DNA of 47,297 nucleotides, taken from an uncultured delta proteobacterium. GTDB lineage: Bacteria; Desulfobacterota; Binatia; UBA9968. The stretch spans positions 1-47,297 of the forward strand of contig CAWJBB010000020.1 in the NCBI GenBank assembly GCA_963840855.1, given 5' to 3'. The position numbers were made by a program, and so were the translations under genes. Shown in pieces: positions 1-47,297 of this stretch. The notes beneath the pieces are model-generated. The model saw only the letters and a program-made list of their open reading frames with translations. It made no database searches and had not been told where the DNA came from. Each line of letters starts with the position of its first letter. The stretch's first letter is position 1.

Positions 1-47
1 AAACCGGACAGTGAAAAGATGCAGGCTTTGCAAGCAGTTGATTTAGT

Positions 48-122
48 TGGTGGTCCCAACGGGAATCGAACCCGTGTTCCCGACGTGAGAGGCCGGTGTC
101 CTAACCGCTAGACGATGGGACC
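48..122 (-). tRNA. tRNA-Glu (anticodon CTC)
   Basis: Reverse complement GGTCCCATCGTCTAGCGGTTAGGACACCGGC-CT-CTC-AC-GTCGGGAACACGGGTTCGATTCCCGTTGGGACCACCA: cloverleaf, T-loop GTTCGA, encoded CCA. Confidence 0.96.
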
Positions 123-123
123 A

Positions 124-199
124 TGGCTGAGGAGGAAGGACTCGAACCTTCAATCGCCTGATCCAGAGTCAGGTGGCTTACCAATTAGCCGACTCCTCA
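124..199 (-). tRNA. tRNA-Gln (anticodon CTG)
   Basis: Reverse complement TGAGGAGTCGGCTAATTGGTAAGCCACCTGA-CT-CTG-GA-TCAGG...GGTTCGAGTCCTTCCTCCTCAGCCA; U1-A72 pair, encoded CCA. Confidence 0.96.
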
Positions 200-216
200 A
201 TTTGAGCGGCGAAATT

Positions 217-245
217 AAACTAAAAGAATTGCCGGATGGAGTCAA
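217..245 (-). promoter_or_regulatory. sigma70-type promoter for the tRNA pair
   Basis: Minus strand TTGACT-N17-TAGTTT just upstream of tRNA-Gln. Confidence 0.6.
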
Positions 246-277
246 GTTCGACGGAGTGGTGCGAGTGGTGCTAAATG

Positions 278-1690
278 CTAGCCCAGTAATTCCAACGCCG
301 CGCGCAGGCGCCGGAGCGTGCGATCTTTGCCGAGCACGGCGATGACCTCGTGAATACCGGGGCTTACGGTGGACCCCGTTAGCGCCACGCGGACCGGTTG
401 GGCGAGTTTGCCCATGGCGAGTCCCGCTTGTTGCAGCACTTCGGCGAATGCCTGCTCGATGTTGGATTCGCTGAAGTCATCGAGGGCGGCGAGTTTTTGT
501 ATCAAGCTCTGCAAGGGCGCGGCGATGTCACGGGTCAAAAATTTTGTCGCCGCCTTTTCATCGAGGACAATATCGTCCGTGAGAAAATAACTGGCTGCCT
601 CGACAAGTTCCACAAGCGTTTTGGCCCGTTCCTGCAACGGCCGGATCATCTTTTGCAGCCATGCCTTGTCTTGGGGCACAGCATACCCTTTGGCTAGAAT
701 ATAAGGCACGATCTCATCCGCGAGTTGCGCCGGCGGGCGGGTTTTCAAGTAGTGGGAATTGAGCCAGAGAAATTTTTCGGCATTGAAAACGCCAGCGGAT
801 TTGCCGACCAATTCCAGGGAAAACTTCTCGATCAATTCTTCACGGGAAAAAATTTCCTGGTCGCCATGGGACCAGCCGAGACGCACCAAATAATTAACCA
901 CAGCCTCCGGCAGATAGCCCATGTCACGGTATGCGGTCACCGACGTGGCCCCATGCCGTTTGCTCAGACGCGCTTTATCGGTTCCCAGAATCAATGGGAC
1001 ATGGGCGAACTCAGGCAACGCGGCGCCGAAAGCCCGATAAAGCTGGATTTGCCGCGGCGTGTTGGACAGGTGATCGTCGCCCCGAATAATATGTGTGATA
1101 GCCATGTCCACGTCATCGACAACGACGCAGAAATTATAGGTCGGCGTGCCGTCGGAGCGGGCGATGATCAGATCGTCGAGCTCGCGGTTGTCGAAAACGA
1201 CGTCGCCCTTGACCGCATCATGAACAATTGTCGCGCCCTCGCGTGGCGTGCGGAACCTGACGGTGTAGGGCTTGCCGGTGGGTATTGGCGCGATCACACC
1301 CTGCGGCGGCCGGCAGGTGCCGTCGTAGGACGGTTTTCGCTTCTCTTTTATGGCGAGCTGGCGCTTGGCGTCCAGCTCCTGTGGCGTACAGATACAAGGA
1401 TACGCCTTGCCTTTGGCGAGCAGCTCCTGGATTTTTTCTTTATAAAGCGGATAGCGCTCGGTCTGATAGTAAGGTCCCTCGTCATAGTCGAGGCGCAGCC
1501 AATTCATCGCGTCCACAATCGCCCGGATCGCCTCCGGGGTCGAACGTTCGCGGTCGGTGTCTTCGATGCGGAGTAGGAATTTGCCGCCGTGATGGCGCGC
1601 GAAAAGATAATTAAAGAGCGCCGTGCGCGCGCCGCCGATATGCAGATAGCCGGTGGGACTGGGAGCGAAACGAGTGCGAACTTGCGTCAT
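278..1690 (-). CDS. gltX: glutamate--tRNA ligase
   Basis: [34 protein letters not shown] motifs; 470 aa. Confidence 0.97.
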
Positions 1691-1696
1691 GGCTGT

Positions 1697-1725
1697 AAGG
1701 TAACAAGGAGTCGCCGAACGGTCAA
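1697..1725 (-). promoter_or_regulatory. sigma70 promoter of gltX (probably leaderless mRNA)
   Basis: Minus strand TTGACC-N17-TACCTT with extended TG; 6 nt to the ATG; no Shine-Dalgarno. Confidence 0.55.
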
Positions 1726-1788
1726 CGACGCGTTAGAAAACCGCCGCGGATATGCTAATATACGCTCAAACATTGAGGAGGAGAGGCT

Positions 1789-3534
1789 GTGGATCGCAAT
1801 GATGCCAAATCAACAGTCAAAGAAATCGAGCTAGCCGGTGAGGCTCTGCCGTCCCACTTTATCCGCAATATTATCGCGGAGGATCTGGCGGCGGGCAAGA
1901 ACCAGGAGCGGGTTCACACGAGGTTTCCGCCGGAGCCCAACGGCTATCTGCACATCGGCCACGCCAAATCGATCTGTCTCAATTTTGGCCTGGCGGCGGA
2001 ATTCGAGGGTAAGTGCAACCTCCGTTTCGACGATACCAATCCGAGCAAGGAGGACGTCGAATACGTCGAGTCCATCAAAGAAGACGTGCGCTGGTTGGGC
2101 TTCGATTGGGCGGGCAGGGAATACTACGCTTCCGATTATTTCGAACAACTCTATCAATTTGCAATCCAACTGATCAAAGCGGGCAAGGCGTTCGTCTGCG
2201 ATTTAAACGCGGATCAAATGCGCGAATACCGCGGTACGTTGACCGAACCGGGTAAGAACAGTCCCTATCGCGACCGCTCCGTCGATGAAAACCTCGACCT
2301 TTTTCAGCGCATGCGGGCGGGCGAGTTTGCCGACGGTAGCAGGACGCTGCGCGCCAAGATCGACATGGCGTCGCCGAATATCAACTTGCGCGACCCGGTC
2401 ATGTACCGGGTGCTGCGCGCGACGCATCATCGCACGGGCGATAAGTGGTGTATTTATCCGACCTACGATTTCGCCCACGGCCAGTCGGATTCCATCGAAG
2501 GGATCACCCATTCGATCTGCACATTGGAATTCGAAGACCATCGCCCGCTCTACGACTGGTATCTCGACCAGTTGGGCATTCATCATCCGCAGCAGATCGA
2601 GTTCGCGCGGCTCAATCTGACCTACACGGTGTTGAGCAAGCGTAAATTGCTTCAGTTGGTGCAACAAAAGCATGTGACCGGATGGGACGACCCCAGGATG
2701 CCGACACTGGCGGGTATTCGCCGGCGCGGCTATACCCCGGAAGCGATTCGCATATTTTGCGAACGCATCGGCGTCGCCAAGCGCAATAGCACCGTCGATA
2801 TCGCCATGCTCGAACATTGCCTGCGCGAGGATCTGAACAAGCGAGCGCGGCGGGTGATGGCCGTGCTTCGTCCGATCAAAGTCGTTTTGGAGAATTATCC
2901 AAAGGGACGGGTGGAAGAACTGGAAGCCGTCAACAATCCCGAAGACGCGAGCATGGGCACGCGCAAAGTCCCTTTTAGCCGCGAACTTTACATCGAGCGG
3001 GATGATTTTCGCGAGGAGCCGCCCAAGGGCTTTTTCCGTTTATCTCCGGGCAAAGAAGTGCGGCTGCGCTACGCTTACATCATTAAATGCATCGGCGTCG
3101 TCAAAGATCCCGAGACCGGCGCCGTTACCGAGCTACGTTGCACCTACGACCCAGATACCAAAAGCGGTTCATCCCAAGCGCAGCGCAAAGTCAAAGCGAC
3201 CATTCACTGGGTCTCGGCGCAGCACGCTCTAAGCGCCGAAGCGAGACTCTACGATCATCTGTTTACCAAGGAAGACCCGGACGACGTACCGGAGGGTGCC
3301 GACTGGCTCGCCAATTTCAATGCCAAGTCGCTGGAAGTCATCAAAGAGGCGCGCGTCGAGCCGTTTTTGGTTAACGCAAAAAAGAGCGAACTCTACCAGT
3401 TCGAGCGTTTGGGCTATTTCTGCGTCGACCCCATCGATACCGCTGCCGGCCGTTTGGTTTTTAACCGCGCGGTGACGCTGCGGGATAGCTGGGTGAAGAT
3501 TGAGAAGTCTGCAAAGGCGGGGAAGCGAGCGTAG
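1789..3534 (+). CDS. glnS: glutamine--tRNA ligase
   Basis: [42 protein letters not shown]; GAGGAG RBS before GTG. Confidence 0.97.
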
Positions 3535-3620
3535 CGAGCGTTACATTGCGTTCAAGGTTTATTCAATTGTCGGAGATAGAGTTTTAGGGCGAATCCGAAA
3601 CCTTGAACTGACTTGTCCCG

Positions 3621-4922
3621 CTAAAATTTGTAGCTCAACGAGATCGAGACAAAGTTGTTGAACGTTTGGTATTTGTCTTTGCCAGGGGCGCCGGGAAACG
3701 CAAAACCTGTCGCCGGTAAACCTTCCAGCTCGTTGTTTGTCACCCTTCTCGTCTTATAAAAGACCGCCATATAACCGAAGTCAATCCCGAAATTTTGCCA
3801 TTTGTAACCGACGCCGGCGTTTAACGTTAGAAGATCCGCACCGGGAATCGCTGGATTCAAAGTTCGATTCGGGATCGGCGTCTCTTCAATCGCTAACCCG
3901 CCGCGAACTTCCCAGCTCTGGTTAATTTTATAAAAACTGCCGACTCGCAAGGTACTGGTATTCTCCCAATCCTCGGGCAGGCTGAAACCGGGTAGGGGCA
4001 CGGCCGGCGAGAACGTTGCGCTGAATCTGTCGAACTCACTCCAGCGCGCGTATTCGTAAACGAATTCGGCGCCCCAGGAAGGATTGATCTGCCAGAAAAC
4101 GCCGGCATTGATCACCGGCGGGATTGGAATTGGACGGACGTTGGCGCGCAGATTGCCGAACGGCGCGAGCGCGCCGCCGAGTTTAACGTCAGCGGTGTCA
4201 AATCGGATATCGGCACGAGCCCGATAGCTCAAACCCACTTTGAGATTCTCCGCAGGCTTGACCAAAAAACCGAGGTTATAAGTGAACGCATTGGCCGTGT
4301 CGGTGAGCCGCAGTCTCCCTTGGGCTGCGGGCGAGACACACGCGCCGCCACCGGCAAGGCAGAGGCTCCTTGTGAAAAGCCCGGAAACATGAACGAAGCT
4401 CAAGCCGGCGCCAACGGCGAAATTCTTCGATGGATGCCACGACACGGCGGGGGTTACATAAATCGTTTTTAGCTCAGTGCGCTCGGCGGCAAAGCTGGTA
4501 AATTCGCGATCATAGGTGGTGGCGAGACCGAAGGGCGTATAGCTCCCCATGCCCAGCGTGAAGTCCGTTCCGGGAATATGATAGTTGGCAAACAGCGTGG
4601 CGAGGTAGTTGTCGTCGTGTTTGTTCACGGCGCGTCTACCGCTGTTTTCAACGCTATTATAAATACCGGCGTAGGTGCCGGTAACCAATATATTGTCGCC
4701 TTCGATCTCGCCCAGGGCGGCAGGGTTGTAGTACACCGCTGACGAATCATTAACGCCAGCTGTCATCGCGTTGCCAAGTCCCAAGCCTTTTGCGGTTTGA
4801 TGTGGAATCATGAAACCGCCCGCGAACGGCGAATCCGGGGCTGCCGCGCAGAGCAGCAAGATCAACGCGGCATGAACCGATAAAAAGGTGAGTTTTTGGC
4901 GCACACGTCCCTCTCGCTCCAT
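3621..4922 (-). CDS. OmpP1/FadL/TodX-family outer-membrane hydrophobic-compound channel
   Basis: Signal peptide then GGF...GLGNA...YYNPA motif, TPFGL, beta-strand pattern, C-terminal YKF. Confidence 0.88.
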   Translation of the reverse strand: MEREGRVRQKLTFLSVHAALILLLCAAAPDSPFAGGFMIPHQTAKGLGLGNAMTAGVNDSSAVYYNPAALGEIEGDNILVTGTYAGIYNSVENSGRRAVNKHDDNYLATLFANYHIPGTDFTLGMGSYTPFGLATTYDREFTSFAAERTELKTIYVTPAVSWHPSKNFAVGAGLSFVHVSGLFTRSLCLAGGGACVSPAAQGRLRLTDTANAFTYNLGFLVKPAENLKVGLSYRARADIRFDTADVKLGGALAPFGNLRANVRPIPIPPVINAGVFWQINPSWGAEFVYEYARWSEFDRFSATFSPAVPLPGFSLPEDWENTSTLRVGSFYKINQSWEVRGGLAIEETPIPNRTLNPAIPGADLLTLNAGVGYKWQNFGIDFGYMAVFYKTRRVTNNELEGLPATGFAFPGAPGKDKYQTFNNFVSISLSYKF

Positions 4923-4992
4923 GACTGGAGCATTCCTTGTCGCGTTTAGGATATTCCGGGTACTTTTCTATAGTGACAGATGGCCGACTAGG

Positions 4993-5013
4993 GCGCAAGA
5001 AAATTCTCTTGCG
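4993..5013. promoter_or_regulatory. perfect palindrome, candidate activator binding site (UAS)
   Basis: GCGCAAGA-AATTC-TCTTGCGC, about 105-125 bp upstream of the -24/-12 motif at 5117. Confidence 0.4.
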
Positions 5014-5116
5014 CTTGAGCCCAGCGCATCGTCCGCCTTTTCAATGCGCCCGCTCTAAAGCCTTGACTCACTCTTACATAGGCGTCTCCGCTTGCTGTCA
5101 AAAAATTGAACGCTGC

Positions 5117-5131
5117 GGGCATAGCTTTTGC
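5117..5131 (+). promoter_or_regulatory. candidate sigma54 (-24/-12) promoter of the ketosynthase-kinase operon
   Basis: GGGCATAGCTTTTGC fits TGGCAC-N5-TTGC spacing exactly. Confidence 0.5.
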
Positions 5132-5184
5132 GTGAGAGAAAATCTGTCCGTCAAATTCTCATCCATGGAACTTGGAGCTATCAA

Positions 5185-6453
5185 ATGTGCATGAACTGTA
5201 ACGCGCCCAACGGGCGTCGCGTGGTGATTACCGGTCTGGGCGCTGTCTCCGCAATCGGCGTTGGCAGAGACGCCTATTGGGAGTCACTCAAAGAGGGAAG
5301 ATCTGGAATCAAAAAGATTTCATCTTTCGATACTACCTCTTATCCTTGCGATGTTGCCGGGGAGATCACCGATTTCGATCCCGCGGACTTCATGACCACC
5401 CAGCAAGCCAGACGGATCGATCGATTCGCCCAACTAGCGATTGCCGCCGCCAAGCTCAGCATCGCTGATGCCAGGCTGGAGATCACCCCGGCCAATCAAT
5501 CTTCCGTGGGAATGATACTGGGAACTTCATTGGGCACGCTTTGCTACTTGGAACAACAGCTGGCGCTCTTGAATGAGAAAGGGCTCAAGCGAATCAATCC
5601 GTTCTTTCCGACGTCGGTGATTCCCAGCAGCGCGGCGACTCAGGTGATGCTGGAGCTGAAAATCAAAGGGACATGTAAGACCCTATCCACCGCCTGTGCT
5701 TCGTCTACCTGGTCGATCGGGGAGGCATTTGAAGCGATAAAGTTCGGCAAGTCGGACGTCATGCTCGCGGGCGGATCGGAAGCGCCAATCACGCCTTCGG
5801 TTTTGGCGTCGCTGGGATCGTTGCAATTATTGGCTCAGCCGGAAAGCTCTCCGACATCGTGCTACCGACCTTTCTGCAAGGACGCCGCCGGTTTCGTGTT
5901 GGGCGAGGGCGCGGGGATCCTCGTTTTGGAAGAATTGGAACACGCGCTGCGGCGCGACGCGCGGATTTACGCTGAGATCGGCGGTTTCGGCTCAACGACG
6001 GATGCGTACCACGTTATGGCCTTCGAGCCGAGTTTCGAGCGGCCGGTGGCGGCGATACACGCAGCTCTCGCTCAAGCGGAGGTTCGCCCAACCGAGCTCG
6101 GCTACATCAATCCCCACGGCATCGCCATCCCCGACACCGATCATGGCGAAGCGACGATATTAAAACTGGCGCTCGGCGAGGCCGCCTTTCAGATACCCGT
6201 GAGCGCCACCAAACCCATGACTGGCCACACCCTCGGTGCCTGCGGCGCGCTGGAGTTAATCGGCTGCTGTCTGATGATGGAAAATGAATTTCTCCACCCA
6301 ACCATCAATTATACTGAGCCCGATCCCATCTGCGATCTCGATTTCATTCCGAACCAGGGCCGGTCCTCGAAGGTTGACGCGATGATGTCGGTTTCCTTCG
6401 GCTTCGGCGGCTATAACGCGGCCTGCGTGCTACGTGCTTTTGATGGAGTATGA
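5185..6453 (+). CDS. FabF-like beta-ketoacyl synthase (atypical, stand-alone)
   Basis: RRVVITGLG, STACASS (Cys), NPHG (His), KPMTGHTLGA (His), SFGFGG; GGAG RBS before ATG 5185. Confidence 0.88.
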   Translation: MCMNCNAPNGRRVVITGLGAVSAIGVGRDAYWESLKEGRSGIKKISSFDTTSYPCDVAGEITDFDPADFMTTQQARRIDRFAQLAIAAAKLSIADARLEITPANQSSVGMILGTSLGTLCYLEQQLALLNEKGLKRINPFFPTSVIPSSAATQVMLELKIKGTCKTLSTACASSTWSIGEAFEAIKFGKSDVMLAGGSEAPITPSVLASLGSLQLLAQPESSPTSCYRPFCKDAAGFVLGEGAGILVLEELEHALRRDARIYAEIGGFGSTTDAYHVMAFEPSFERPVAAIHAALAQAEVRPTELGYINPHGIAIPDTDHGEATILKLALGEAAFQIPVSATKPMTGHTLGACGALELIGCCLMMENEFLHPTINYTEPDPICDLDFIPNQGRSSKVDAMMSVSFGFGGYNAACVLRAFDGV

Positions 6454-6480
6454 TAGGGAAATGATGTAAAATTCCAACAA

Positions 6481-8622
6481 ATGTCCCTTGCCTCGGTTCC
6501 AACCTTTGTAACCGCGAGTCTCTCGGTTGCGCTCGGCATTTTCGTCCTTCGCAGAAATAAATCCAAACTCAACTGGACCTTCGCCCTGTGGTGCTTTCTC
6601 ACCGGCTACTGGCAGGCTCACTGGACTCTGCTTTTCAACATCAACGACGAGAGCCTGGCGGTGGTGCTGGCGCGCATAGGTTACTCGGGGATCACGTTTA
6701 TTCCCATCGTGTTTTTTCACTTCGTCGCCGAATTCACGCAAAGTCTCGTCCTGAAAAGGCTTTCTCTGCTCTTCTACGCGATTGGCGCTACTTTCCTGTT
6801 CTTAACCTGGACGGGCGACCGCTACATTGCGGGAGTCTATAGATATGACTGGGGCTTTTACCCCAAGGCTGGCGCGCTGCATCCGGTCTTTCTAGCGTTT
6901 CTCGGGATCATGCTCGCCCTCGGTTTGAATGCCTTGTTTGCCTATCGCCGCCGCGTCTCGGAGCAGCGGCTCAAAGTTAACCAGGTCAACTATATTATTG
7001 TATCCGCGCTGATTTACTCCCTGGCCGCCGTCGACTTCCTGGCGAATTACGGCGCCGAATTTTATCCGGTGGGCCTGATATTTACCAACCTCCACGCCGC
7101 AATCATCGCTTACGCCATCGTTCAGTTCCGGCTTCTCGATATCAACGTGGCGCTCAAGCGTAGTCTCATCTCGGCGCTCATCTTGGCCGGGTTGCTAGTT
7201 CCCTGCTATTTGATCTTGATCTCGAGCCAGCAACTGGCCTTTGGCTCCATCGACATCGCTTTTTCGCTGCTCACCCTCTCGCTTTTGGCTGCCGCTGGCT
7301 TCTTGTTTCCCAGGTTCCGCTTTATCGGCGAGGACGCCTTGGAGCGAGCGCTGTTCACAAATAAAACCGACCACCACGAAACGCTGCTCCAATCCAGCCG
7401 GGAAATGGTTACGGTTGTAGATCTCAGTGAATTATCCGAGCGCCTGGTGCGGACGGCCAGCCACGCTGTCGGCATCGATAAAGCGGCGTTGTACCTGTAC
7501 GATGATGCCAAAAACAAATTCAACCTGGCCTCCACGGTGGGCTTCGAGTTGCGGCAGACCTGCGACCCGGTGCTGGGGCACGGCGACCCTCTGGTTCAAG
7601 CCCTCATCAGCAGCCGGGAAGGCTTCGTGAGAGAAGAGTTGGCCATGGTGCCCGCGGGGAATGGGAAATCGGCGGCGGCGCAGAGAATGGGGCAACTCGG
7701 AGCGGAGGTCAGCGTCCCCATCGTGTCGAAGGACAAATTGGCGGGCATATTGAATCTTGGATACAAGGTGGACCGGCAGATCTACTCCACCGAAGATTTG
7801 GAGTTTCTCTCGACATTGGCGAATCAGGCGGCCGTCGCCATTGAGAATGCCCGTCTCTACGAGAATCTGAAGCAATCCCAATTGACGCTGCGCCGCGCCG
7901 ACCGCTTGTCATCGCTGGGATTGCTTACCGCGGGCCTGGCCCACGAAATCCGGAATCCCCTGGTGGCCATTCGCACGTTCACCCAGCTCTTGCCGGAGCG
8001 CTACGACGACCCCGAGTTCCGCCAGGTTTTTCAGGGACTCGCTTTGAAGGAAGTGGACCGCATCTGTGGTCTGATCAACGATCTCCTGAATTTCGCCCGC
8101 CCGTCCCGTCCGAATATCGCCGAGGAAAATCTGAACGACGTTGTCGATAGCGTCGCGCGCATTCTCGAATCCCAGGCCAAGGATAAGGACGTCAAAATCG
8201 CGCGAGAATTCAGCGCCGATCTGCCGAAGGCATGGATTGACAGGGAACAGCTGAAGCAGGTATTTATGAACCTCATTCTGAACGCCATCCAAGCCATGCG
8301 CGACGGCGGCTCGCTTGTAATCGCGACCCGTGTCAGCGCGGATGACGATGGCAATGTGTCCCGCCCATGTGTTCAGGTGGAGGTTCGCGATACCGGTATC
8401 GGCATCCCGGAAGAAAACCTGGAGCGTATTTTCGATCCTTTTTTTACCAATAAGGACGGCGGCAGCGGTCTCGGTCTGTCGATTTCGCACCAGATCATTC
8501 AAGAGCATGGCGGCCGCATGCTGGTTCGGAGCAAGATCAAAGAAGGGACCTCCTTTTTCGTGAATTTGCCTCTGGAAAAGCCGGATCATTCCGCCGTTGA
8601 AGACCCCGTGAGAGCGTCATGA
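6481..8622 (+). CDS. membrane sensor histidine kinase (7TM-type N-terminus, GAF, HisKA, HATPase)
   Basis: Multiple hydrophobic helices, GAF ending [44 protein letters not shown]. Confidence 0.93.
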
Positions 8623-10469
8623 AACGCATTCTGTTGATCGATTTATCGCAGGCGGTGAGAGAAACCGTCGCGCTGCTCTTGGCGGGAGATTACGAGCTCA
8701 TTCGGTGCGATTGCGCGCCGGAGAGTTTCTCATTGACGGATGCCGTCGCCGGCGTGGATCTGGTGATCGCCGGCGCCGGCCCTGTGGCATGGACGGCGGA
8801 GTTGGAGCGCTTGGCAGCGCGGGGCAAGTTGGGGGTGCTGTTCCTGGCTGAGTCCAACGCCGTCGCGGAATCTCTTGCCCGCGGCGAACGTCTGGGCTGT
8901 TTGGTTAAGCCGTTTACTCCTTATGATCTCAAGGCTGCGGTGGAGAGACTCCTAAACCGGACCTCCGTTAGCGCTCCAGCGCCCGCGGCGCCAGGCTCAT
9001 ATCTCGAATTTCCCTTTGTCAGCCGGCCGACGGCGCATCTGGCGCACCGGTTCACGCCAATTTCATTGCCGGTTCTGATCTGGGGCGAACTGGGTTGTGG
9101 GCAGGACCGGGTGGCGCGGGCACTGCTCGGCGGGGCGGCAAATATAAAAGCCGCGTTGCCGCTAAACGGAGTGGATGTCTGCGCCGATTATCTAAAGGAA
9201 AAGAGCTCCGAACTAACCGGGGAGCGGAGCGCAAGCGGCGCGCGGCCAGCCATCCTGATCGAAGGACTAGAGCGGTTGTCGCTATCCGGACAGTCGATGC
9301 TGCTCAATTTTCTCGACGAGGTTGAAGGATCCCATGGGCGGCTGATTTCGACCGCTAACGCGGATTTGTTGGAACGGGTCTACCGCCGCGATTTTTTGGA
9401 CCGGCTGTATTACAAGGTGGCGATACTCACGCTGCCGTTGGCGCCGCTGCGCGAGCGTCGCGCCGATATTCCCGCGTTGGCGCGCTGGTTCGCCGCAGCA
9501 CACGCAGCGGGCCTAGGGTTGGACAAGATCCGGTTTACGACTGCGGCGCTGGACCGGCTTTGTGATTATCTCTGGTTTGGCAACGTCAACGAAATTGACA
9601 TAGTGATCGCCCGGACATTGGCAATTCACCGCAAAGCGCGCGTTGACGCGGCGGATCTGGTCTTTGATGTCGCCGCGCTGAGCGATGCGGCGGGTTTAAG
9701 CGAATCCGGCGCGACGGTTGAGTCCGCGTCGAACGGTGCGGAAAAAACCACCGTGCCCCAGAGTTCATTGATCGCCATCGCCGATTCCCTTGAAGCCGGC
9801 GTGTCGAAGAGCGTTGCGGGCGGCGCCCCGGGTCTCCGTTTGTTAGTTCACGAGCTGGCCCATGAGCTGAAAAACCCGATGGTCACGATCAAGACCTTCG
9901 CGCAGCTGTTGGCCGAGCGTTACGACGACGCAAGCTTCAGGGCCCGTTTCCAAGACGTGGTTGACGGCGACATCGAGCGCATGGACGAACTATTGAAGGT
10001 GATGACTGAATTCGCCGGCTTCGATCAGCCGCGCAAGAATAGCGTCGCACTCAAAGAATATTTGCATGCGACGTTAAAAGCGATCCACGATGACTGCGCC
10101 AAGCGCCAGATCCGCGTGGGGTGGAAAGGAAACGGGCAGGGCGTTAAAATCATGGCCGATGCCGCCCAGTTGCAGTACGCCCTTAAGAACACCATGCTCG
10201 CGGTTTTGTCCCAGACCCAGATGGGTAGCGAGATAGAGCTGGCACTGGGCAAGCGGGGCTCTCTTACCATATCGTATCTCCGGGAAGGCGAGCGGATTCG
10301 GTCCTTGGCCAATTATCTCAGCGATGCCTCCGGTCCGGAGACGGAAAACATCATACCCCTGCGCATCATGCTGGCGCGGGAGATCGTTGAACGCAGCGGC
10401 GGACGGTTCGGCATGGATCAGACTGACGGTGACCGTGAAGTCGTGACGATGGAGTTTCCGGTTGTCTAG
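8619..10469 (+). CDS. degenerate REC - sigma54 AAA+ - HisKA(DHp) fusion protein
   Basis: REC-like start with KPF but no phospho-Asp; GELGCGQD, PLRERRADI, WFGNVNE; AHELKNP; ATGA overlap with the kinase. Confidence 0.8.
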   Translation: MKRILLIDLSQAVRETVALLLAGDYELIRCDCAPESFSLTDAVAGVDLVIAGAGPVAWTAELERLAARGKLGVLFLAESNAVAESLARGERLGCLVKPFTPYDLKAAVERLLNRTSVSAPAPAAPGSYLEFPFVSRPTAHLAHRFTPISLPVLIWGELGCGQDRVARALLGGAANIKAALPLNGVDVCADYLKEKSSELTGERSASGARPAILIEGLERLSLSGQSMLLNFLDEVEGSHGRLISTANADLLERVYRRDFLDRLYYKVAILTLPLAPLRERRADIPALARWFAAAHAAGLGLDKIRFTTAALDRLCDYLWFGNVNEIDIVIARTLAIHRKARVDAADLVFDVAALSDAAGLSESGATVESASNGAEKTTVPQSSLIAIADSLEAGVSKSVAGGAPGLRLLVHELAHELKNPMVTIKTFAQLLAERYDDASFRARFQDVVDGDIERMDELLKVMTEFAGFDQPRKNSVALKEYLHATLKAIHDDCAKRQIRVGWKGNGQGVKIMADAAQLQYALKNTMLAVLSQTQMGSEIELALGKRGSLTISYLREGERIRSLANYLSDASGPETENIIPLRIMLAREIVERSGGRFGMDQTDGDREVVTMEFPVV

Positions 10470-10488
10470 AAACGAAAAAAAACGCGAT

Positions 10489-11895
10489 ATGAACCAGCCG
10501 GTGATGCTGGTGGTCGATGACGAGGCCGGGGTGCGCCAATCTTTGCACCTGGTGTTCAACAAGACTTTCCGGGTCATCGAGGCGACGTCCGCGACTGACG
10601 CAATTCAGAAGGCCACGGATGAGCGTCCCGACGTGGTGCTACTGGATATCGTGATGCCGGGAACCGATGGTCTCGAGGTGCTGAAGCAGATGAGATCGGT
10701 TCAGCCGGACTGCCAGATCATCATGCTTTCCGCCCTGAACACGGCCCGCGCCGCCTTTACCGCCAAAGGCACGGGCGCGTTCGACTATGTGACCAAGCCC
10801 TTTGACGTCGAAGAACTGCGCATGCGCGTCGAGCGTGCCATGGAAAAAGTCGTATTGTCGCGGGAGGTCGAGCGCCTGAAAGAAGAAGTGGGGCGTAAGT
10901 ACGGCGTCGAGCACGTTATCGGAAAATCATCGAAGATCATCGACGTATTCAAGGCGGTCAGCATGGTGGCGGCGAAAAAAAGCACCGTGCTCATAACCGG
11001 CGAAAGCGGCACCGGTAAAGAACTGATCGCAAGGGCGATTCATTACAACAGTGACCGCCGCTCCAAGCCGTTCGTGGTGGTCAATTGCGCCGCTTTGCCC
11101 GACACGCTTATCGAAAGCGAGCTGTTTGGTTACGAGAAGGGAGCGTTTACCAACGCGGCGCAAAAGAAAGTCGGCCGCTTCGAGCTGGCGCATAGTGGAA
11201 CAATTTTCCTCGATGAAATTGGCGAGCTCGACCTGGGCACTCAGTCCAAGTTGTTGCGCGCGGTTGAACAAGAGACCTTTACGCGGCTCGGCGGCACCGA
11301 TGAAATCAAAGTCGACGTGCGCGTCATTGCCGCTAGCAACAGGGACCTGGAATCCTTGGCTAAAGCGGGGGAGTTTCGCCTTGATCTCTTCTACCGGTTG
11401 AACGTCGTTTCGCTGTTCCTGCCGCCGTTGCGGGAGCGCCGCGATGATATCTCGCTGCTGCTGGACCATTTTCTCCGGCTAAAGGCGCAGGAGCATTCCA
11501 TCGCTGCCAAGACATTGTCCCCCGAGGTCGTCGATTTCTGTTATTCTTACGGCTGGCCGGGAAATGTCCGCGAGCTTGAAAATCTGATCGAGCGTCTGAC
11601 TATTCTTACCCCCCACGATACGGTAGCCTTGCGTGACCTGCCGGCGAGTATGCGCGCTAGCGATCAAACGGCAGTCGTCAAGGAAGATGTATTGAGCGGA
11701 GAGCGTGCCCTGGGCGACGCGGTGGATGAGTTCGAGCGGGAATTGATCGTGAAGGCGCTTCAGCGAACGGGCTTCAACCAGACCAAGGCCGCGATGCTGC
11801 TCGGGACCAGCAGGCGGATACTCAAATACCGCATCGAAAAGCTCAAAATCACCGAAACTGGCCAGCTGCAGGAAGAGCAAAAACTTTCAAACTAG
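10489..11895 (+). CDS. NtrC/AtoC-family sigma54-dependent response regulator
   Basis: VVDDE, LLDIVMP, GESGTGKE, GAFTNA, FLDEIGEL, WPGNVRELEN, Fis-type HTH NQTKAAMLLG. Confidence 0.95.
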   Translation: MNQPVMLVVDDEAGVRQSLHLVFNKTFRVIEATSATDAIQKATDERPDVVLLDIVMPGTDGLEVLKQMRSVQPDCQIIMLSALNTARAAFTAKGTGAFDYVTKPFDVEELRMRVERAMEKVVLSREVERLKEEVGRKYGVEHVIGKSSKIIDVFKAVSMVAAKKSTVLITGESGTGKELIARAIHYNSDRRSKPFVVVNCAALPDTLIESELFGYEKGAFTNAAQKKVGRFELAHSGTIFLDEIGELDLGTQSKLLRAVEQETFTRLGGTDEIKVDVRVIAASNRDLESLAKAGEFRLDLFYRLNVVSLFLPPLRERRDDISLLLDHFLRLKAQEHSIAAKTLSPEVVDFCYSYGWPGNVRELENLIERLTILTPHDTVALRDLPASMRASDQTAVVKEDVLSGERALGDAVDEFERELIVKALQRTGFNQTKAAMLLGTSRRILKYRIEKLKITETGQLQEEQKLSN

Positions 11896-12037
11896 CAGAG
11901 CGCCCGGCGAGGGGCGAACTTCCCGGTTTGAGGCCGGTGACGAGTGAGTTCACAAAATTGTCCCAACACGCCCTATTCGTTCCCTTCCCTCGAGCAAAAT
12001 TTTGTTATAATTTAAAGTCTTAGAAATCAAGGTTCGG

Positions 12038-12053
12038 TGGCATAGGCGTTGCT
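12038..12053 (+). promoter_or_regulatory. candidate sigma54 (-24/-12) promoter
   Basis: TGGCATAGGCGTTGCT, preceded by an AT-rich tract at about 11995-12030. Confidence 0.55.
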
Positions 12054-12069
12054 GAGGCATAGAAAGCGA

Positions 12070-13191
12070 ATGGACGACAATAGACCGCATATCTTAATCG
12101 TCGATGACGAGATCGGGCCGCGCGAATCGCTCAAGATGATTCTCAACCCCATTTACAACGTGCATGTCGCCGAACGCGGATCCCAAGCCGTGGAGATGCT
12201 CGAGAAATTTCCGGTGGAACTGGTCACGCTAGACTTGAAGATGCCCGGTATGACCGGCATCAACGTCCTGGAGAAAATCAAGCAGCGTGACCCGGACATC
12301 GAGGCGATCATCATTACGGGTTATGGTTCTCTTGACACCGCCATCGAGGGGCTGCGGCTCGGCGCCTTCGACTACATTGCAAAACCCTTCGATGTCCATC
12401 ACATCCTTTCCCTCGTCGAGCGTGGCCTGGAGCGGCGGCGTTCCCGGAGGAGACTCAAAAACGTTAGATCCGACTTCATATCGACGGTTTCACACGAACT
12501 GAGGACGCCTCTGAGCGTCATTGTCGGTTTCGTCCATCTTTTGCTCAATCAAGTCCTCGGCAGGCTCACCGACGAGCAACACAAAGTCCTGGAAACCGTC
12601 TACCGCAACTCCGAGGAATTACTGGAGCTGATTGACAATGTCTTGTGGATGACTTCACTCAACGCCGGAGATACGGAGGATGTCAGCGATGAATTCGATG
12701 TCAGAAGCATTGTCCGGGAGGCAATCCAGCGCCATGAAGGAGTGATCAGCGAGAAGAAACTCACGCTGAGCACCGAGATGCCGGAGACTGTAGTGGTCAT
12801 CGCCAGCGACCGCTTGAAGGTCGAGCGGATTTTTCAGAATGTCTTCAATAACGCCGTCAAGTTTACCGACAAGGGGTCCCTAAGAGTAACAGCGTGCCCC
12901 AGCGCCGACCCGGCCGGCGTTGAATTGGTGGTGGCCGATACCGGCGTTGGTATCGAGAAGAGCAGACTGGCTTCGGTTTTCGAGCCGTTTCAACAGGTGG
13001 AAGGCGCCCTGGTGCGGGCGTGCACGGGCCTAGGGTTGGGGCTAACCGTGGCGAGCCGGCTGGCCGGAGTGCTCGGCGGGACATTGGAAATCGAGAGTGA
13101 ACTCGGCGTCGGCACTACGGTCAAAATAAAACTTCCCTTGCGCAAGAATGGCGCGAAGACCGCCGTGGCGACGGAGCGCCGCTATGGATAA
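12070..13191 (+). CDS. cytoplasmic hybrid REC-histidine kinase
   Basis: IVDDE/LDLKMPG receiver, SHELRTPL, NNAVKFT, DTGVGI, GLGLGL. Confidence 0.92.
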   Translation: MDDNRPHILIVDDEIGPRESLKMILNPIYNVHVAERGSQAVEMLEKFPVELVTLDLKMPGMTGINVLEKIKQRDPDIEAIIITGYGSLDTAIEGLRLGAFDYIAKPFDVHHILSLVERGLERRRSRRRLKNVRSDFISTVSHELRTPLSVIVGFVHLLLNQVLGRLTDEQHKVLETVYRNSEELLELIDNVLWMTSLNAGDTEDVSDEFDVRSIVREAIQRHEGVISEKKLTLSTEMPETVVVIASDRLKVERIFQNVFNNAVKFTDKGSLRVTACPSADPAGVELVVADTGVGIEKSRLASVFEPFQQVEGALVRACTGLGLGLTVASRLAGVLGGTLEIESELGVGTTVKIKLPLRKNGAKTAVATERRYG

Positions 13192-13891
13192 CGGCAAATT
13201 CATCCATTGCCGCAACTGCGGCGCAGTGCATCACGTCACCGTTTTAGACAAAGCGCCAAAATATTCTGTCGTCGCCGGCGATACGCGAGAAACCCCCGCC
13301 GATGACTGGCGCGTGTTTATGAACCGGCACGCAGGGCACGGATTGGAAGCGCTGAAAGCCCTCGGCGCACTATATTTCCCCGAAGGATCGGCGGCGGATC
13401 CGATGGCCGTTGGGTATCTCAAAGTAACTAATGGTCATCGGGAATATCTCCTGCGCCGCTCGCGCCGGAGCATCGGCGAGCCGCTCAGATTCGAATGCAT
13501 CGAGGCGCGTTTTGGCGAGCCGATGGTGGCTCTCGAAATTCAGGAGCGCGAGATTCGTAAGGAGCTAAAACTGCGCTTTCGCTGGGATAGCGGCCAAGCG
13601 TTGAGCGACGCGCAAATCGATCTCTTCATCGCGCTGTGGCGCGACGCCGCCAGGCAAGTCGACGCGCGCGGCGTAACCGCCACCGAGCCCTCATACGTGA
13701 ATCACAACATCTCCTACGCGGCGCTGGAGGCGCCCATCAAAGATTGCTTGCTCAAACAGTGTGCCGGCCATTTTACTCCCGGCGAAGTGGCGGCATTGCG
13801 CCGCTTCGTCGAAGCTCACAGCGGCGGCTCGGACGTGATGACACTGTTGCTGCGCCGCCAAGTTCCCATTGAAGAACGGATCAGAGGATAG
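13184..13891 (+). CDS. hypothetical protein with N-terminal CxxC and HxxH
   Basis: ATG overlaps the kinase stop; CRNC and HAGH motifs; 235 aa. Confidence 0.7.
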   Translation: MDNGKFIHCRNCGAVHHVTVLDKAPKYSVVAGDTRETPADDWRVFMNRHAGHGLEALKALGALYFPEGSAADPMAVGYLKVTNGHREYLLRRSRRSIGEPLRFECIEARFGEPMVALEIQEREIRKELKLRFRWDSGQALSDAQIDLFIALWRDAARQVDARGVTATEPSYVNHNISYAALEAPIKDCLLKQCAGHFTPGEVAALRRFVEAHSGGSDVMTLLLRRQVPIEERIRG

Positions 13892-13932
13892 CGCGGCATT
13901 TTATCCGGGTGAGTCGCGTATTAAACGGCGGC

Positions 13933-15038
13933 TCAGGTTGCTTCGCGTTGCGCCGGCACAATGACCACGTCGTCCGGGTCGAACGTTAAAGCGACCTCAG
14001 CGCCGGCTTCGAAGAGCGCTTTGCCTTTGGGGTTATGAGCGCGGGCTTTCCAAGCCTTGCCCAACGCCGTGATTTCATACTCGACATAGGAACCCTGATA
14101 AGCGGAGGCGGCGAGCCGGCCCTGGATCGCGTTACGCGCCCGGGAGCCGCGCCAGCGGCGCTGATCTCGATTGCTTCGGGACGAACGCTGAGAAAGACGC
14201 GGTCACCGATCTGCGCGGGCGCCGCGGAGTTCGGCAGAGCGGCGCGCACGATAACGGCGCCGCCGCAATCGACGTCGAACCATTGGCCCGACAGGCTCAC
14301 GATTTTCCCCGAAAGCAAATTCGACTCGCCGACGAAAGCGGCGACGAATTCATTGATCGGTTGTTCGTAGATTTCTTGCGGCGTGCCTTCCTGCACCACT
14401 TGCCCGCGGCTCATCACCGCGACGCGGGTGGACATGGCGAGCGCTTCTTCCTGGTCGTGGGTGACGTAGATCGTCGTTAGCCCAAGACCGCGCTGCAGCT
14501 TCAGGAGTTCGAGGCGCATATCGGTGCGCAATTTCGCGTCGAGATTGCTTAGCGGCTCGTCGAGGAGCAACGCTCGGGGTTGAATGACCAGCGTCCGCGC
14601 CAAAGCAACGCGTTGTTGTTGGCCGCCGGAGAGTTGCGAAGGTCGGCGGTTTTCCGTGCCTTCAAGATCGACCTGCGCCAGCGCCTCCATGACCCTTCTT
14701 TGCAGTTCGCCCCGCGGGACCCTGCGTTCTTTGAGGCCGAAGGCAATATTTTCGAAGACCGTCATATGCGGCCACAAAGCGTAATTCTGGAACACCATGC
14801 CGACGCCGCGGCGCCAGGGAGGGATATGGTTAACGGCCTCGCCGTCGAGAAACAGCGTTCCCTCATCCGGCGTCACGAAGCCGGCGATAATCCGCAATAG
14901 CGTAGTCTTGCCGCAGCCGCTGGGTCCGAGGAAAGTGTAGAACTCGCCGCGCTGAATATGCAAAGTCACGCCGCGGGCCGCCCACTGATCGCCGTAACAT
15001 TTCCCGACTTTTTCCAGTCTAACTTCCGCTGCTTGCAT
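13933..15038 (-). CDS. ABC transporter ATP-binding protein (PotA/FbpC type), frameshifted near 14135
   Basis: GPSGCGKT, LSGGQQQR, LLLDEP; TOBE-like C-terminus (YQGSYVEYEI...FDPDDVVIV) continues in another frame to a TGA at 13933. Confidence 0.88.
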
Positions 15039-15040
15039 CT

Positions 15041-16747
15041 TTAGATTCTAAAAGCGTTGCCCAAGCGGCCGCCGAATATCCGATGCGTGAGGTAGGTTCC
15101 CAGCGAAACCAACAGGATGGCGACCACGCCGAGAGCCGCGCCCGCGCCGCGCCCCAGCGGGCTTTGCATGTAAAGATAGATGCCGTAGGAAATCGGCCCC
15201 AGCTCGATGCGCGGCACCAACATGATGGTTGAGGCGAGTTCAACGCATGAAGTGACGAAGGCGATGAGCCCGCCGGCGACTAAACCGCCGGAGATCATGG
15301 GTAACGTAATGCGCGCGAATGTCCGCAGCCGGTTGGCGCCGAGATTTTGCGCCGATTCTTCCAAGCTAACATGAACCTGCTGCAGGGCGGCGTAGCAGGC
15401 GCGCACCGTGTAGGGCAGGCGGCGCATCGTATAAGCGACCACCAGGATCCACCACGAGGAGGTCAACGGCGCGCCGACGCCCGGAAAATCCCAGCCGTGA
15501 AAAACCCGCAGATAACCGACGGCGAGCACGACGCCGGGCACGGCCAGCGGTATGGTGGCCACGGCATCGAGGAAATTTCGGCCCGGCACGCGGCTGCGCA
15601 ATAGGAGAAAAGCGATGGCCGCGCCGAGGACGATATCCAAAGAGGCGGCCAGCAGCGTGTAGACCAGCGTGTTGACCACGAAGTGCGGCGCTCTAAAAAG
15701 AATCTCCGCGTAATTGCTCAGGGTGTAAGTCGTCGGCAAGAGCGAAAAGCTCCAAACCTTCGTGAATGACAGCAGGACAATGCCGATGTGCGGCAATAAG
15801 CTCACGCCCAAGATGACCGCGATGGCGAGCCAGGCCAGCAAGAGTTGTCCGCCTTGAAGTTGGCGCGCAACCGGGGCGCCTCTTTGAACCGTCGCGTACT
15901 CGGCAAGACTCAGATATTTTCGGGCAGCTAGGAGCGCCGCCAGCGATAAAACAACCAGCACCACGCAAACGACGTAGCCGTCCACGTCGTCGATGCCGAT
16001 GGTGGTGATGCGCAAGTAGGCCTGGGGCGCCAACAGATTCTTATAATTGAGCATCAACGGCGTGCCGAGATCGTCGATGGCCCGGATAAACGTTAACAGC
16101 GAGCCGGCGATGAATCCCGGCAGCATCAACGGCAGCGTCACGCGGTAAAAGAGTCTAAATCCATGACAGCCCAGATTTTGCGCCATTTCTTCCAGGGAAG
16201 AATCGATGTTGGACAACGATACTACCGTATTCAAAACAATGAACGGAAAAAAATGCAGGGTCTGGACCAGCACTACCCCAGTTAACCCTTCCATAAAGGG
16301 AATGGTAACGTCGAACCAGTCCATGAGCAGTAAATTGACCATACCGCTTCGCCCAAGAATCAGCTGCAACGCGACGGCGCCTACGAACGGCGGGATTACT
16401 AGCGGGAGCGTGGCGGCAGTTTGAAGCAAGACTTTGCCTCTAAAATCGAACCTCGCGAGTAGGTAGGCAAGGGGCAGCGCAAGCACGGCGCTGAAGCTTA
16501 CGACGAGTAAGCCGCTCCAAAGACTATTCCAAAGCGCTTCCCGGAAGAGCGGGCGGCGAAAGAAATTAGCGAAGTGCACGAGGGTCAGGCCGCCGTGATC
16601 ATCTAACAGGGAAATCCACAGGACCCGCAACACCGGATAAAGAATAAATGCCACCAGCACTGCAAGGAGGAGTGTCATGAGGCCTCCCTGCCACCAGTCG
16701 ACTTTATTATTAATCCTGGCCAAAAATATTGCCGAGAGTGCCGCCAT
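15041..16747 (-). CDS. Fe3+/sugar-phosphate-type ABC permease (FbpB/AfuB-like)
   Basis: Two EAA loops (LEEMAQNLG, LEESAQNLGA), about 12 TM. Confidence 0.9.
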   Translation of the reverse strand: MAALSAIFLARINNKVDWWQGGLMTLLLAVLVAFILYPVLRVLWISLLDDHGGLTLVHFANFFRRPLFREALWNSLWSGLLVVSFSAVLALPLAYLLARFDFRGKVLLQTAATLPLVIPPFVGAVALQLILGRSGMVNLLLMDWFDVTIPFMEGLTGVVLVQTLHFFPFIVLNTVVSLSNIDSSLEEMAQNLGCHGFRLFYRVTLPLMLPGFIAGSLLTFIRAIDDLGTPLMLNYKNLLAPQAYLRITTIGIDDVDGYVVCVVLVVLSLAALLAARKYLSLAEYATVQRGAPVARQLQGGQLLLAWLAIAVILGVSLLPHIGIVLLSFTKVWSFSLLPTTYTLSNYAEILFRAPHFVVNTLVYTLLAASLDIVLGAAIAFLLLRSRVPGRNFLDAVATIPLAVPGVVLAVGYLRVFHGWDFPGVGAPLTSSWWILVVAYTMRRLPYTVRACYAALQQVHVSLEESAQNLGANRLRTFARITLPMISGGLVAGGLIAFVTSCVELASTIMLVPRIELGPISYGIYLYMQSPLGRGAGAALGVVAILLVSLGTYLTHRIFGGRLGNAFRI

Positions 16748-16776
16748 TGCCCGAGGTACTACTCAGAAGTTCGCGT

Positions 16777-16893
16777 GTTCAAAGTTCAAGGTTCAAAGTT
16801 CAACGTGGCGCCTTCGGCGCGGTGCAAGGTTTCGCGTTCAAGGTCCAAGGTTGCGAAGTGGAGACGTTGAACCTTGAACTTTGAACGTTGAAC
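16777..16893. repeat. inverted arrays of 7-nt GTTCAAN / NTTGAAC repeats
   Basis: (GTTCAAA GTTCAAG GTTCAAA GTTCAAC)...(GTTGAAC CTTGAAC TTTGAAC GTTGAAC). Confidence 0.85.
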
Positions 16894-16897
16894 TTTG

Positions 16898-18214
16898 CTA
16901 TCGCGCCAAGCCTAGGGCTTTGTCCGCCAGGTCCTTAGCTTTGGCGTAATTATTTCTGGCGAAGTTTTCCCAATCGGTTTCCAACTGGGCTTTGAGGCCG
17001 GATTTCGACTTGAAGGCGCCGGCAATTTCTTTTTCGTTTGCGCGCTTGTCATTGATCGGCGCTTGGGACGCGAGTTTTCTGGCCTCGGCGGCTAAGCTTC
17101 TGCCTTGCGCGGCATTGGCGCTTTTGCTTTTCGCGAGCGCGGCTTCCGCCCCATAGATGCTCTTCCAGGTTTCCCGCAATTCCTTATGGCGATAGGTGAT
17201 GACGTGGTCAAAAAGTGAGTTCACCACCTCGCGCCGCGCGGACGAAAGCTCGTCGTTGAAGTTCACGCCGCCCATCTTCTTTTTGAACGGATCCGGGTAA
17301 TCCTTTGGCGCCCTGGCGTATAAATCGGGGATGACCGGCAACCTGGCGATCTCCGGCGCAAACAACACCAACTGGCCGGCTTCGCTAAGCAGATAGTTCA
17401 CGAACGCCCTGGCCTCCTGGGGATTGGGTCCGCCTTTGACAATGCCGACGCTGGCGGGGACGACGGCAGTCAACGATGGATAAATAAATTCCACCGGCTG
17501 GCCGCTGGCGATAGCCGATAAGCCGAAGAAGTCGATGACCACGCCGATTCCATACTGTCCACTGATCACCGCCTCCGGCACGCCAAAGCTGCGCTCGGTA
17601 ATCGAGCCCATGTTGCCGCCGGCGTTAAGCAACAACGCCCAGCCCTTTTCCCAGCCATACGCCTGCAATATCGTCTCCACCGTCAGGTGGGTCGTGCCAC
17701 TGCGCGATGGCGCGCTGATCACGAGGTGGTTTTGATATCTTGGATCGGCCAGGTCCGTCCATTCCTTTGGCGCCGGCAACTTGTGTGCCTTCAAATAGTT
17801 CTTGTTCCACATCATGCCGTAGCCGCTGATGGCGAAGCCAAAGTATTTGCCGTCGGGGTCGTGGATCGGAAAGTTTCCGATCTTCGCCGGAATTTTCGCG
17901 ATAATCTCATTCGGCGGGGCGTATTTTTCCAGCAGGCCATCGGTATCTAACGTTTGAAACGCGTCGGGTGCACTCACCCAGAAAATATCCGCCTCCGGCT
18001 TTGCCTTGGTCTCGCGCAGGTAGGTAACGCCGGCGTTGGTTTGTTTGCTGTTGATGACGACGTTGACGCCGGGATGCTTCAGCTCGAAGGCTTTTTTATA
18101 GGTTTCGAATAGTTCCTTGGGAAACGACGTAACCACGACTACGTCTTTGGCCGAAGCGCTGCCGGCCAGCAGCCAGAGAACGGATGAGATCGCAATAAGT
18201 CGAAAGCGTTGCAT
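16898..18214 (-). CDS. ABC substrate-binding protein (FbpA/AfuA/PgtC-like)
   Basis: Signal peptide, VVVTSFP, PKEWTDL, PSRSGTT, AFVNYLLSEAGQ; AGGAGG RBS. Confidence 0.88.
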   Translation of the reverse strand: MQRFRLIAISSVLWLLAGSASAKDVVVVTSFPKELFETYKKAFELKHPGVNVVINSKQTNAGVTYLRETKAKPEADIFWVSAPDAFQTLDTDGLLEKYAPPNEIIAKIPAKIGNFPIHDPDGKYFGFAISGYGMMWNKNYLKAHKLPAPKEWTDLADPRYQNHLVISAPSRSGTTHLTVETILQAYGWEKGWALLLNAGGNMGSITERSFGVPEAVISGQYGIGVVIDFFGLSAIASGQPVEFIYPSLTAVVPASVGIVKGGPNPQEARAFVNYLLSEAGQLVLFAPEIARLPVIPDLYARAPKDYPDPFKKKMGGVNFNDELSSARREVVNSLFDHVITYRHKELRETWKSIYGAEAALAKSKSANAAQGRSLAAEARKLASQAPINDKRANEKEIAGAFKSKSGLKAQLETDWENFARNNYAKAKDLADKALGLAR

Positions 18215-18378
18215 AAATCCTCCTGCAAGTTGAAAAGAAAAAGCCCGCGCGATGGTAAGTCACCACGAGGGCTTGATTCTGTCAAGAGATTGTTACAGAT
18301 TTATGAAGTCGCCGCCTAGTTACCGATAAAAGCTGTTTGCGCGACGACGGGTTGCTTTCAATCATGCTATCGGCGCGG

Positions 18379-18924
18379 CTAAGCGATCACCACCTCGTCG
18401 ACTCTGTCCACTTCCTTGAGTCTTACCTGAACATTTCCTGCTGCAGAGAGGGCAATCTTCTTGCCGACATAATTGGCGGCGATTGGCAGCTCACGGCCGC
18501 CGCGATCGATCATGACCGCGAGATGAATCATGCGCGGACGGCCCAGGTCGATCAGATGATCCACCGCGGCGCGCACGGTTCGCCCGGTGTATAACACATC
18601 GTCGAAGAGGACAATGATTTTGTTCGCGATATCGAACGGGATGCGCGTGTGATCGATGGTCCCGCCGGGAAGAAGGGCATTCAAGTCGTCGCGATAAAGC
18701 GTGATGTCCATTTCGCCCACGGGAATTTCCCGGCCCTCCCGTTTCTTGATGATCTGGGCGAGGCGCTTGGCGACATAGGGGCCGCGGGTTCGGACGCCAA
18801 TAAAAACGACTTGGTCTAAGCTACCATATTGCCGCAACATCTCTCTGGCGAAACGCTCGAAGATGGCTTTGACCTGGGCGGCGGTGAGGATGCGCTTTTT
18901 CTTCGTCTTGCGATTTTGCTTCAC
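18379..18924 (-). CDS. pyrR: PyrR bifunctional regulator / uracil phosphoribosyltransferase
   Basis: GVRTRG, DITLYRDDL, DDVLYTGRTVRAA, DRGGRELPI; GTG start after GGAG. Confidence 0.88.
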   Translation of the reverse strand: MKQNRKTKKKRILTAAQVKAIFERFAREMLRQYGSLDQVVFIGVRTRGPYVAKRLAQIIKKREGREIPVGEMDITLYRDDLNALLPGGTIDHTRIPFDIANKIIVLFDDVLYTGRTVRAAVDHLIDLGRPRMIHLAVMIDRGGRELPIAANYVGKKIALSAAGNVQVRLKEVDRVDEVVIA

Positions 18925-19015
18925 ACTTAAAGCTCCGTCGCGTGGTATTCGTTTTGTGTTCGTTCTAATGCGAACACGAGCACGAGAAACGAGCACGACG
19001 ATTGCAATAGCCTAG

Positions 19016-20315
19016 CTAGAGTTTGTTATTGGCGACTCGTATCATCGTTTCCATAAGCAACTGAGCGCCGAGGCAGATATCTTCGGGGTCCGTCCACTCC
19101 AGCGGATTATGACTGATGCCGCGCGTACTTGGAACAAAAATCATCCCCGCCGGCGTGATTTTGGCCATCTGCATCGCGTCGTGACCAGCGCCGGAGGGCA
19201 TGATTTCGTAGTCGAGCCCCTTTTCATCGCATATATCTTTTGTCATGCGCAGCAAGCGCTTGTCCAGCGCCACGGGGTGTTCTTCGCGGATCGGCAGAAT
19301 TTCTACGCCGATGCCGCGCGCCCGGGCGATGGCGCCGGCTTTTTGCTTGACCATTGTTGCTACGCGATCTTTAGACCGCGCGGTGATGCCGCGAATGTCG
19401 ACGGACAGTTCTGCTTTACCCGGCACGGCATTGATGACGCCGGGTTCGATCCGCATCGCGCCCACCGTGCCGACGACTCTGCCCTTCGCCATGGAAGAAA
19501 ACTTGCGGCAGGTTTTTTCGACGTATTCAATCAACTGCGCCGAGGCGACCAGCGCGTCCTTGCGCATCTCCATGGGCGTCGTGCCGGAGTGGTCCGCTTG
19601 GCCTGTGAAAACCACTCTGAACCGGCTCGGCGCGGCGATGGCGGTGACCAGCCCGATTCGTTTCTTTTTCGCTTCCAGAATCGGTCCTTGCTCGATGTGC
19701 AGCTCTAAATACGCCTTGAGGCCATTGGGATTCCGTTTGATGGCGCTGAGATTGCGCCGTGAGATTCCCAGGCTCGCCAGCACGTCCGCCAATTTCGTGC
19801 CCTGTTGATCGACTGCGTTCGTCAAGTCTTTGGGGCGAACCTCGCCGGCTACAAGGCTGCTGCCCAGCGTGGAAAAGCCGAAGCGGCTCGATTCTTCACC
19901 GACGAAGCAGACCACCTCGAGAGGCGAGCGAAACGCGATGTTATTTTCCCGTATGGTTCGCACCGCTTCGAGGGCGCCGATGACCCCGACGGGGCCGTCG
20001 TACTTACCGCCGTGAATGACAGTATCGAGATGCGATCCCGCGAGCACGGCGGGCGCTTTGGGATTTGCGCCGTCCAGCCGGCCAAATATGTTGCCGATGG
20101 CGTCAATGTGGATTTTCAGACCCGCTTGGCGCATGAGGTGAATCAATAACTGGCGGCTGCGCAGCTCCTTGACGGAGAAGACAAGCCGGGTCACGGCGCC
20201 GTGGCTGCTTATGCCAATGCGCCCGACGGCGTTGAAATCGCGCATCAGGCGTCGTTTGTTGACGGTGGCCGTTAAATAAAACAGCGGCCGTCCGGGCGCG
20301 GAGATTTCGCTGCAT
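19016..20315 (-). CDS. M20 Zn-dependent N-carbamoyl-amino-acid/allantoate amidohydrolase (start uncertain, probable frameshift near 20290)
   Basis: GSHLDTV, GKYDG, EESSRF, ELHIEQG, HSGTTPM, GAGHDA, SHNP; conserved VNKRRL lies upstream of ATG 20245 with no in-frame start. Confidence 0.85.
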
Positions 20316-20441
20316 ACTTAGTCACTCTATCAGCTTCCGCGATGCCTGAGAAACTGCTTTTTGGACGCTTTTGGGTTTTGTTGGAATTGAGGTACCGCTA
20401 TGTTATAGCGAGCCTATTCCAAACATTTGAAAGGTATTTCC

Positions 20442-21110
20442 ATGAGCGAAGTTTCCCAAAGAGTCGCCGAGATGTTGCTTGCGACGGAGTCCATCGCAGT
20501 CTATAAAGATAATCCATTTGTTTTCGTGTCCGGGCGAATCTCACCCGTTTATATCGACTGCCGCAAGCTTTTGTCCTTTCCCGCCGAACGAGAATACATC
20601 GTCACCGCGCTGGCCAAGAAAGCGGAAACCGACATCGGGCTCGACAATATAGACGTGGTTGCGGGCGGGGAAACCGCAGGAATTCCCTATGCTTCCTTCG
20701 TTTCCCATCTGATCAAAAAACCGATGATTTATATCCGCAAGCAGCCCAAAGGTTACGGTGGGACGAAGCAGATCGAGGGTAATCTCGATGCGGGCAAGCG
20801 GGTGCTGCTAGTCGAGGATTTAATCACCGACGGGTTGAGCAAGCTGCGCTTCAACATCGGTATCCGCGGCGCCGGGGCGAAGATGACCCATTGCCTGTGC
20901 GTTTTCGATTATGCCTCCGACCGGCTCAAGCAACATGAAGGAAAAGACGCCCTCGCCAAAAACGATATTGCATTGCACGTGCTCGCCAACTGGGACGACG
21001 TGCTCGACACCGGCACCAGTAAAAAATACTTTACCGAAGAACAAAACAAGCAGATCATCGATTTCTTAAAGGATCCGGAGAGCTGGGGCCGCAAGATGGG
21101 CTTCGTGTAA
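20442..21110 (+). CDS. pyrE: orotate phosphoribosyltransferase
   Basis: SGRISPVYIDCRK, GGETAGIP, RKQPKGYG, VEDLITDG. Confidence 0.88.
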   Translation: MSEVSQRVAEMLLATESIAVYKDNPFVFVSGRISPVYIDCRKLLSFPAEREYIVTALAKKAETDIGLDNIDVVAGGETAGIPYASFVSHLIKKPMIYIRKQPKGYGGTKQIEGNLDAGKRVLLVEDLITDGLSKLRFNIGIRGAGAKMTHCLCVFDYASDRLKQHEGKDALAKNDIALHVLANWDDVLDTGTSKKYFTEEQNKQIIDFLKDPESWGRKMGFV

Positions 21111-21236
21111 GGGCGGTGAAAACGGCTCATCTGCGTCGTTGCGCTCGACCCCCTCGCTCCAACGTACTACTCATGTACGCCTCCGCTCGTCGGTCTTCGC
21201 GCGCCTAGCAGCTGAGCCGTTTTGACCGCCCTTACA
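21106..21236. mobile_element. MITE-like element with 29-bp terminal inverted repeats
   Basis: TGTAAGGGCGGTGAAAACGGCTCATCTGC ... GCAGCTGAGCCGTTTTGACCGCCCTTACA (2 mismatches); non-coding; overlaps the pyrE stop. Confidence 0.7.
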
Positions 21237-21369
21237 ATACAGCAAAGGACGATACAGTTGCGTTGTCGAGCCTCTCGCCATGCAAGAATTCTGGAGGAGT
21301 GCGGCGAACCGTGCTCTTACTATTTTAGCCGCGCGGAGTTTTGAGATCGACAATCCATAGAGGTACTTA

Positions 21370-22840
21370 ATGCGGACGTTAATTCGCAATGCTCTCATCG
21401 TCACGATGAACGAGCAGAACGATGTCATGGACAAGGGCGCCATCGTCATTGATGGACAACCGGCTTTCCTACGTCGGGCCGACGGACAGGATGCCGCCGG
21501 GTTCCTTCGACCGCGTCATCGAAGCGAGCCGCATGATTGCCATGCCGGGCATGGTCAATTGTCACTGCCATTCCCCCGCCAATCTGGTGCGCGGCATGAT
21601 GCCGAGCAAGCCCTTGGAGATCTGGCGGGCGTATTATCGCGCGTCTTTGCGCGACATGCGCGATGAAGACTTCTATGCCAGCGCGCTTCTCGGCGGCATG
21701 GAAATGTTGAAAAACGGCGCGACGACGGTACTCGATCACTTTGCCGGCAATCAGGTCGGTCGCTTCATGGGCGCCGGCGCGGCAATTCATGCCATGCGCG
21801 ATCTCGGACTGCGCCATGTCGTTGCACTGACGATCACGGACAAGAACTACGAAGACACTATCCCTCTCGGTGAAACTGCGCCTGCGCTTACCGGCGAGAT
21901 CAGGCGCATGAGCGCGGGCGAAGCGAAAAGCACCAAGGCTTGGCTCCATGAGTGCGCAGAATTCATCGAAACGTTTCACGCGCCGGAGAAACTGACCACC
22001 GCGTGTCCAGGACCGTCGGCGGTTCAGCGCTGCACGGATGAGCTTCTTACGGGCGCGGCTGAGATGGCGGCGAAAAGAAACCTGCCGATGCACATTCACC
22101 TGGCCGAAACCAAGGCACAGGCGGTGCAGGGTCAAAAAATCTACGGCCATTCTTTGCTGCGGCATTTGGAATCCCTCGGTATCGTCAGTACGAACGTTTC
22201 GTGCGCTCATTCCATCTGGGTCCAGGACGAGGACGTGGAGTTGTTCGCCAAACGCGGGGCGACGCCGGTGCATAATCCGGCGAGCAACCTGCGTATCGGC
22301 AGCGGTCTGGCGAAAGTTAAAGAGTTTCTTGCGGCGGGAGTGAACGTCGGACTTGGAACGGACGGTTCTGCCTCCAACGACGGGCAGAATATGTTCGACG
22401 CGCTGCGCTTGGCTGCGTTGATTCACAACCAGGCCGGCACGGACTTCAACCAGTGGGTCACGCCCGTTCAGGCGCTGGCGATGGCGACACGCAATGGCGC
22501 GCGCGCATTCGGTCTCGATGCGGGTAGACTCGCGCCGGGAATGCTCGCCGATCTCGTCTTGCTGCGCCGCGAGACGCCGGCATTCACGCCGCTCAACGAT
22601 GTCATCGGCCAGCTGGTTTTTTGTGAAAACGGCAGCGACGTGGATACCGTGATCGTGAACGGCGAAGTAGTCGTGGAAGGAGGCCGCTGCACGAAAGTCA
22701 ATGAAAAGGAGGTGCTTGGGCTCGCGATCAAAGCCCGCGAACGCCTCGATCCATCGATTCAGCGCGAGCTGGCCGCGGCAAAGACACTGGAGCCGGCATT
22801 AGCGGAGATGTATTTTAGGGTCTTCGGCAAACCAGGGTAG
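21370..22840 (+). CDS. amidohydrolase, Atz/Trz/MTA-SAH deaminase family (one extra base near 21452)
   Basis: MRTLIRNALIVTMN in one frame; PGMVNCHCH, HIHLAE, AHSIW, HNPASN, LGTDG in the +1 frame. Confidence 0.85.
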
Positions 22841-22842
22841 AT

Positions 22843-22874
22843 GTAGGATAGCTTGGGTGAATCGAATCCTATCC
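22843..22874. repeat. GTAG-headed imperfect palindrome between convergent genes (REP-like or terminator)
   Basis: GTAGGATAGCTTGGGTGAATCGAATCCTATCC. Confidence 0.35.
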
Positions 22875-22876
22875 GC

Positions 22877-24278
22877 TTACAGGGGTGGCGTTCTTTTATG
22901 CCACTCCGTCGCCTGTTCGTAAGCATAGGCTGCGCGAAAGCAGGTCGTTTCCTCGAACGCCGGCGCGACAATCTGTAAGCCGACGGGCAGGCTATCTTCC
23001 GTAAAGCCGCAGGGCACAGAGATGGCGGGAAGCCCCGTCAAGTTAAACGGATTGGTGAAGCTTGGCCGAAGGTTCTGTTCGTTGGGGTCCATGCTGGCGA
23101 AGGCATCGGGCGGGCGGGCCACCGTGGGCGTGAGGATGACTTCGACGCGGCGCAAAGTTCGCGAGCATGCGCTCGTTGAGCGCTGCGCGAGCGCGCTGCG
23201 CGGTGATGTAATCGGCGGCGCTCAGAAATGCCCCTTCGAGCATACGGCGTCTGACCGTGCTGCCGAATTTTTCCGGCGTGCTTTGATAAGTTTTCTCATG
23301 GTAGGCGTAAGCTTCGGCGATGAGAATCGTTTGGTTCGCCTTGCGCGCCAACGAGAAGGGCTTGCCGTCGAGTTCAATTACCTCAGCGCCGAGCGCCATC
23401 AGCATTTTCAGCGCGTCATTGAATACCGAGTACGTTTCGGGAGCGACGCCCAAATTTTCATCGAACCAATTTGCCCGGGGCACGCCGATCCGCAGGCCCT
23501 TAACGCCGTTCTTCAGTGCAGAGCGAAAGTCGGGGACCGGAGCATGCGCTGATGCCGGATCCTTGGCATCATAGCCGGCGAGCGCCTGCAGCATGATGGC
23601 GCAGTCTTCGACGCTTCTTGCCATCGGCCCGGCGTGATCCAGTGACCAACTTAAAGGGACGACTCCATGGCGGCTGACGCGTCCATAGGTCGGTTTGATG
23701 CCGACGATGCTACAATGAGCGGCTGGGTTACGAATCGAACCGCCGGTGTCGGAACCGAGGGCGCCGTAGCAAAGCCCGGCGGCCAACGCTGCGCCCGAAC
23801 CGCTGCTCGATCCGCCGGTGACATGCGCGGTGTTCCACGGATTCCTCACGGCGGGGAAGGGCGCATCCACCGACGGCCCGCCGAAAGCGAACTCATGCAT
23901 GCCAAGTTTTCCGAGAAGAACCGTGCCGGCCTCAGCGAGCTTCGCCGTAGCCGTCGCATCGTGATCCGGAATCCAATTCTCCAAAACCGCGGAATGGCAA
24001 GTCGTGCGGATGCCCTTCGTTGCGTAGAGGTCTTTCAGTGCAATAGGAATCCCGTGCAGCGGCCCGCGATCCATGCCGGCTCGAAGTTGCTTTTCCGCCT
24101 GACGAGCTTGTTCGAGGGCAAGGGCCGCGGTCACCGTGATGAAGCTATGCAGCTTGCCGTCGATGGATTCGATTCTTTCCAAGCAGGCTTTCGCCAACTC
24201 CACCGGCGAAAACCGCTTGGCGCGCAAGCCGGCGGCGACTTCGGTGATCGTGAGGTAGCAAAGCTCGCTGGTCGTCAT
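22877..24278 (-). CDS. amidase-signature family enzyme (AtzE-like), one extra base near 23151
   Basis: GIPIALKD, GGSSSGS, GSDTGGSIR; C-terminus (FNLTGLPAISVPCG, PVGLQIV) in the shifted frame. Confidence 0.87.
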
Positions 24279-24283
24279 TTCGT

Positions 24284-24481
24284 TTACTCCCTCTGGCTTC
24301 TGGCAGGCGCAAAAACCGCCGCCGGCTCGTCGGTATTCGTAACCAGCTCGCGCAGGTCGTCCGCTTGATTGTATGCGCGGTTTACGCCCGGCAATAATTG
24401 ATCCAATTCGTCCTCGCTCAACTCCAGCCCCGCTCGCGCTGCTCTTACGCGCAGTTCATCCCGCGTGATTTTAGTTGCCAT
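24284..24481 (-). CDS. small GatC/AtzG-like amidase partner
   Basis: 65 aa, AARAGLEL and EPAAVF motifs, immediately upstream of the amidase; GAGGT RBS. Confidence 0.65.
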   Translation of the reverse strand: MATKITRDELRVRAARAGLELSEDELDQLLPGVNRAYNQADDLRELVTNTDEPAAVFAPARSQRE

Positions 24482-24664
24482 CGTCCACCTCGATTAATTG
24501 GGTGCCGAACAAGGTTCTTTTATCTAAGGGTCTCTTGTGCTGTCAATGCAAAAAGGAGACTTGTATTCGTCTCAAGTCGCCGCCGGCGCGGCAACCCTTC
24601 TGACATGGCTCCTCTTCGCGGGCGCACATAGTCATAGATCACTCGAACTGTGGAAGTGATTGCG

Positions 24665-25702
24665 CTATTTTTTCGGTACCAGGATTTCTCTTAGCTTGCC
24701 CACTAGACTCTGATCCACTTGAAAGAGCTTGCGCACGATGGCTTCCACTTCGGAGCCGGTGAGAGGTCCGAGATCGAGATTGGCTTTGACGATCTCCGCG
24801 GCGAATTCTTTGTCTTTCATCGTTGCGTTGAAAGCGTCGCGTAAAATGCTTAACCGTTCTCGCGGCGTGTTGGGCGGGAGCGCGTAGGCCCGGAGAATCG
24901 CCGAAGACGCGTGGGTACCCGCTTCGATCAATTGCTTGGCTTCGGCGCTCTTGGCGAAATCGATGGCATTGGGAACCTGCGGAATGTCGGCGGCTTTTTT
25001 CGCGTTGATCTGCAAAACGGGAAACACTTCATGGGAGTCGATGCCCTTTTTCCAGGTGGAGCGAATGGACGCCCAGGTCCAACAGCCGCCGTCGACTTCC
25101 CCGGATTCGGCGGCGATGCGAATAAACGAAGTGCCTTTGTATCCCTCGATGAGTTGGATGGGTAGTTTCAGAGTCGCTTGCAGCATGCGGGGGACATCGG
25201 AGTCGTTGGCGCCGGGAGCTTCGCCGCCGAGTTTCACCGGCTTCTTCGCCGCGAACCACTGCTCGAGGCTGGTCACGCCACTGGCTTTGGTAAGCGCGCA
25301 GACATTTTCGTCCTGTACGGGAACGCCGAGCCATTCGAAGCGCCGGCCGTCGAACTCGATGCCTTGGTCGCCGAGGATTTGTTGGAGCAACAGCGAACCG
25401 ATGAAATTGCCGATTGTCAAACCGTCAGGGGCCGCCGCTTTGAAGAGAAAGTTGGCGGCGAGGCGGCTACCGGCTCCACCCATGTTGTCGACGATCATGG
25501 TTGGATTGCCTGGGATATGTCTGGGCATATGCCGGGCGATAATACGGGAGTATTGATCGAAACCGCCACCGGCGGAAAAGCCGACGATGATGCGGATTGT
25601 CTTGCCTCTGTAGAAATCCTGGTCAGCGGACGCGGCGTCTGCGTTGCGACCGGGAATCGAGACAAGCAAAAGCGCGACTAGGATTGCGACGCGTGTAACC
25701 AT
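24665..25702 (-). CDS. Bug/TctC tripartite tricarboxylate transporter substrate-binding protein
   Basis: FYRGKTIRIIVGFSAGGGFD, NMGGAG, PDGLTIG, GYKG...GEVDG, PPNTP. Confidence 0.9.
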   Translation of the reverse strand: MVTRVAILVALLLVSIPGRNADAASADQDFYRGKTIRIIVGFSAGGGFDQYSRIIARHMPRHIPGNPTMIVDNMGGAGSRLAANFLFKAAAPDGLTIGNFIGSLLLQQILGDQGIEFDGRRFEWLGVPVQDENVCALTKASGVTSLEQWFAAKKPVKLGGEAPGANDSDVPRMLQATLKLPIQLIEGYKGTSFIRIAAESGEVDGGCWTWASIRSTWKKGIDSHEVFPVLQINAKKAADIPQVPNAIDFAKSAEAKQLIEAGTHASSAILRAYALPPNTPRERLSILRDAFNATMKDKEFAAEIVKANLDLGPLTGSEVEAIVRKLFQVDQSLVGKLREILVPKK

Positions 25703-25720
25703 GGGACCTCCTATCGGCGC

Positions 25721-25834
25721 CGTTCAAAAAGTTCAAGCCGTTTCAATCGTTCAAAACGTCGAAGCGGTTCGATCCGGTCATTCAGTGAATTCAGAAACGG
25801 CTTGAACGATTTGAACTTTTTGAACGTCTTGAAC
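25721..25834. repeat. inverted arrays of 9-nt TTGAAC-core repeats
   Basis: GTTCAAAAA GTTCAAGCC GTTTCAATC GTTCAAAAC ... GGCTTGAAC GATTTGAAC TTTTTGAAC GTCTTGAAC. Confidence 0.8.
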
Positions 25835-25857
25835 AAGTCTTACTCAAATCCGCCGCG

Positions 25858-27054
25858 TTAGCGCAAGTTCCCTGTATGGCCGAGGGAATAACGTCCCGGC
25901 TGTGGCCAGACCGTGAGTCCATGTGGCTCGGTCTTTACCGGGATCTTCCTCATGCTGCCGTCACTTGTATCGATAACGTACACCTCGTTGTCGTAGCGGC
26001 CCGAAAGCCAAAGCTGTTTGCCATCTATGCTCACGTTGCCCATGTCGGGACTGCCGCCCCCGGGAATTGGCCAGGTGACCGTCACTTTACGGGTCGCAAA
26101 GTCGATCACCGACACGCTGCCTTTACCCTTGGGCGGTCCGTAAACCCGGGCGACGCCGCGATTGGCGACGTAAAGCTTGGTTCCATCGCGGCTCGGATAG
26201 AGTCCGTGCGTTCCGATACCGGTCTCGATGTGACCAATCTCCTTGAAACTATCGCCATCGACGACGAAGATCCCTTTGGCTTTCATATCGGCGACATAGA
26301 ATACTTTGCCGTCCGGTGAGATGCGCACGTCCTGGGGCATGCCGCCTTTGGAGAGCTTGAGATATCCAGCCACTTTCCGGCCCACCAGGTCGACCTTGGC
26401 GATGCTCTGGCCGTACTCACAGGTGAAAATCGCATAGCGGCCGTCGATGGAAAAATCGGCGTGATTGATGCCCGGGCAGTTGGGGGTGTCGATGGAAAAT
26501 TTCATCGCCATGGTGTGGGGATCGCGGAAATCGAGCCGCTTGCGCGCTTCGGCGACGATGATTGCCGCGCTCCCGTCGGGCGTAAAGTACATGTTATACG
26601 GGTCATCCACTGGAATATTTTTTCCAGGTTTGCCCGTCGCCGGATCGATGGGCGTGACGCTGCCGTCGTTGCGGCCTTCGGCATTGTTGTTGACCCATAA
26701 AGTCTTCAAATCCCACGACGGAACCACATGCTGCGGGTGCACGCCGACTTTGAATTTGTCGACAACTTTTAAAGTTGCGGGATCAATGACCCAGACATCG
26801 TTGGAAGAGCGGTTTGGAACATAAACCCGCGAGAGGTGATTCGCGACCGTTGGGCTGAGCTTGTCGGAGCGAGTCTCGCTGTAGAGATTGTTAGGATCAA
26901 CCACCGCAGGCATGCCGGTGACGGTTTGAATTTTGCGCGGCAAACTGGTGTCCGATGATTCCGCAGCGGGCAAAATAGCCGGAGGCGATAATAGGAACAT
27001 CACGGCCAACGCGCTCAGGGCCGCGATAGCGGAGATTTTTGCGGCTTTAATCAC
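25858..27054 (-). CDS. secreted YVTN/YncE-family beta-propeller protein
   Basis: Repeated YVxN/SPDGK/VSVID blades; signal peptide; GGAGG RBS before GTG. Confidence 0.85.
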   Translation of the reverse strand: MIKAAKISAIAALSALAVMFLLSPPAILPAAESSDTSLPRKIQTVTGMPAVVDPNNLYSETRSDKLSPTVANHLSRVYVPNRSSNDVWVIDPATLKVVDKFKVGVHPQHVVPSWDLKTLWVNNNAEGRNDGSVTPIDPATGKPGKNIPVDDPYNMYFTPDGSAAIIVAEARKRLDFRDPHTMAMKFSIDTPNCPGINHADFSIDGRYAIFTCEYGQSIAKVDLVGRKVAGYLKLSKGGMPQDVRISPDGKVFYVADMKAKGIFVVDGDSFKEIGHIETGIGTHGLYPSRDGTKLYVANRGVARVYGPPKGKGSVSVIDFATRKVTVTWPIPGGGSPDMGNVSIDGKQLWLSGRYDNEVYVIDTSDGSMRKIPVKTEPHGLTVWPQPGRYSLGHTGNLR

Positions 27055-27090
27055 GACTCCTCCCAGACATAGGATTTTCGCGCGCGAAGC

Positions 27091-27888
27091 TCACTCCCAG
27101 CGTTTCATCTTGGAGAAGTCGTAATCCGCCGAAGTGTCGCTTTCAAAGCGCCAAACCACGCGGTCCTTGGCGTACTTGCCGTTAAACACGGCATCCAGAA
27201 ATGTCGTGATCTGGTTCCAGGCCGCTGTGGTTTGCGCCGCGCGAAAGCGTCCGGGCATGGTATCGTTCAAGAAGCCGTGAGGCGCGCCGCCGTAGATGCG
27301 AACGTCGAAGCTTTTCTTGGCATCAGCGAGCACGCCGATCATGCGCACGATGTTGGGCAGCGGGATCAAGTTATCGAGCTCCCCGAAGACCGCAACCATG
27401 GGGCATGACATCTGCGCCATTAGCTTATCTATCGATTCCGGACGCTGGGGATGGGATTTCCAATCGGCGTCATAAACGGCGCCATACAGCATCACTACTG
27501 CCGCGATATAATCGCGCTTGGCCGCCATGAGGATCGGCTGGCGTCCCGTTTGGCAGACTCCGGCGATCGCGATCCTGCTCATATCGACTTCCGGAAGGGC
27601 GCGCAGGTACTCGACCACCGCGTCGATATCTTTGAGCACTTCGCTGTCGTCCAGGTCGCAGCGGTCATCGCCTTTCGCCAACTTGTCGCGATCCCCGGTG
27701 AAGCGCGAAAAAAGATCCGGGACGATGGTGACATAGCCCTGCTGAACGAATTTCTCGCCCAGGTCCGTCGTGTGTTGCACGATGCCGTATCTTTCGTGCA
27801 GGTGAATCACCGCGGGTCGTTTGCCGCCACCGGCGGGCTTGCCAACGAATCCGTTCATGCGGTCGTCAATTTTGATGGGTGTGAGCAT
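27091..27888 (-). CDS. dienelactone hydrolase family protein
   Basis: HERYG, PDLF, GVC nucleophile, GELD, HGF. Confidence 0.85.
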   Translation of the reverse strand: MLTPIKIDDRMNGFVGKPAGGGKRPAVIHLHERYGIVQHTTDLGEKFVQQGYVTIVPDLFSRFTGDRDKLAKGDDRCDLDDSEVLKDIDAVVEYLRALPEVDMSRIAIAGVCQTGRQPILMAAKRDYIAAVVMLYGAVYDADWKSHPQRPESIDKLMAQMSCPMVAVFGELDNLIPLPNIVRMIGVLADAKKSFDVRIYGGAPHGFLNDTMPGRFRAAQTTAAWNQITTFLDAVFNGKYAKDRVVWRFESDTSADYDFSKMKRWE

Positions 27889-27960
27889 GATTTACCTCGT
27901 TATACATGAATTCGGAAAGAAATTAAGAGTTGTTTTTTTATGCCGGCGAATTACAAAACC

Positions 27961-29020
27961 TCAGCCGCCCAGTAGCTTCTTCAACCGTTCGACGGTTTCC
28001 GGTGATTGAACGATGGCCTTCTTCGCCATCGCCTCCAAGTCCTGGCCGCTGATGTATTCCACCTCCCAGTCGCGCTTCTTGGCTTCGGCGAGGAAGTCCG
28101 CGTCGCTGGTCATTCTAGCGTAGGCGTCGCGCAATCCTTTGAGCCGGTCCGCACCCGTGTTCGGCGGCGCGATGATCGGCCGGCCGATGGCTCCCGGCGA
28201 AAGCAGCACCGTGGCGAAGCGTTTGATCGAGTCCGGAGTCTTGTACTTGTCCATCAGTTCATAGATCGTGGGCGATTCCGGAAACAGCGGATCGCGCGTG
28301 TGGCCGCCTTGGACGAGCACGCGGACAAAACCTTTTTTCAACCACGACCGGCCGGGCTCGCGCAGGAAGGCTTCTTTGGTAATCGCGTAGCAGTGAACTT
28401 CACCGCGTTCAATGGCGACTTCAACGTCCCGGTTGCCGGGATAGCCCAACACGATTTGAAATTTCGCGCCGACCGCTTCTCCGTGAAATTCAGCGCGATC
28501 AATGGCTGGCTTCACGTCCCGGTTGCCGGAATAAATTTGCCCAGCGTGTTGAGTGGATATCCTCGACACTACGATAAGCGATAGTCCGCGCGCATCGTTA
28601 AAACTTCAAGATTGCGCACCGGCGAACTGATCCAGCCAAACTTGGCCCAGTCGAATTGCACCTCTTTGACACCCATGGCAGTTGGATATCGAAATAAAGC
28701 CCCGAGGAAATCGATTGCGAGGGTAAGGCCGTCGGGCTTGGCAATGTTATAAAGCTGATTGGCGGCTGATCATCGAACCGCCGCCTGGGACGTTTTGCAC
28801 GATATCCGGGATTGCCCGGAATAAATTGCCCAGGTGTTGAGTGTAAAGCCAGCGCCCAGAAGATCGATAATCCGCGCCGGCGGTGAAGCCCACGACAATC
28901 TTGATTTGTTTACCTTTAAAAAAGTCGCTTTGGCCGTTGGCGCGTGATGGCAGTTGAAGATTGAGCGACAGAACCAAAAGACCGATGAAACTAAAATTGT
29001 GTAATGTATTCCTGATCGTG
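27961..29020 (-). pseudogene. Bug/TctC substrate-binding protein, broken or scrambled (pseudogene or mis-assembly)
   Basis: FFKGKQIKIVVGFTAG N-terminus, KPDGLTLA middle and GYPG...GEVH/PPNT C-terminus in different frames; internal duplicated segments. Confidence 0.7.
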
Positions 29021-29141
29021 ATCTCTAAGGCTTCAGGTTCCGAGTTGTTGATTTCGATCAACTCGAAACCAATATCCCGAGCTAAAAACCGCGTGTTGCT
29101 CGGCAAAATAGACTCTAAACTCTGACGCTAGACCGGTATTG

Positions 29142-30227
29142 CTAATCCAGCCGCAAAAGCCGCGCGGCATTTTCGCCCATGATTTTTCTTTTGGTCTCGA
29201 TATTCAAGTCCGCCCGTTCCATCACCGCCTGCGGCGAACCGGACAATTTGGCATCCCAGTGCGGATAGTCCGATGCAAACAAGGCGCGCTCGGCGCCAAT
29301 GGCGCCCAACACTTCGCCCAAGCGAGTTTCGTCCGGTTCGAACGAGGTGTAGCACTGGCGGCGAAAGTAATCGCTTGGTTTCATTTTTAGCCAGGGAACT
29401 TGAAAGGGCAGAATCTCGTAATGCTCGTCCATGCGCCAGAGCCAGTAGGGAAGCCATCCGGCGCCGGATTCAAGGAAAGCCACTTGCAGCTCCGGATGCC
29501 GTTCCAGCGTGCCTTTGCAGATCAAACTCAAGCTGGCGAGCATTTGCTCAAAAGGATGCGAAATCGTGTGGGTGAAAAACCATTGACCAACGAAGCGGTC
29601 GACGCCGGCGGTGGGTAGAAAGGCGCCGGAGCCTTCGTGGACCATTAACGGCGCGCCAAGTTCCACGAGCGTCTCGTAAAGCGGATCATAGTACGGATCG
29701 TCCAACCCCCGGCCTTTGACGGGATTGGGGCGAACGAACACCGCCTTGAACTTGAGCTCGACAACCGCGCGGCGGGTTTCTTCGACGGCCGCTTTGATGT
29801 CCTGCACGGGCACCACCGCCACTCCCATCAGCCGCGTTCGGTCCGCGCCGCAATAATCGTAGAGCCAGTTGTTATAAGCGCGGCAGAGCGCCACGGCGTA
29901 GGCTTCTTCTTCCACCGAAGGAAGATAGAGGCCGGCGGAAGGGAAGAGCAACCCGCGCTCGATACCGTCACGGTCCATGTCTTTGAGTCTTTCACGGGGA
30001 TCGGTGGCCAGGCCGCGGTGTTCATTGACTGGCGAGCCGTCCTCTTTCACAGGAAACGGAGATTCGTTGGGCCGACGATGGTGGCGCTTGCCTTCGAGGA
30101 GGAACAAGAGTTGCCCGTTGGCAACCTGTTCGATTTTCGGCGCGCGCGCGCGAAACGGCGCTTCGAGGTAACGCTCCCACAGGTCGTCGGCTTCGCGCAC
30201 ATGGCCGTCGATATCGATTACGCGCAT
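29142..30227 (-). CDS. amidohydrolase_2 family protein
   Basis: IDIDGHV, AYNNW, MVHEG, FLESGAGW, FASDYPHWD. Confidence 0.88.
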   Translation of the reverse strand: MRVIDIDGHVREADDLWERYLEAPFRARAPKIEQVANGQLLFLLEGKRHHRRPNESPFPVKEDGSPVNEHRGLATDPRERLKDMDRDGIERGLLFPSAGLYLPSVEEEAYAVALCRAYNNWLYDYCGADRTRLMGVAVVPVQDIKAAVEETRRAVVELKFKAVFVRPNPVKGRGLDDPYYDPLYETLVELGAPLMVHEGSGAFLPTAGVDRFVGQWFFTHTISHPFEQMLASLSLICKGTLERHPELQVAFLESGAGWLPYWLWRMDEHYEILPFQVPWLKMKPSDYFRRQCYTSFEPDETRLGEVLGAIGAERALFASDYPHWDAKLSGSPQAVMERADLNIETKRKIMGENAARLLRLD

Positions 30228-30303
30228 GAGGTCCTCTTTTCAGTATCGTGCTAATCTTTGTTCCCGAGGGACGGGTCCTTGCGAGCGCGATCAAGCGCTG
30301 CGC

Positions 30304-30394
30304 GGTTCAAAGTCCAATGTCAACGTATTCCAATATACCATCTACGGCATAAGCGCATCTCTAACTTTGAACCTTGAACGTTAAACCTTGAACC
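30304..30394. repeat. TTGAAC-core 7-nt repeat element
   Basis: GGTTCAAAGTCCAATGTCAAC ... TTTGAAC CTTGAAC GTTAAAC CTTGAAC. Confidence 0.7.
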
Positions 30395-30570
30395 GAAGCA
30401 TCAGCTGCTCTCTATCGGGCGTGCCGAAATATTGCAAGGGCGATGTGTCGGACATTCATGATCCGGCGTTTGCAAGCAGCGGCGGCTTCAAGATAGATTC
30501 GGAGCCCGGAAGCGCCGTGGCGGCGCGTGATGACGTGCGCTTCCCGCGCAACAACCTCAGGAGGGGTGTT

Positions 30571-31818
30571 ATGGTCCAGTACACACCGAAACTAACCTTT
30601 GGTCCTGAAGTGGCGGATTGGCAGGAGCGGCTCAACTCCGAGCGCATGCGGAGCGGGCGAGCGGCACGGGCGCAGATGCTGATGCGCAAATACGGCATTG
30701 CCGCGATCCTCGAAGCGAATCACCAGAACATCCGCTACCTGACGGCGCTCAAAGGTTTTGCCTATCCGATGTGCCGCTATGTGCTGTTCTTCGCCGAGCA
30801 GGATCCGGTGATGTACGAGCACGACGGATATTATCATCAGATGCCCGACCAGTGCCCATGGATCAAAGAATGGCGGCCTGCGCGCTCCTGGCTGACGGGC
30901 TCCCCCGGACCGGAAGCCTGCGCCGTCGAAGCCAAAGCATTCGCCGGTGAGATCAAAGCGGAACTCGAGAAGCGCGGTCTGCTAGGCGAAAAACTCGGTC
31001 TCGGAAGTTTCGATGGCTTGGCGCGCGAAGCGCTGGTCAACGCGGGCGTGAAGAACATCGTCGACACGCGCAATCTCATGCTCGAAGCGCGCATGGTCAA
31101 GAATCAAGATGAGATCAGTTGTCTCAAGACCTGCGCGGCGATGGTCGACGGCGTCTGGTTCCGCGTGTGGGAGAATTTAAAACCCGGCATGAAAGACACC
31201 GACTTGATGACCCTCGGTTCCACGGCCGGATATGAATTGGGCTTGGAGTCCGCCGTTCCCGGCGGATGGCGCACGGGGCCGATGACCTTCGACCGAGGCT
31301 GCCACGCCACCAGCCGGGTCGTTCAATTCGGCGATCTGGTTTACGGCTCTTATTGCGGCGCGACTTATATGGGTTACGGCAGCTGCACCTACCGGACCTT
31401 CATCGTCGGCAGAAAGCCGATTGCCAAAGAACAGGACTGGTATAAAGAAGTACACGACCGGATCGATGCCGTCATCTCCGAGATCAAGCCCGGCAAAACG
31501 ACGGCGGATGCAGCGAAACATTTTCCACCGGCAACCAAGTGGGGCTACAAGAGCGAGGTTGAAATCCTCGCCAGCGAGATCGGCCACGGCATCGGCTTAG
31601 GCACCAGCACCGGTTATGACATGCCGATCATCAATCGTTTGTGGTCGCTGGATCATCCGCAAGTTTTCGAAGAAGGGATGACACTGGCGGTGGAATCGCG
31701 CGAAGGCGAAACGCGGGTCGGCGGCGCCAGGCTGGAGAACATGCTCGTGGTGACCAAGAACGGCGCTGAGATCATGGACTACTTCCCGCGCGACGAGATT
31801 TTAGTTGCGCCGCGGTGA
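30571..31818 (+). CDS. M24 (Xaa-Pro peptidase/creatinase fold) protein
   Basis: NIRYLT, RMVKNQDEI, GHGIG, AVES, RLEN; AGGAGG RBS before ATG 30571. Confidence 0.85.
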   Translation: MVQYTPKLTFGPEVADWQERLNSERMRSGRAARAQMLMRKYGIAAILEANHQNIRYLTALKGFAYPMCRYVLFFAEQDPVMYEHDGYYHQMPDQCPWIKEWRPARSWLTGSPGPEACAVEAKAFAGEIKAELEKRGLLGEKLGLGSFDGLAREALVNAGVKNIVDTRNLMLEARMVKNQDEISCLKTCAAMVDGVWFRVWENLKPGMKDTDLMTLGSTAGYELGLESAVPGGWRTGPMTFDRGCHATSRVVQFGDLVYGSYCGATYMGYGSCTYRTFIVGRKPIAKEQDWYKEVHDRIDAVISEIKPGKTTADAAKHFPPATKWGYKSEVEILASEIGHGIGLGTSTGYDMPIINRLWSLDHPQVFEEGMTLAVESREGETRVGGARLENMLVVTKNGAEIMDYFPRDEILVAPR

Positions 31819-31857
31819 GGCGGCGCGACCCCATCCTGCCCAGTACGGAATACCCGG

Positions 31858-33051
31858 ATGCCCGTCGGATTGCTCAAGGATGTGACCGTCGTCGAGTGCG
31901 CCACTTTCGTCACCGGTCCCTATGCCACGGCATTGCTCGCCGATCTGGGCGCGCGGGTGATCAAGATCGAGTCGCCGCCCGAGGGCGATCCCTATCGTTA
32001 CTTCGCGCCGGACCCGCACTATAGTTTCAATTTCGCGCATCTCAATCGCAACAAAGAGAGCCTGGTCGTCGACTTGAAAGCGCCGGAAGGCAAAAATATT
32101 TGCTTGGACATGGTCAAAAAAGCGGACGTGTTCGTGGAGAATTTTCGCCCCGGCACTGCGCAACGTTTGGGACTCGCCTACGACGCGCTTTGCGCGGTCA
32201 ATCCCAAGTTGATCTATTGTTCGATCTCAGCATTCGGCCAGAGCGGACCTTACGCGGAAAAACCGGGATTCGATACTCTGGGCCAGGCGATGAGCGGGCT
32301 GCTTAGCCTGCTCTGCGATCCCGACGACCCGAAGGTTATGGGGATGGCGGTGTCTGATTATGTTACCGGTCTTGCGGCGGGCTACGGCATTCTCGGCGCG
32401 TTGTTGGCGCGCGAACATTCCGGCGCCGGCTGCCGGCTAGAAACATCGCTGCTGCAAGCGACGCTTTCCTTCATCGGCGAGACCGCGGCGGGCTACATGC
32501 GCACCGGCAACCTGCCTAACCGGATGGCGCGGGTGAAAAACGCCCACGCCTTTGCCTTCGTCTGCAAAGACAACCTACCGCTGGCGATTCACTGTTCGGT
32601 GCCGGAAAAGTTCTGGTTGGCGCTATTGCAAGCCGCTGAGCGAACCGATCTCGCCGCCGAGGAAGCGTTCAAAACTAGAGAAGCCCGGCGCCAGAACTAC
32701 CAAGCGCTAGAGCAGGCGTTGGCGCCGACGTTCAAGACGCGCACCCGGGACGAGTGGGTGCAGCGCCTGGAAGCGAACGACGTGCCGGTGGCGCCGTTGT
32801 ACACCATCGCTGAAGCGCTGGCCGATCCGCAGGTGTCCCATCTGCAACTGATCGAAGAAATCGAGCACCCGGTGGCCGGCAAGATGCGGTTCGTCGGAGC
32901 GCCGGTGGGTTACGACAATCACCCGCGGCAACCCAGTCTTCCTCCGCCTTTATTGGGCGAACATAGCACCGCTATCTTGCGCGAGCTGGGTAAAAACGAA
33001 GAAGCGATCCAGCGGCTCCAGAAGCAAATGATCATACGCAGCCGAGGGTGA
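31858..33051 (+). CDS. CaiB/BaiF family III CoA-transferase
   Basis: LADLGARVIKIE, NRNKES, ENFRPG, SISAFGQSGP, PPLLGEHS. Confidence 0.92.
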   Translation: MPVGLLKDVTVVECATFVTGPYATALLADLGARVIKIESPPEGDPYRYFAPDPHYSFNFAHLNRNKESLVVDLKAPEGKNICLDMVKKADVFVENFRPGTAQRLGLAYDALCAVNPKLIYCSISAFGQSGPYAEKPGFDTLGQAMSGLLSLLCDPDDPKVMGMAVSDYVTGLAAGYGILGALLAREHSGAGCRLETSLLQATLSFIGETAAGYMRTGNLPNRMARVKNAHAFAFVCKDNLPLAIHCSVPEKFWLALLQAAERTDLAAEEAFKTREARRQNYQALEQALAPTFKTRTRDEWVQRLEANDVPVAPLYTIAEALADPQVSHLQLIEEIEHPVAGKMRFVGAPVGYDNHPRQPSLPPPLLGEHSTAILRELGKNEEAIQRLQKQMIIRSRG

Positions 33052-34433
33052 TGACGTTTCTTTCGCGCGCTGCCATGCTGTTAGCCGCTCGGCCTAAAAA
33101 TCCCGCGGCCGGCCCACCGCCCGCGAACACGCGGCGTTTTGCCATGGCGCGGAGCCGCGCCTATTGCGCCGCTTTAGCGTTGGTATTGATGCTTGCGCTC
33201 GCGAGCCAGCGCGTGGTTTGGTGCCAGACGCTACCCGCAACCACGCCGGAAATCTTTCAGCAAAATTCCGAACACGTGGTCAAGATCGAGGTCGTAGAAA
33301 CCGGCTCGGCGGCCAAAGCCTCCATCGGAACGGGATTCTTTGCCACTGCCGCCGGCCACATAGTCACCAATTATCACGTTATTTCGAAGCTGATTCATTC
33401 ACCCGACCGGTATCGCATCGATGTTACCGACGGGCTGGGGCGTACGACCCAGGCAAGGGTTCTAGCGGTAGATGTGATTTACGATCTCGCCGTGGTGCGC
33501 GGTGCGGCGCAGGCGAAAGGGTTTTTGAAGTTTGAATCGGCGCCCATTCAACAAGGGACCCGGCTCTATTCGCTGGGCCATCCCAAAGATCTGGGCCTGA
33601 CCATCGTCGAGGGCACGTACAACGGACTATTGCAGCACACGCTCTATCCGAAAGTTCATTTCACCGGATCGCTGAATCCGGGGATGAGCGGCGGACCCAC
33701 GTTGACCCAGGCCGGGCTGGTTGCCGGCATCAACGTGGCAACGGAAGGCGAGCAGATCAGTTATTTGGTGCCGGCGGAGCGCGCGCAGACGCTCGTGGAA
33801 AAAACCCGAGGAACGGAGGGCCGTCCAGCGGCGAGCTTTCTCACCGAAGTGGGCCGCCAGATCCATGCTTATCAAGCGGACTATCTTGCCGGCATGTTCG
33901 CCAAACCAAAGCCCAGCGTCCTGCTCGGGCCGTACGAACTGCCCACCAAACCGGCGCCATTCTTTCGCTGCTGGGCCGATGCGCTGCGGCGCAAGGAGCT
34001 TCCCTACGTGGCCGTCAGTCACTATTGTTCAACCGACGATTTTCTCTTTGTCTCCAGCGAGCAATCTTCGGGGATCATCGGATTTTTTCACCAATTTCTA
34101 TCGACCGACGAGCTTGACCCGATTCGTTTTTACTCGCTCTATGCGGCTCAGCTCACGGCGGGCAAAATAGGCATGCCGGGTAATGAGGAGGAGGTGACGC
34201 CGTATCGTTGTTACACGAGAAACGTAAAGAACCAGACGGGCAAGGTTAGAGCGGCTTTGTGCGCGCGCCAATACGTGAAGCTGCCGGGCCTCTACGATGC
34301 GGTGCTCAAAGTGGCTACCATCGGTTCCAGAAACGCCGGTCTGGTGAGCACCCTCAGTCTTTCCGGCGTCGATTATAACAACGTCGAAACTCTGTCGCGC
34401 CGTTATTTGGAGAACATCCGATGGCGCCGCTAG
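33048..34433 (+). CDS. exported trypsin-like (S1) serine protease with Cys-containing C-terminal domain (start may be 33144)
   Basis: GTGF, TNYHV (His), DLA (Asp), NPGMSGGP (Ser). Confidence 0.85.
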   Translation: MMTFLSRAAMLLAARPKNPAAGPPPANTRRFAMARSRAYCAALALVLMLALASQRVVWCQTLPATTPEIFQQNSEHVVKIEVVETGSAAKASIGTGFFATAAGHIVTNYHVISKLIHSPDRYRIDVTDGLGRTTQARVLAVDVIYDLAVVRGAAQAKGFLKFESAPIQQGTRLYSLGHPKDLGLTIVEGTYNGLLQHTLYPKVHFTGSLNPGMSGGPTLTQAGLVAGINVATEGEQISYLVPAERAQTLVEKTRGTEGRPAASFLTEVGRQIHAYQADYLAGMFAKPKPSVLLGPYELPTKPAPFFRCWADALRRKELPYVAVSHYCSTDDFLFVSSEQSSGIIGFFHQFLSTDELDPIRFYSLYAAQLTAGKIGMPGNEEEVTPYRCYTRNVKNQTGKVRAALCARQYVKLPGLYDAVLKVATIGSRNAGLVSTLSLSGVDYNNVETLSRRYLENIRWRR

Positions 34434-35398
34434 GCTACATCGAAGTCCTCGACGCCAAAGGCCGAGTCACGGCGCGTTTTGCCGTGGACGCCTGGCCCGT
34501 CACCATCGGGCGCGCTTATACGAACCGCGTGATTCTCGACGATCCCTTCGTGTCGCCGGAACACCTTTCCATCGGCCGGGACGAAAGCGATCGGCTTTGC
34601 GCCAACGACCTGAACAGCGAAAATGGCTTGCGCGACGCGCCCGGCGGCCAGCGCGTGGCCGTTCTACCGCTGGTCTCCGGCAGGCCGTTTCAGATCGGCC
34701 ACACGGTGCTGCGTTACTCCGAGTTGCAACAGCGGGTCGCGGCGACGGCGGTGGATGGCGGCGAGCGCCGCCCGCGGGTGCCGTCTTGGAGCCTCGGTCT
34801 CGCAAGCCTTGTTATTCTGCTCGTGGTGCTCTTGCTGGAAAACTATTTTGACAGCTACGAGCGCTTCTATGTTGCGCGTAGTTTGAGTGAAACGCTGACG
34901 ACTTTGTCGATGGTTTTCGCCTGGGCCGGGATGTGGTCGCTCTTAAGTAGAGTAGTCATCGGCCGGTTTCACTACGCCGAACATTTCGCCTTGGCCGGCG
35001 GCGCGATCCTGGTTGCGCTGCTGTTCAGTATCAGCGCCGAGTGGTTGGAGTTTCTTCGTCCCTCCCTGCCCGCGCTCTGGGTCGCCTCGGTGTTTGGTTC
35101 CGGCGCGCTTCTCGCGGCACTGGTTTTCGGTCATCTCGGCTGGGCCTCATCGATGCTGCGGCGTTCACGGTTGTGGGCCGCCCTCGGCGTAAGCGCCGTG
35201 GTCATCGGCACCGGCGCCATTGCCGATTACGCCGCGCGCAATACATTTAACACCGCGATGGAGTATTCCGGGGTCATCAAGGCCGTCGACTCTCGCTGGT
35301 TGCCGACTGTCTCCATCGATCAATTCATCGCGAATAGCCAAAAAGTCAAAAGAGAACTTGAAGCGCTGGCGCAAAAGACCAAGCCGGCGCAGCCGTAA
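34421..35398 (+). CDS. FHA-domain membrane protein
   Basis: IGRA...DPFVSPEH...DLNSENG FHA motifs, then about 5 TM helices; overlaps the protease stop. Confidence 0.85.
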   Translation: MAPLGYIEVLDAKGRVTARFAVDAWPVTIGRAYTNRVILDDPFVSPEHLSIGRDESDRLCANDLNSENGLRDAPGGQRVAVLPLVSGRPFQIGHTVLRYSELQQRVAATAVDGGERRPRVPSWSLGLASLVILLVVLLLENYFDSYERFYVARSLSETLTTLSMVFAWAGMWSLLSRVVIGRFHYAEHFALAGGAILVALLFSISAEWLEFLRPSLPALWVASVFGSGALLAALVFGHLGWASSMLRRSRLWAALGVSAVVIGTGAIADYAARNTFNTAMEYSGVIKAVDSRWLPTVSIDQFIANSQKVKRELEALAQKTKPAQP

Positions 35399-35507
35399 GA
35401 ATAATTCGTGATTTGACTTGGTTGGACCCTGCTGGCTACTGTACGCGTGGCGTTGAGGTTTAAAATTCAAGAGTTCAAGGTTCAAAGGCTATTGTAGGGG
35501 ACGATTC

Positions 35508-36509
35508 ATGATTTATGACGTTGAAATAAATTCCGCCGCGCACTATCCAGCGGCGGATGTGCCGGGTTTGATCGAATTGGCCGAGCAAGTTGGATTCGGG
35601 GCGTTCTGGAAAGGCGAATCGAACAGCACCGACCCCATGGTGATGCTTTCCGCCGTCGCCAGCCGGACAAAGACGATCAAACTTGGCACAGCGATCTACC
35701 ACATATATGGCCGCAGCCCGGTGACGCTGGGCATTCAATCGGCGACCTTGCAGGATTTGTCGGGTGGGCGGTTGCTCCTGGGTCTAGGTGTGGCCAACAA
35801 GGCCATCGCCGGCTGGCATGGCGGCGTCTTCGACCGGCCGCTGAAACGGGCGCGGGAATATATCGAGATCGTACGCAAAGTCGCCGCCGGCGAGCGCGTC
35901 GAGTACGAAGGCGAGATTTATCAAACGGGCAAGCGTTTTCAACTTTCGTGGAAACCGCGACATCCCGATCTGCCGGTATACCTTGCGGGGCTTGGACCGC
36001 AGATGACCAAACTCGTGGGCAAAATCTCCGACGGCGTGTTCATCAATATGGCGACGCCGTCGAAGGTGAAAGAAATCGCTGCGCGGGTTCGCGAGGGCGC
36101 CATCGAAGCCGGCCGCGACCCCGGCAAGATCGAGATCATCGCCAAGTCGCGTGTGTCGCTCAATCCCGACAAAAGCGCGGCCCGCGCGAAGCTGCGCCAG
36201 GTGCTGACCTTCTATAACATCGCCGATCATTACAGCGATATGCTGCGCGGCATGGGCTTCGAAAAAGAAGTCAACGCGATCCACGAAGCGTTTCAAAAGG
36301 GCGGCTTCAAGGCGGCGATGGGCGCGCTGACGGATGAGTATATGGACAAGCTGCCCGTGGTTCCGGCCAGCGATATTCGCGAGATCAAAGACAAGATGAA
36401 GGCCTTTGAAGAAGCGGGCGTCACCCGTATGGTGATTCCATACGTGCCGGTGACCGAGCCGGTGGTGGAAGACGCGCGGCGATTTTTCGAGGCGTGGGGG
36501 CGCTCGTAG
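35508..36509 (+). CDS. LLM-class (luciferase-like) flavin/F420-dependent oxidoreductase
   Basis: AEQVGF, TKTIKLGTAI, LSGGRLLLGLG, YLAGLGPQM, DGV. Confidence 0.87.
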   Translation: MIYDVEINSAAHYPAADVPGLIELAEQVGFGAFWKGESNSTDPMVMLSAVASRTKTIKLGTAIYHIYGRSPVTLGIQSATLQDLSGGRLLLGLGVANKAIAGWHGGVFDRPLKRAREYIEIVRKVAAGERVEYEGEIYQTGKRFQLSWKPRHPDLPVYLAGLGPQMTKLVGKISDGVFINMATPSKVKEIAARVREGAIEAGRDPGKIEIIAKSRVSLNPDKSAARAKLRQVLTFYNIADHYSDMLRGMGFEKEVNAIHEAFQKGGFKAAMGALTDEYMDKLPVVPASDIREIKDKMKAFEEAGVTRMVIPYVPVTEPVVEDARRFFEAWGRS

Positions 36510-36513
36510 AGCA

Positions 36514-36614
36514 GGTTCGAGGTTCAAAGTTCAAGGTTCAAGGTTTTCGGACAACTCAGAACGCCGAACTCGAAACCGAACCTTTTGAACCTTGAACGTT
36601 GAACTTTTGAACCG
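36514..36614. repeat. inverted arrays of 7-nt TTGAAC-core repeats
   Basis: GTTCGAG GTTCAAA GTTCAAG GTTCAAG ... TTTGAAC CTTGAAC GTTGAAC TTTTGAAC. Confidence 0.85.
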
Positions 36615-36640
36615 AAATTTCTACCGGAGGAAAAATTTCT

Positions 36641-37661
36641 ATGTGTGATTTTGCTGCGGATGCGAAGGCCGCCGAAGAATTAATGGTAGGGCGGACCTTG
36701 AGCGTCGCGCGGGTGCGCGAGCTCAACGCCAAGGACTATTTCTACCAGATGCTGAAAGACAACCCGGAGATGCTGAAGATCTATCCGGGCATAGAAAATG
36801 AGCTGTTGGAAGGCGCCATCGATTGCCATATTCACGCGTTTCCTGATTTTGTCCATCGCTCGCAGGACATGATCCAGATCGCCATCGAAGCGTCCAAATG
36901 CGGCATGCGCGCCATCGCGTTTAAAGACCACTGGAATATCAGCGCCACCTCGGCGTATCTGACGCAGCGTCATATCGACGATATGATCGCCCGCGGCGAG
37001 CTGACCCATCGCGTCGAAGTCTACGGCGGCGTCGGCATGTGTCTCGGCATGAGGCCGGAATACGTCCGCGTCGGGCTTCAGTATCCCAACTTCAAGATGA
37101 TCTGGTTTCCGACTTTCACTTCCTACGGTTTCTGGCGCGGCGCCGGTCATCCCGACCATGAAGGCGTGCGCCTATGCAGCGACGACGCCAAAGTATTGCC
37201 GGAAGTGAAACAGATCATGGAAATGGCGGCGGAGAAAAAAGTCGGCATCGGGTTTGGCCATACCGACTTCGAAGAACTGTTGCCGCTGGCGCGGCTTCGC
37301 CAAAGAGATCGGCGTGCGCGCGACCCTCGACCATCCTTTGCTGGAATTGAACAAGCTCTTACTCGATGAAATGAAGCAACTGCGCGACTTGGGCGTTTAC
37401 GTCGGCACCTACTGCCAGCCGATGATTCCAAGCCTGTACCAGCCGGTAGCCGACCCGATGGAAACTATCCGCACGATAAAAGAGATCGGCCCCGACCGCT
37501 GCATCATCGGCAGCGACTTCGGCCAGGTGCTGCACATGGACGCCGTCGACGGCATGCGCGTGTTCATCCGCGCGCTTTTGGGTTTCGGCATCAAACCGGA
37601 TGAAGTCACAATCATGTTGAAGGACAATCCGGCGAAGTTGATGTGGTTGGATGACAAATAG
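36641..37661 (+). CDS. DUF6282-like amidohydrolase-fold protein (one extra base near 37295)
   Basis: IDCHIHAFPD, KDH, WFPT, GH in the first frame; DHP, SDFGQ, NPAKL in the +1 frame. Confidence 0.72.
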
Positions 37662-37682
37662 GCGAAAGGCATGAGGCAACAA

Positions 37683-37708
37683 CGAGAGCGCCGCCCGCGG
37701 CGCTCTCG
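37683..37708 (+). terminator. GC hairpin downstream of the gene
   Basis: CGAGAGCGCCGC-CC-GCGGCGCTCTCG perfect inverted repeat; weak U-tract. Confidence 0.4.
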
Positions 37709-37712
37709 GCTT

Positions 37713-37790
37713 ATCTGGACCAAAACCCCTGACGAAATCCTCGAAACCATTGCCCGATTTTGTCAGCGAACTTCTGGGCCAGTACACTAG
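37713..37790 (+). mobile_element. IS630-family transposase 3' remnant with right end
   Basis: Translates IWTKTPDEILETIARFCQRTSGPVH*, resembling IS630 C-termini; ends ACACTAG. Confidence 0.65.
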
Positions 37791-37996
37791 CAGCTGCTAA
37801 AAAGACCCATATGCCGATTGCCTTGAGCTTTGTCGAAGGGTGCGCTCAATCGCCTCGCTCGAATTCGTGGTCGTGGTTCGTGGTCGTGCTCGTCCGGATT
37901 TCACGGTCACGTTTCACGGACACGTTCACGATGATCGCGCGCCTCGCCTCTGGATCTTTTTGAGCAGCCTGCAAAGAGGCTTTTCAGCAGCCGCTG
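37789..37996. mobile_element. MITE-like element
   Basis: Ends AGCAGCTGCTAAAAG / CTTTTCAGCAGCCGCT; internal TCGTGG/CACG repeats and a TGAGC..GTCGAAG motif. Confidence 0.5.
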
Positions 37997-38053
37997 GTGT
38001 AGCAAGGTGGGGGGAATGCTGGAGTATTGGACGACGGGAATCCAGGATAACGG

Positions 38054-39205
38054 ATGCCGATTGGTGACAACTCAGTTCCGGCGATGATGATGAATCAAAA
38101 TACATTTCGTCTCTTTCTGGCAATTCTGTTAGTTTCATTCGCGCTGCTTGCTCGCGGAGAGCTTTATGCGGCTCAAGCGCCGGTGAGTTGGAATACCGAT
38201 TGGGAGGCAACACAGAGGGCAGCCGAAAAAGAAGGGCGCTTGGTTATCTATGGGCCAACCGGCAGCGACCAGCAAAAGCTCTATACCGATGTATTTCACC
38301 AGGCTCATCCAAAGATCAAAGTAAACTACACGCCGGGCCGCATCAGCGAACTCATTTCGCGTATCATGGCGGAGCAGCGCGCCGGCATTCGCCAAACCGA
38401 TCTGGTTTTGGGCGGCACGGACATTTTGCTCGGCACGTTGAAAGACAAAGGCTTCCTCAATCCGATTCGTCCCCTCCTCATCCTACCCGAAGTTCTTGAC
38501 ACTAACGCCTGGTTCAAAGGCAAACTTTGGTTCGCCGATAGCGACGAGAAATATATTTCCATGTGGCGCGCCGTGCCGTATACCGCGGCGTGCATCAATA
38601 CAAACTTAGTCAAAGTCAACGAACTCAAAAGCTACTGGGATCTTTTGCAGCCGAAGTGGAAAGGAAAGATGGTCTCCCAGGATCTCACGATTGGCAGTGC
38701 GCGCAACCAAATGTACGCGTTGTATTCTCGCAAAGACCTAGGCCCGGATTATCTAAAACGGCTGTACGGCGAAATGGATATTACCATCTCGCGTAATCTA
38801 CCACAGATCGCCGACTGGGTAGCCGGCGGTAAATTTTCGATCGCTATCGGCGGCGTCGATTGCGACGACCTTGCGGCCAAGGGTTTGCCGGTGGTACCGA
38901 TCCATCTGGAAGGTTTGTCCGCCGTCGGCGCCGGCACCGACCCGGCAGCGCTGCTTGCTTCGGCACCCCATGTCAATGCTGCCAAGGTGTTTCTGAACTG
39001 GATTCTGTCGCGGGACGGACAAACGAATTTTCAAAAGCTCACGAGGGAAAATTCGTTCCGCGTTGATATACCCAAAGAAGGTATCGTCAATCCTTTCTAC
39101 ATACTCGACAACAAACGCGAGTATCTTTTTACTGGCCTGGAGGAGCATAAGGACAAGATCAACGAGCTCAGACCATGGCTCGAATCGCTGGTGGCGAAAA
39201 AATGA
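38054..39205 (+). CDS. ABC substrate-binding protein (Fe3+/thiamine/polyamine class); start may be 38084-38090
   Basis: AAEKEGRLVIY, SYWDLLQPKWKGK, APHVNAAKVFLNWILSRDGQ. Confidence 0.85.
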   Translation: MPIGDNSVPAMMMNQNTFRLFLAILLVSFALLARGELYAAQAPVSWNTDWEATQRAAEKEGRLVIYGPTGSDQQKLYTDVFHQAHPKIKVNYTPGRISELISRIMAEQRAGIRQTDLVLGGTDILLGTLKDKGFLNPIRPLLILPEVLDTNAWFKGKLWFADSDEKYISMWRAVPYTAACINTNLVKVNELKSYWDLLQPKWKGKMVSQDLTIGSARNQMYALYSRKDLGPDYLKRLYGEMDITISRNLPQIADWVAGGKFSIAIGGVDCDDLAAKGLPVVPIHLEGLSAVGAGTDPAALLASAPHVNAAKVFLNWILSRDGQTNFQKLTRENSFRVDIPKEGIVNPFYILDNKREYLFTGLEEHKDKINELRPWLESLVAKK

Positions 39206-39262
39206 TCGCTCCATCGCAGCGCATCGGCTAGACTAGAACGATGCACAATCGGGAGGCCATCA

Positions 39263-40306
39263 ATGAAGACGTTGGGAATTACCATCCTAGTTTCCGCTAC
39301 CCTGTTGGGTAACGCGTGGTGCCAGACTCCACCGCCCAGGACAGCCGCCGACCTGGCCAAGTACGCGGGCGCGGACCGTGAGCGTGTGCTGTATGAGGGC
39401 GCCAAAAAGGAAGGGAAGCTTATCTGGTACACGTCACTCAGCACGTACAAGGAAATGGCCAAGTCCTTCGAAGCTAAATATCCCGGCGTGACCGTGGAGT
39501 TTTATCGCGCCCCGGCGACGAATTTGGCGACTCGTATAGTGAGCGAGGCGCAGGCGCGACGCTACAATGTCGATGCCATCGAAACCACTCCCGGCGCGGT
39601 GATGCTGCTGCGCGACAACAAGCTGCTTTTGCCCTTTTCGTCGCCGCATCTCGCGGACTATCCCGAGGGTTCGAAAGAAAAGGCCCCGGGAGGATTATTC
39701 TTCAACGCCGTGGACCGCGAATCCTACGTCGGTGTCGGTTACAATAAGAACATCATCCGTGAAACCGAAGTGCCCAGGAGTTTCGACGATCTGTTGAAGC
39801 CGGCGCTGAAAGGCAAGATGGGAATCAGCGTGGAGGAAATCGGCACCCGCATGCTCGGCGCCATGCTGAAAGCAAGAGGCGAAGCGTTCGTCAGGAAATT
39901 GGCGGCGCAAGATATCAAGCACTATTCGATGCCCGCCCTGGGTTTGAATGAGTTGATCGTCTCCGGAGAAGTGCCGCTCACGTTTACCGCCGTGGACAGC
40001 AATATCAGGCTGGCCGCAATGCGCAAAGCCCCGGTTGCGTGGCTGCCGCTGGATTTAGTCCCGACCAATGCAGGGACATTGGCCACCTTCGTGAATACAC
40101 AACGCCCACACGCGGCATTGCTGTTCATTGATTTCATGATCGGACCGGAAGGCCAAAAAATACTGGTCGAAAAATTTGGCTACGGCAGCCCGCGAAAAGA
40201 CTATGGATACAAACGGTGGTACGCCGAGCAAGGTCTGACGACCTATGACTATGTGCAAACGATGGAGCGATGGAACAAGATGCTGCTCGAAATCACACGC
40301 AAATGA
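39263..40306 (+). CDS. ABC substrate-binding protein (Fe3+/thiamine/polyamine class)
   Basis: GAKKEGKLIWYTS, PRSFDDLLKP, PHAALLFIDF; GGAGG RBS. Confidence 0.87.
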   Translation: MKTLGITILVSATLLGNAWCQTPPPRTAADLAKYAGADRERVLYEGAKKEGKLIWYTSLSTYKEMAKSFEAKYPGVTVEFYRAPATNLATRIVSEAQARRYNVDAIETTPGAVMLLRDNKLLLPFSSPHLADYPEGSKEKAPGGLFFNAVDRESYVGVGYNKNIIRETEVPRSFDDLLKPALKGKMGISVEEIGTRMLGAMLKARGEAFVRKLAAQDIKHYSMPALGLNELIVSGEVPLTFTAVDSNIRLAAMRKAPVAWLPLDLVPTNAGTLATFVNTQRPHAALLFIDFMIGPEGQKILVEKFGYGSPRKDYGYKRWYAEQGLTTYDYVQTMERWNKMLLEITRK

Positions 40307-40335
40307 CGGGCGAGGCAACAGGCGAAGGCCTAGCT

Positions 40336-40440
40336 GGTTCCAAAGTTCAAGGTTCAACTGTCCTCCCGCCACGCGACGCGTGCGGGAAGGATTCGAAGGA
40401 GGGCGGATTGAACGGCTTGAACGATTGGAACTCTGGAACG
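40336..40440. repeat. mixed 7/9-nt TTGAAC-core repeat element
   Basis: GTTCCAAA GTTCAAG GTTCAAC ... GATTGAAC GGCTTGAAC GATTGGAAC TCTGGAAC. Confidence 0.7.
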
Positions 40441-40462
40441 GGAGCGAAGCGACCAATATCGA

Positions 40463-41440
40463 CTATGCGCCTACTGCGAGCGCCGTGATGCTGGGCAGCC
40501 GGCTGATGATGGTGCGCGACCCGGCTGAATCGACGCCGAGCACGTCGCCTTCCGACGTCGAAGCGAAAATGCCGTCGCCGCCGCTATTCGGGCACATGGC
40601 CATGATACCGCCGCGCAGTCCTTCAACGGCGATGTCCCAGTTCAAGCCGCCATTTTTGCTTACGTAGAGCGCCGCGTTTGCACGGTCTTTGCGCAACCAG
40701 GTGTTGGGCCGGCCAAGCGCTATGCCGAGATAAAGCGTCCCGCTGCTATCTTCCATCACGGACGAGCCGAAGGTGCGCGGCCCCACCGGCGTGACTTTTT
40801 CCCATCGTTCGCCGCGGTCCTCGCTGCGATAGATGCCTTCACCGCAGGCAGCCAACACGAGCCCTTTATTTTTCGCGCTCGGAAGGATCTGGTGCACGTC
40901 CGGATCATCCAACCCGGCAGTAACCTGAGACCAGCGTTCTCCTCCGTCATCGCTCACCAACATGCCGCCAACTTCGATGGCGGCGAAAAGTCGGCGTGGA
41001 GAGGCATTATCCGCGGCGAGAAAGCGCACGCGGGCGCTGAGTTCCGGGCTGGGCGGGAAGCTGCCTCCGGTGGCGCCGAGGCGCACTCCCTCCAGCTCGC
41101 GCCATGCGCTGCCATTGCTGGCGCTATAAAGCGCGGCCGGCCAGGTGCCGGCGAGTATCGTTCCGGGCAGCGCGAGCAGTGCGTTCGTCGTCAAGCGCGG
41201 GACATTGGGTGTGGCGCGCTTCCATACGGCGCCGCCATCGTCGGTGACAAACAGGCCGGAATGTTCCGTCGCGATATAAACATGGCGCGGATCAGCCGGA
41301 TCGACTTGAAGCGAGGTCATCTTCCAAAAAGTAAGCGCCCGTTCGGTCTCCGTCCACTGTCCGTCAATTTGTTCGAAGCGGTACCAGCCTGAGTAGGTCG
41401 CTATGTGCAGCGCGACCGCATTCCCGTCCGTACGAGTCAT
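40463..41440 (-). CDS. BNR/Asp-box repeat beta-propeller protein
   Basis: Repeated S/T-x-D-G-G-x-x-W boxes (TDDGGAVW, SDDGGERW, SEDRGERW, SKNGGLNW). Confidence 0.82.
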   Translation of the reverse strand: MTRTDGNAVALHIATYSGWYRFEQIDGQWTETERALTFWKMTSLQVDPADPRHVYIATEHSGLFVTDDGGAVWKRATPNVPRLTTNALLALPGTILAGTWPAALYSASNGSAWRELEGVRLGATGGSFPPSPELSARVRFLAADNASPRRLFAAIEVGGMLVSDDGGERWSQVTAGLDDPDVHQILPSAKNKGLVLAACGEGIYRSEDRGERWEKVTPVGPRTFGSSVMEDSSGTLYLGIALGRPNTWLRKDRANAALYVSKNGGLNWDIAVEGLRGGIMAMCPNSGGDGIFASTSEGDVLGVDSAGSRTIISRLPSITALAVGA

Positions 41441-41688
41441 GATACCCTCCTTCGAGCAGCAAAGATTTTTTTTCTTTTCCGACGAACCGCTGAGTCGAAC
41501 CGAAGATAGTCCACGCCCCGATTGGCGTCAAGTTTTGCTTGCCCCCGACCTCTTTCTATCTCTATCGCTTATTCTCGTCCCTTGACGTCACAGCGCGCTT
41601 TCGATTAGCTTTGGGCAGATCAACTGCTCGCGCCGTTGTTTCATCGGTGCAAAATCTCGGCCGCTACGAAGCGCAATCGGAGGGAACG

Positions 41689-42744
41689 ATGAGAACTATA
41701 ACCGTCTCACTACGGTGGGCAGCGTACGGGGTTTTGTATTGTCTCACTCCCAGTTTGGCTGTCGCTCAAACTTCTTTTTTTCACGGCAAGACCATTATCA
41801 TCGTTCAAGGCCGCGAGCCCGGCGGCACGGGAGATATGCGGGTAAGAGCCATGATCCCTTTTTTGCAGAAATATACTCCCGGAAACCCCAGCTTCGTCAG
41901 CGAATATATGCCGGGAGGAGGAGGCCGAAAGGCGGCAAATCATGTTTACAGATCGGCTCGTCCCGACGGACTTACTATCGGTAACCCCGGGGTCGGAATG
42001 GTTTCGGCAGCGGTCTTGGGAGAATCGGGAGTTCTCTACGATCTCGACAAGTTTTTTTATCTGGGCTCTCCGTATAGCAGCTATCATCCGATTTTTCTCT
42101 CGAGGAAGCAGGCCGGATTTAACACCGTCGAAAAACTCCGGGCCGCCACCGGCGTCAGGATCGGCGGGCAATCGGTGGGCTTTTCTACTTACAACGAAGG
42201 ACGCCTGTTCGCCTACATTCTCGGTCTTAAGGACCCAAAATTCGTTACCGGTTATTCAGGCCCTGAGATCGATCCGGCGTTGATGCGCGGCGAGGTGGAC
42301 GCGCGCGCGACGGCGGCTGACACGGTCGCCCAGCGCAACAAAGACTGGCTGGAAAAAGGGCTGGTGGACTTTCACGCAATCCTGGAGATTCCCAAAGGGG
42401 ATAAGCACCCTGATTTTGGCCATGTCCCCGAGCTTGAAACTTTTGCCAAGTCCGATCGCGCTCGCAAGGTGATTATTTTGGGACGCGCTTTCAGAGTTGC
42501 CGGCGGTCCCTCGGTGCTTCCGCCCGGAACGCCCAAGGATCGAGTAAATATTCTCCAGGAGGCCTTCCGCAAAACCTATAAAGACGCGGAATTTTTCCGC
42601 GAATACAAAAAGCTCGTGGGCGAAGAACCGACGCCGCTTCTACCGGAAGCGCATGAGCAGGCGATCAAGGATATTCCGCGCGAGCCTGAAGTGATCGAGC
42701 TTTTCAAAAAGCTCGCCGGCGCCGGCCCGCTGCCGCCGCACTGA
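41689..42744 (+). CDS. Bug/TctC-like substrate-binding protein
   Basis: FFHGKTIIIVQG, YMPGGGG, PDGLTIG, GYSG...GEVD, PPGTPKDR; GGAGG RBS. Confidence 0.87.
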   Translation: MRTITVSLRWAAYGVLYCLTPSLAVAQTSFFHGKTIIIVQGREPGGTGDMRVRAMIPFLQKYTPGNPSFVSEYMPGGGGRKAANHVYRSARPDGLTIGNPGVGMVSAAVLGESGVLYDLDKFFYLGSPYSSYHPIFLSRKQAGFNTVEKLRAATGVRIGGQSVGFSTYNEGRLFAYILGLKDPKFVTGYSGPEIDPALMRGEVDARATAADTVAQRNKDWLEKGLVDFHAILEIPKGDKHPDFGHVPELETFAKSDRARKVIILGRAFRVAGGPSVLPPGTPKDRVNILQEAFRKTYKDAEFFREYKKLVGEEPTPLLPEAHEQAIKDIPREPEVIELFKKLAGAGPLPPH

Positions 42745-42807
42745 TCAGAGAGATTTTTCGGTCACACAGCCCTTAAAGAAATTCTTGGGCGGATACACTG
42801 CGTTGGT

Positions 42808-42935
42808 GATTTGGCTGAAAAACTATCCGTTCATCCTTCGAGAACCTGGACGAACGGAAAAACGGTTGAAGTCATTGGAGATATTCCGTTCACGCTGAGC
42901 TTAGTCGAAGCATTCTTAGGTTTTTCAGCAGAATC
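42808..42935. mobile_element. MITE-like element carrying REP-like hairpins
   Basis: Ends GATTTGGCTGAAAAAC / GTTTTTCAGCAGAATC; internal CCGTTC...GAACGG and CCGTTCACGCTGAGC..GTCGAAGC. Confidence 0.55.
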
Positions 42936-42946
42936 GTGAATGATAG

Positions 42947-43309
42947 CTATGCTTTTCTGTCCTGCGACTCAGTGATGATAGTCTCGCCGCGCTCTACGGC
43001 CTCAATCAGGTCGTCGACACTTGCTTTGCCGAGTTTGAATTTGAGGATAGCAATGTCGAGCAGGCGCCAGGCTCCGATGAACCTCAGATATCTCCGCTCG
43101 GGATGAACAAATCCAAGTACCGCCGTACATACGCCCGATGTAGCGGCAAAATAGCGTGCAGACTCACCGCCGAGCGCCGCAGCAATTGCGGCGGCGGCGA
43201 CCCCGAGAATCCCAACGACGTACTGAATCTTCGCCAGCCTCATCGCGATACGCGACCAAGACGCATGACGCAGTGAAATGAGTTCGGGAACTTCAATTTG
43301 GTCTGTCAT
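42947..43309 (-). CDS. small two-TM protein, SLATT/DUF4231-like
   Basis: W-containing helix, two hydrophobic segments, AWRLL helix; GGAGA RBS; 120 aa. Confidence 0.55.
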   Translation of the reverse strand: MTDQIEVPELISLRHASWSRIAMRLAKIQYVVGILGVAAAAIAAALGGESARYFAATSGVCTAVLGFVHPERRYLRFIGAWRLLDIAILKFKLGKASVDDLIEAVERGETIITESQDRKA

Positions 43310-43331
43310 GCTTTCTCCCTGGGAAATCGGA

Positions 43332-44342
43332 TTATTTCTTAGAGAGACTCGCAACAAACCCGCCGTCTTCCAGTTCCTTGACGAAACGGGCGTCCACGAG
43401 CTCCTTCGCGTTTAGTGACACCGCCTTGGGATTGCTCGACGCCATTTCCTGCAAGACGACCTGGTAGCCCTCAACCGGCGGGTAAGGGTACTCGGGCATA
43501 TTTTGGGTGAACCAGGACCAGGTGTGCTCCAGCACGTTCCGGTCCTCCACCCGCGAATACTTGCGCATGATCTGCATGGTTTCTTCTTTGCGGGTTTTGA
43601 AATAGTGGATCGCTTCCACGTAGGCCCGCGTATAGCGCCGCACTGTGTCCGGCTGCTCTTTAATGTACTTGCCCGTGGTATAGATGCCGCGTTGGGGAAA
43701 GGGAATCTTCAGCGAGATCAGATCGAGTAAGACCGGGAAGCCCAACTTATCGACGATGGGTTTCTCCGCCTCGGTGAGCACGGTAAATTGCACGATCCCT
43801 TTTTGCATCGCGGCGATGCGATCGTAAAGCACGCCGATGGAGCGCAGGCTAACGTCCTTGGCCGGATCGAGACCGAGCTTTCGCAGGCTCACGCGCAGGG
43901 CGAAATCCGCGATGGTGCCAGGACTCTGGTTTGCGCCAATTTTTCCCTTCAGCTCTTCGGCCCGCTTGATGCTCGGCAGCGTGACAAAATAGTAAGTGAG
44001 GATGTTGACGCTCCCCGCCAGTGCGACAACGTCGCCGCCGGCGAGACGGGCGCTGGCAACCGCAGGGCCTGCGCTTTCGGCGATGGCGCTTTCTCCCGCC
44101 AAGATCGCCTGCAGCGTGCGCACGCTGCTTGGAATCAGCACGGGGGCGACGTCGAGGCCATGCTTATCGAAGAGGCGCGCCTCTTTGGCCACCCAGATCA
44201 CCGCCGAGGCCCCAGGCGCGGGCGAAAAATAAGCGGTGTGGATTCGCTCCGCAGCCAACGAGTGCGTTGAGAGCGAAAGGAGTAGGAGGGCAGAAAGAAG
44301 GACTCTCGACCACCTTCTCCAGCGCGTGCGCTCTTTCTCCAT
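43332..44342 (-). CDS. NMT1/THI5/SsuA-like ABC substrate-binding protein
   Basis: WVAKEARLFDKHGLDV, ELKGKIG, GLDPAKDV, RAYVEAIHY. Confidence 0.87.
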   Translation of the reverse strand: MEKERTRWRRWSRVLLSALLLLSLSTHSLAAERIHTAYFSPAPGASAVIWVAKEARLFDKHGLDVAPVLIPSSVRTLQAILAGESAIAESAGPAVASARLAGGDVVALAGSVNILTYYFVTLPSIKRAEELKGKIGANQSPGTIADFALRVSLRKLGLDPAKDVSLRSIGVLYDRIAAMQKGIVQFTVLTEAEKPIVDKLGFPVLLDLISLKIPFPQRGIYTTGKYIKEQPDTVRRYTRAYVEAIHYFKTRKEETMQIMRKYSRVEDRNVLEHTWSWFTQNMPEYPYPPVEGYQVVLQEMASSNPKAVSLNAKELVDARFVKELEDGGFVASLSKK

Positions 44343-44506
44343 AGGCCCTCCTCGTGTCAGAAATCACACGATCGCAAACCCGATAAAGTCGCCGCTCATT
44401 GTACTCTGGCCAATCGGCGCGTCAACCAAAACCTCGGATGCCGTTCTTCCTTGCAGCGTTTAAATCCCTGGGATACGTTTTATGAGTGAGATTTTTGTGA
44501 GGTCTT

Positions 44507-45463
44507 ATGGTCATCGATTTCGAGCATCATTACATTCCGATGGAACTAGCGCGCCGGTTGGGGATGAAAACCGACAGTAAAGTGCCGGTCAGACAGGGAG
44601 GCGTGTCGGTGCACGCGCAGCTGTTCGATATGCAAGCGCAGCTCGAAGAGATGGATCGCGCGGGCGTCGACATGGCGGTGCTGAGTTGCATCTTGGGTTG
44701 GGAAACGACTTTGGAAAATTGCCGGTTGATCAACGATGTCACGGCGCAGTTGCAGAAGGACTATCCCGGGCGCTTCCTCGGTCTGGCGCATCTGCCGCCG
44801 CTGGAAGGGGAGGCGGCTCTTTCTGAGTTGGAGCGCGCGGTCGGCGAGTTGGGGCTAAAAGGCGCGACGATCTCTTCGCAGGTCAACGGCCGCTCGCTGG
44901 ATGCCGAAGAGTTTCGACCCTTCTTCCAACGAGTCGCTAAGCTCGGTGCGACCGTGTTTGTTCATCCAGCGCTGGCGCCGAAGGGTTACGATCTGCTCAA
45001 GGATTACATGCTCCCGGTTATTCTCACGCGGGAGTTCGATCTAGGTGTCGCCGTGACGCGACTTATCGCCGGTGGCGTTCTCGACCGTTACCCGCAACTA
45101 AAGCTTGTCTTCGCGCACTTCGGCGGCGGCATGGCGGGCTACAAAGAACGGATCGCGCGCTCGTCGTACCGGTTCAAATTGCCGAAGTTATTCGAAGAGT
45201 ATTTCGATCTGCTTTATTTCGATATGGCGGGATTCGAGGGTAGCCCCATCGCGCTGCGCTGTGCGCTGGAAGGGATCAAACCCGAGCGCATGGTGTTCGC
45301 CACGGACTATCCCCAAAACTTTAACAACACCGACCCCAAGATGGGCAAAAACGCGGACGGCATCGGCGAATATATCGAGACAATTCGAAAGCTGCCGCTG
45401 GATGCGAAAATCATCGACGGCATGCTCGCCGGCACGGCGGCGCGCTTGTTAAATCTAATTTGA
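44507..45463 (+). CDS. amidohydrolase_2 family (ACMSD/decarboxylase-like)
   Basis: IDFEHH, FVHP, AHFGGG, YFD, FATDYP. Confidence 0.87.
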   Translation: MVIDFEHHYIPMELARRLGMKTDSKVPVRQGGVSVHAQLFDMQAQLEEMDRAGVDMAVLSCILGWETTLENCRLINDVTAQLQKDYPGRFLGLAHLPPLEGEAALSELERAVGELGLKGATISSQVNGRSLDAEEFRPFFQRVAKLGATVFVHPALAPKGYDLLKDYMLPVILTREFDLGVAVTRLIAGGVLDRYPQLKLVFAHFGGGMAGYKERIARSSYRFKLPKLFEEYFDLLYFDMAGFEGSPIALRCALEGIKPERMVFATDYPQNFNNTDPKMGKNADGIGEYIETIRKLPLDAKIIDGMLAGTAARLLNLI

Positions 45464-45467
45464 AAGC

Positions 45468-45494
45468 GTAGGGGCGGTCGCGGCCGTCCCCTAC
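45468..45494. repeat. GTAG-type REP palindrome
   Basis: GTAGGGGCGGTCGCGGCCGTCCCCTAC. Confidence 0.6.
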
Positions 45495-45518
45495 AAGTTT
45501 TGTATCGGGAGGTTTGCA

Positions 45519-46109
45519 ATGCTGAGAATCAATGGTGCCACCAAGGAAAACGCGACGGAGGAGGTACGGAACCTCTTCGAAGAACAGGAGAAGCAGTACG
45601 GCGCGATACTGAATACCGCAAAGGTTTACGGGCTCAGACCGACAATTCAAAAAGGCGTGCAGGCTTTGCAGCAAGGGATAGTGGCCTCCGGCCTGATTCC
45701 GGCCGATCTGCGGCATCTGCTCTGCATGAAGGCGGCGAGCATCAACGGCTGTCCATATTGAATCGACATCAACGCGTCCAGTGGGATGCGAAATGGAGCA
45801 TCGGCGGAGAAGGTGGAAGCAGCGTTGGGGGATTACCGAAAAAGCGCGCTGTTGTCGGCTAAGGAAAAACTCGCGCTGGAGCTTTGCGAGCGCATGACGT
45901 ACACGAGCAAGCGCGTCACGGACCGTTTTTTCAATCGCTTGAAGCGGCACTATGGCGAGGAAGAGTTGGTGGAGTTGGCAGCGATCATTGCCTTGGAAAA
46001 TTTCCGCAGCAAGTTCAATCCGGTCTTCGCCGTCGAATCCCAGGGGTTTTGCCCATTGCCGGCGGTCGGGAGAGTCGCCGCCGCCGCTGCAAGCCGTTTC
46101 CATGAATGA
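45519..46109 (+). CDS. AhpD/carboxymuconolactone decarboxylase-family selenoprotein (UGA = Sec at 45759-45761)
   Basis: ORFs 45519-45761 and 45786-46109 are in one frame separated only by TGA in SINGCPY*IDIN (CxxU); GGAGG RBS. Confidence 0.8.
45773..45790 (+). promoter_or_regulatory. bacterial SECIS-like hairpin
   Basis: CGCGUCC-AGUG-GGAUGCG stem-loop starting 11 nt after the UGA. Confidence 0.6.
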
Positions 46110-47142
46110 GGCAGAGAATATGTCGAAAGAGCGACCGAGCGAATCTTGCGCCACGAAAAAATATGTTTTTAGACAATTGACGGCGACGGTAATTGTCGTC
46201 GCCGTGGTCGGCCTTTTGAGTCCATCAAGTTGGTCGGCGTCGGCTCCAACCAAGGTTACGATTCACGTGCCGTCGAAAAGTCTTTCAATCATGCCGTATT
46301 ACTTCGGCAAGGACAAAGGATTCTTTGGCTCGGAGCAGATCGAACCGCAGCTGGTTATGATGTCGCCACCTACGGCCATCGCGGCGCTGGTGGGCGGCGA
46401 ATTGGATTTCTCGACGACCACCGGAGCGGCGACCTCCGCCATGATGCGCGGCTTGCCGCTCAAACGGTTTTTCTACGTCCAGGCGGAACCATCCCACGCG
46501 CTCATCGCGCAGCCGGAAATCAAATCGATACAGGAACTCGCGGGCAAGGTCATTGGCGTAACCTCTCTGACGGATGCGGTGGGGATGTCGACGACGATGA
46601 TTCTCAGGGGTAACAACATTGATTTGTCGCGCACCACGCTGCTCGCGATGGGCGTGACGGATAACACGCTCAAGGCGTTTACGAGCCGCAAGATTGCCGC
46701 GACACTATTGGCGCCGCCATATTCCGAGGAGCTGGAGGCAAAAGGCTACAACAAACTCGCCGAGGCGAGAACCTACGCACCGTTAAGCTTTATCGGTCTG
46801 GTAGTTTCGCTCGAGACCGTCAAGAAAAATCCACATAAGGCGCAAGGAGTGGTCGCGGCGCTTTACCGTACCATGCTCTACATGCACAGCCCGGCAAACC
46901 GCAACGAAGTGATTCAATACATCGCCCGCTATCACAACATCGATTTACCGCTGGCCGAAAAAGCGTTCAGCGCCCAGATGCTCTCCTATAGCAAGGACGG
47001 CACCAAGCCGCGCAAACTAGTAGAACGGGAGATCGAGATCTACCGTGAGACCTTGAAAATCGCCAAGCAGTTTACGCCGGATGATCTGGAGGATATGAGC
47101 TTGCTCAGAAAGGTGCAGGAAAGCGGAACCCAAGCGCGGTAA
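46102..47142 (+). CDS. NMT1/THI5-like ABC substrate-binding protein (start 46102 or 46120)
   Basis: KGFF, ALVGGELDF, ELAGKVIGV, signal-like hydrophobic segment. Confidence 0.83.
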   Translation: MNEAENMSKERPSESCATKKYVFRQLTATVIVVAVVGLLSPSSWSASAPTKVTIHVPSKSLSIMPYYFGKDKGFFGSEQIEPQLVMMSPPTAIAALVGGELDFSTTTGAATSAMMRGLPLKRFFYVQAEPSHALIAQPEIKSIQELAGKVIGVTSLTDAVGMSTTMILRGNNIDLSRTTLLAMGVTDNTLKAFTSRKIAATLLAPPYSEELEAKGYNKLAEARTYAPLSFIGLVVSLETVKKNPHKAQGVVAALYRTMLYMHSPANRNEVIQYIARYHNIDLPLAEKAFSAQMLSYSKDGTKPRKLVEREIEIYRETLKIAKQFTPDDLEDMSLLRKVQESGTQAR

Positions 47143-47170
47143 AGGTCATACGATATCAAGCGGCGGTGGA

Positions 47171-47199
47171 TTGACGGCGTTCTTTCAAGTGTATAAGGT
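47171..47199 (+). promoter_or_regulatory. candidate sigma70 promoter
   Basis: TTGACG-N17-TAAGGT. Confidence 0.4.
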
Positions 47200-47256
47200 C
47201 CGCCGGAGTTTGCTGACAATGTGAAAACCTGCCGTGAAAAATTTTTAGGAGGGTCC

Positions 47257-47297
47257 ATGATCAAACCCGTCGGCCTGGTGAAGAGTCGGGTCGCGCC
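47257..47297 (+). CDS. start of a CDS truncated by the window edge
   Basis: AGGAGG RBS then ATG, MIKPVGLVKSRVA. Confidence 0.6.
   Translation, partial: MIKPVGLVKSRVA

Follow-up and report, generated by a model that had tools for sequence, protein, structure and literature searches.

Gene content and layout of the locus

The window (the whole 47,297-nucleotide stretch of DNA analyzed) contains a gene for a FadL/TodX-family outer-membrane channel (3621..4922, minus strand; Pfam Toluene_X, 200.4 bits; NCBIfam FadL equivalog, 79.8 against a cut-off of 585) that is divergent from an operon with the order ketosynthase (KS), HisKA_7TM-GAF sensor kinase, degenerate REC/AAA+/DHp protein, NtrC-type activator, REC-kinase, and CxxC protein. 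Using Pfam and NCBIfam profiles, we recovered each of these genes where an earlier sequence-only reading had placed it. The claim of that reading that no ACP, FabD, FabG, or FabZ is encoded nearby holds across the entire window, which also contains no thioesterase, ACP, or tailoring enzyme belonging to the locus; the sole stand-alone ACP detected in the genome is encoded on a different contig. The same layout recurs across many genomes, which argues that the arrangement is not due to chance. A literature search returned no published description of a KS/7TM-kinase locus.

The KS open reading frame (5128-6453, plus strand) opens at a TTG at 5128, and the probable true start is the ATG at 5185, which is preceded by GGAG, giving a gene at 5185..6453 with ketoacyl-synt N and C domains (Pfam). 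It is followed by the sensor histidine kinase gene (6481..8622, plus strand), whose product has HisKA_7TM (residues ~1-230), GAF, DHp (HisKA), and CA (HATPase_c) domains (Pfam) and intact H, N, G1, and G2 boxes. The next gene (8619..10469, plus strand) encodes a protein with a pseudo-receiver, a pseudo-AAA+ domain, a DHp domain, and a degenerate CA-like end, which has weak Pfam matches to Sigma54_activat, AAA_lid, and HisKA and no Pfam match to Response_reg. Motif reading justifies its previous description as a dead protein: Gly stands in place of the phospho-acceptor Asp, the Walker A sequence is GELGCGQ, the protein has lost the GAFTGA loop, and no G-boxes are present in the CA-like end. The H-box of the DHp domain, by contrast, is intact. 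Full-length homologs of this adaptor were found in four families of the phylum and in 26 named loci, and the pattern of dead and live motifs is identical in the four families. Because it retains only the phosphorylatable His, the adaptor may be a phosphotransfer partner, a phosphatase scaffold, or a modulator of an AAA+ ring. The NtrC-type sigma54 activator (10462..11895, plus strand) has REC, Sigma54_activat (AAA+), and HTH_8 domains (Pfam), a phospho-Asp motif, the Walker A sequence GESGTGK, and the loop variant GAFTNA, which is kept in orthologs.

A sigma54-type promoter (TGGCAT-N5-TTGCT, a one-mismatch match; 12038..12053, plus strand) lies upstream of the REC-kinase gene, and a −24/−12 promoter occupies the equivalent position in all 18 family loci and in 16 of the 22 regions inspected at deeper distance. 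A candidate activator binding site (11937..11964, plus strand) is located ~75 to 100 nt before this promoter, and an alignment of the 18 loci has a conserved inverted-repeat block at the equivalent place. This upstream element, which occurs once in the genome at the stringency applied, would be bound by the NtrC-type activator. The open reading frame for the soluble REC-HisKA-HATPase kinase (12049-13191, plus strand; Pfam) opens at a TTG at 12049, and alignment of orthologs points to a probable start at the ATG at 12070, i.e., a gene at 12070..13191. Overlapping its stop by 8 nt, the last gene (open reading frame 13148-13891, probable gene 13184..13891 starting at the ATG at 13184, plus strand) encodes a 235-residue CxxC/His-rich protein of an unannotated family with the conserved residues C9xxC12, H16H17, H49xxH52, and C193. 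This protein had no match in Pfam or NCBIfam, and its AF2 model (pLDDT 86) gave no fold match; a word-based search identified 59 homologs, and an exhaustive profile search identified 295 cluster representatives.

A KS clade apart from housekeeping FabF

The KS resembles housekeeping FabF (KAS II) in fold, length, and the catalytic Cys, two His, and Lys, and it can be aligned over its full length with solved FabFs (best E value, 2.7e-105). Its score of 460.4 against TIGR03150 (NCBIfam) is under the equivalog cut-off of 493.75, while its score of 449.9 against PRK07314 is over the cut-off of 387. The housekeeping FabF of the same genome, to which the KS is ~41 to 42% identical, scores 639.6 bits, over the cut-off, and is encoded on another contig adjoining FabH, whereas the KS gene has no fab neighbors. 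In the family KS clade, we identified fixed pocket substitutions (HGTST to HG-I-A-I/V, T to M278, and RD to AA at 234-235) at positions that do not vary among the 11 housekeeping FabFs compared. In an unrooted tree for which the housekeeping FabFs were drawn from one family only, all 26 operon-linked KSs were on one side of a single branch (SH-aLRT 95), apart from the 11 housekeeping FabFs and 10 third-paralog KSs, and had longer branches than the housekeeping FabFs. Exactly three KS types were present in each of five version-A genomes searched, and the locus-clade KS was absent from five of five searched genomes with a KS-less locus. Based on these scores and the tree, the KS is an extra, non-housekeeping paralog.

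Enzyme slot and co-divergence with the 7TM domain

Among 35 loci that encode a 7TM-GAF kinase and whose upstream DNA is readable, a set that is not de-replicated, the same-strand slot upstream of the kinase holds a KS in 29, a LuxD-type acyltransferase-methyltransferase fusion in 3 (L086, L176, and L177), a class II aldolase-fold protein in 2, and nothing recognized in 1. A fatty-acid methyl ester is a plausible product of the LuxD-type fusion that replaces the KS. Pairing of a KS with a 7TM kinase is seen again in distant lineages, with kinases that are down to 36 to 40% identical to that of the window, and across these lineages the KS is conserved together with the 7TM-GAF kinase, the degenerate protein, and NtrC. 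In other lineages, an SDR, ICMT/PEMT and class-I methyltransferases, a B12 radical-SAM enzyme, and FadL are sometimes encoded alongside, as in L080 (FadL-small ORF-KS-SDR-ICMT-kinase) and L191 (KS-FadL-radical SAM-ICMT-SDR-kinase). The lipid-type accessory enzymes (SDR, methyltransferases, radical SAM, and the LuxD-type fusion) strengthen the idea of an acyl metabolite. A second group of loci has the core of adaptor, NtrC, REC-kinase, and CxxC protein without an adjacent 7TM kinase or KS, and within the family, the core can also be joined to a clearly distinct input (VTC-MFS-binding protein-HAMP kinase). In L031, the locus is broken by an IS element.

Divergence of the KS correlated with that of the 7TM domain in nine family taxa (partial r of 0.93 controlling for NtrC, p = 0.0008) and in 24 pairs (partial r of 0.87 controlling for NtrC and the kinase DHp-CA, p ≤ 0.0003), with corresponding values of 0.21 and 0.20 for the GAF domain; the correlation is driven by a few type switches, and related taxa do not count as independent. 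As judged by these comparisons, KS divergence tracks the 7TM domain specifically and not the GAF or catalytic domains. The switches are exemplified by G016 and L083, which are 81 to 83% (NtrC) and 77% (DHp-CA) identical to the window, while their KSs are 37% and 45% and their 7TM domains 30% and 25% identical, respectively. Because G016 and L083 are only 34% (KS) and 25% (7TM) identical to each other, they represent two independent switch events. The exchange boundary was repeatedly found at the 7TM/GAF junction. G024 shares the 7TM type of L083 (66%) with an aldolase-fold protein in place of the KS, and a search for a matching KS elsewhere in G024 found none.

Co-divergence with the 7TM domain is as expected of a synthase/receptor pair and supports that the KS makes a lipid-like cue for the cognate kinase. 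Because the KS gene directly adjoins the end of the kinase gene that codes for the 7TM domain, however, cassette-swap recombination would give the same co-divergence without a ligand relationship. A recombination-prone slot could collect cargo enzymes, with joint replacement of the DNA, while the kinase senses something unrelated, e.g., via GAF. The unrelated enzymes in the slot of different loci (and none in one locus), the pairing of one 7TM type with a KS in L083 and an aldolase-fold protein in G024, the IS element in L031, and the conserved flanks (HTH_17/FadL on one side and GAF-DHp on the other), which would favor cassette exchange, are in agreement with this scenario. Still, a KS in 29 of the 35 slots, belonging to one tree group, argues for long-term retention rather than random cargo, and the repeated boundary at the 7TM/GAF junction also speaks against such a cargo slot; we consider mere co-location improbable.

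The finding in G024 counts against a KS-made cue as well, as does the existence of the core without a KS and 7TM kinase or with the HAMP-kinase input. Moreover, with no thioesterase, ACP, or tailoring enzyme in the window, the product of the KS would remain bound to ACP and might simply pass into membrane lipid. In a membrane-lipid homeostasis loop, the kinase would sense a membrane property or composition and the co-transcribed KS, joined in other lineages by SDR or PEMT-type enzymes, would be a lipid-remodeling effector, forming a feedback loop rather than a signal/receptor pair. FabF-type enzymes adjust acyl-chain length with temperature in Escherichia coli, and the intact Cys/His/His/Lys of a complete FabF-type enzyme, a product left in the fatty-acid-synthesis/lipid pool for want of a release enzyme in the window, and the ICMT/PEMT-family membrane methyltransferases alongside in some lineages are all compatible with such a loop. 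However, if the kinase sensed a bulk property, there would be no reason to expect the KS to co-diverge in a type-specific manner with only the 7TM domain, or to be replaced by a LuxD-type fusion or an aldolase-fold enzyme that each come with a separate 7TM type. In addition, the KS gene is not behind the conserved sigma54 promoter and, thus, is not an evident regulated output. On balance, we find such a loop unlikely.

FadL, promoters, and the proposed signaling route

The sequence-only reading proposed full quorum sensing, in which the KS product is released, accumulates, and crosses the outer membrane via FadL, the kinase senses it, and NtrC/sigma54 autoinduces the KS operon. All evidence for the KS/7TM pairing applies to this scheme, and its inclusion of FadL stands in part. 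FadL is one of only two family members in the genome, lies in or next to the cassette, on its strand, in the two distant loci L080 and L191, and shows a moderate correlation in divergence with the KS (partial r of 0.65, p = 0.008, nine taxa). However, FadL is kept beside KS-bearing and KS-less loci (L026, L028, L037, and L087) alike and is missing from KS loci whose upstream DNA is readable, e.g., L077, L079, L100, L187, L188, and L231. Moreover, the window FadL is 48 to 50% identical to its own genomic paralog versus 28 to 30% to those of L080 and L191; by these identities, FadL is not orthologous between lineages, and it is only loosely linked to the locus. Sigma54 autoinduction of the KS operon found no support. 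A putative weak −24/−12-like motif read and scored from the sequence (GGGCAT-N5-TTGC; 5117..5131, plus strand) precedes the KS, as the scheme would have it, but is conserved only within the genus (G000 and G002). In other genera, a small HTH_17 gene and a TTGACT...TATATA promoter lie at this place, the conserved sigma54 promoter precedes the REC-kinase gene instead, and the upstream element is not repeated near the KS or FadL. Nor is an export function evident. The full scheme appears improbable.

Taking gene content, paralogy, conservation, domain-specific co-divergence, promoter position, and dead and live motifs as observed, we favor, at roughly even confidence, that the KS makes a lipid-like cue that is read by the cognate 7TM kinase and feeds a conserved regulatory cascade. 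The input cassette would consist of the non-housekeeping FabF-type KS and a kinase with a matched N-terminal 7TM domain. The KS would most likely draw on the fatty-acid-synthesis intermediates acyl-ACP and malonyl-ACP to form a β-ketoacyl-derived, lipid-like product, which in other lineages may be further reduced or methylated by the SDR, ICMT-type, class-I, and radical-SAM enzymes. The product or a derivative would partition into the membrane, where the 7TM domain of the kinase would read it as the cue; the cue may act inside the membrane of the cell that makes it or may leave that cell, perhaps by way of FadL, as in true quorum sensing. The kinase would then act on the NtrC-type activator, presumably by phosphotransfer in this order and with the help of the adaptor, and activated NtrC would fire the conserved sigma54 promoter before the genes for the REC-kinase and the translationally coupled CxxC protein, which may carry the output onward.

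Parts of this route resemble known systems, which speaks in its favor. The Ralstonia quorum-sensing operon phcBSRQ encodes the methyltransferase PhcB, the sensor kinase PhcS, the REC+kinase protein PhcR, and the receiver PhcQ (PMC8578825); its signal is fatty-acid derived (methyl 3-hydroxymyristate or -palmitate), and PhcB/PhcS sequences split strains by signal type (PMC8578825, PMC7912708). Both loci begin with the gene for a signal synthase, a putative one here, after which come a membrane sensor kinase and soluble two-component proteins that lack DNA-binding domains, one of them a REC+histidine-kinase protein. They differ in the synthase, which here would be a FabF-type KS rather than a methyltransferase, in the sensor, whose input here is HisKA_7TM-GAF, and in the cascade, where a pseudo-AAA+ adaptor and an NtrC/sigma54 promoter stand in place of the LysR regulator PhcA; the lineages are unrelated. 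In Vibrio, the C-C bond-forming CqsA makes a long-chain ketone-type autoinducer that is read by the multi-pass membrane kinase CqsS, and the phosphorelay ends on the NtrC-type LuxO acting with sigma54 (PMC5394107). A C-C bond-forming enzyme, a multi-pass membrane kinase, and an NtrC-type activator working with sigma54 are common to CqsA/CqsS-LuxU-LuxO and the present locus, whereas here a pseudo-REC/pseudo-AAA+/DHp protein would be the intermediary and the sigma54 promoter belongs to the REC-kinase and CxxC protein genes. CqsA depends on PLP and does not have the thiolase fold of a KS; CqsS, a hybrid kinase, works with the HPt protein LuxU, and the outputs are the Qrr small RNAs. In the DSF system, RpfF acts directly on acyl-ACP intermediates and the transmembrane kinase RpfC reads the fatty-acid-like product (PMC7912708). 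The combination of a synthase acting on acyl-ACP intermediates, as proposed for the KS, with a transmembrane sensor kinase is alike; RpfF/RpfC/RpfG differs in the crotonase-fold thioesterase/dehydratase RpfF, its HD-GYP phosphodiesterase output, and the lack of a sigma54 step. PpyS (photopyrone) and DarB (dialkylresorcinol) of Photorhabdus are also stand-alone condensing enzymes that form signals from fatty-acid-type precursors. Because they are FabH/KAS III-type enzymes with cytoplasmic LuxR-type receptors, whereas the enzyme here is KAS I/II-type and paired with a membrane kinase, they are loose analogs only.

The gene cluster of this uncultured soil bacterium is widely conserved. Jointly with the proposal that the KS product is the cue, and with the same even balance of confidence, the region would be a modular signaling locus in which an exchangeable input cassette is joined to a conserved core.

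Genes of the locus and identity of the ketosynthase

Searches against Pfam and NCBIfam bore out the gene list that the sequence-only reading had given for the locus. A FadL-family gene (3621-4922, minus strand) is divergent from six plus-strand genes, namely, a FabF-like ketosynthase (KS; open reading frame 5128-6453, with a probable ATG start at 5185 and GGAG upstream), a HisKA_7TM-GAF-HisKA-HATPase kinase (6481-8622), a 616-aa adaptor (8619-10469) that gave weak sigma54-AAA, AAA-lid, and HisKA matches and no others, a complete NtrC-type activator (10462-11895), a REC-HisKA-HATPase kinase (REC-kinase; probable start 12070, end 13191), and a CxxC protein of no family (13184-13891), the gene of which overlaps the REC-kinase stop codon by 8 nt. 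A GltX-type glutamyl-tRNA synthetase gene and a GlnS-type glutaminyl-tRNA synthetase gene lie back to back at 278-3534, adjoining fadL. The source metagenome-assembled genome (MAG; G000) is 7.1 Mb with 94% completeness and 8.3% contamination. Short, low-depth metatranscriptome contigs from four soil/rhizosphere runs touch every gene of the locus, and one contig (6337-6487) covers the KS/kinase junction. Because these unstranded contigs lack a control for DNA contamination and do not define transcript ends, they were not counted as support for transcription of the genes or for an operon. A generic scan of 3500-14100 for sigma70 promoters and terminators returned counts at the level of chance.

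The genome contains three FabF-type genes. One, adjoining fabH on another contig, is the housekeeping fabF and scores 639.6 bits against the FabF/KAS II equivalog model TIGR03150 (cutoff, 493.75). The window KS, which is ~42% identical to this FabF, scores 460.4 bits and is below that cutoff; it scores 449.9 bits against PRK07314, the beta-ketoacyl-ACP synthase II subfamily model, and is above that cutoff (387). The window KS has full-length Pfam KS N- and C-terminal domains, retains C171, H311, H348, and K343, and can be aligned over its full length with solved FabFs. The only stand-alone ACP found in the genome is encoded on yet another contig, and, in agreement with the earlier remark that ACP, FabD, FabG, and FabZ genes are missing nearby, none was detected across the 47 kb of the window. 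The third FabF-type KS (contig C33:122683-123912, regions L003/L010 at 10654-12632; 440.8 bits, below the TIGR03150 cutoff) is directly followed by a class-I methyltransferase gene, and its orthologs, found in all 10 other genomes searched in the taxonomic family of the window's organism (here, the family), form a clade of their own (SH-aLRT 100). Elsewhere in the genome, four PP-binding domains in very long reading frames of 652, 1,683, and 2,225 aa (contig C41:3385-13773; regions L004, L005, L007, and L008) suggest an NRPS/PKS-type megasynthase cluster. A further genome of the sample, G019, encodes three tandem divergent KSs (contig C420:8223-11887; regions L071, L074, and L076), in one of which Ser substitutes for the active-site Cys; they resemble a type II PKS or polyene set and have no relation to the locus.

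The phylogenetic check against housekeeping FabF that had been proposed placed the KS apart, in separate clades with SH-aLRT support of 99-100. A tree of 48 sequences puts the 26 operon-linked KSs, without exception, on one side of a single branch (SH-aLRT 95), opposite 11 housekeeping FabFs and 10 third-paralog KSs; this tree is unrooted, draws its housekeeping FabFs from one family, and omits six KSs of other contexts that are on long branches or in tandem. The family KS clade (95 sequences) departs from three motifs that are invariant in the 11 housekeeping FabF copies: HGTST is replaced by HG-I (90/95)-A (95/95)-I/V, the Thr after DAYH by M278 (92/95), and RD by AA at positions 234-235. 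We take the replaced residues to line the malonyl/pantetheine pocket. The operon-linked KSs of other families retain HGTSTP, and the Thr after DAYH is likewise absent from them. Judged from these comparisons, the window KS is not a housekeeping FabF.

A conserved signaling core with variable input genes

A synteny search, as called for earlier, revealed that the order KS-7TM-GAF kinase-adaptor-NtrC is conserved beyond the family, in two other families at 28-50% identity. Of the 24 other family genomes, 19 encode a full-length adaptor homolog and two more encode fragments; the 19 include the unpublished genomes G009 and G015, which enter only this count and one row of the synteny comparison. 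Outside the family, full-length homologs were found in 2/5 genomes of a second and 0/11 of a third family. A phylum sample of 401 genomes yielded full-length adaptor homologs (E ≤ 1e-40) in 10 genomes from four families. Within the family, the syntenic block is GltX-GlnS-FadL-[slot]-kinase-adaptor-NtrC-REC-kinase, in which the housekeeping pair GltX-GlnS anchors the locus throughout, and the slot, i.e., the same-strand position upstream of the kinase gene, and the kinase N-terminus vary.

The sensor kinase and NtrC have all catalytic motifs intact. The kinase N-terminus is assigned to HisKA_7TM (PF16927) with 56.1 bits (cutoff, 28.6), followed by GAF, HisKA, and HATPase_c domains; the two papers naming the HisKA_7TM domain report no ligand for it. 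NtrC is a member of the sigma54 activators (REC, 94 bits; Sigma54_activat, 231 bits; HTH_8, 46 bits) and carries GESGTGK and a DVVLLD motif. Its sigma54-contact loop reads GAFTNA instead of the usual GAFTGA; this variant is kept across the family, with GAFTHA in one ortholog. The adaptor lacks the hallmarks of a sigma54 activator: its Walker A motif is GELGCGQ, it has lost the GAFTGA loop, and Gly stands at the position of the acceptor Asp. Across the four families, the Gly replacement and the loop deletion recur, the CA-like part has no G-boxes, and the Walker A Lys is replaced by Gln or Arg in homologs, with Lys kept in one family. The H-box LAHE[LIV]KNP is invariant across the four families (LAHELKNP in the window), and the C-terminal region has no HATPase_c match and no recognizable G-boxes. 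Based on these motifs, the adaptor His can probably accept or donate phosphate, but the adaptor itself probably cannot autophosphorylate.

A profile search among 1.84 billion sequences identified 295 cluster representatives of the CxxC family, all stand-alone. The CxxC protein has no Pfam or NCBIfam match, its profile matches no PDB sequence, and structure searches recognized no fold (best Foldseek E value, 0.2; best VIA-align Z score, 5.4, which equals background). Within the family, the CxxC gene is present in loci with a KS and absent from those without. We considered that the two genes might be coupled and rejected this because CxxC-like genes follow the REC-kinase gene in distant loci that have neither KS nor 7TM kinase. 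In a further set of loci, adaptor-NtrC-REC-kinase-CxxC (here, the core) occurs without an adjoining 7TM kinase or KS; the core therefore predates the KS cassette and is the more general of the two. In one lineage (L077:6766-8100, family f55), the gene of a PAS-PAS-HD_5 (HD-GYP-type) protein is inserted between those of NtrC and REC-kinase, and part of the output may thus run through cyclic-di-GMP.

Upstream of the core, the family genomes have alternative versions of the locus. Version A has a KS and a 7TM-GAF kinase; version B has VTC, MFS, and phosphonate-type binding proteins with a HAMP kinase and no KS; and one genome has a 492-aa protein with a 7TM-GAF kinase. Each of five version-A genomes searched has exactly three KS types, and the locus-clade KS is absent from all five genomes searched that have version B or C. 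The alternative VTC cassette (L026:10349-14899; also L028, L037, L038, L165, L168, L178, and L179) comprises one or two VTC-domain proteins, an MFS transporter, a phosphonate-type periplasmic binding protein, and a HAMP kinase, and is joined to the same adaptor-NtrC-REC-kinase genes without the CxxC gene. In genome G029, an IS element (rve integrase and HTH_21; L031:6211-7029) occupies the position of the slot and kinase N-terminus, and the kinase reading frame is in two pieces.

To survey slot contents, we used 35 loci with a 7TM-GAF kinase, all with upstream DNA that could be read, from the family, the phylum sample, named genomes, and metagenome contigs; these loci were not de-replicated, and the metagenome contigs may repeat MAG populations. 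A same-strand KS occupies the slot in 29 of the 35, a LuxD-type acyltransferase fused to a SAM methyltransferase in three (L086, L176, and L177), and the 492-aa protein in two (L029 and L164); nothing was recognized in one (L163). The structure model of the 492-aa protein (pLDDT 91.6) has a class II aldolase fold in its C-terminal half (Z, 13-13.8; rmsd, 2.6-3.2 Å over 157-181 residues; Foldseek E value, 2e-4) and weak Rossmann-type matches in its N-terminal half, while an ESM Atlas search with this protein gave no usable match. Several KS loci carry accessory genes: an SDR gene in L080, L191, L194, and L196, an ICMT-type methyltransferase gene in L080, L172, and L191, a class-I methyltransferase gene in L196, and, in L191, a B12-binding radical-SAM enzyme gene and a fadL gene inside the cluster. 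One of the two other families with the conserved gene order has genes for a reductase/epimerase of the SDR type and a membrane methyltransferase of the ICMT/PEMT type between KS and kinase, with FadL encoded upstream on the same strand.

The FadL protein of the window belongs to the Pfam family (200 bits) and scores 79.8 bits against the NCBIfam FadL equivalog (cutoff, 585); the genome has two FadL genes only. The proposed link between FadL and the system held in part. FadL lies beside or inside the cassette in 17/35 loci. Three observations count against a specific association: FadL also flanks KS-less loci, several KS loci lack it even though their flanks can be read, and different lineages recruited it separately.

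Co-divergence of the ketosynthase and the 7TM domain

Two members of the family, genome G016 and locus L083, resemble the window in NtrC (81-83% identity) and in the DHp-CA part of the kinase (77%). Their KSs are 37% and 45% and their 7TM domains 30% and 25% identical to those of the window, and their GAF domains, at 53-54%, are unremarkable. G016 and L083 also differ from each other in KS (34%) and 7TM (25%), and the divergence therefore reflects two events. At least four 7TM types are present within one family, and more are found in other lineages.

Among nine family taxa, KS distance correlated with 7TM distance after controlling for NtrC (r = 0.93, p = 0.0008). The correlation was also observed in 24 pairs, from which three loci with partial genes had been dropped, after controlling for both NtrC and DHp-CA (r = 0.87, p ≤ 0.0003). 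Under the same controls, KS distance gave r values of 0.21 (9 taxa) and 0.20 (24 pairs) with GAF; with DHp-CA, which served as a control in the 24 pairs, r was 0.08 (9 taxa, NtrC controlled). The p values are from taxon permutation, and the taxa include kin and are not independent. The KS gene lies directly next to the part of the kinase gene that encodes the 7TM domain; swapping of the cassette between conserved flanks therefore adds to the co-divergence.

Genome G024 has a 7TM type as in L083 (66% identity), yet the aldolase-fold protein occupies its slot, and no KS matching this 7TM type was found elsewhere in G024. An extra KS paralog of G024 (553 bits; L065, on the short contig C128:1-3132), which is followed by an alpha/beta hydrolase gene and a class III aminotransferase fragment, was considered as the missing partner and rejected because it is 43% identical to the L083 KS.

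Promoter conservation and the proposed signaling cascade

The sequence-only reading had the sigma54 activator autoinduce the KS operon. Upstream of the KS gene, GGGCAT-N5-TTGC (5117-5131) is kept in the window's genus only (G000 and G002), and a one-mismatch consensus search of the window alone gave five matches against 3.56 expected. As a single-window match is no better than chance, the evidence for such a promoter is a fixed position across genomes, and we rejected the motif upstream of KS as evidence of autoinduction. No conserved -24/-12 or upstream element lies there; the conserved one precedes the REC-kinase gene. Other forms of feedback on the synthase may operate. In other genera, the FadL/KS spacer contains a TTGACT...TATATA promoter and a 62- to 64-aa HTH_17 gene. 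In nearly all family loci, this excisionase-type gene with its near-consensus promoter separates FadL from the slot (L027:4862-5056; equivalents in L025, L026, L028-L030, L032-L034, L037, L083, L086, L087, L089, L164, L176, and L177), irrespective of whether the cassette is version A, B, or C; it was lost in the window's genus (absent at 4923-5184), and L080 has a different small HTH-like open reading frame in this position.

Just upstream of the REC-kinase gene, TGGCA[T/C]-N5-TTGC[T/A] is present in 18/18 family loci and is preceded by a conserved inverted-repeat block (in the window, sigma54-type promoter at 12038-12053 and upstream element at 11937-11964). In more distant loci, a similar element reaches a score of 18 or more (maximum, 20.5; not calibrated on shuffled sequence) in 16/22 regions. 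At the stringency used, no second copy of the upstream element was found near FadL/KS or anywhere in the genome. The end of the -12 element is 17 nt from the REC-kinase ATG in the window and about 14 nt in several orthologs; the leader is therefore very short, and the REC-kinase mRNA must be leaderless or nearly so.

The best-supported model is that an exchangeable cassette of an enzyme and a matched 7TM sensor would feed a conserved adaptor/NtrC/sigma54 cascade. Most likely, the KS would make a lipid-like cue for its own kinase, and the REC-kinase and CxxC protein would be the output. Quorum sensing is a candidate reading at the gene level, with putative release of a signal, accumulation with cell density, and binding by the receptor. 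The known systems phcBSRQ (PMC8578825), CqsA/CqsS-LuxO-sigma54 (PMC5394107), and RpfF/RpfC (PMC7912708) follow the same logic, but their synthases are not of the FabF type, their receptors are not HisKA_7TM kinases, and they have no adaptor of this kind. Searches of the literature on HisKA_7TM, KS-linked signaling kinases, and Binatota/Binatia found no account of a system with this layout, in agreement with the earlier reading.

A broader and distinctly tentative reading is that uncultured bacteria of soil and sediment, namely, Binatia and their Desulfobacterota-type relatives, might use a new class of lipid-signal systems. The FabF-type KS would then synthesize the signal, in some cases together with a reductase, a methyltransferase, a radical-SAM enzyme, and FadL; the matched HisKA_7TM kinase would be the receptor; synthase and receptor would diversify jointly into specificity types ("pherotypes"); and all types would share the pseudo-AAA+/DHp adaptor, NtrC, the sigma54 promoter, the REC-kinase, and the CxxC protein. 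If so, the HisKA_7TM domain would gain its first ligand class.

The adaptor is a clear case of a pseudo-enzyme retained as a signaling adaptor, and the CxxC protein represents a structurally unassigned family tied to sigma54 output. Should the KS product be the cue for the kinase, a FabF-type enzyme would act as a signal synthase, giving a first functional handle on the widespread HisKA_7TM domain, and the natural series of matched KS/7TM types would be a ready-made specificity experiment. The lineages concerned have no cultured members and an essentially unexplored regulatory biology, and the elements of the system are open to heterologous testing.
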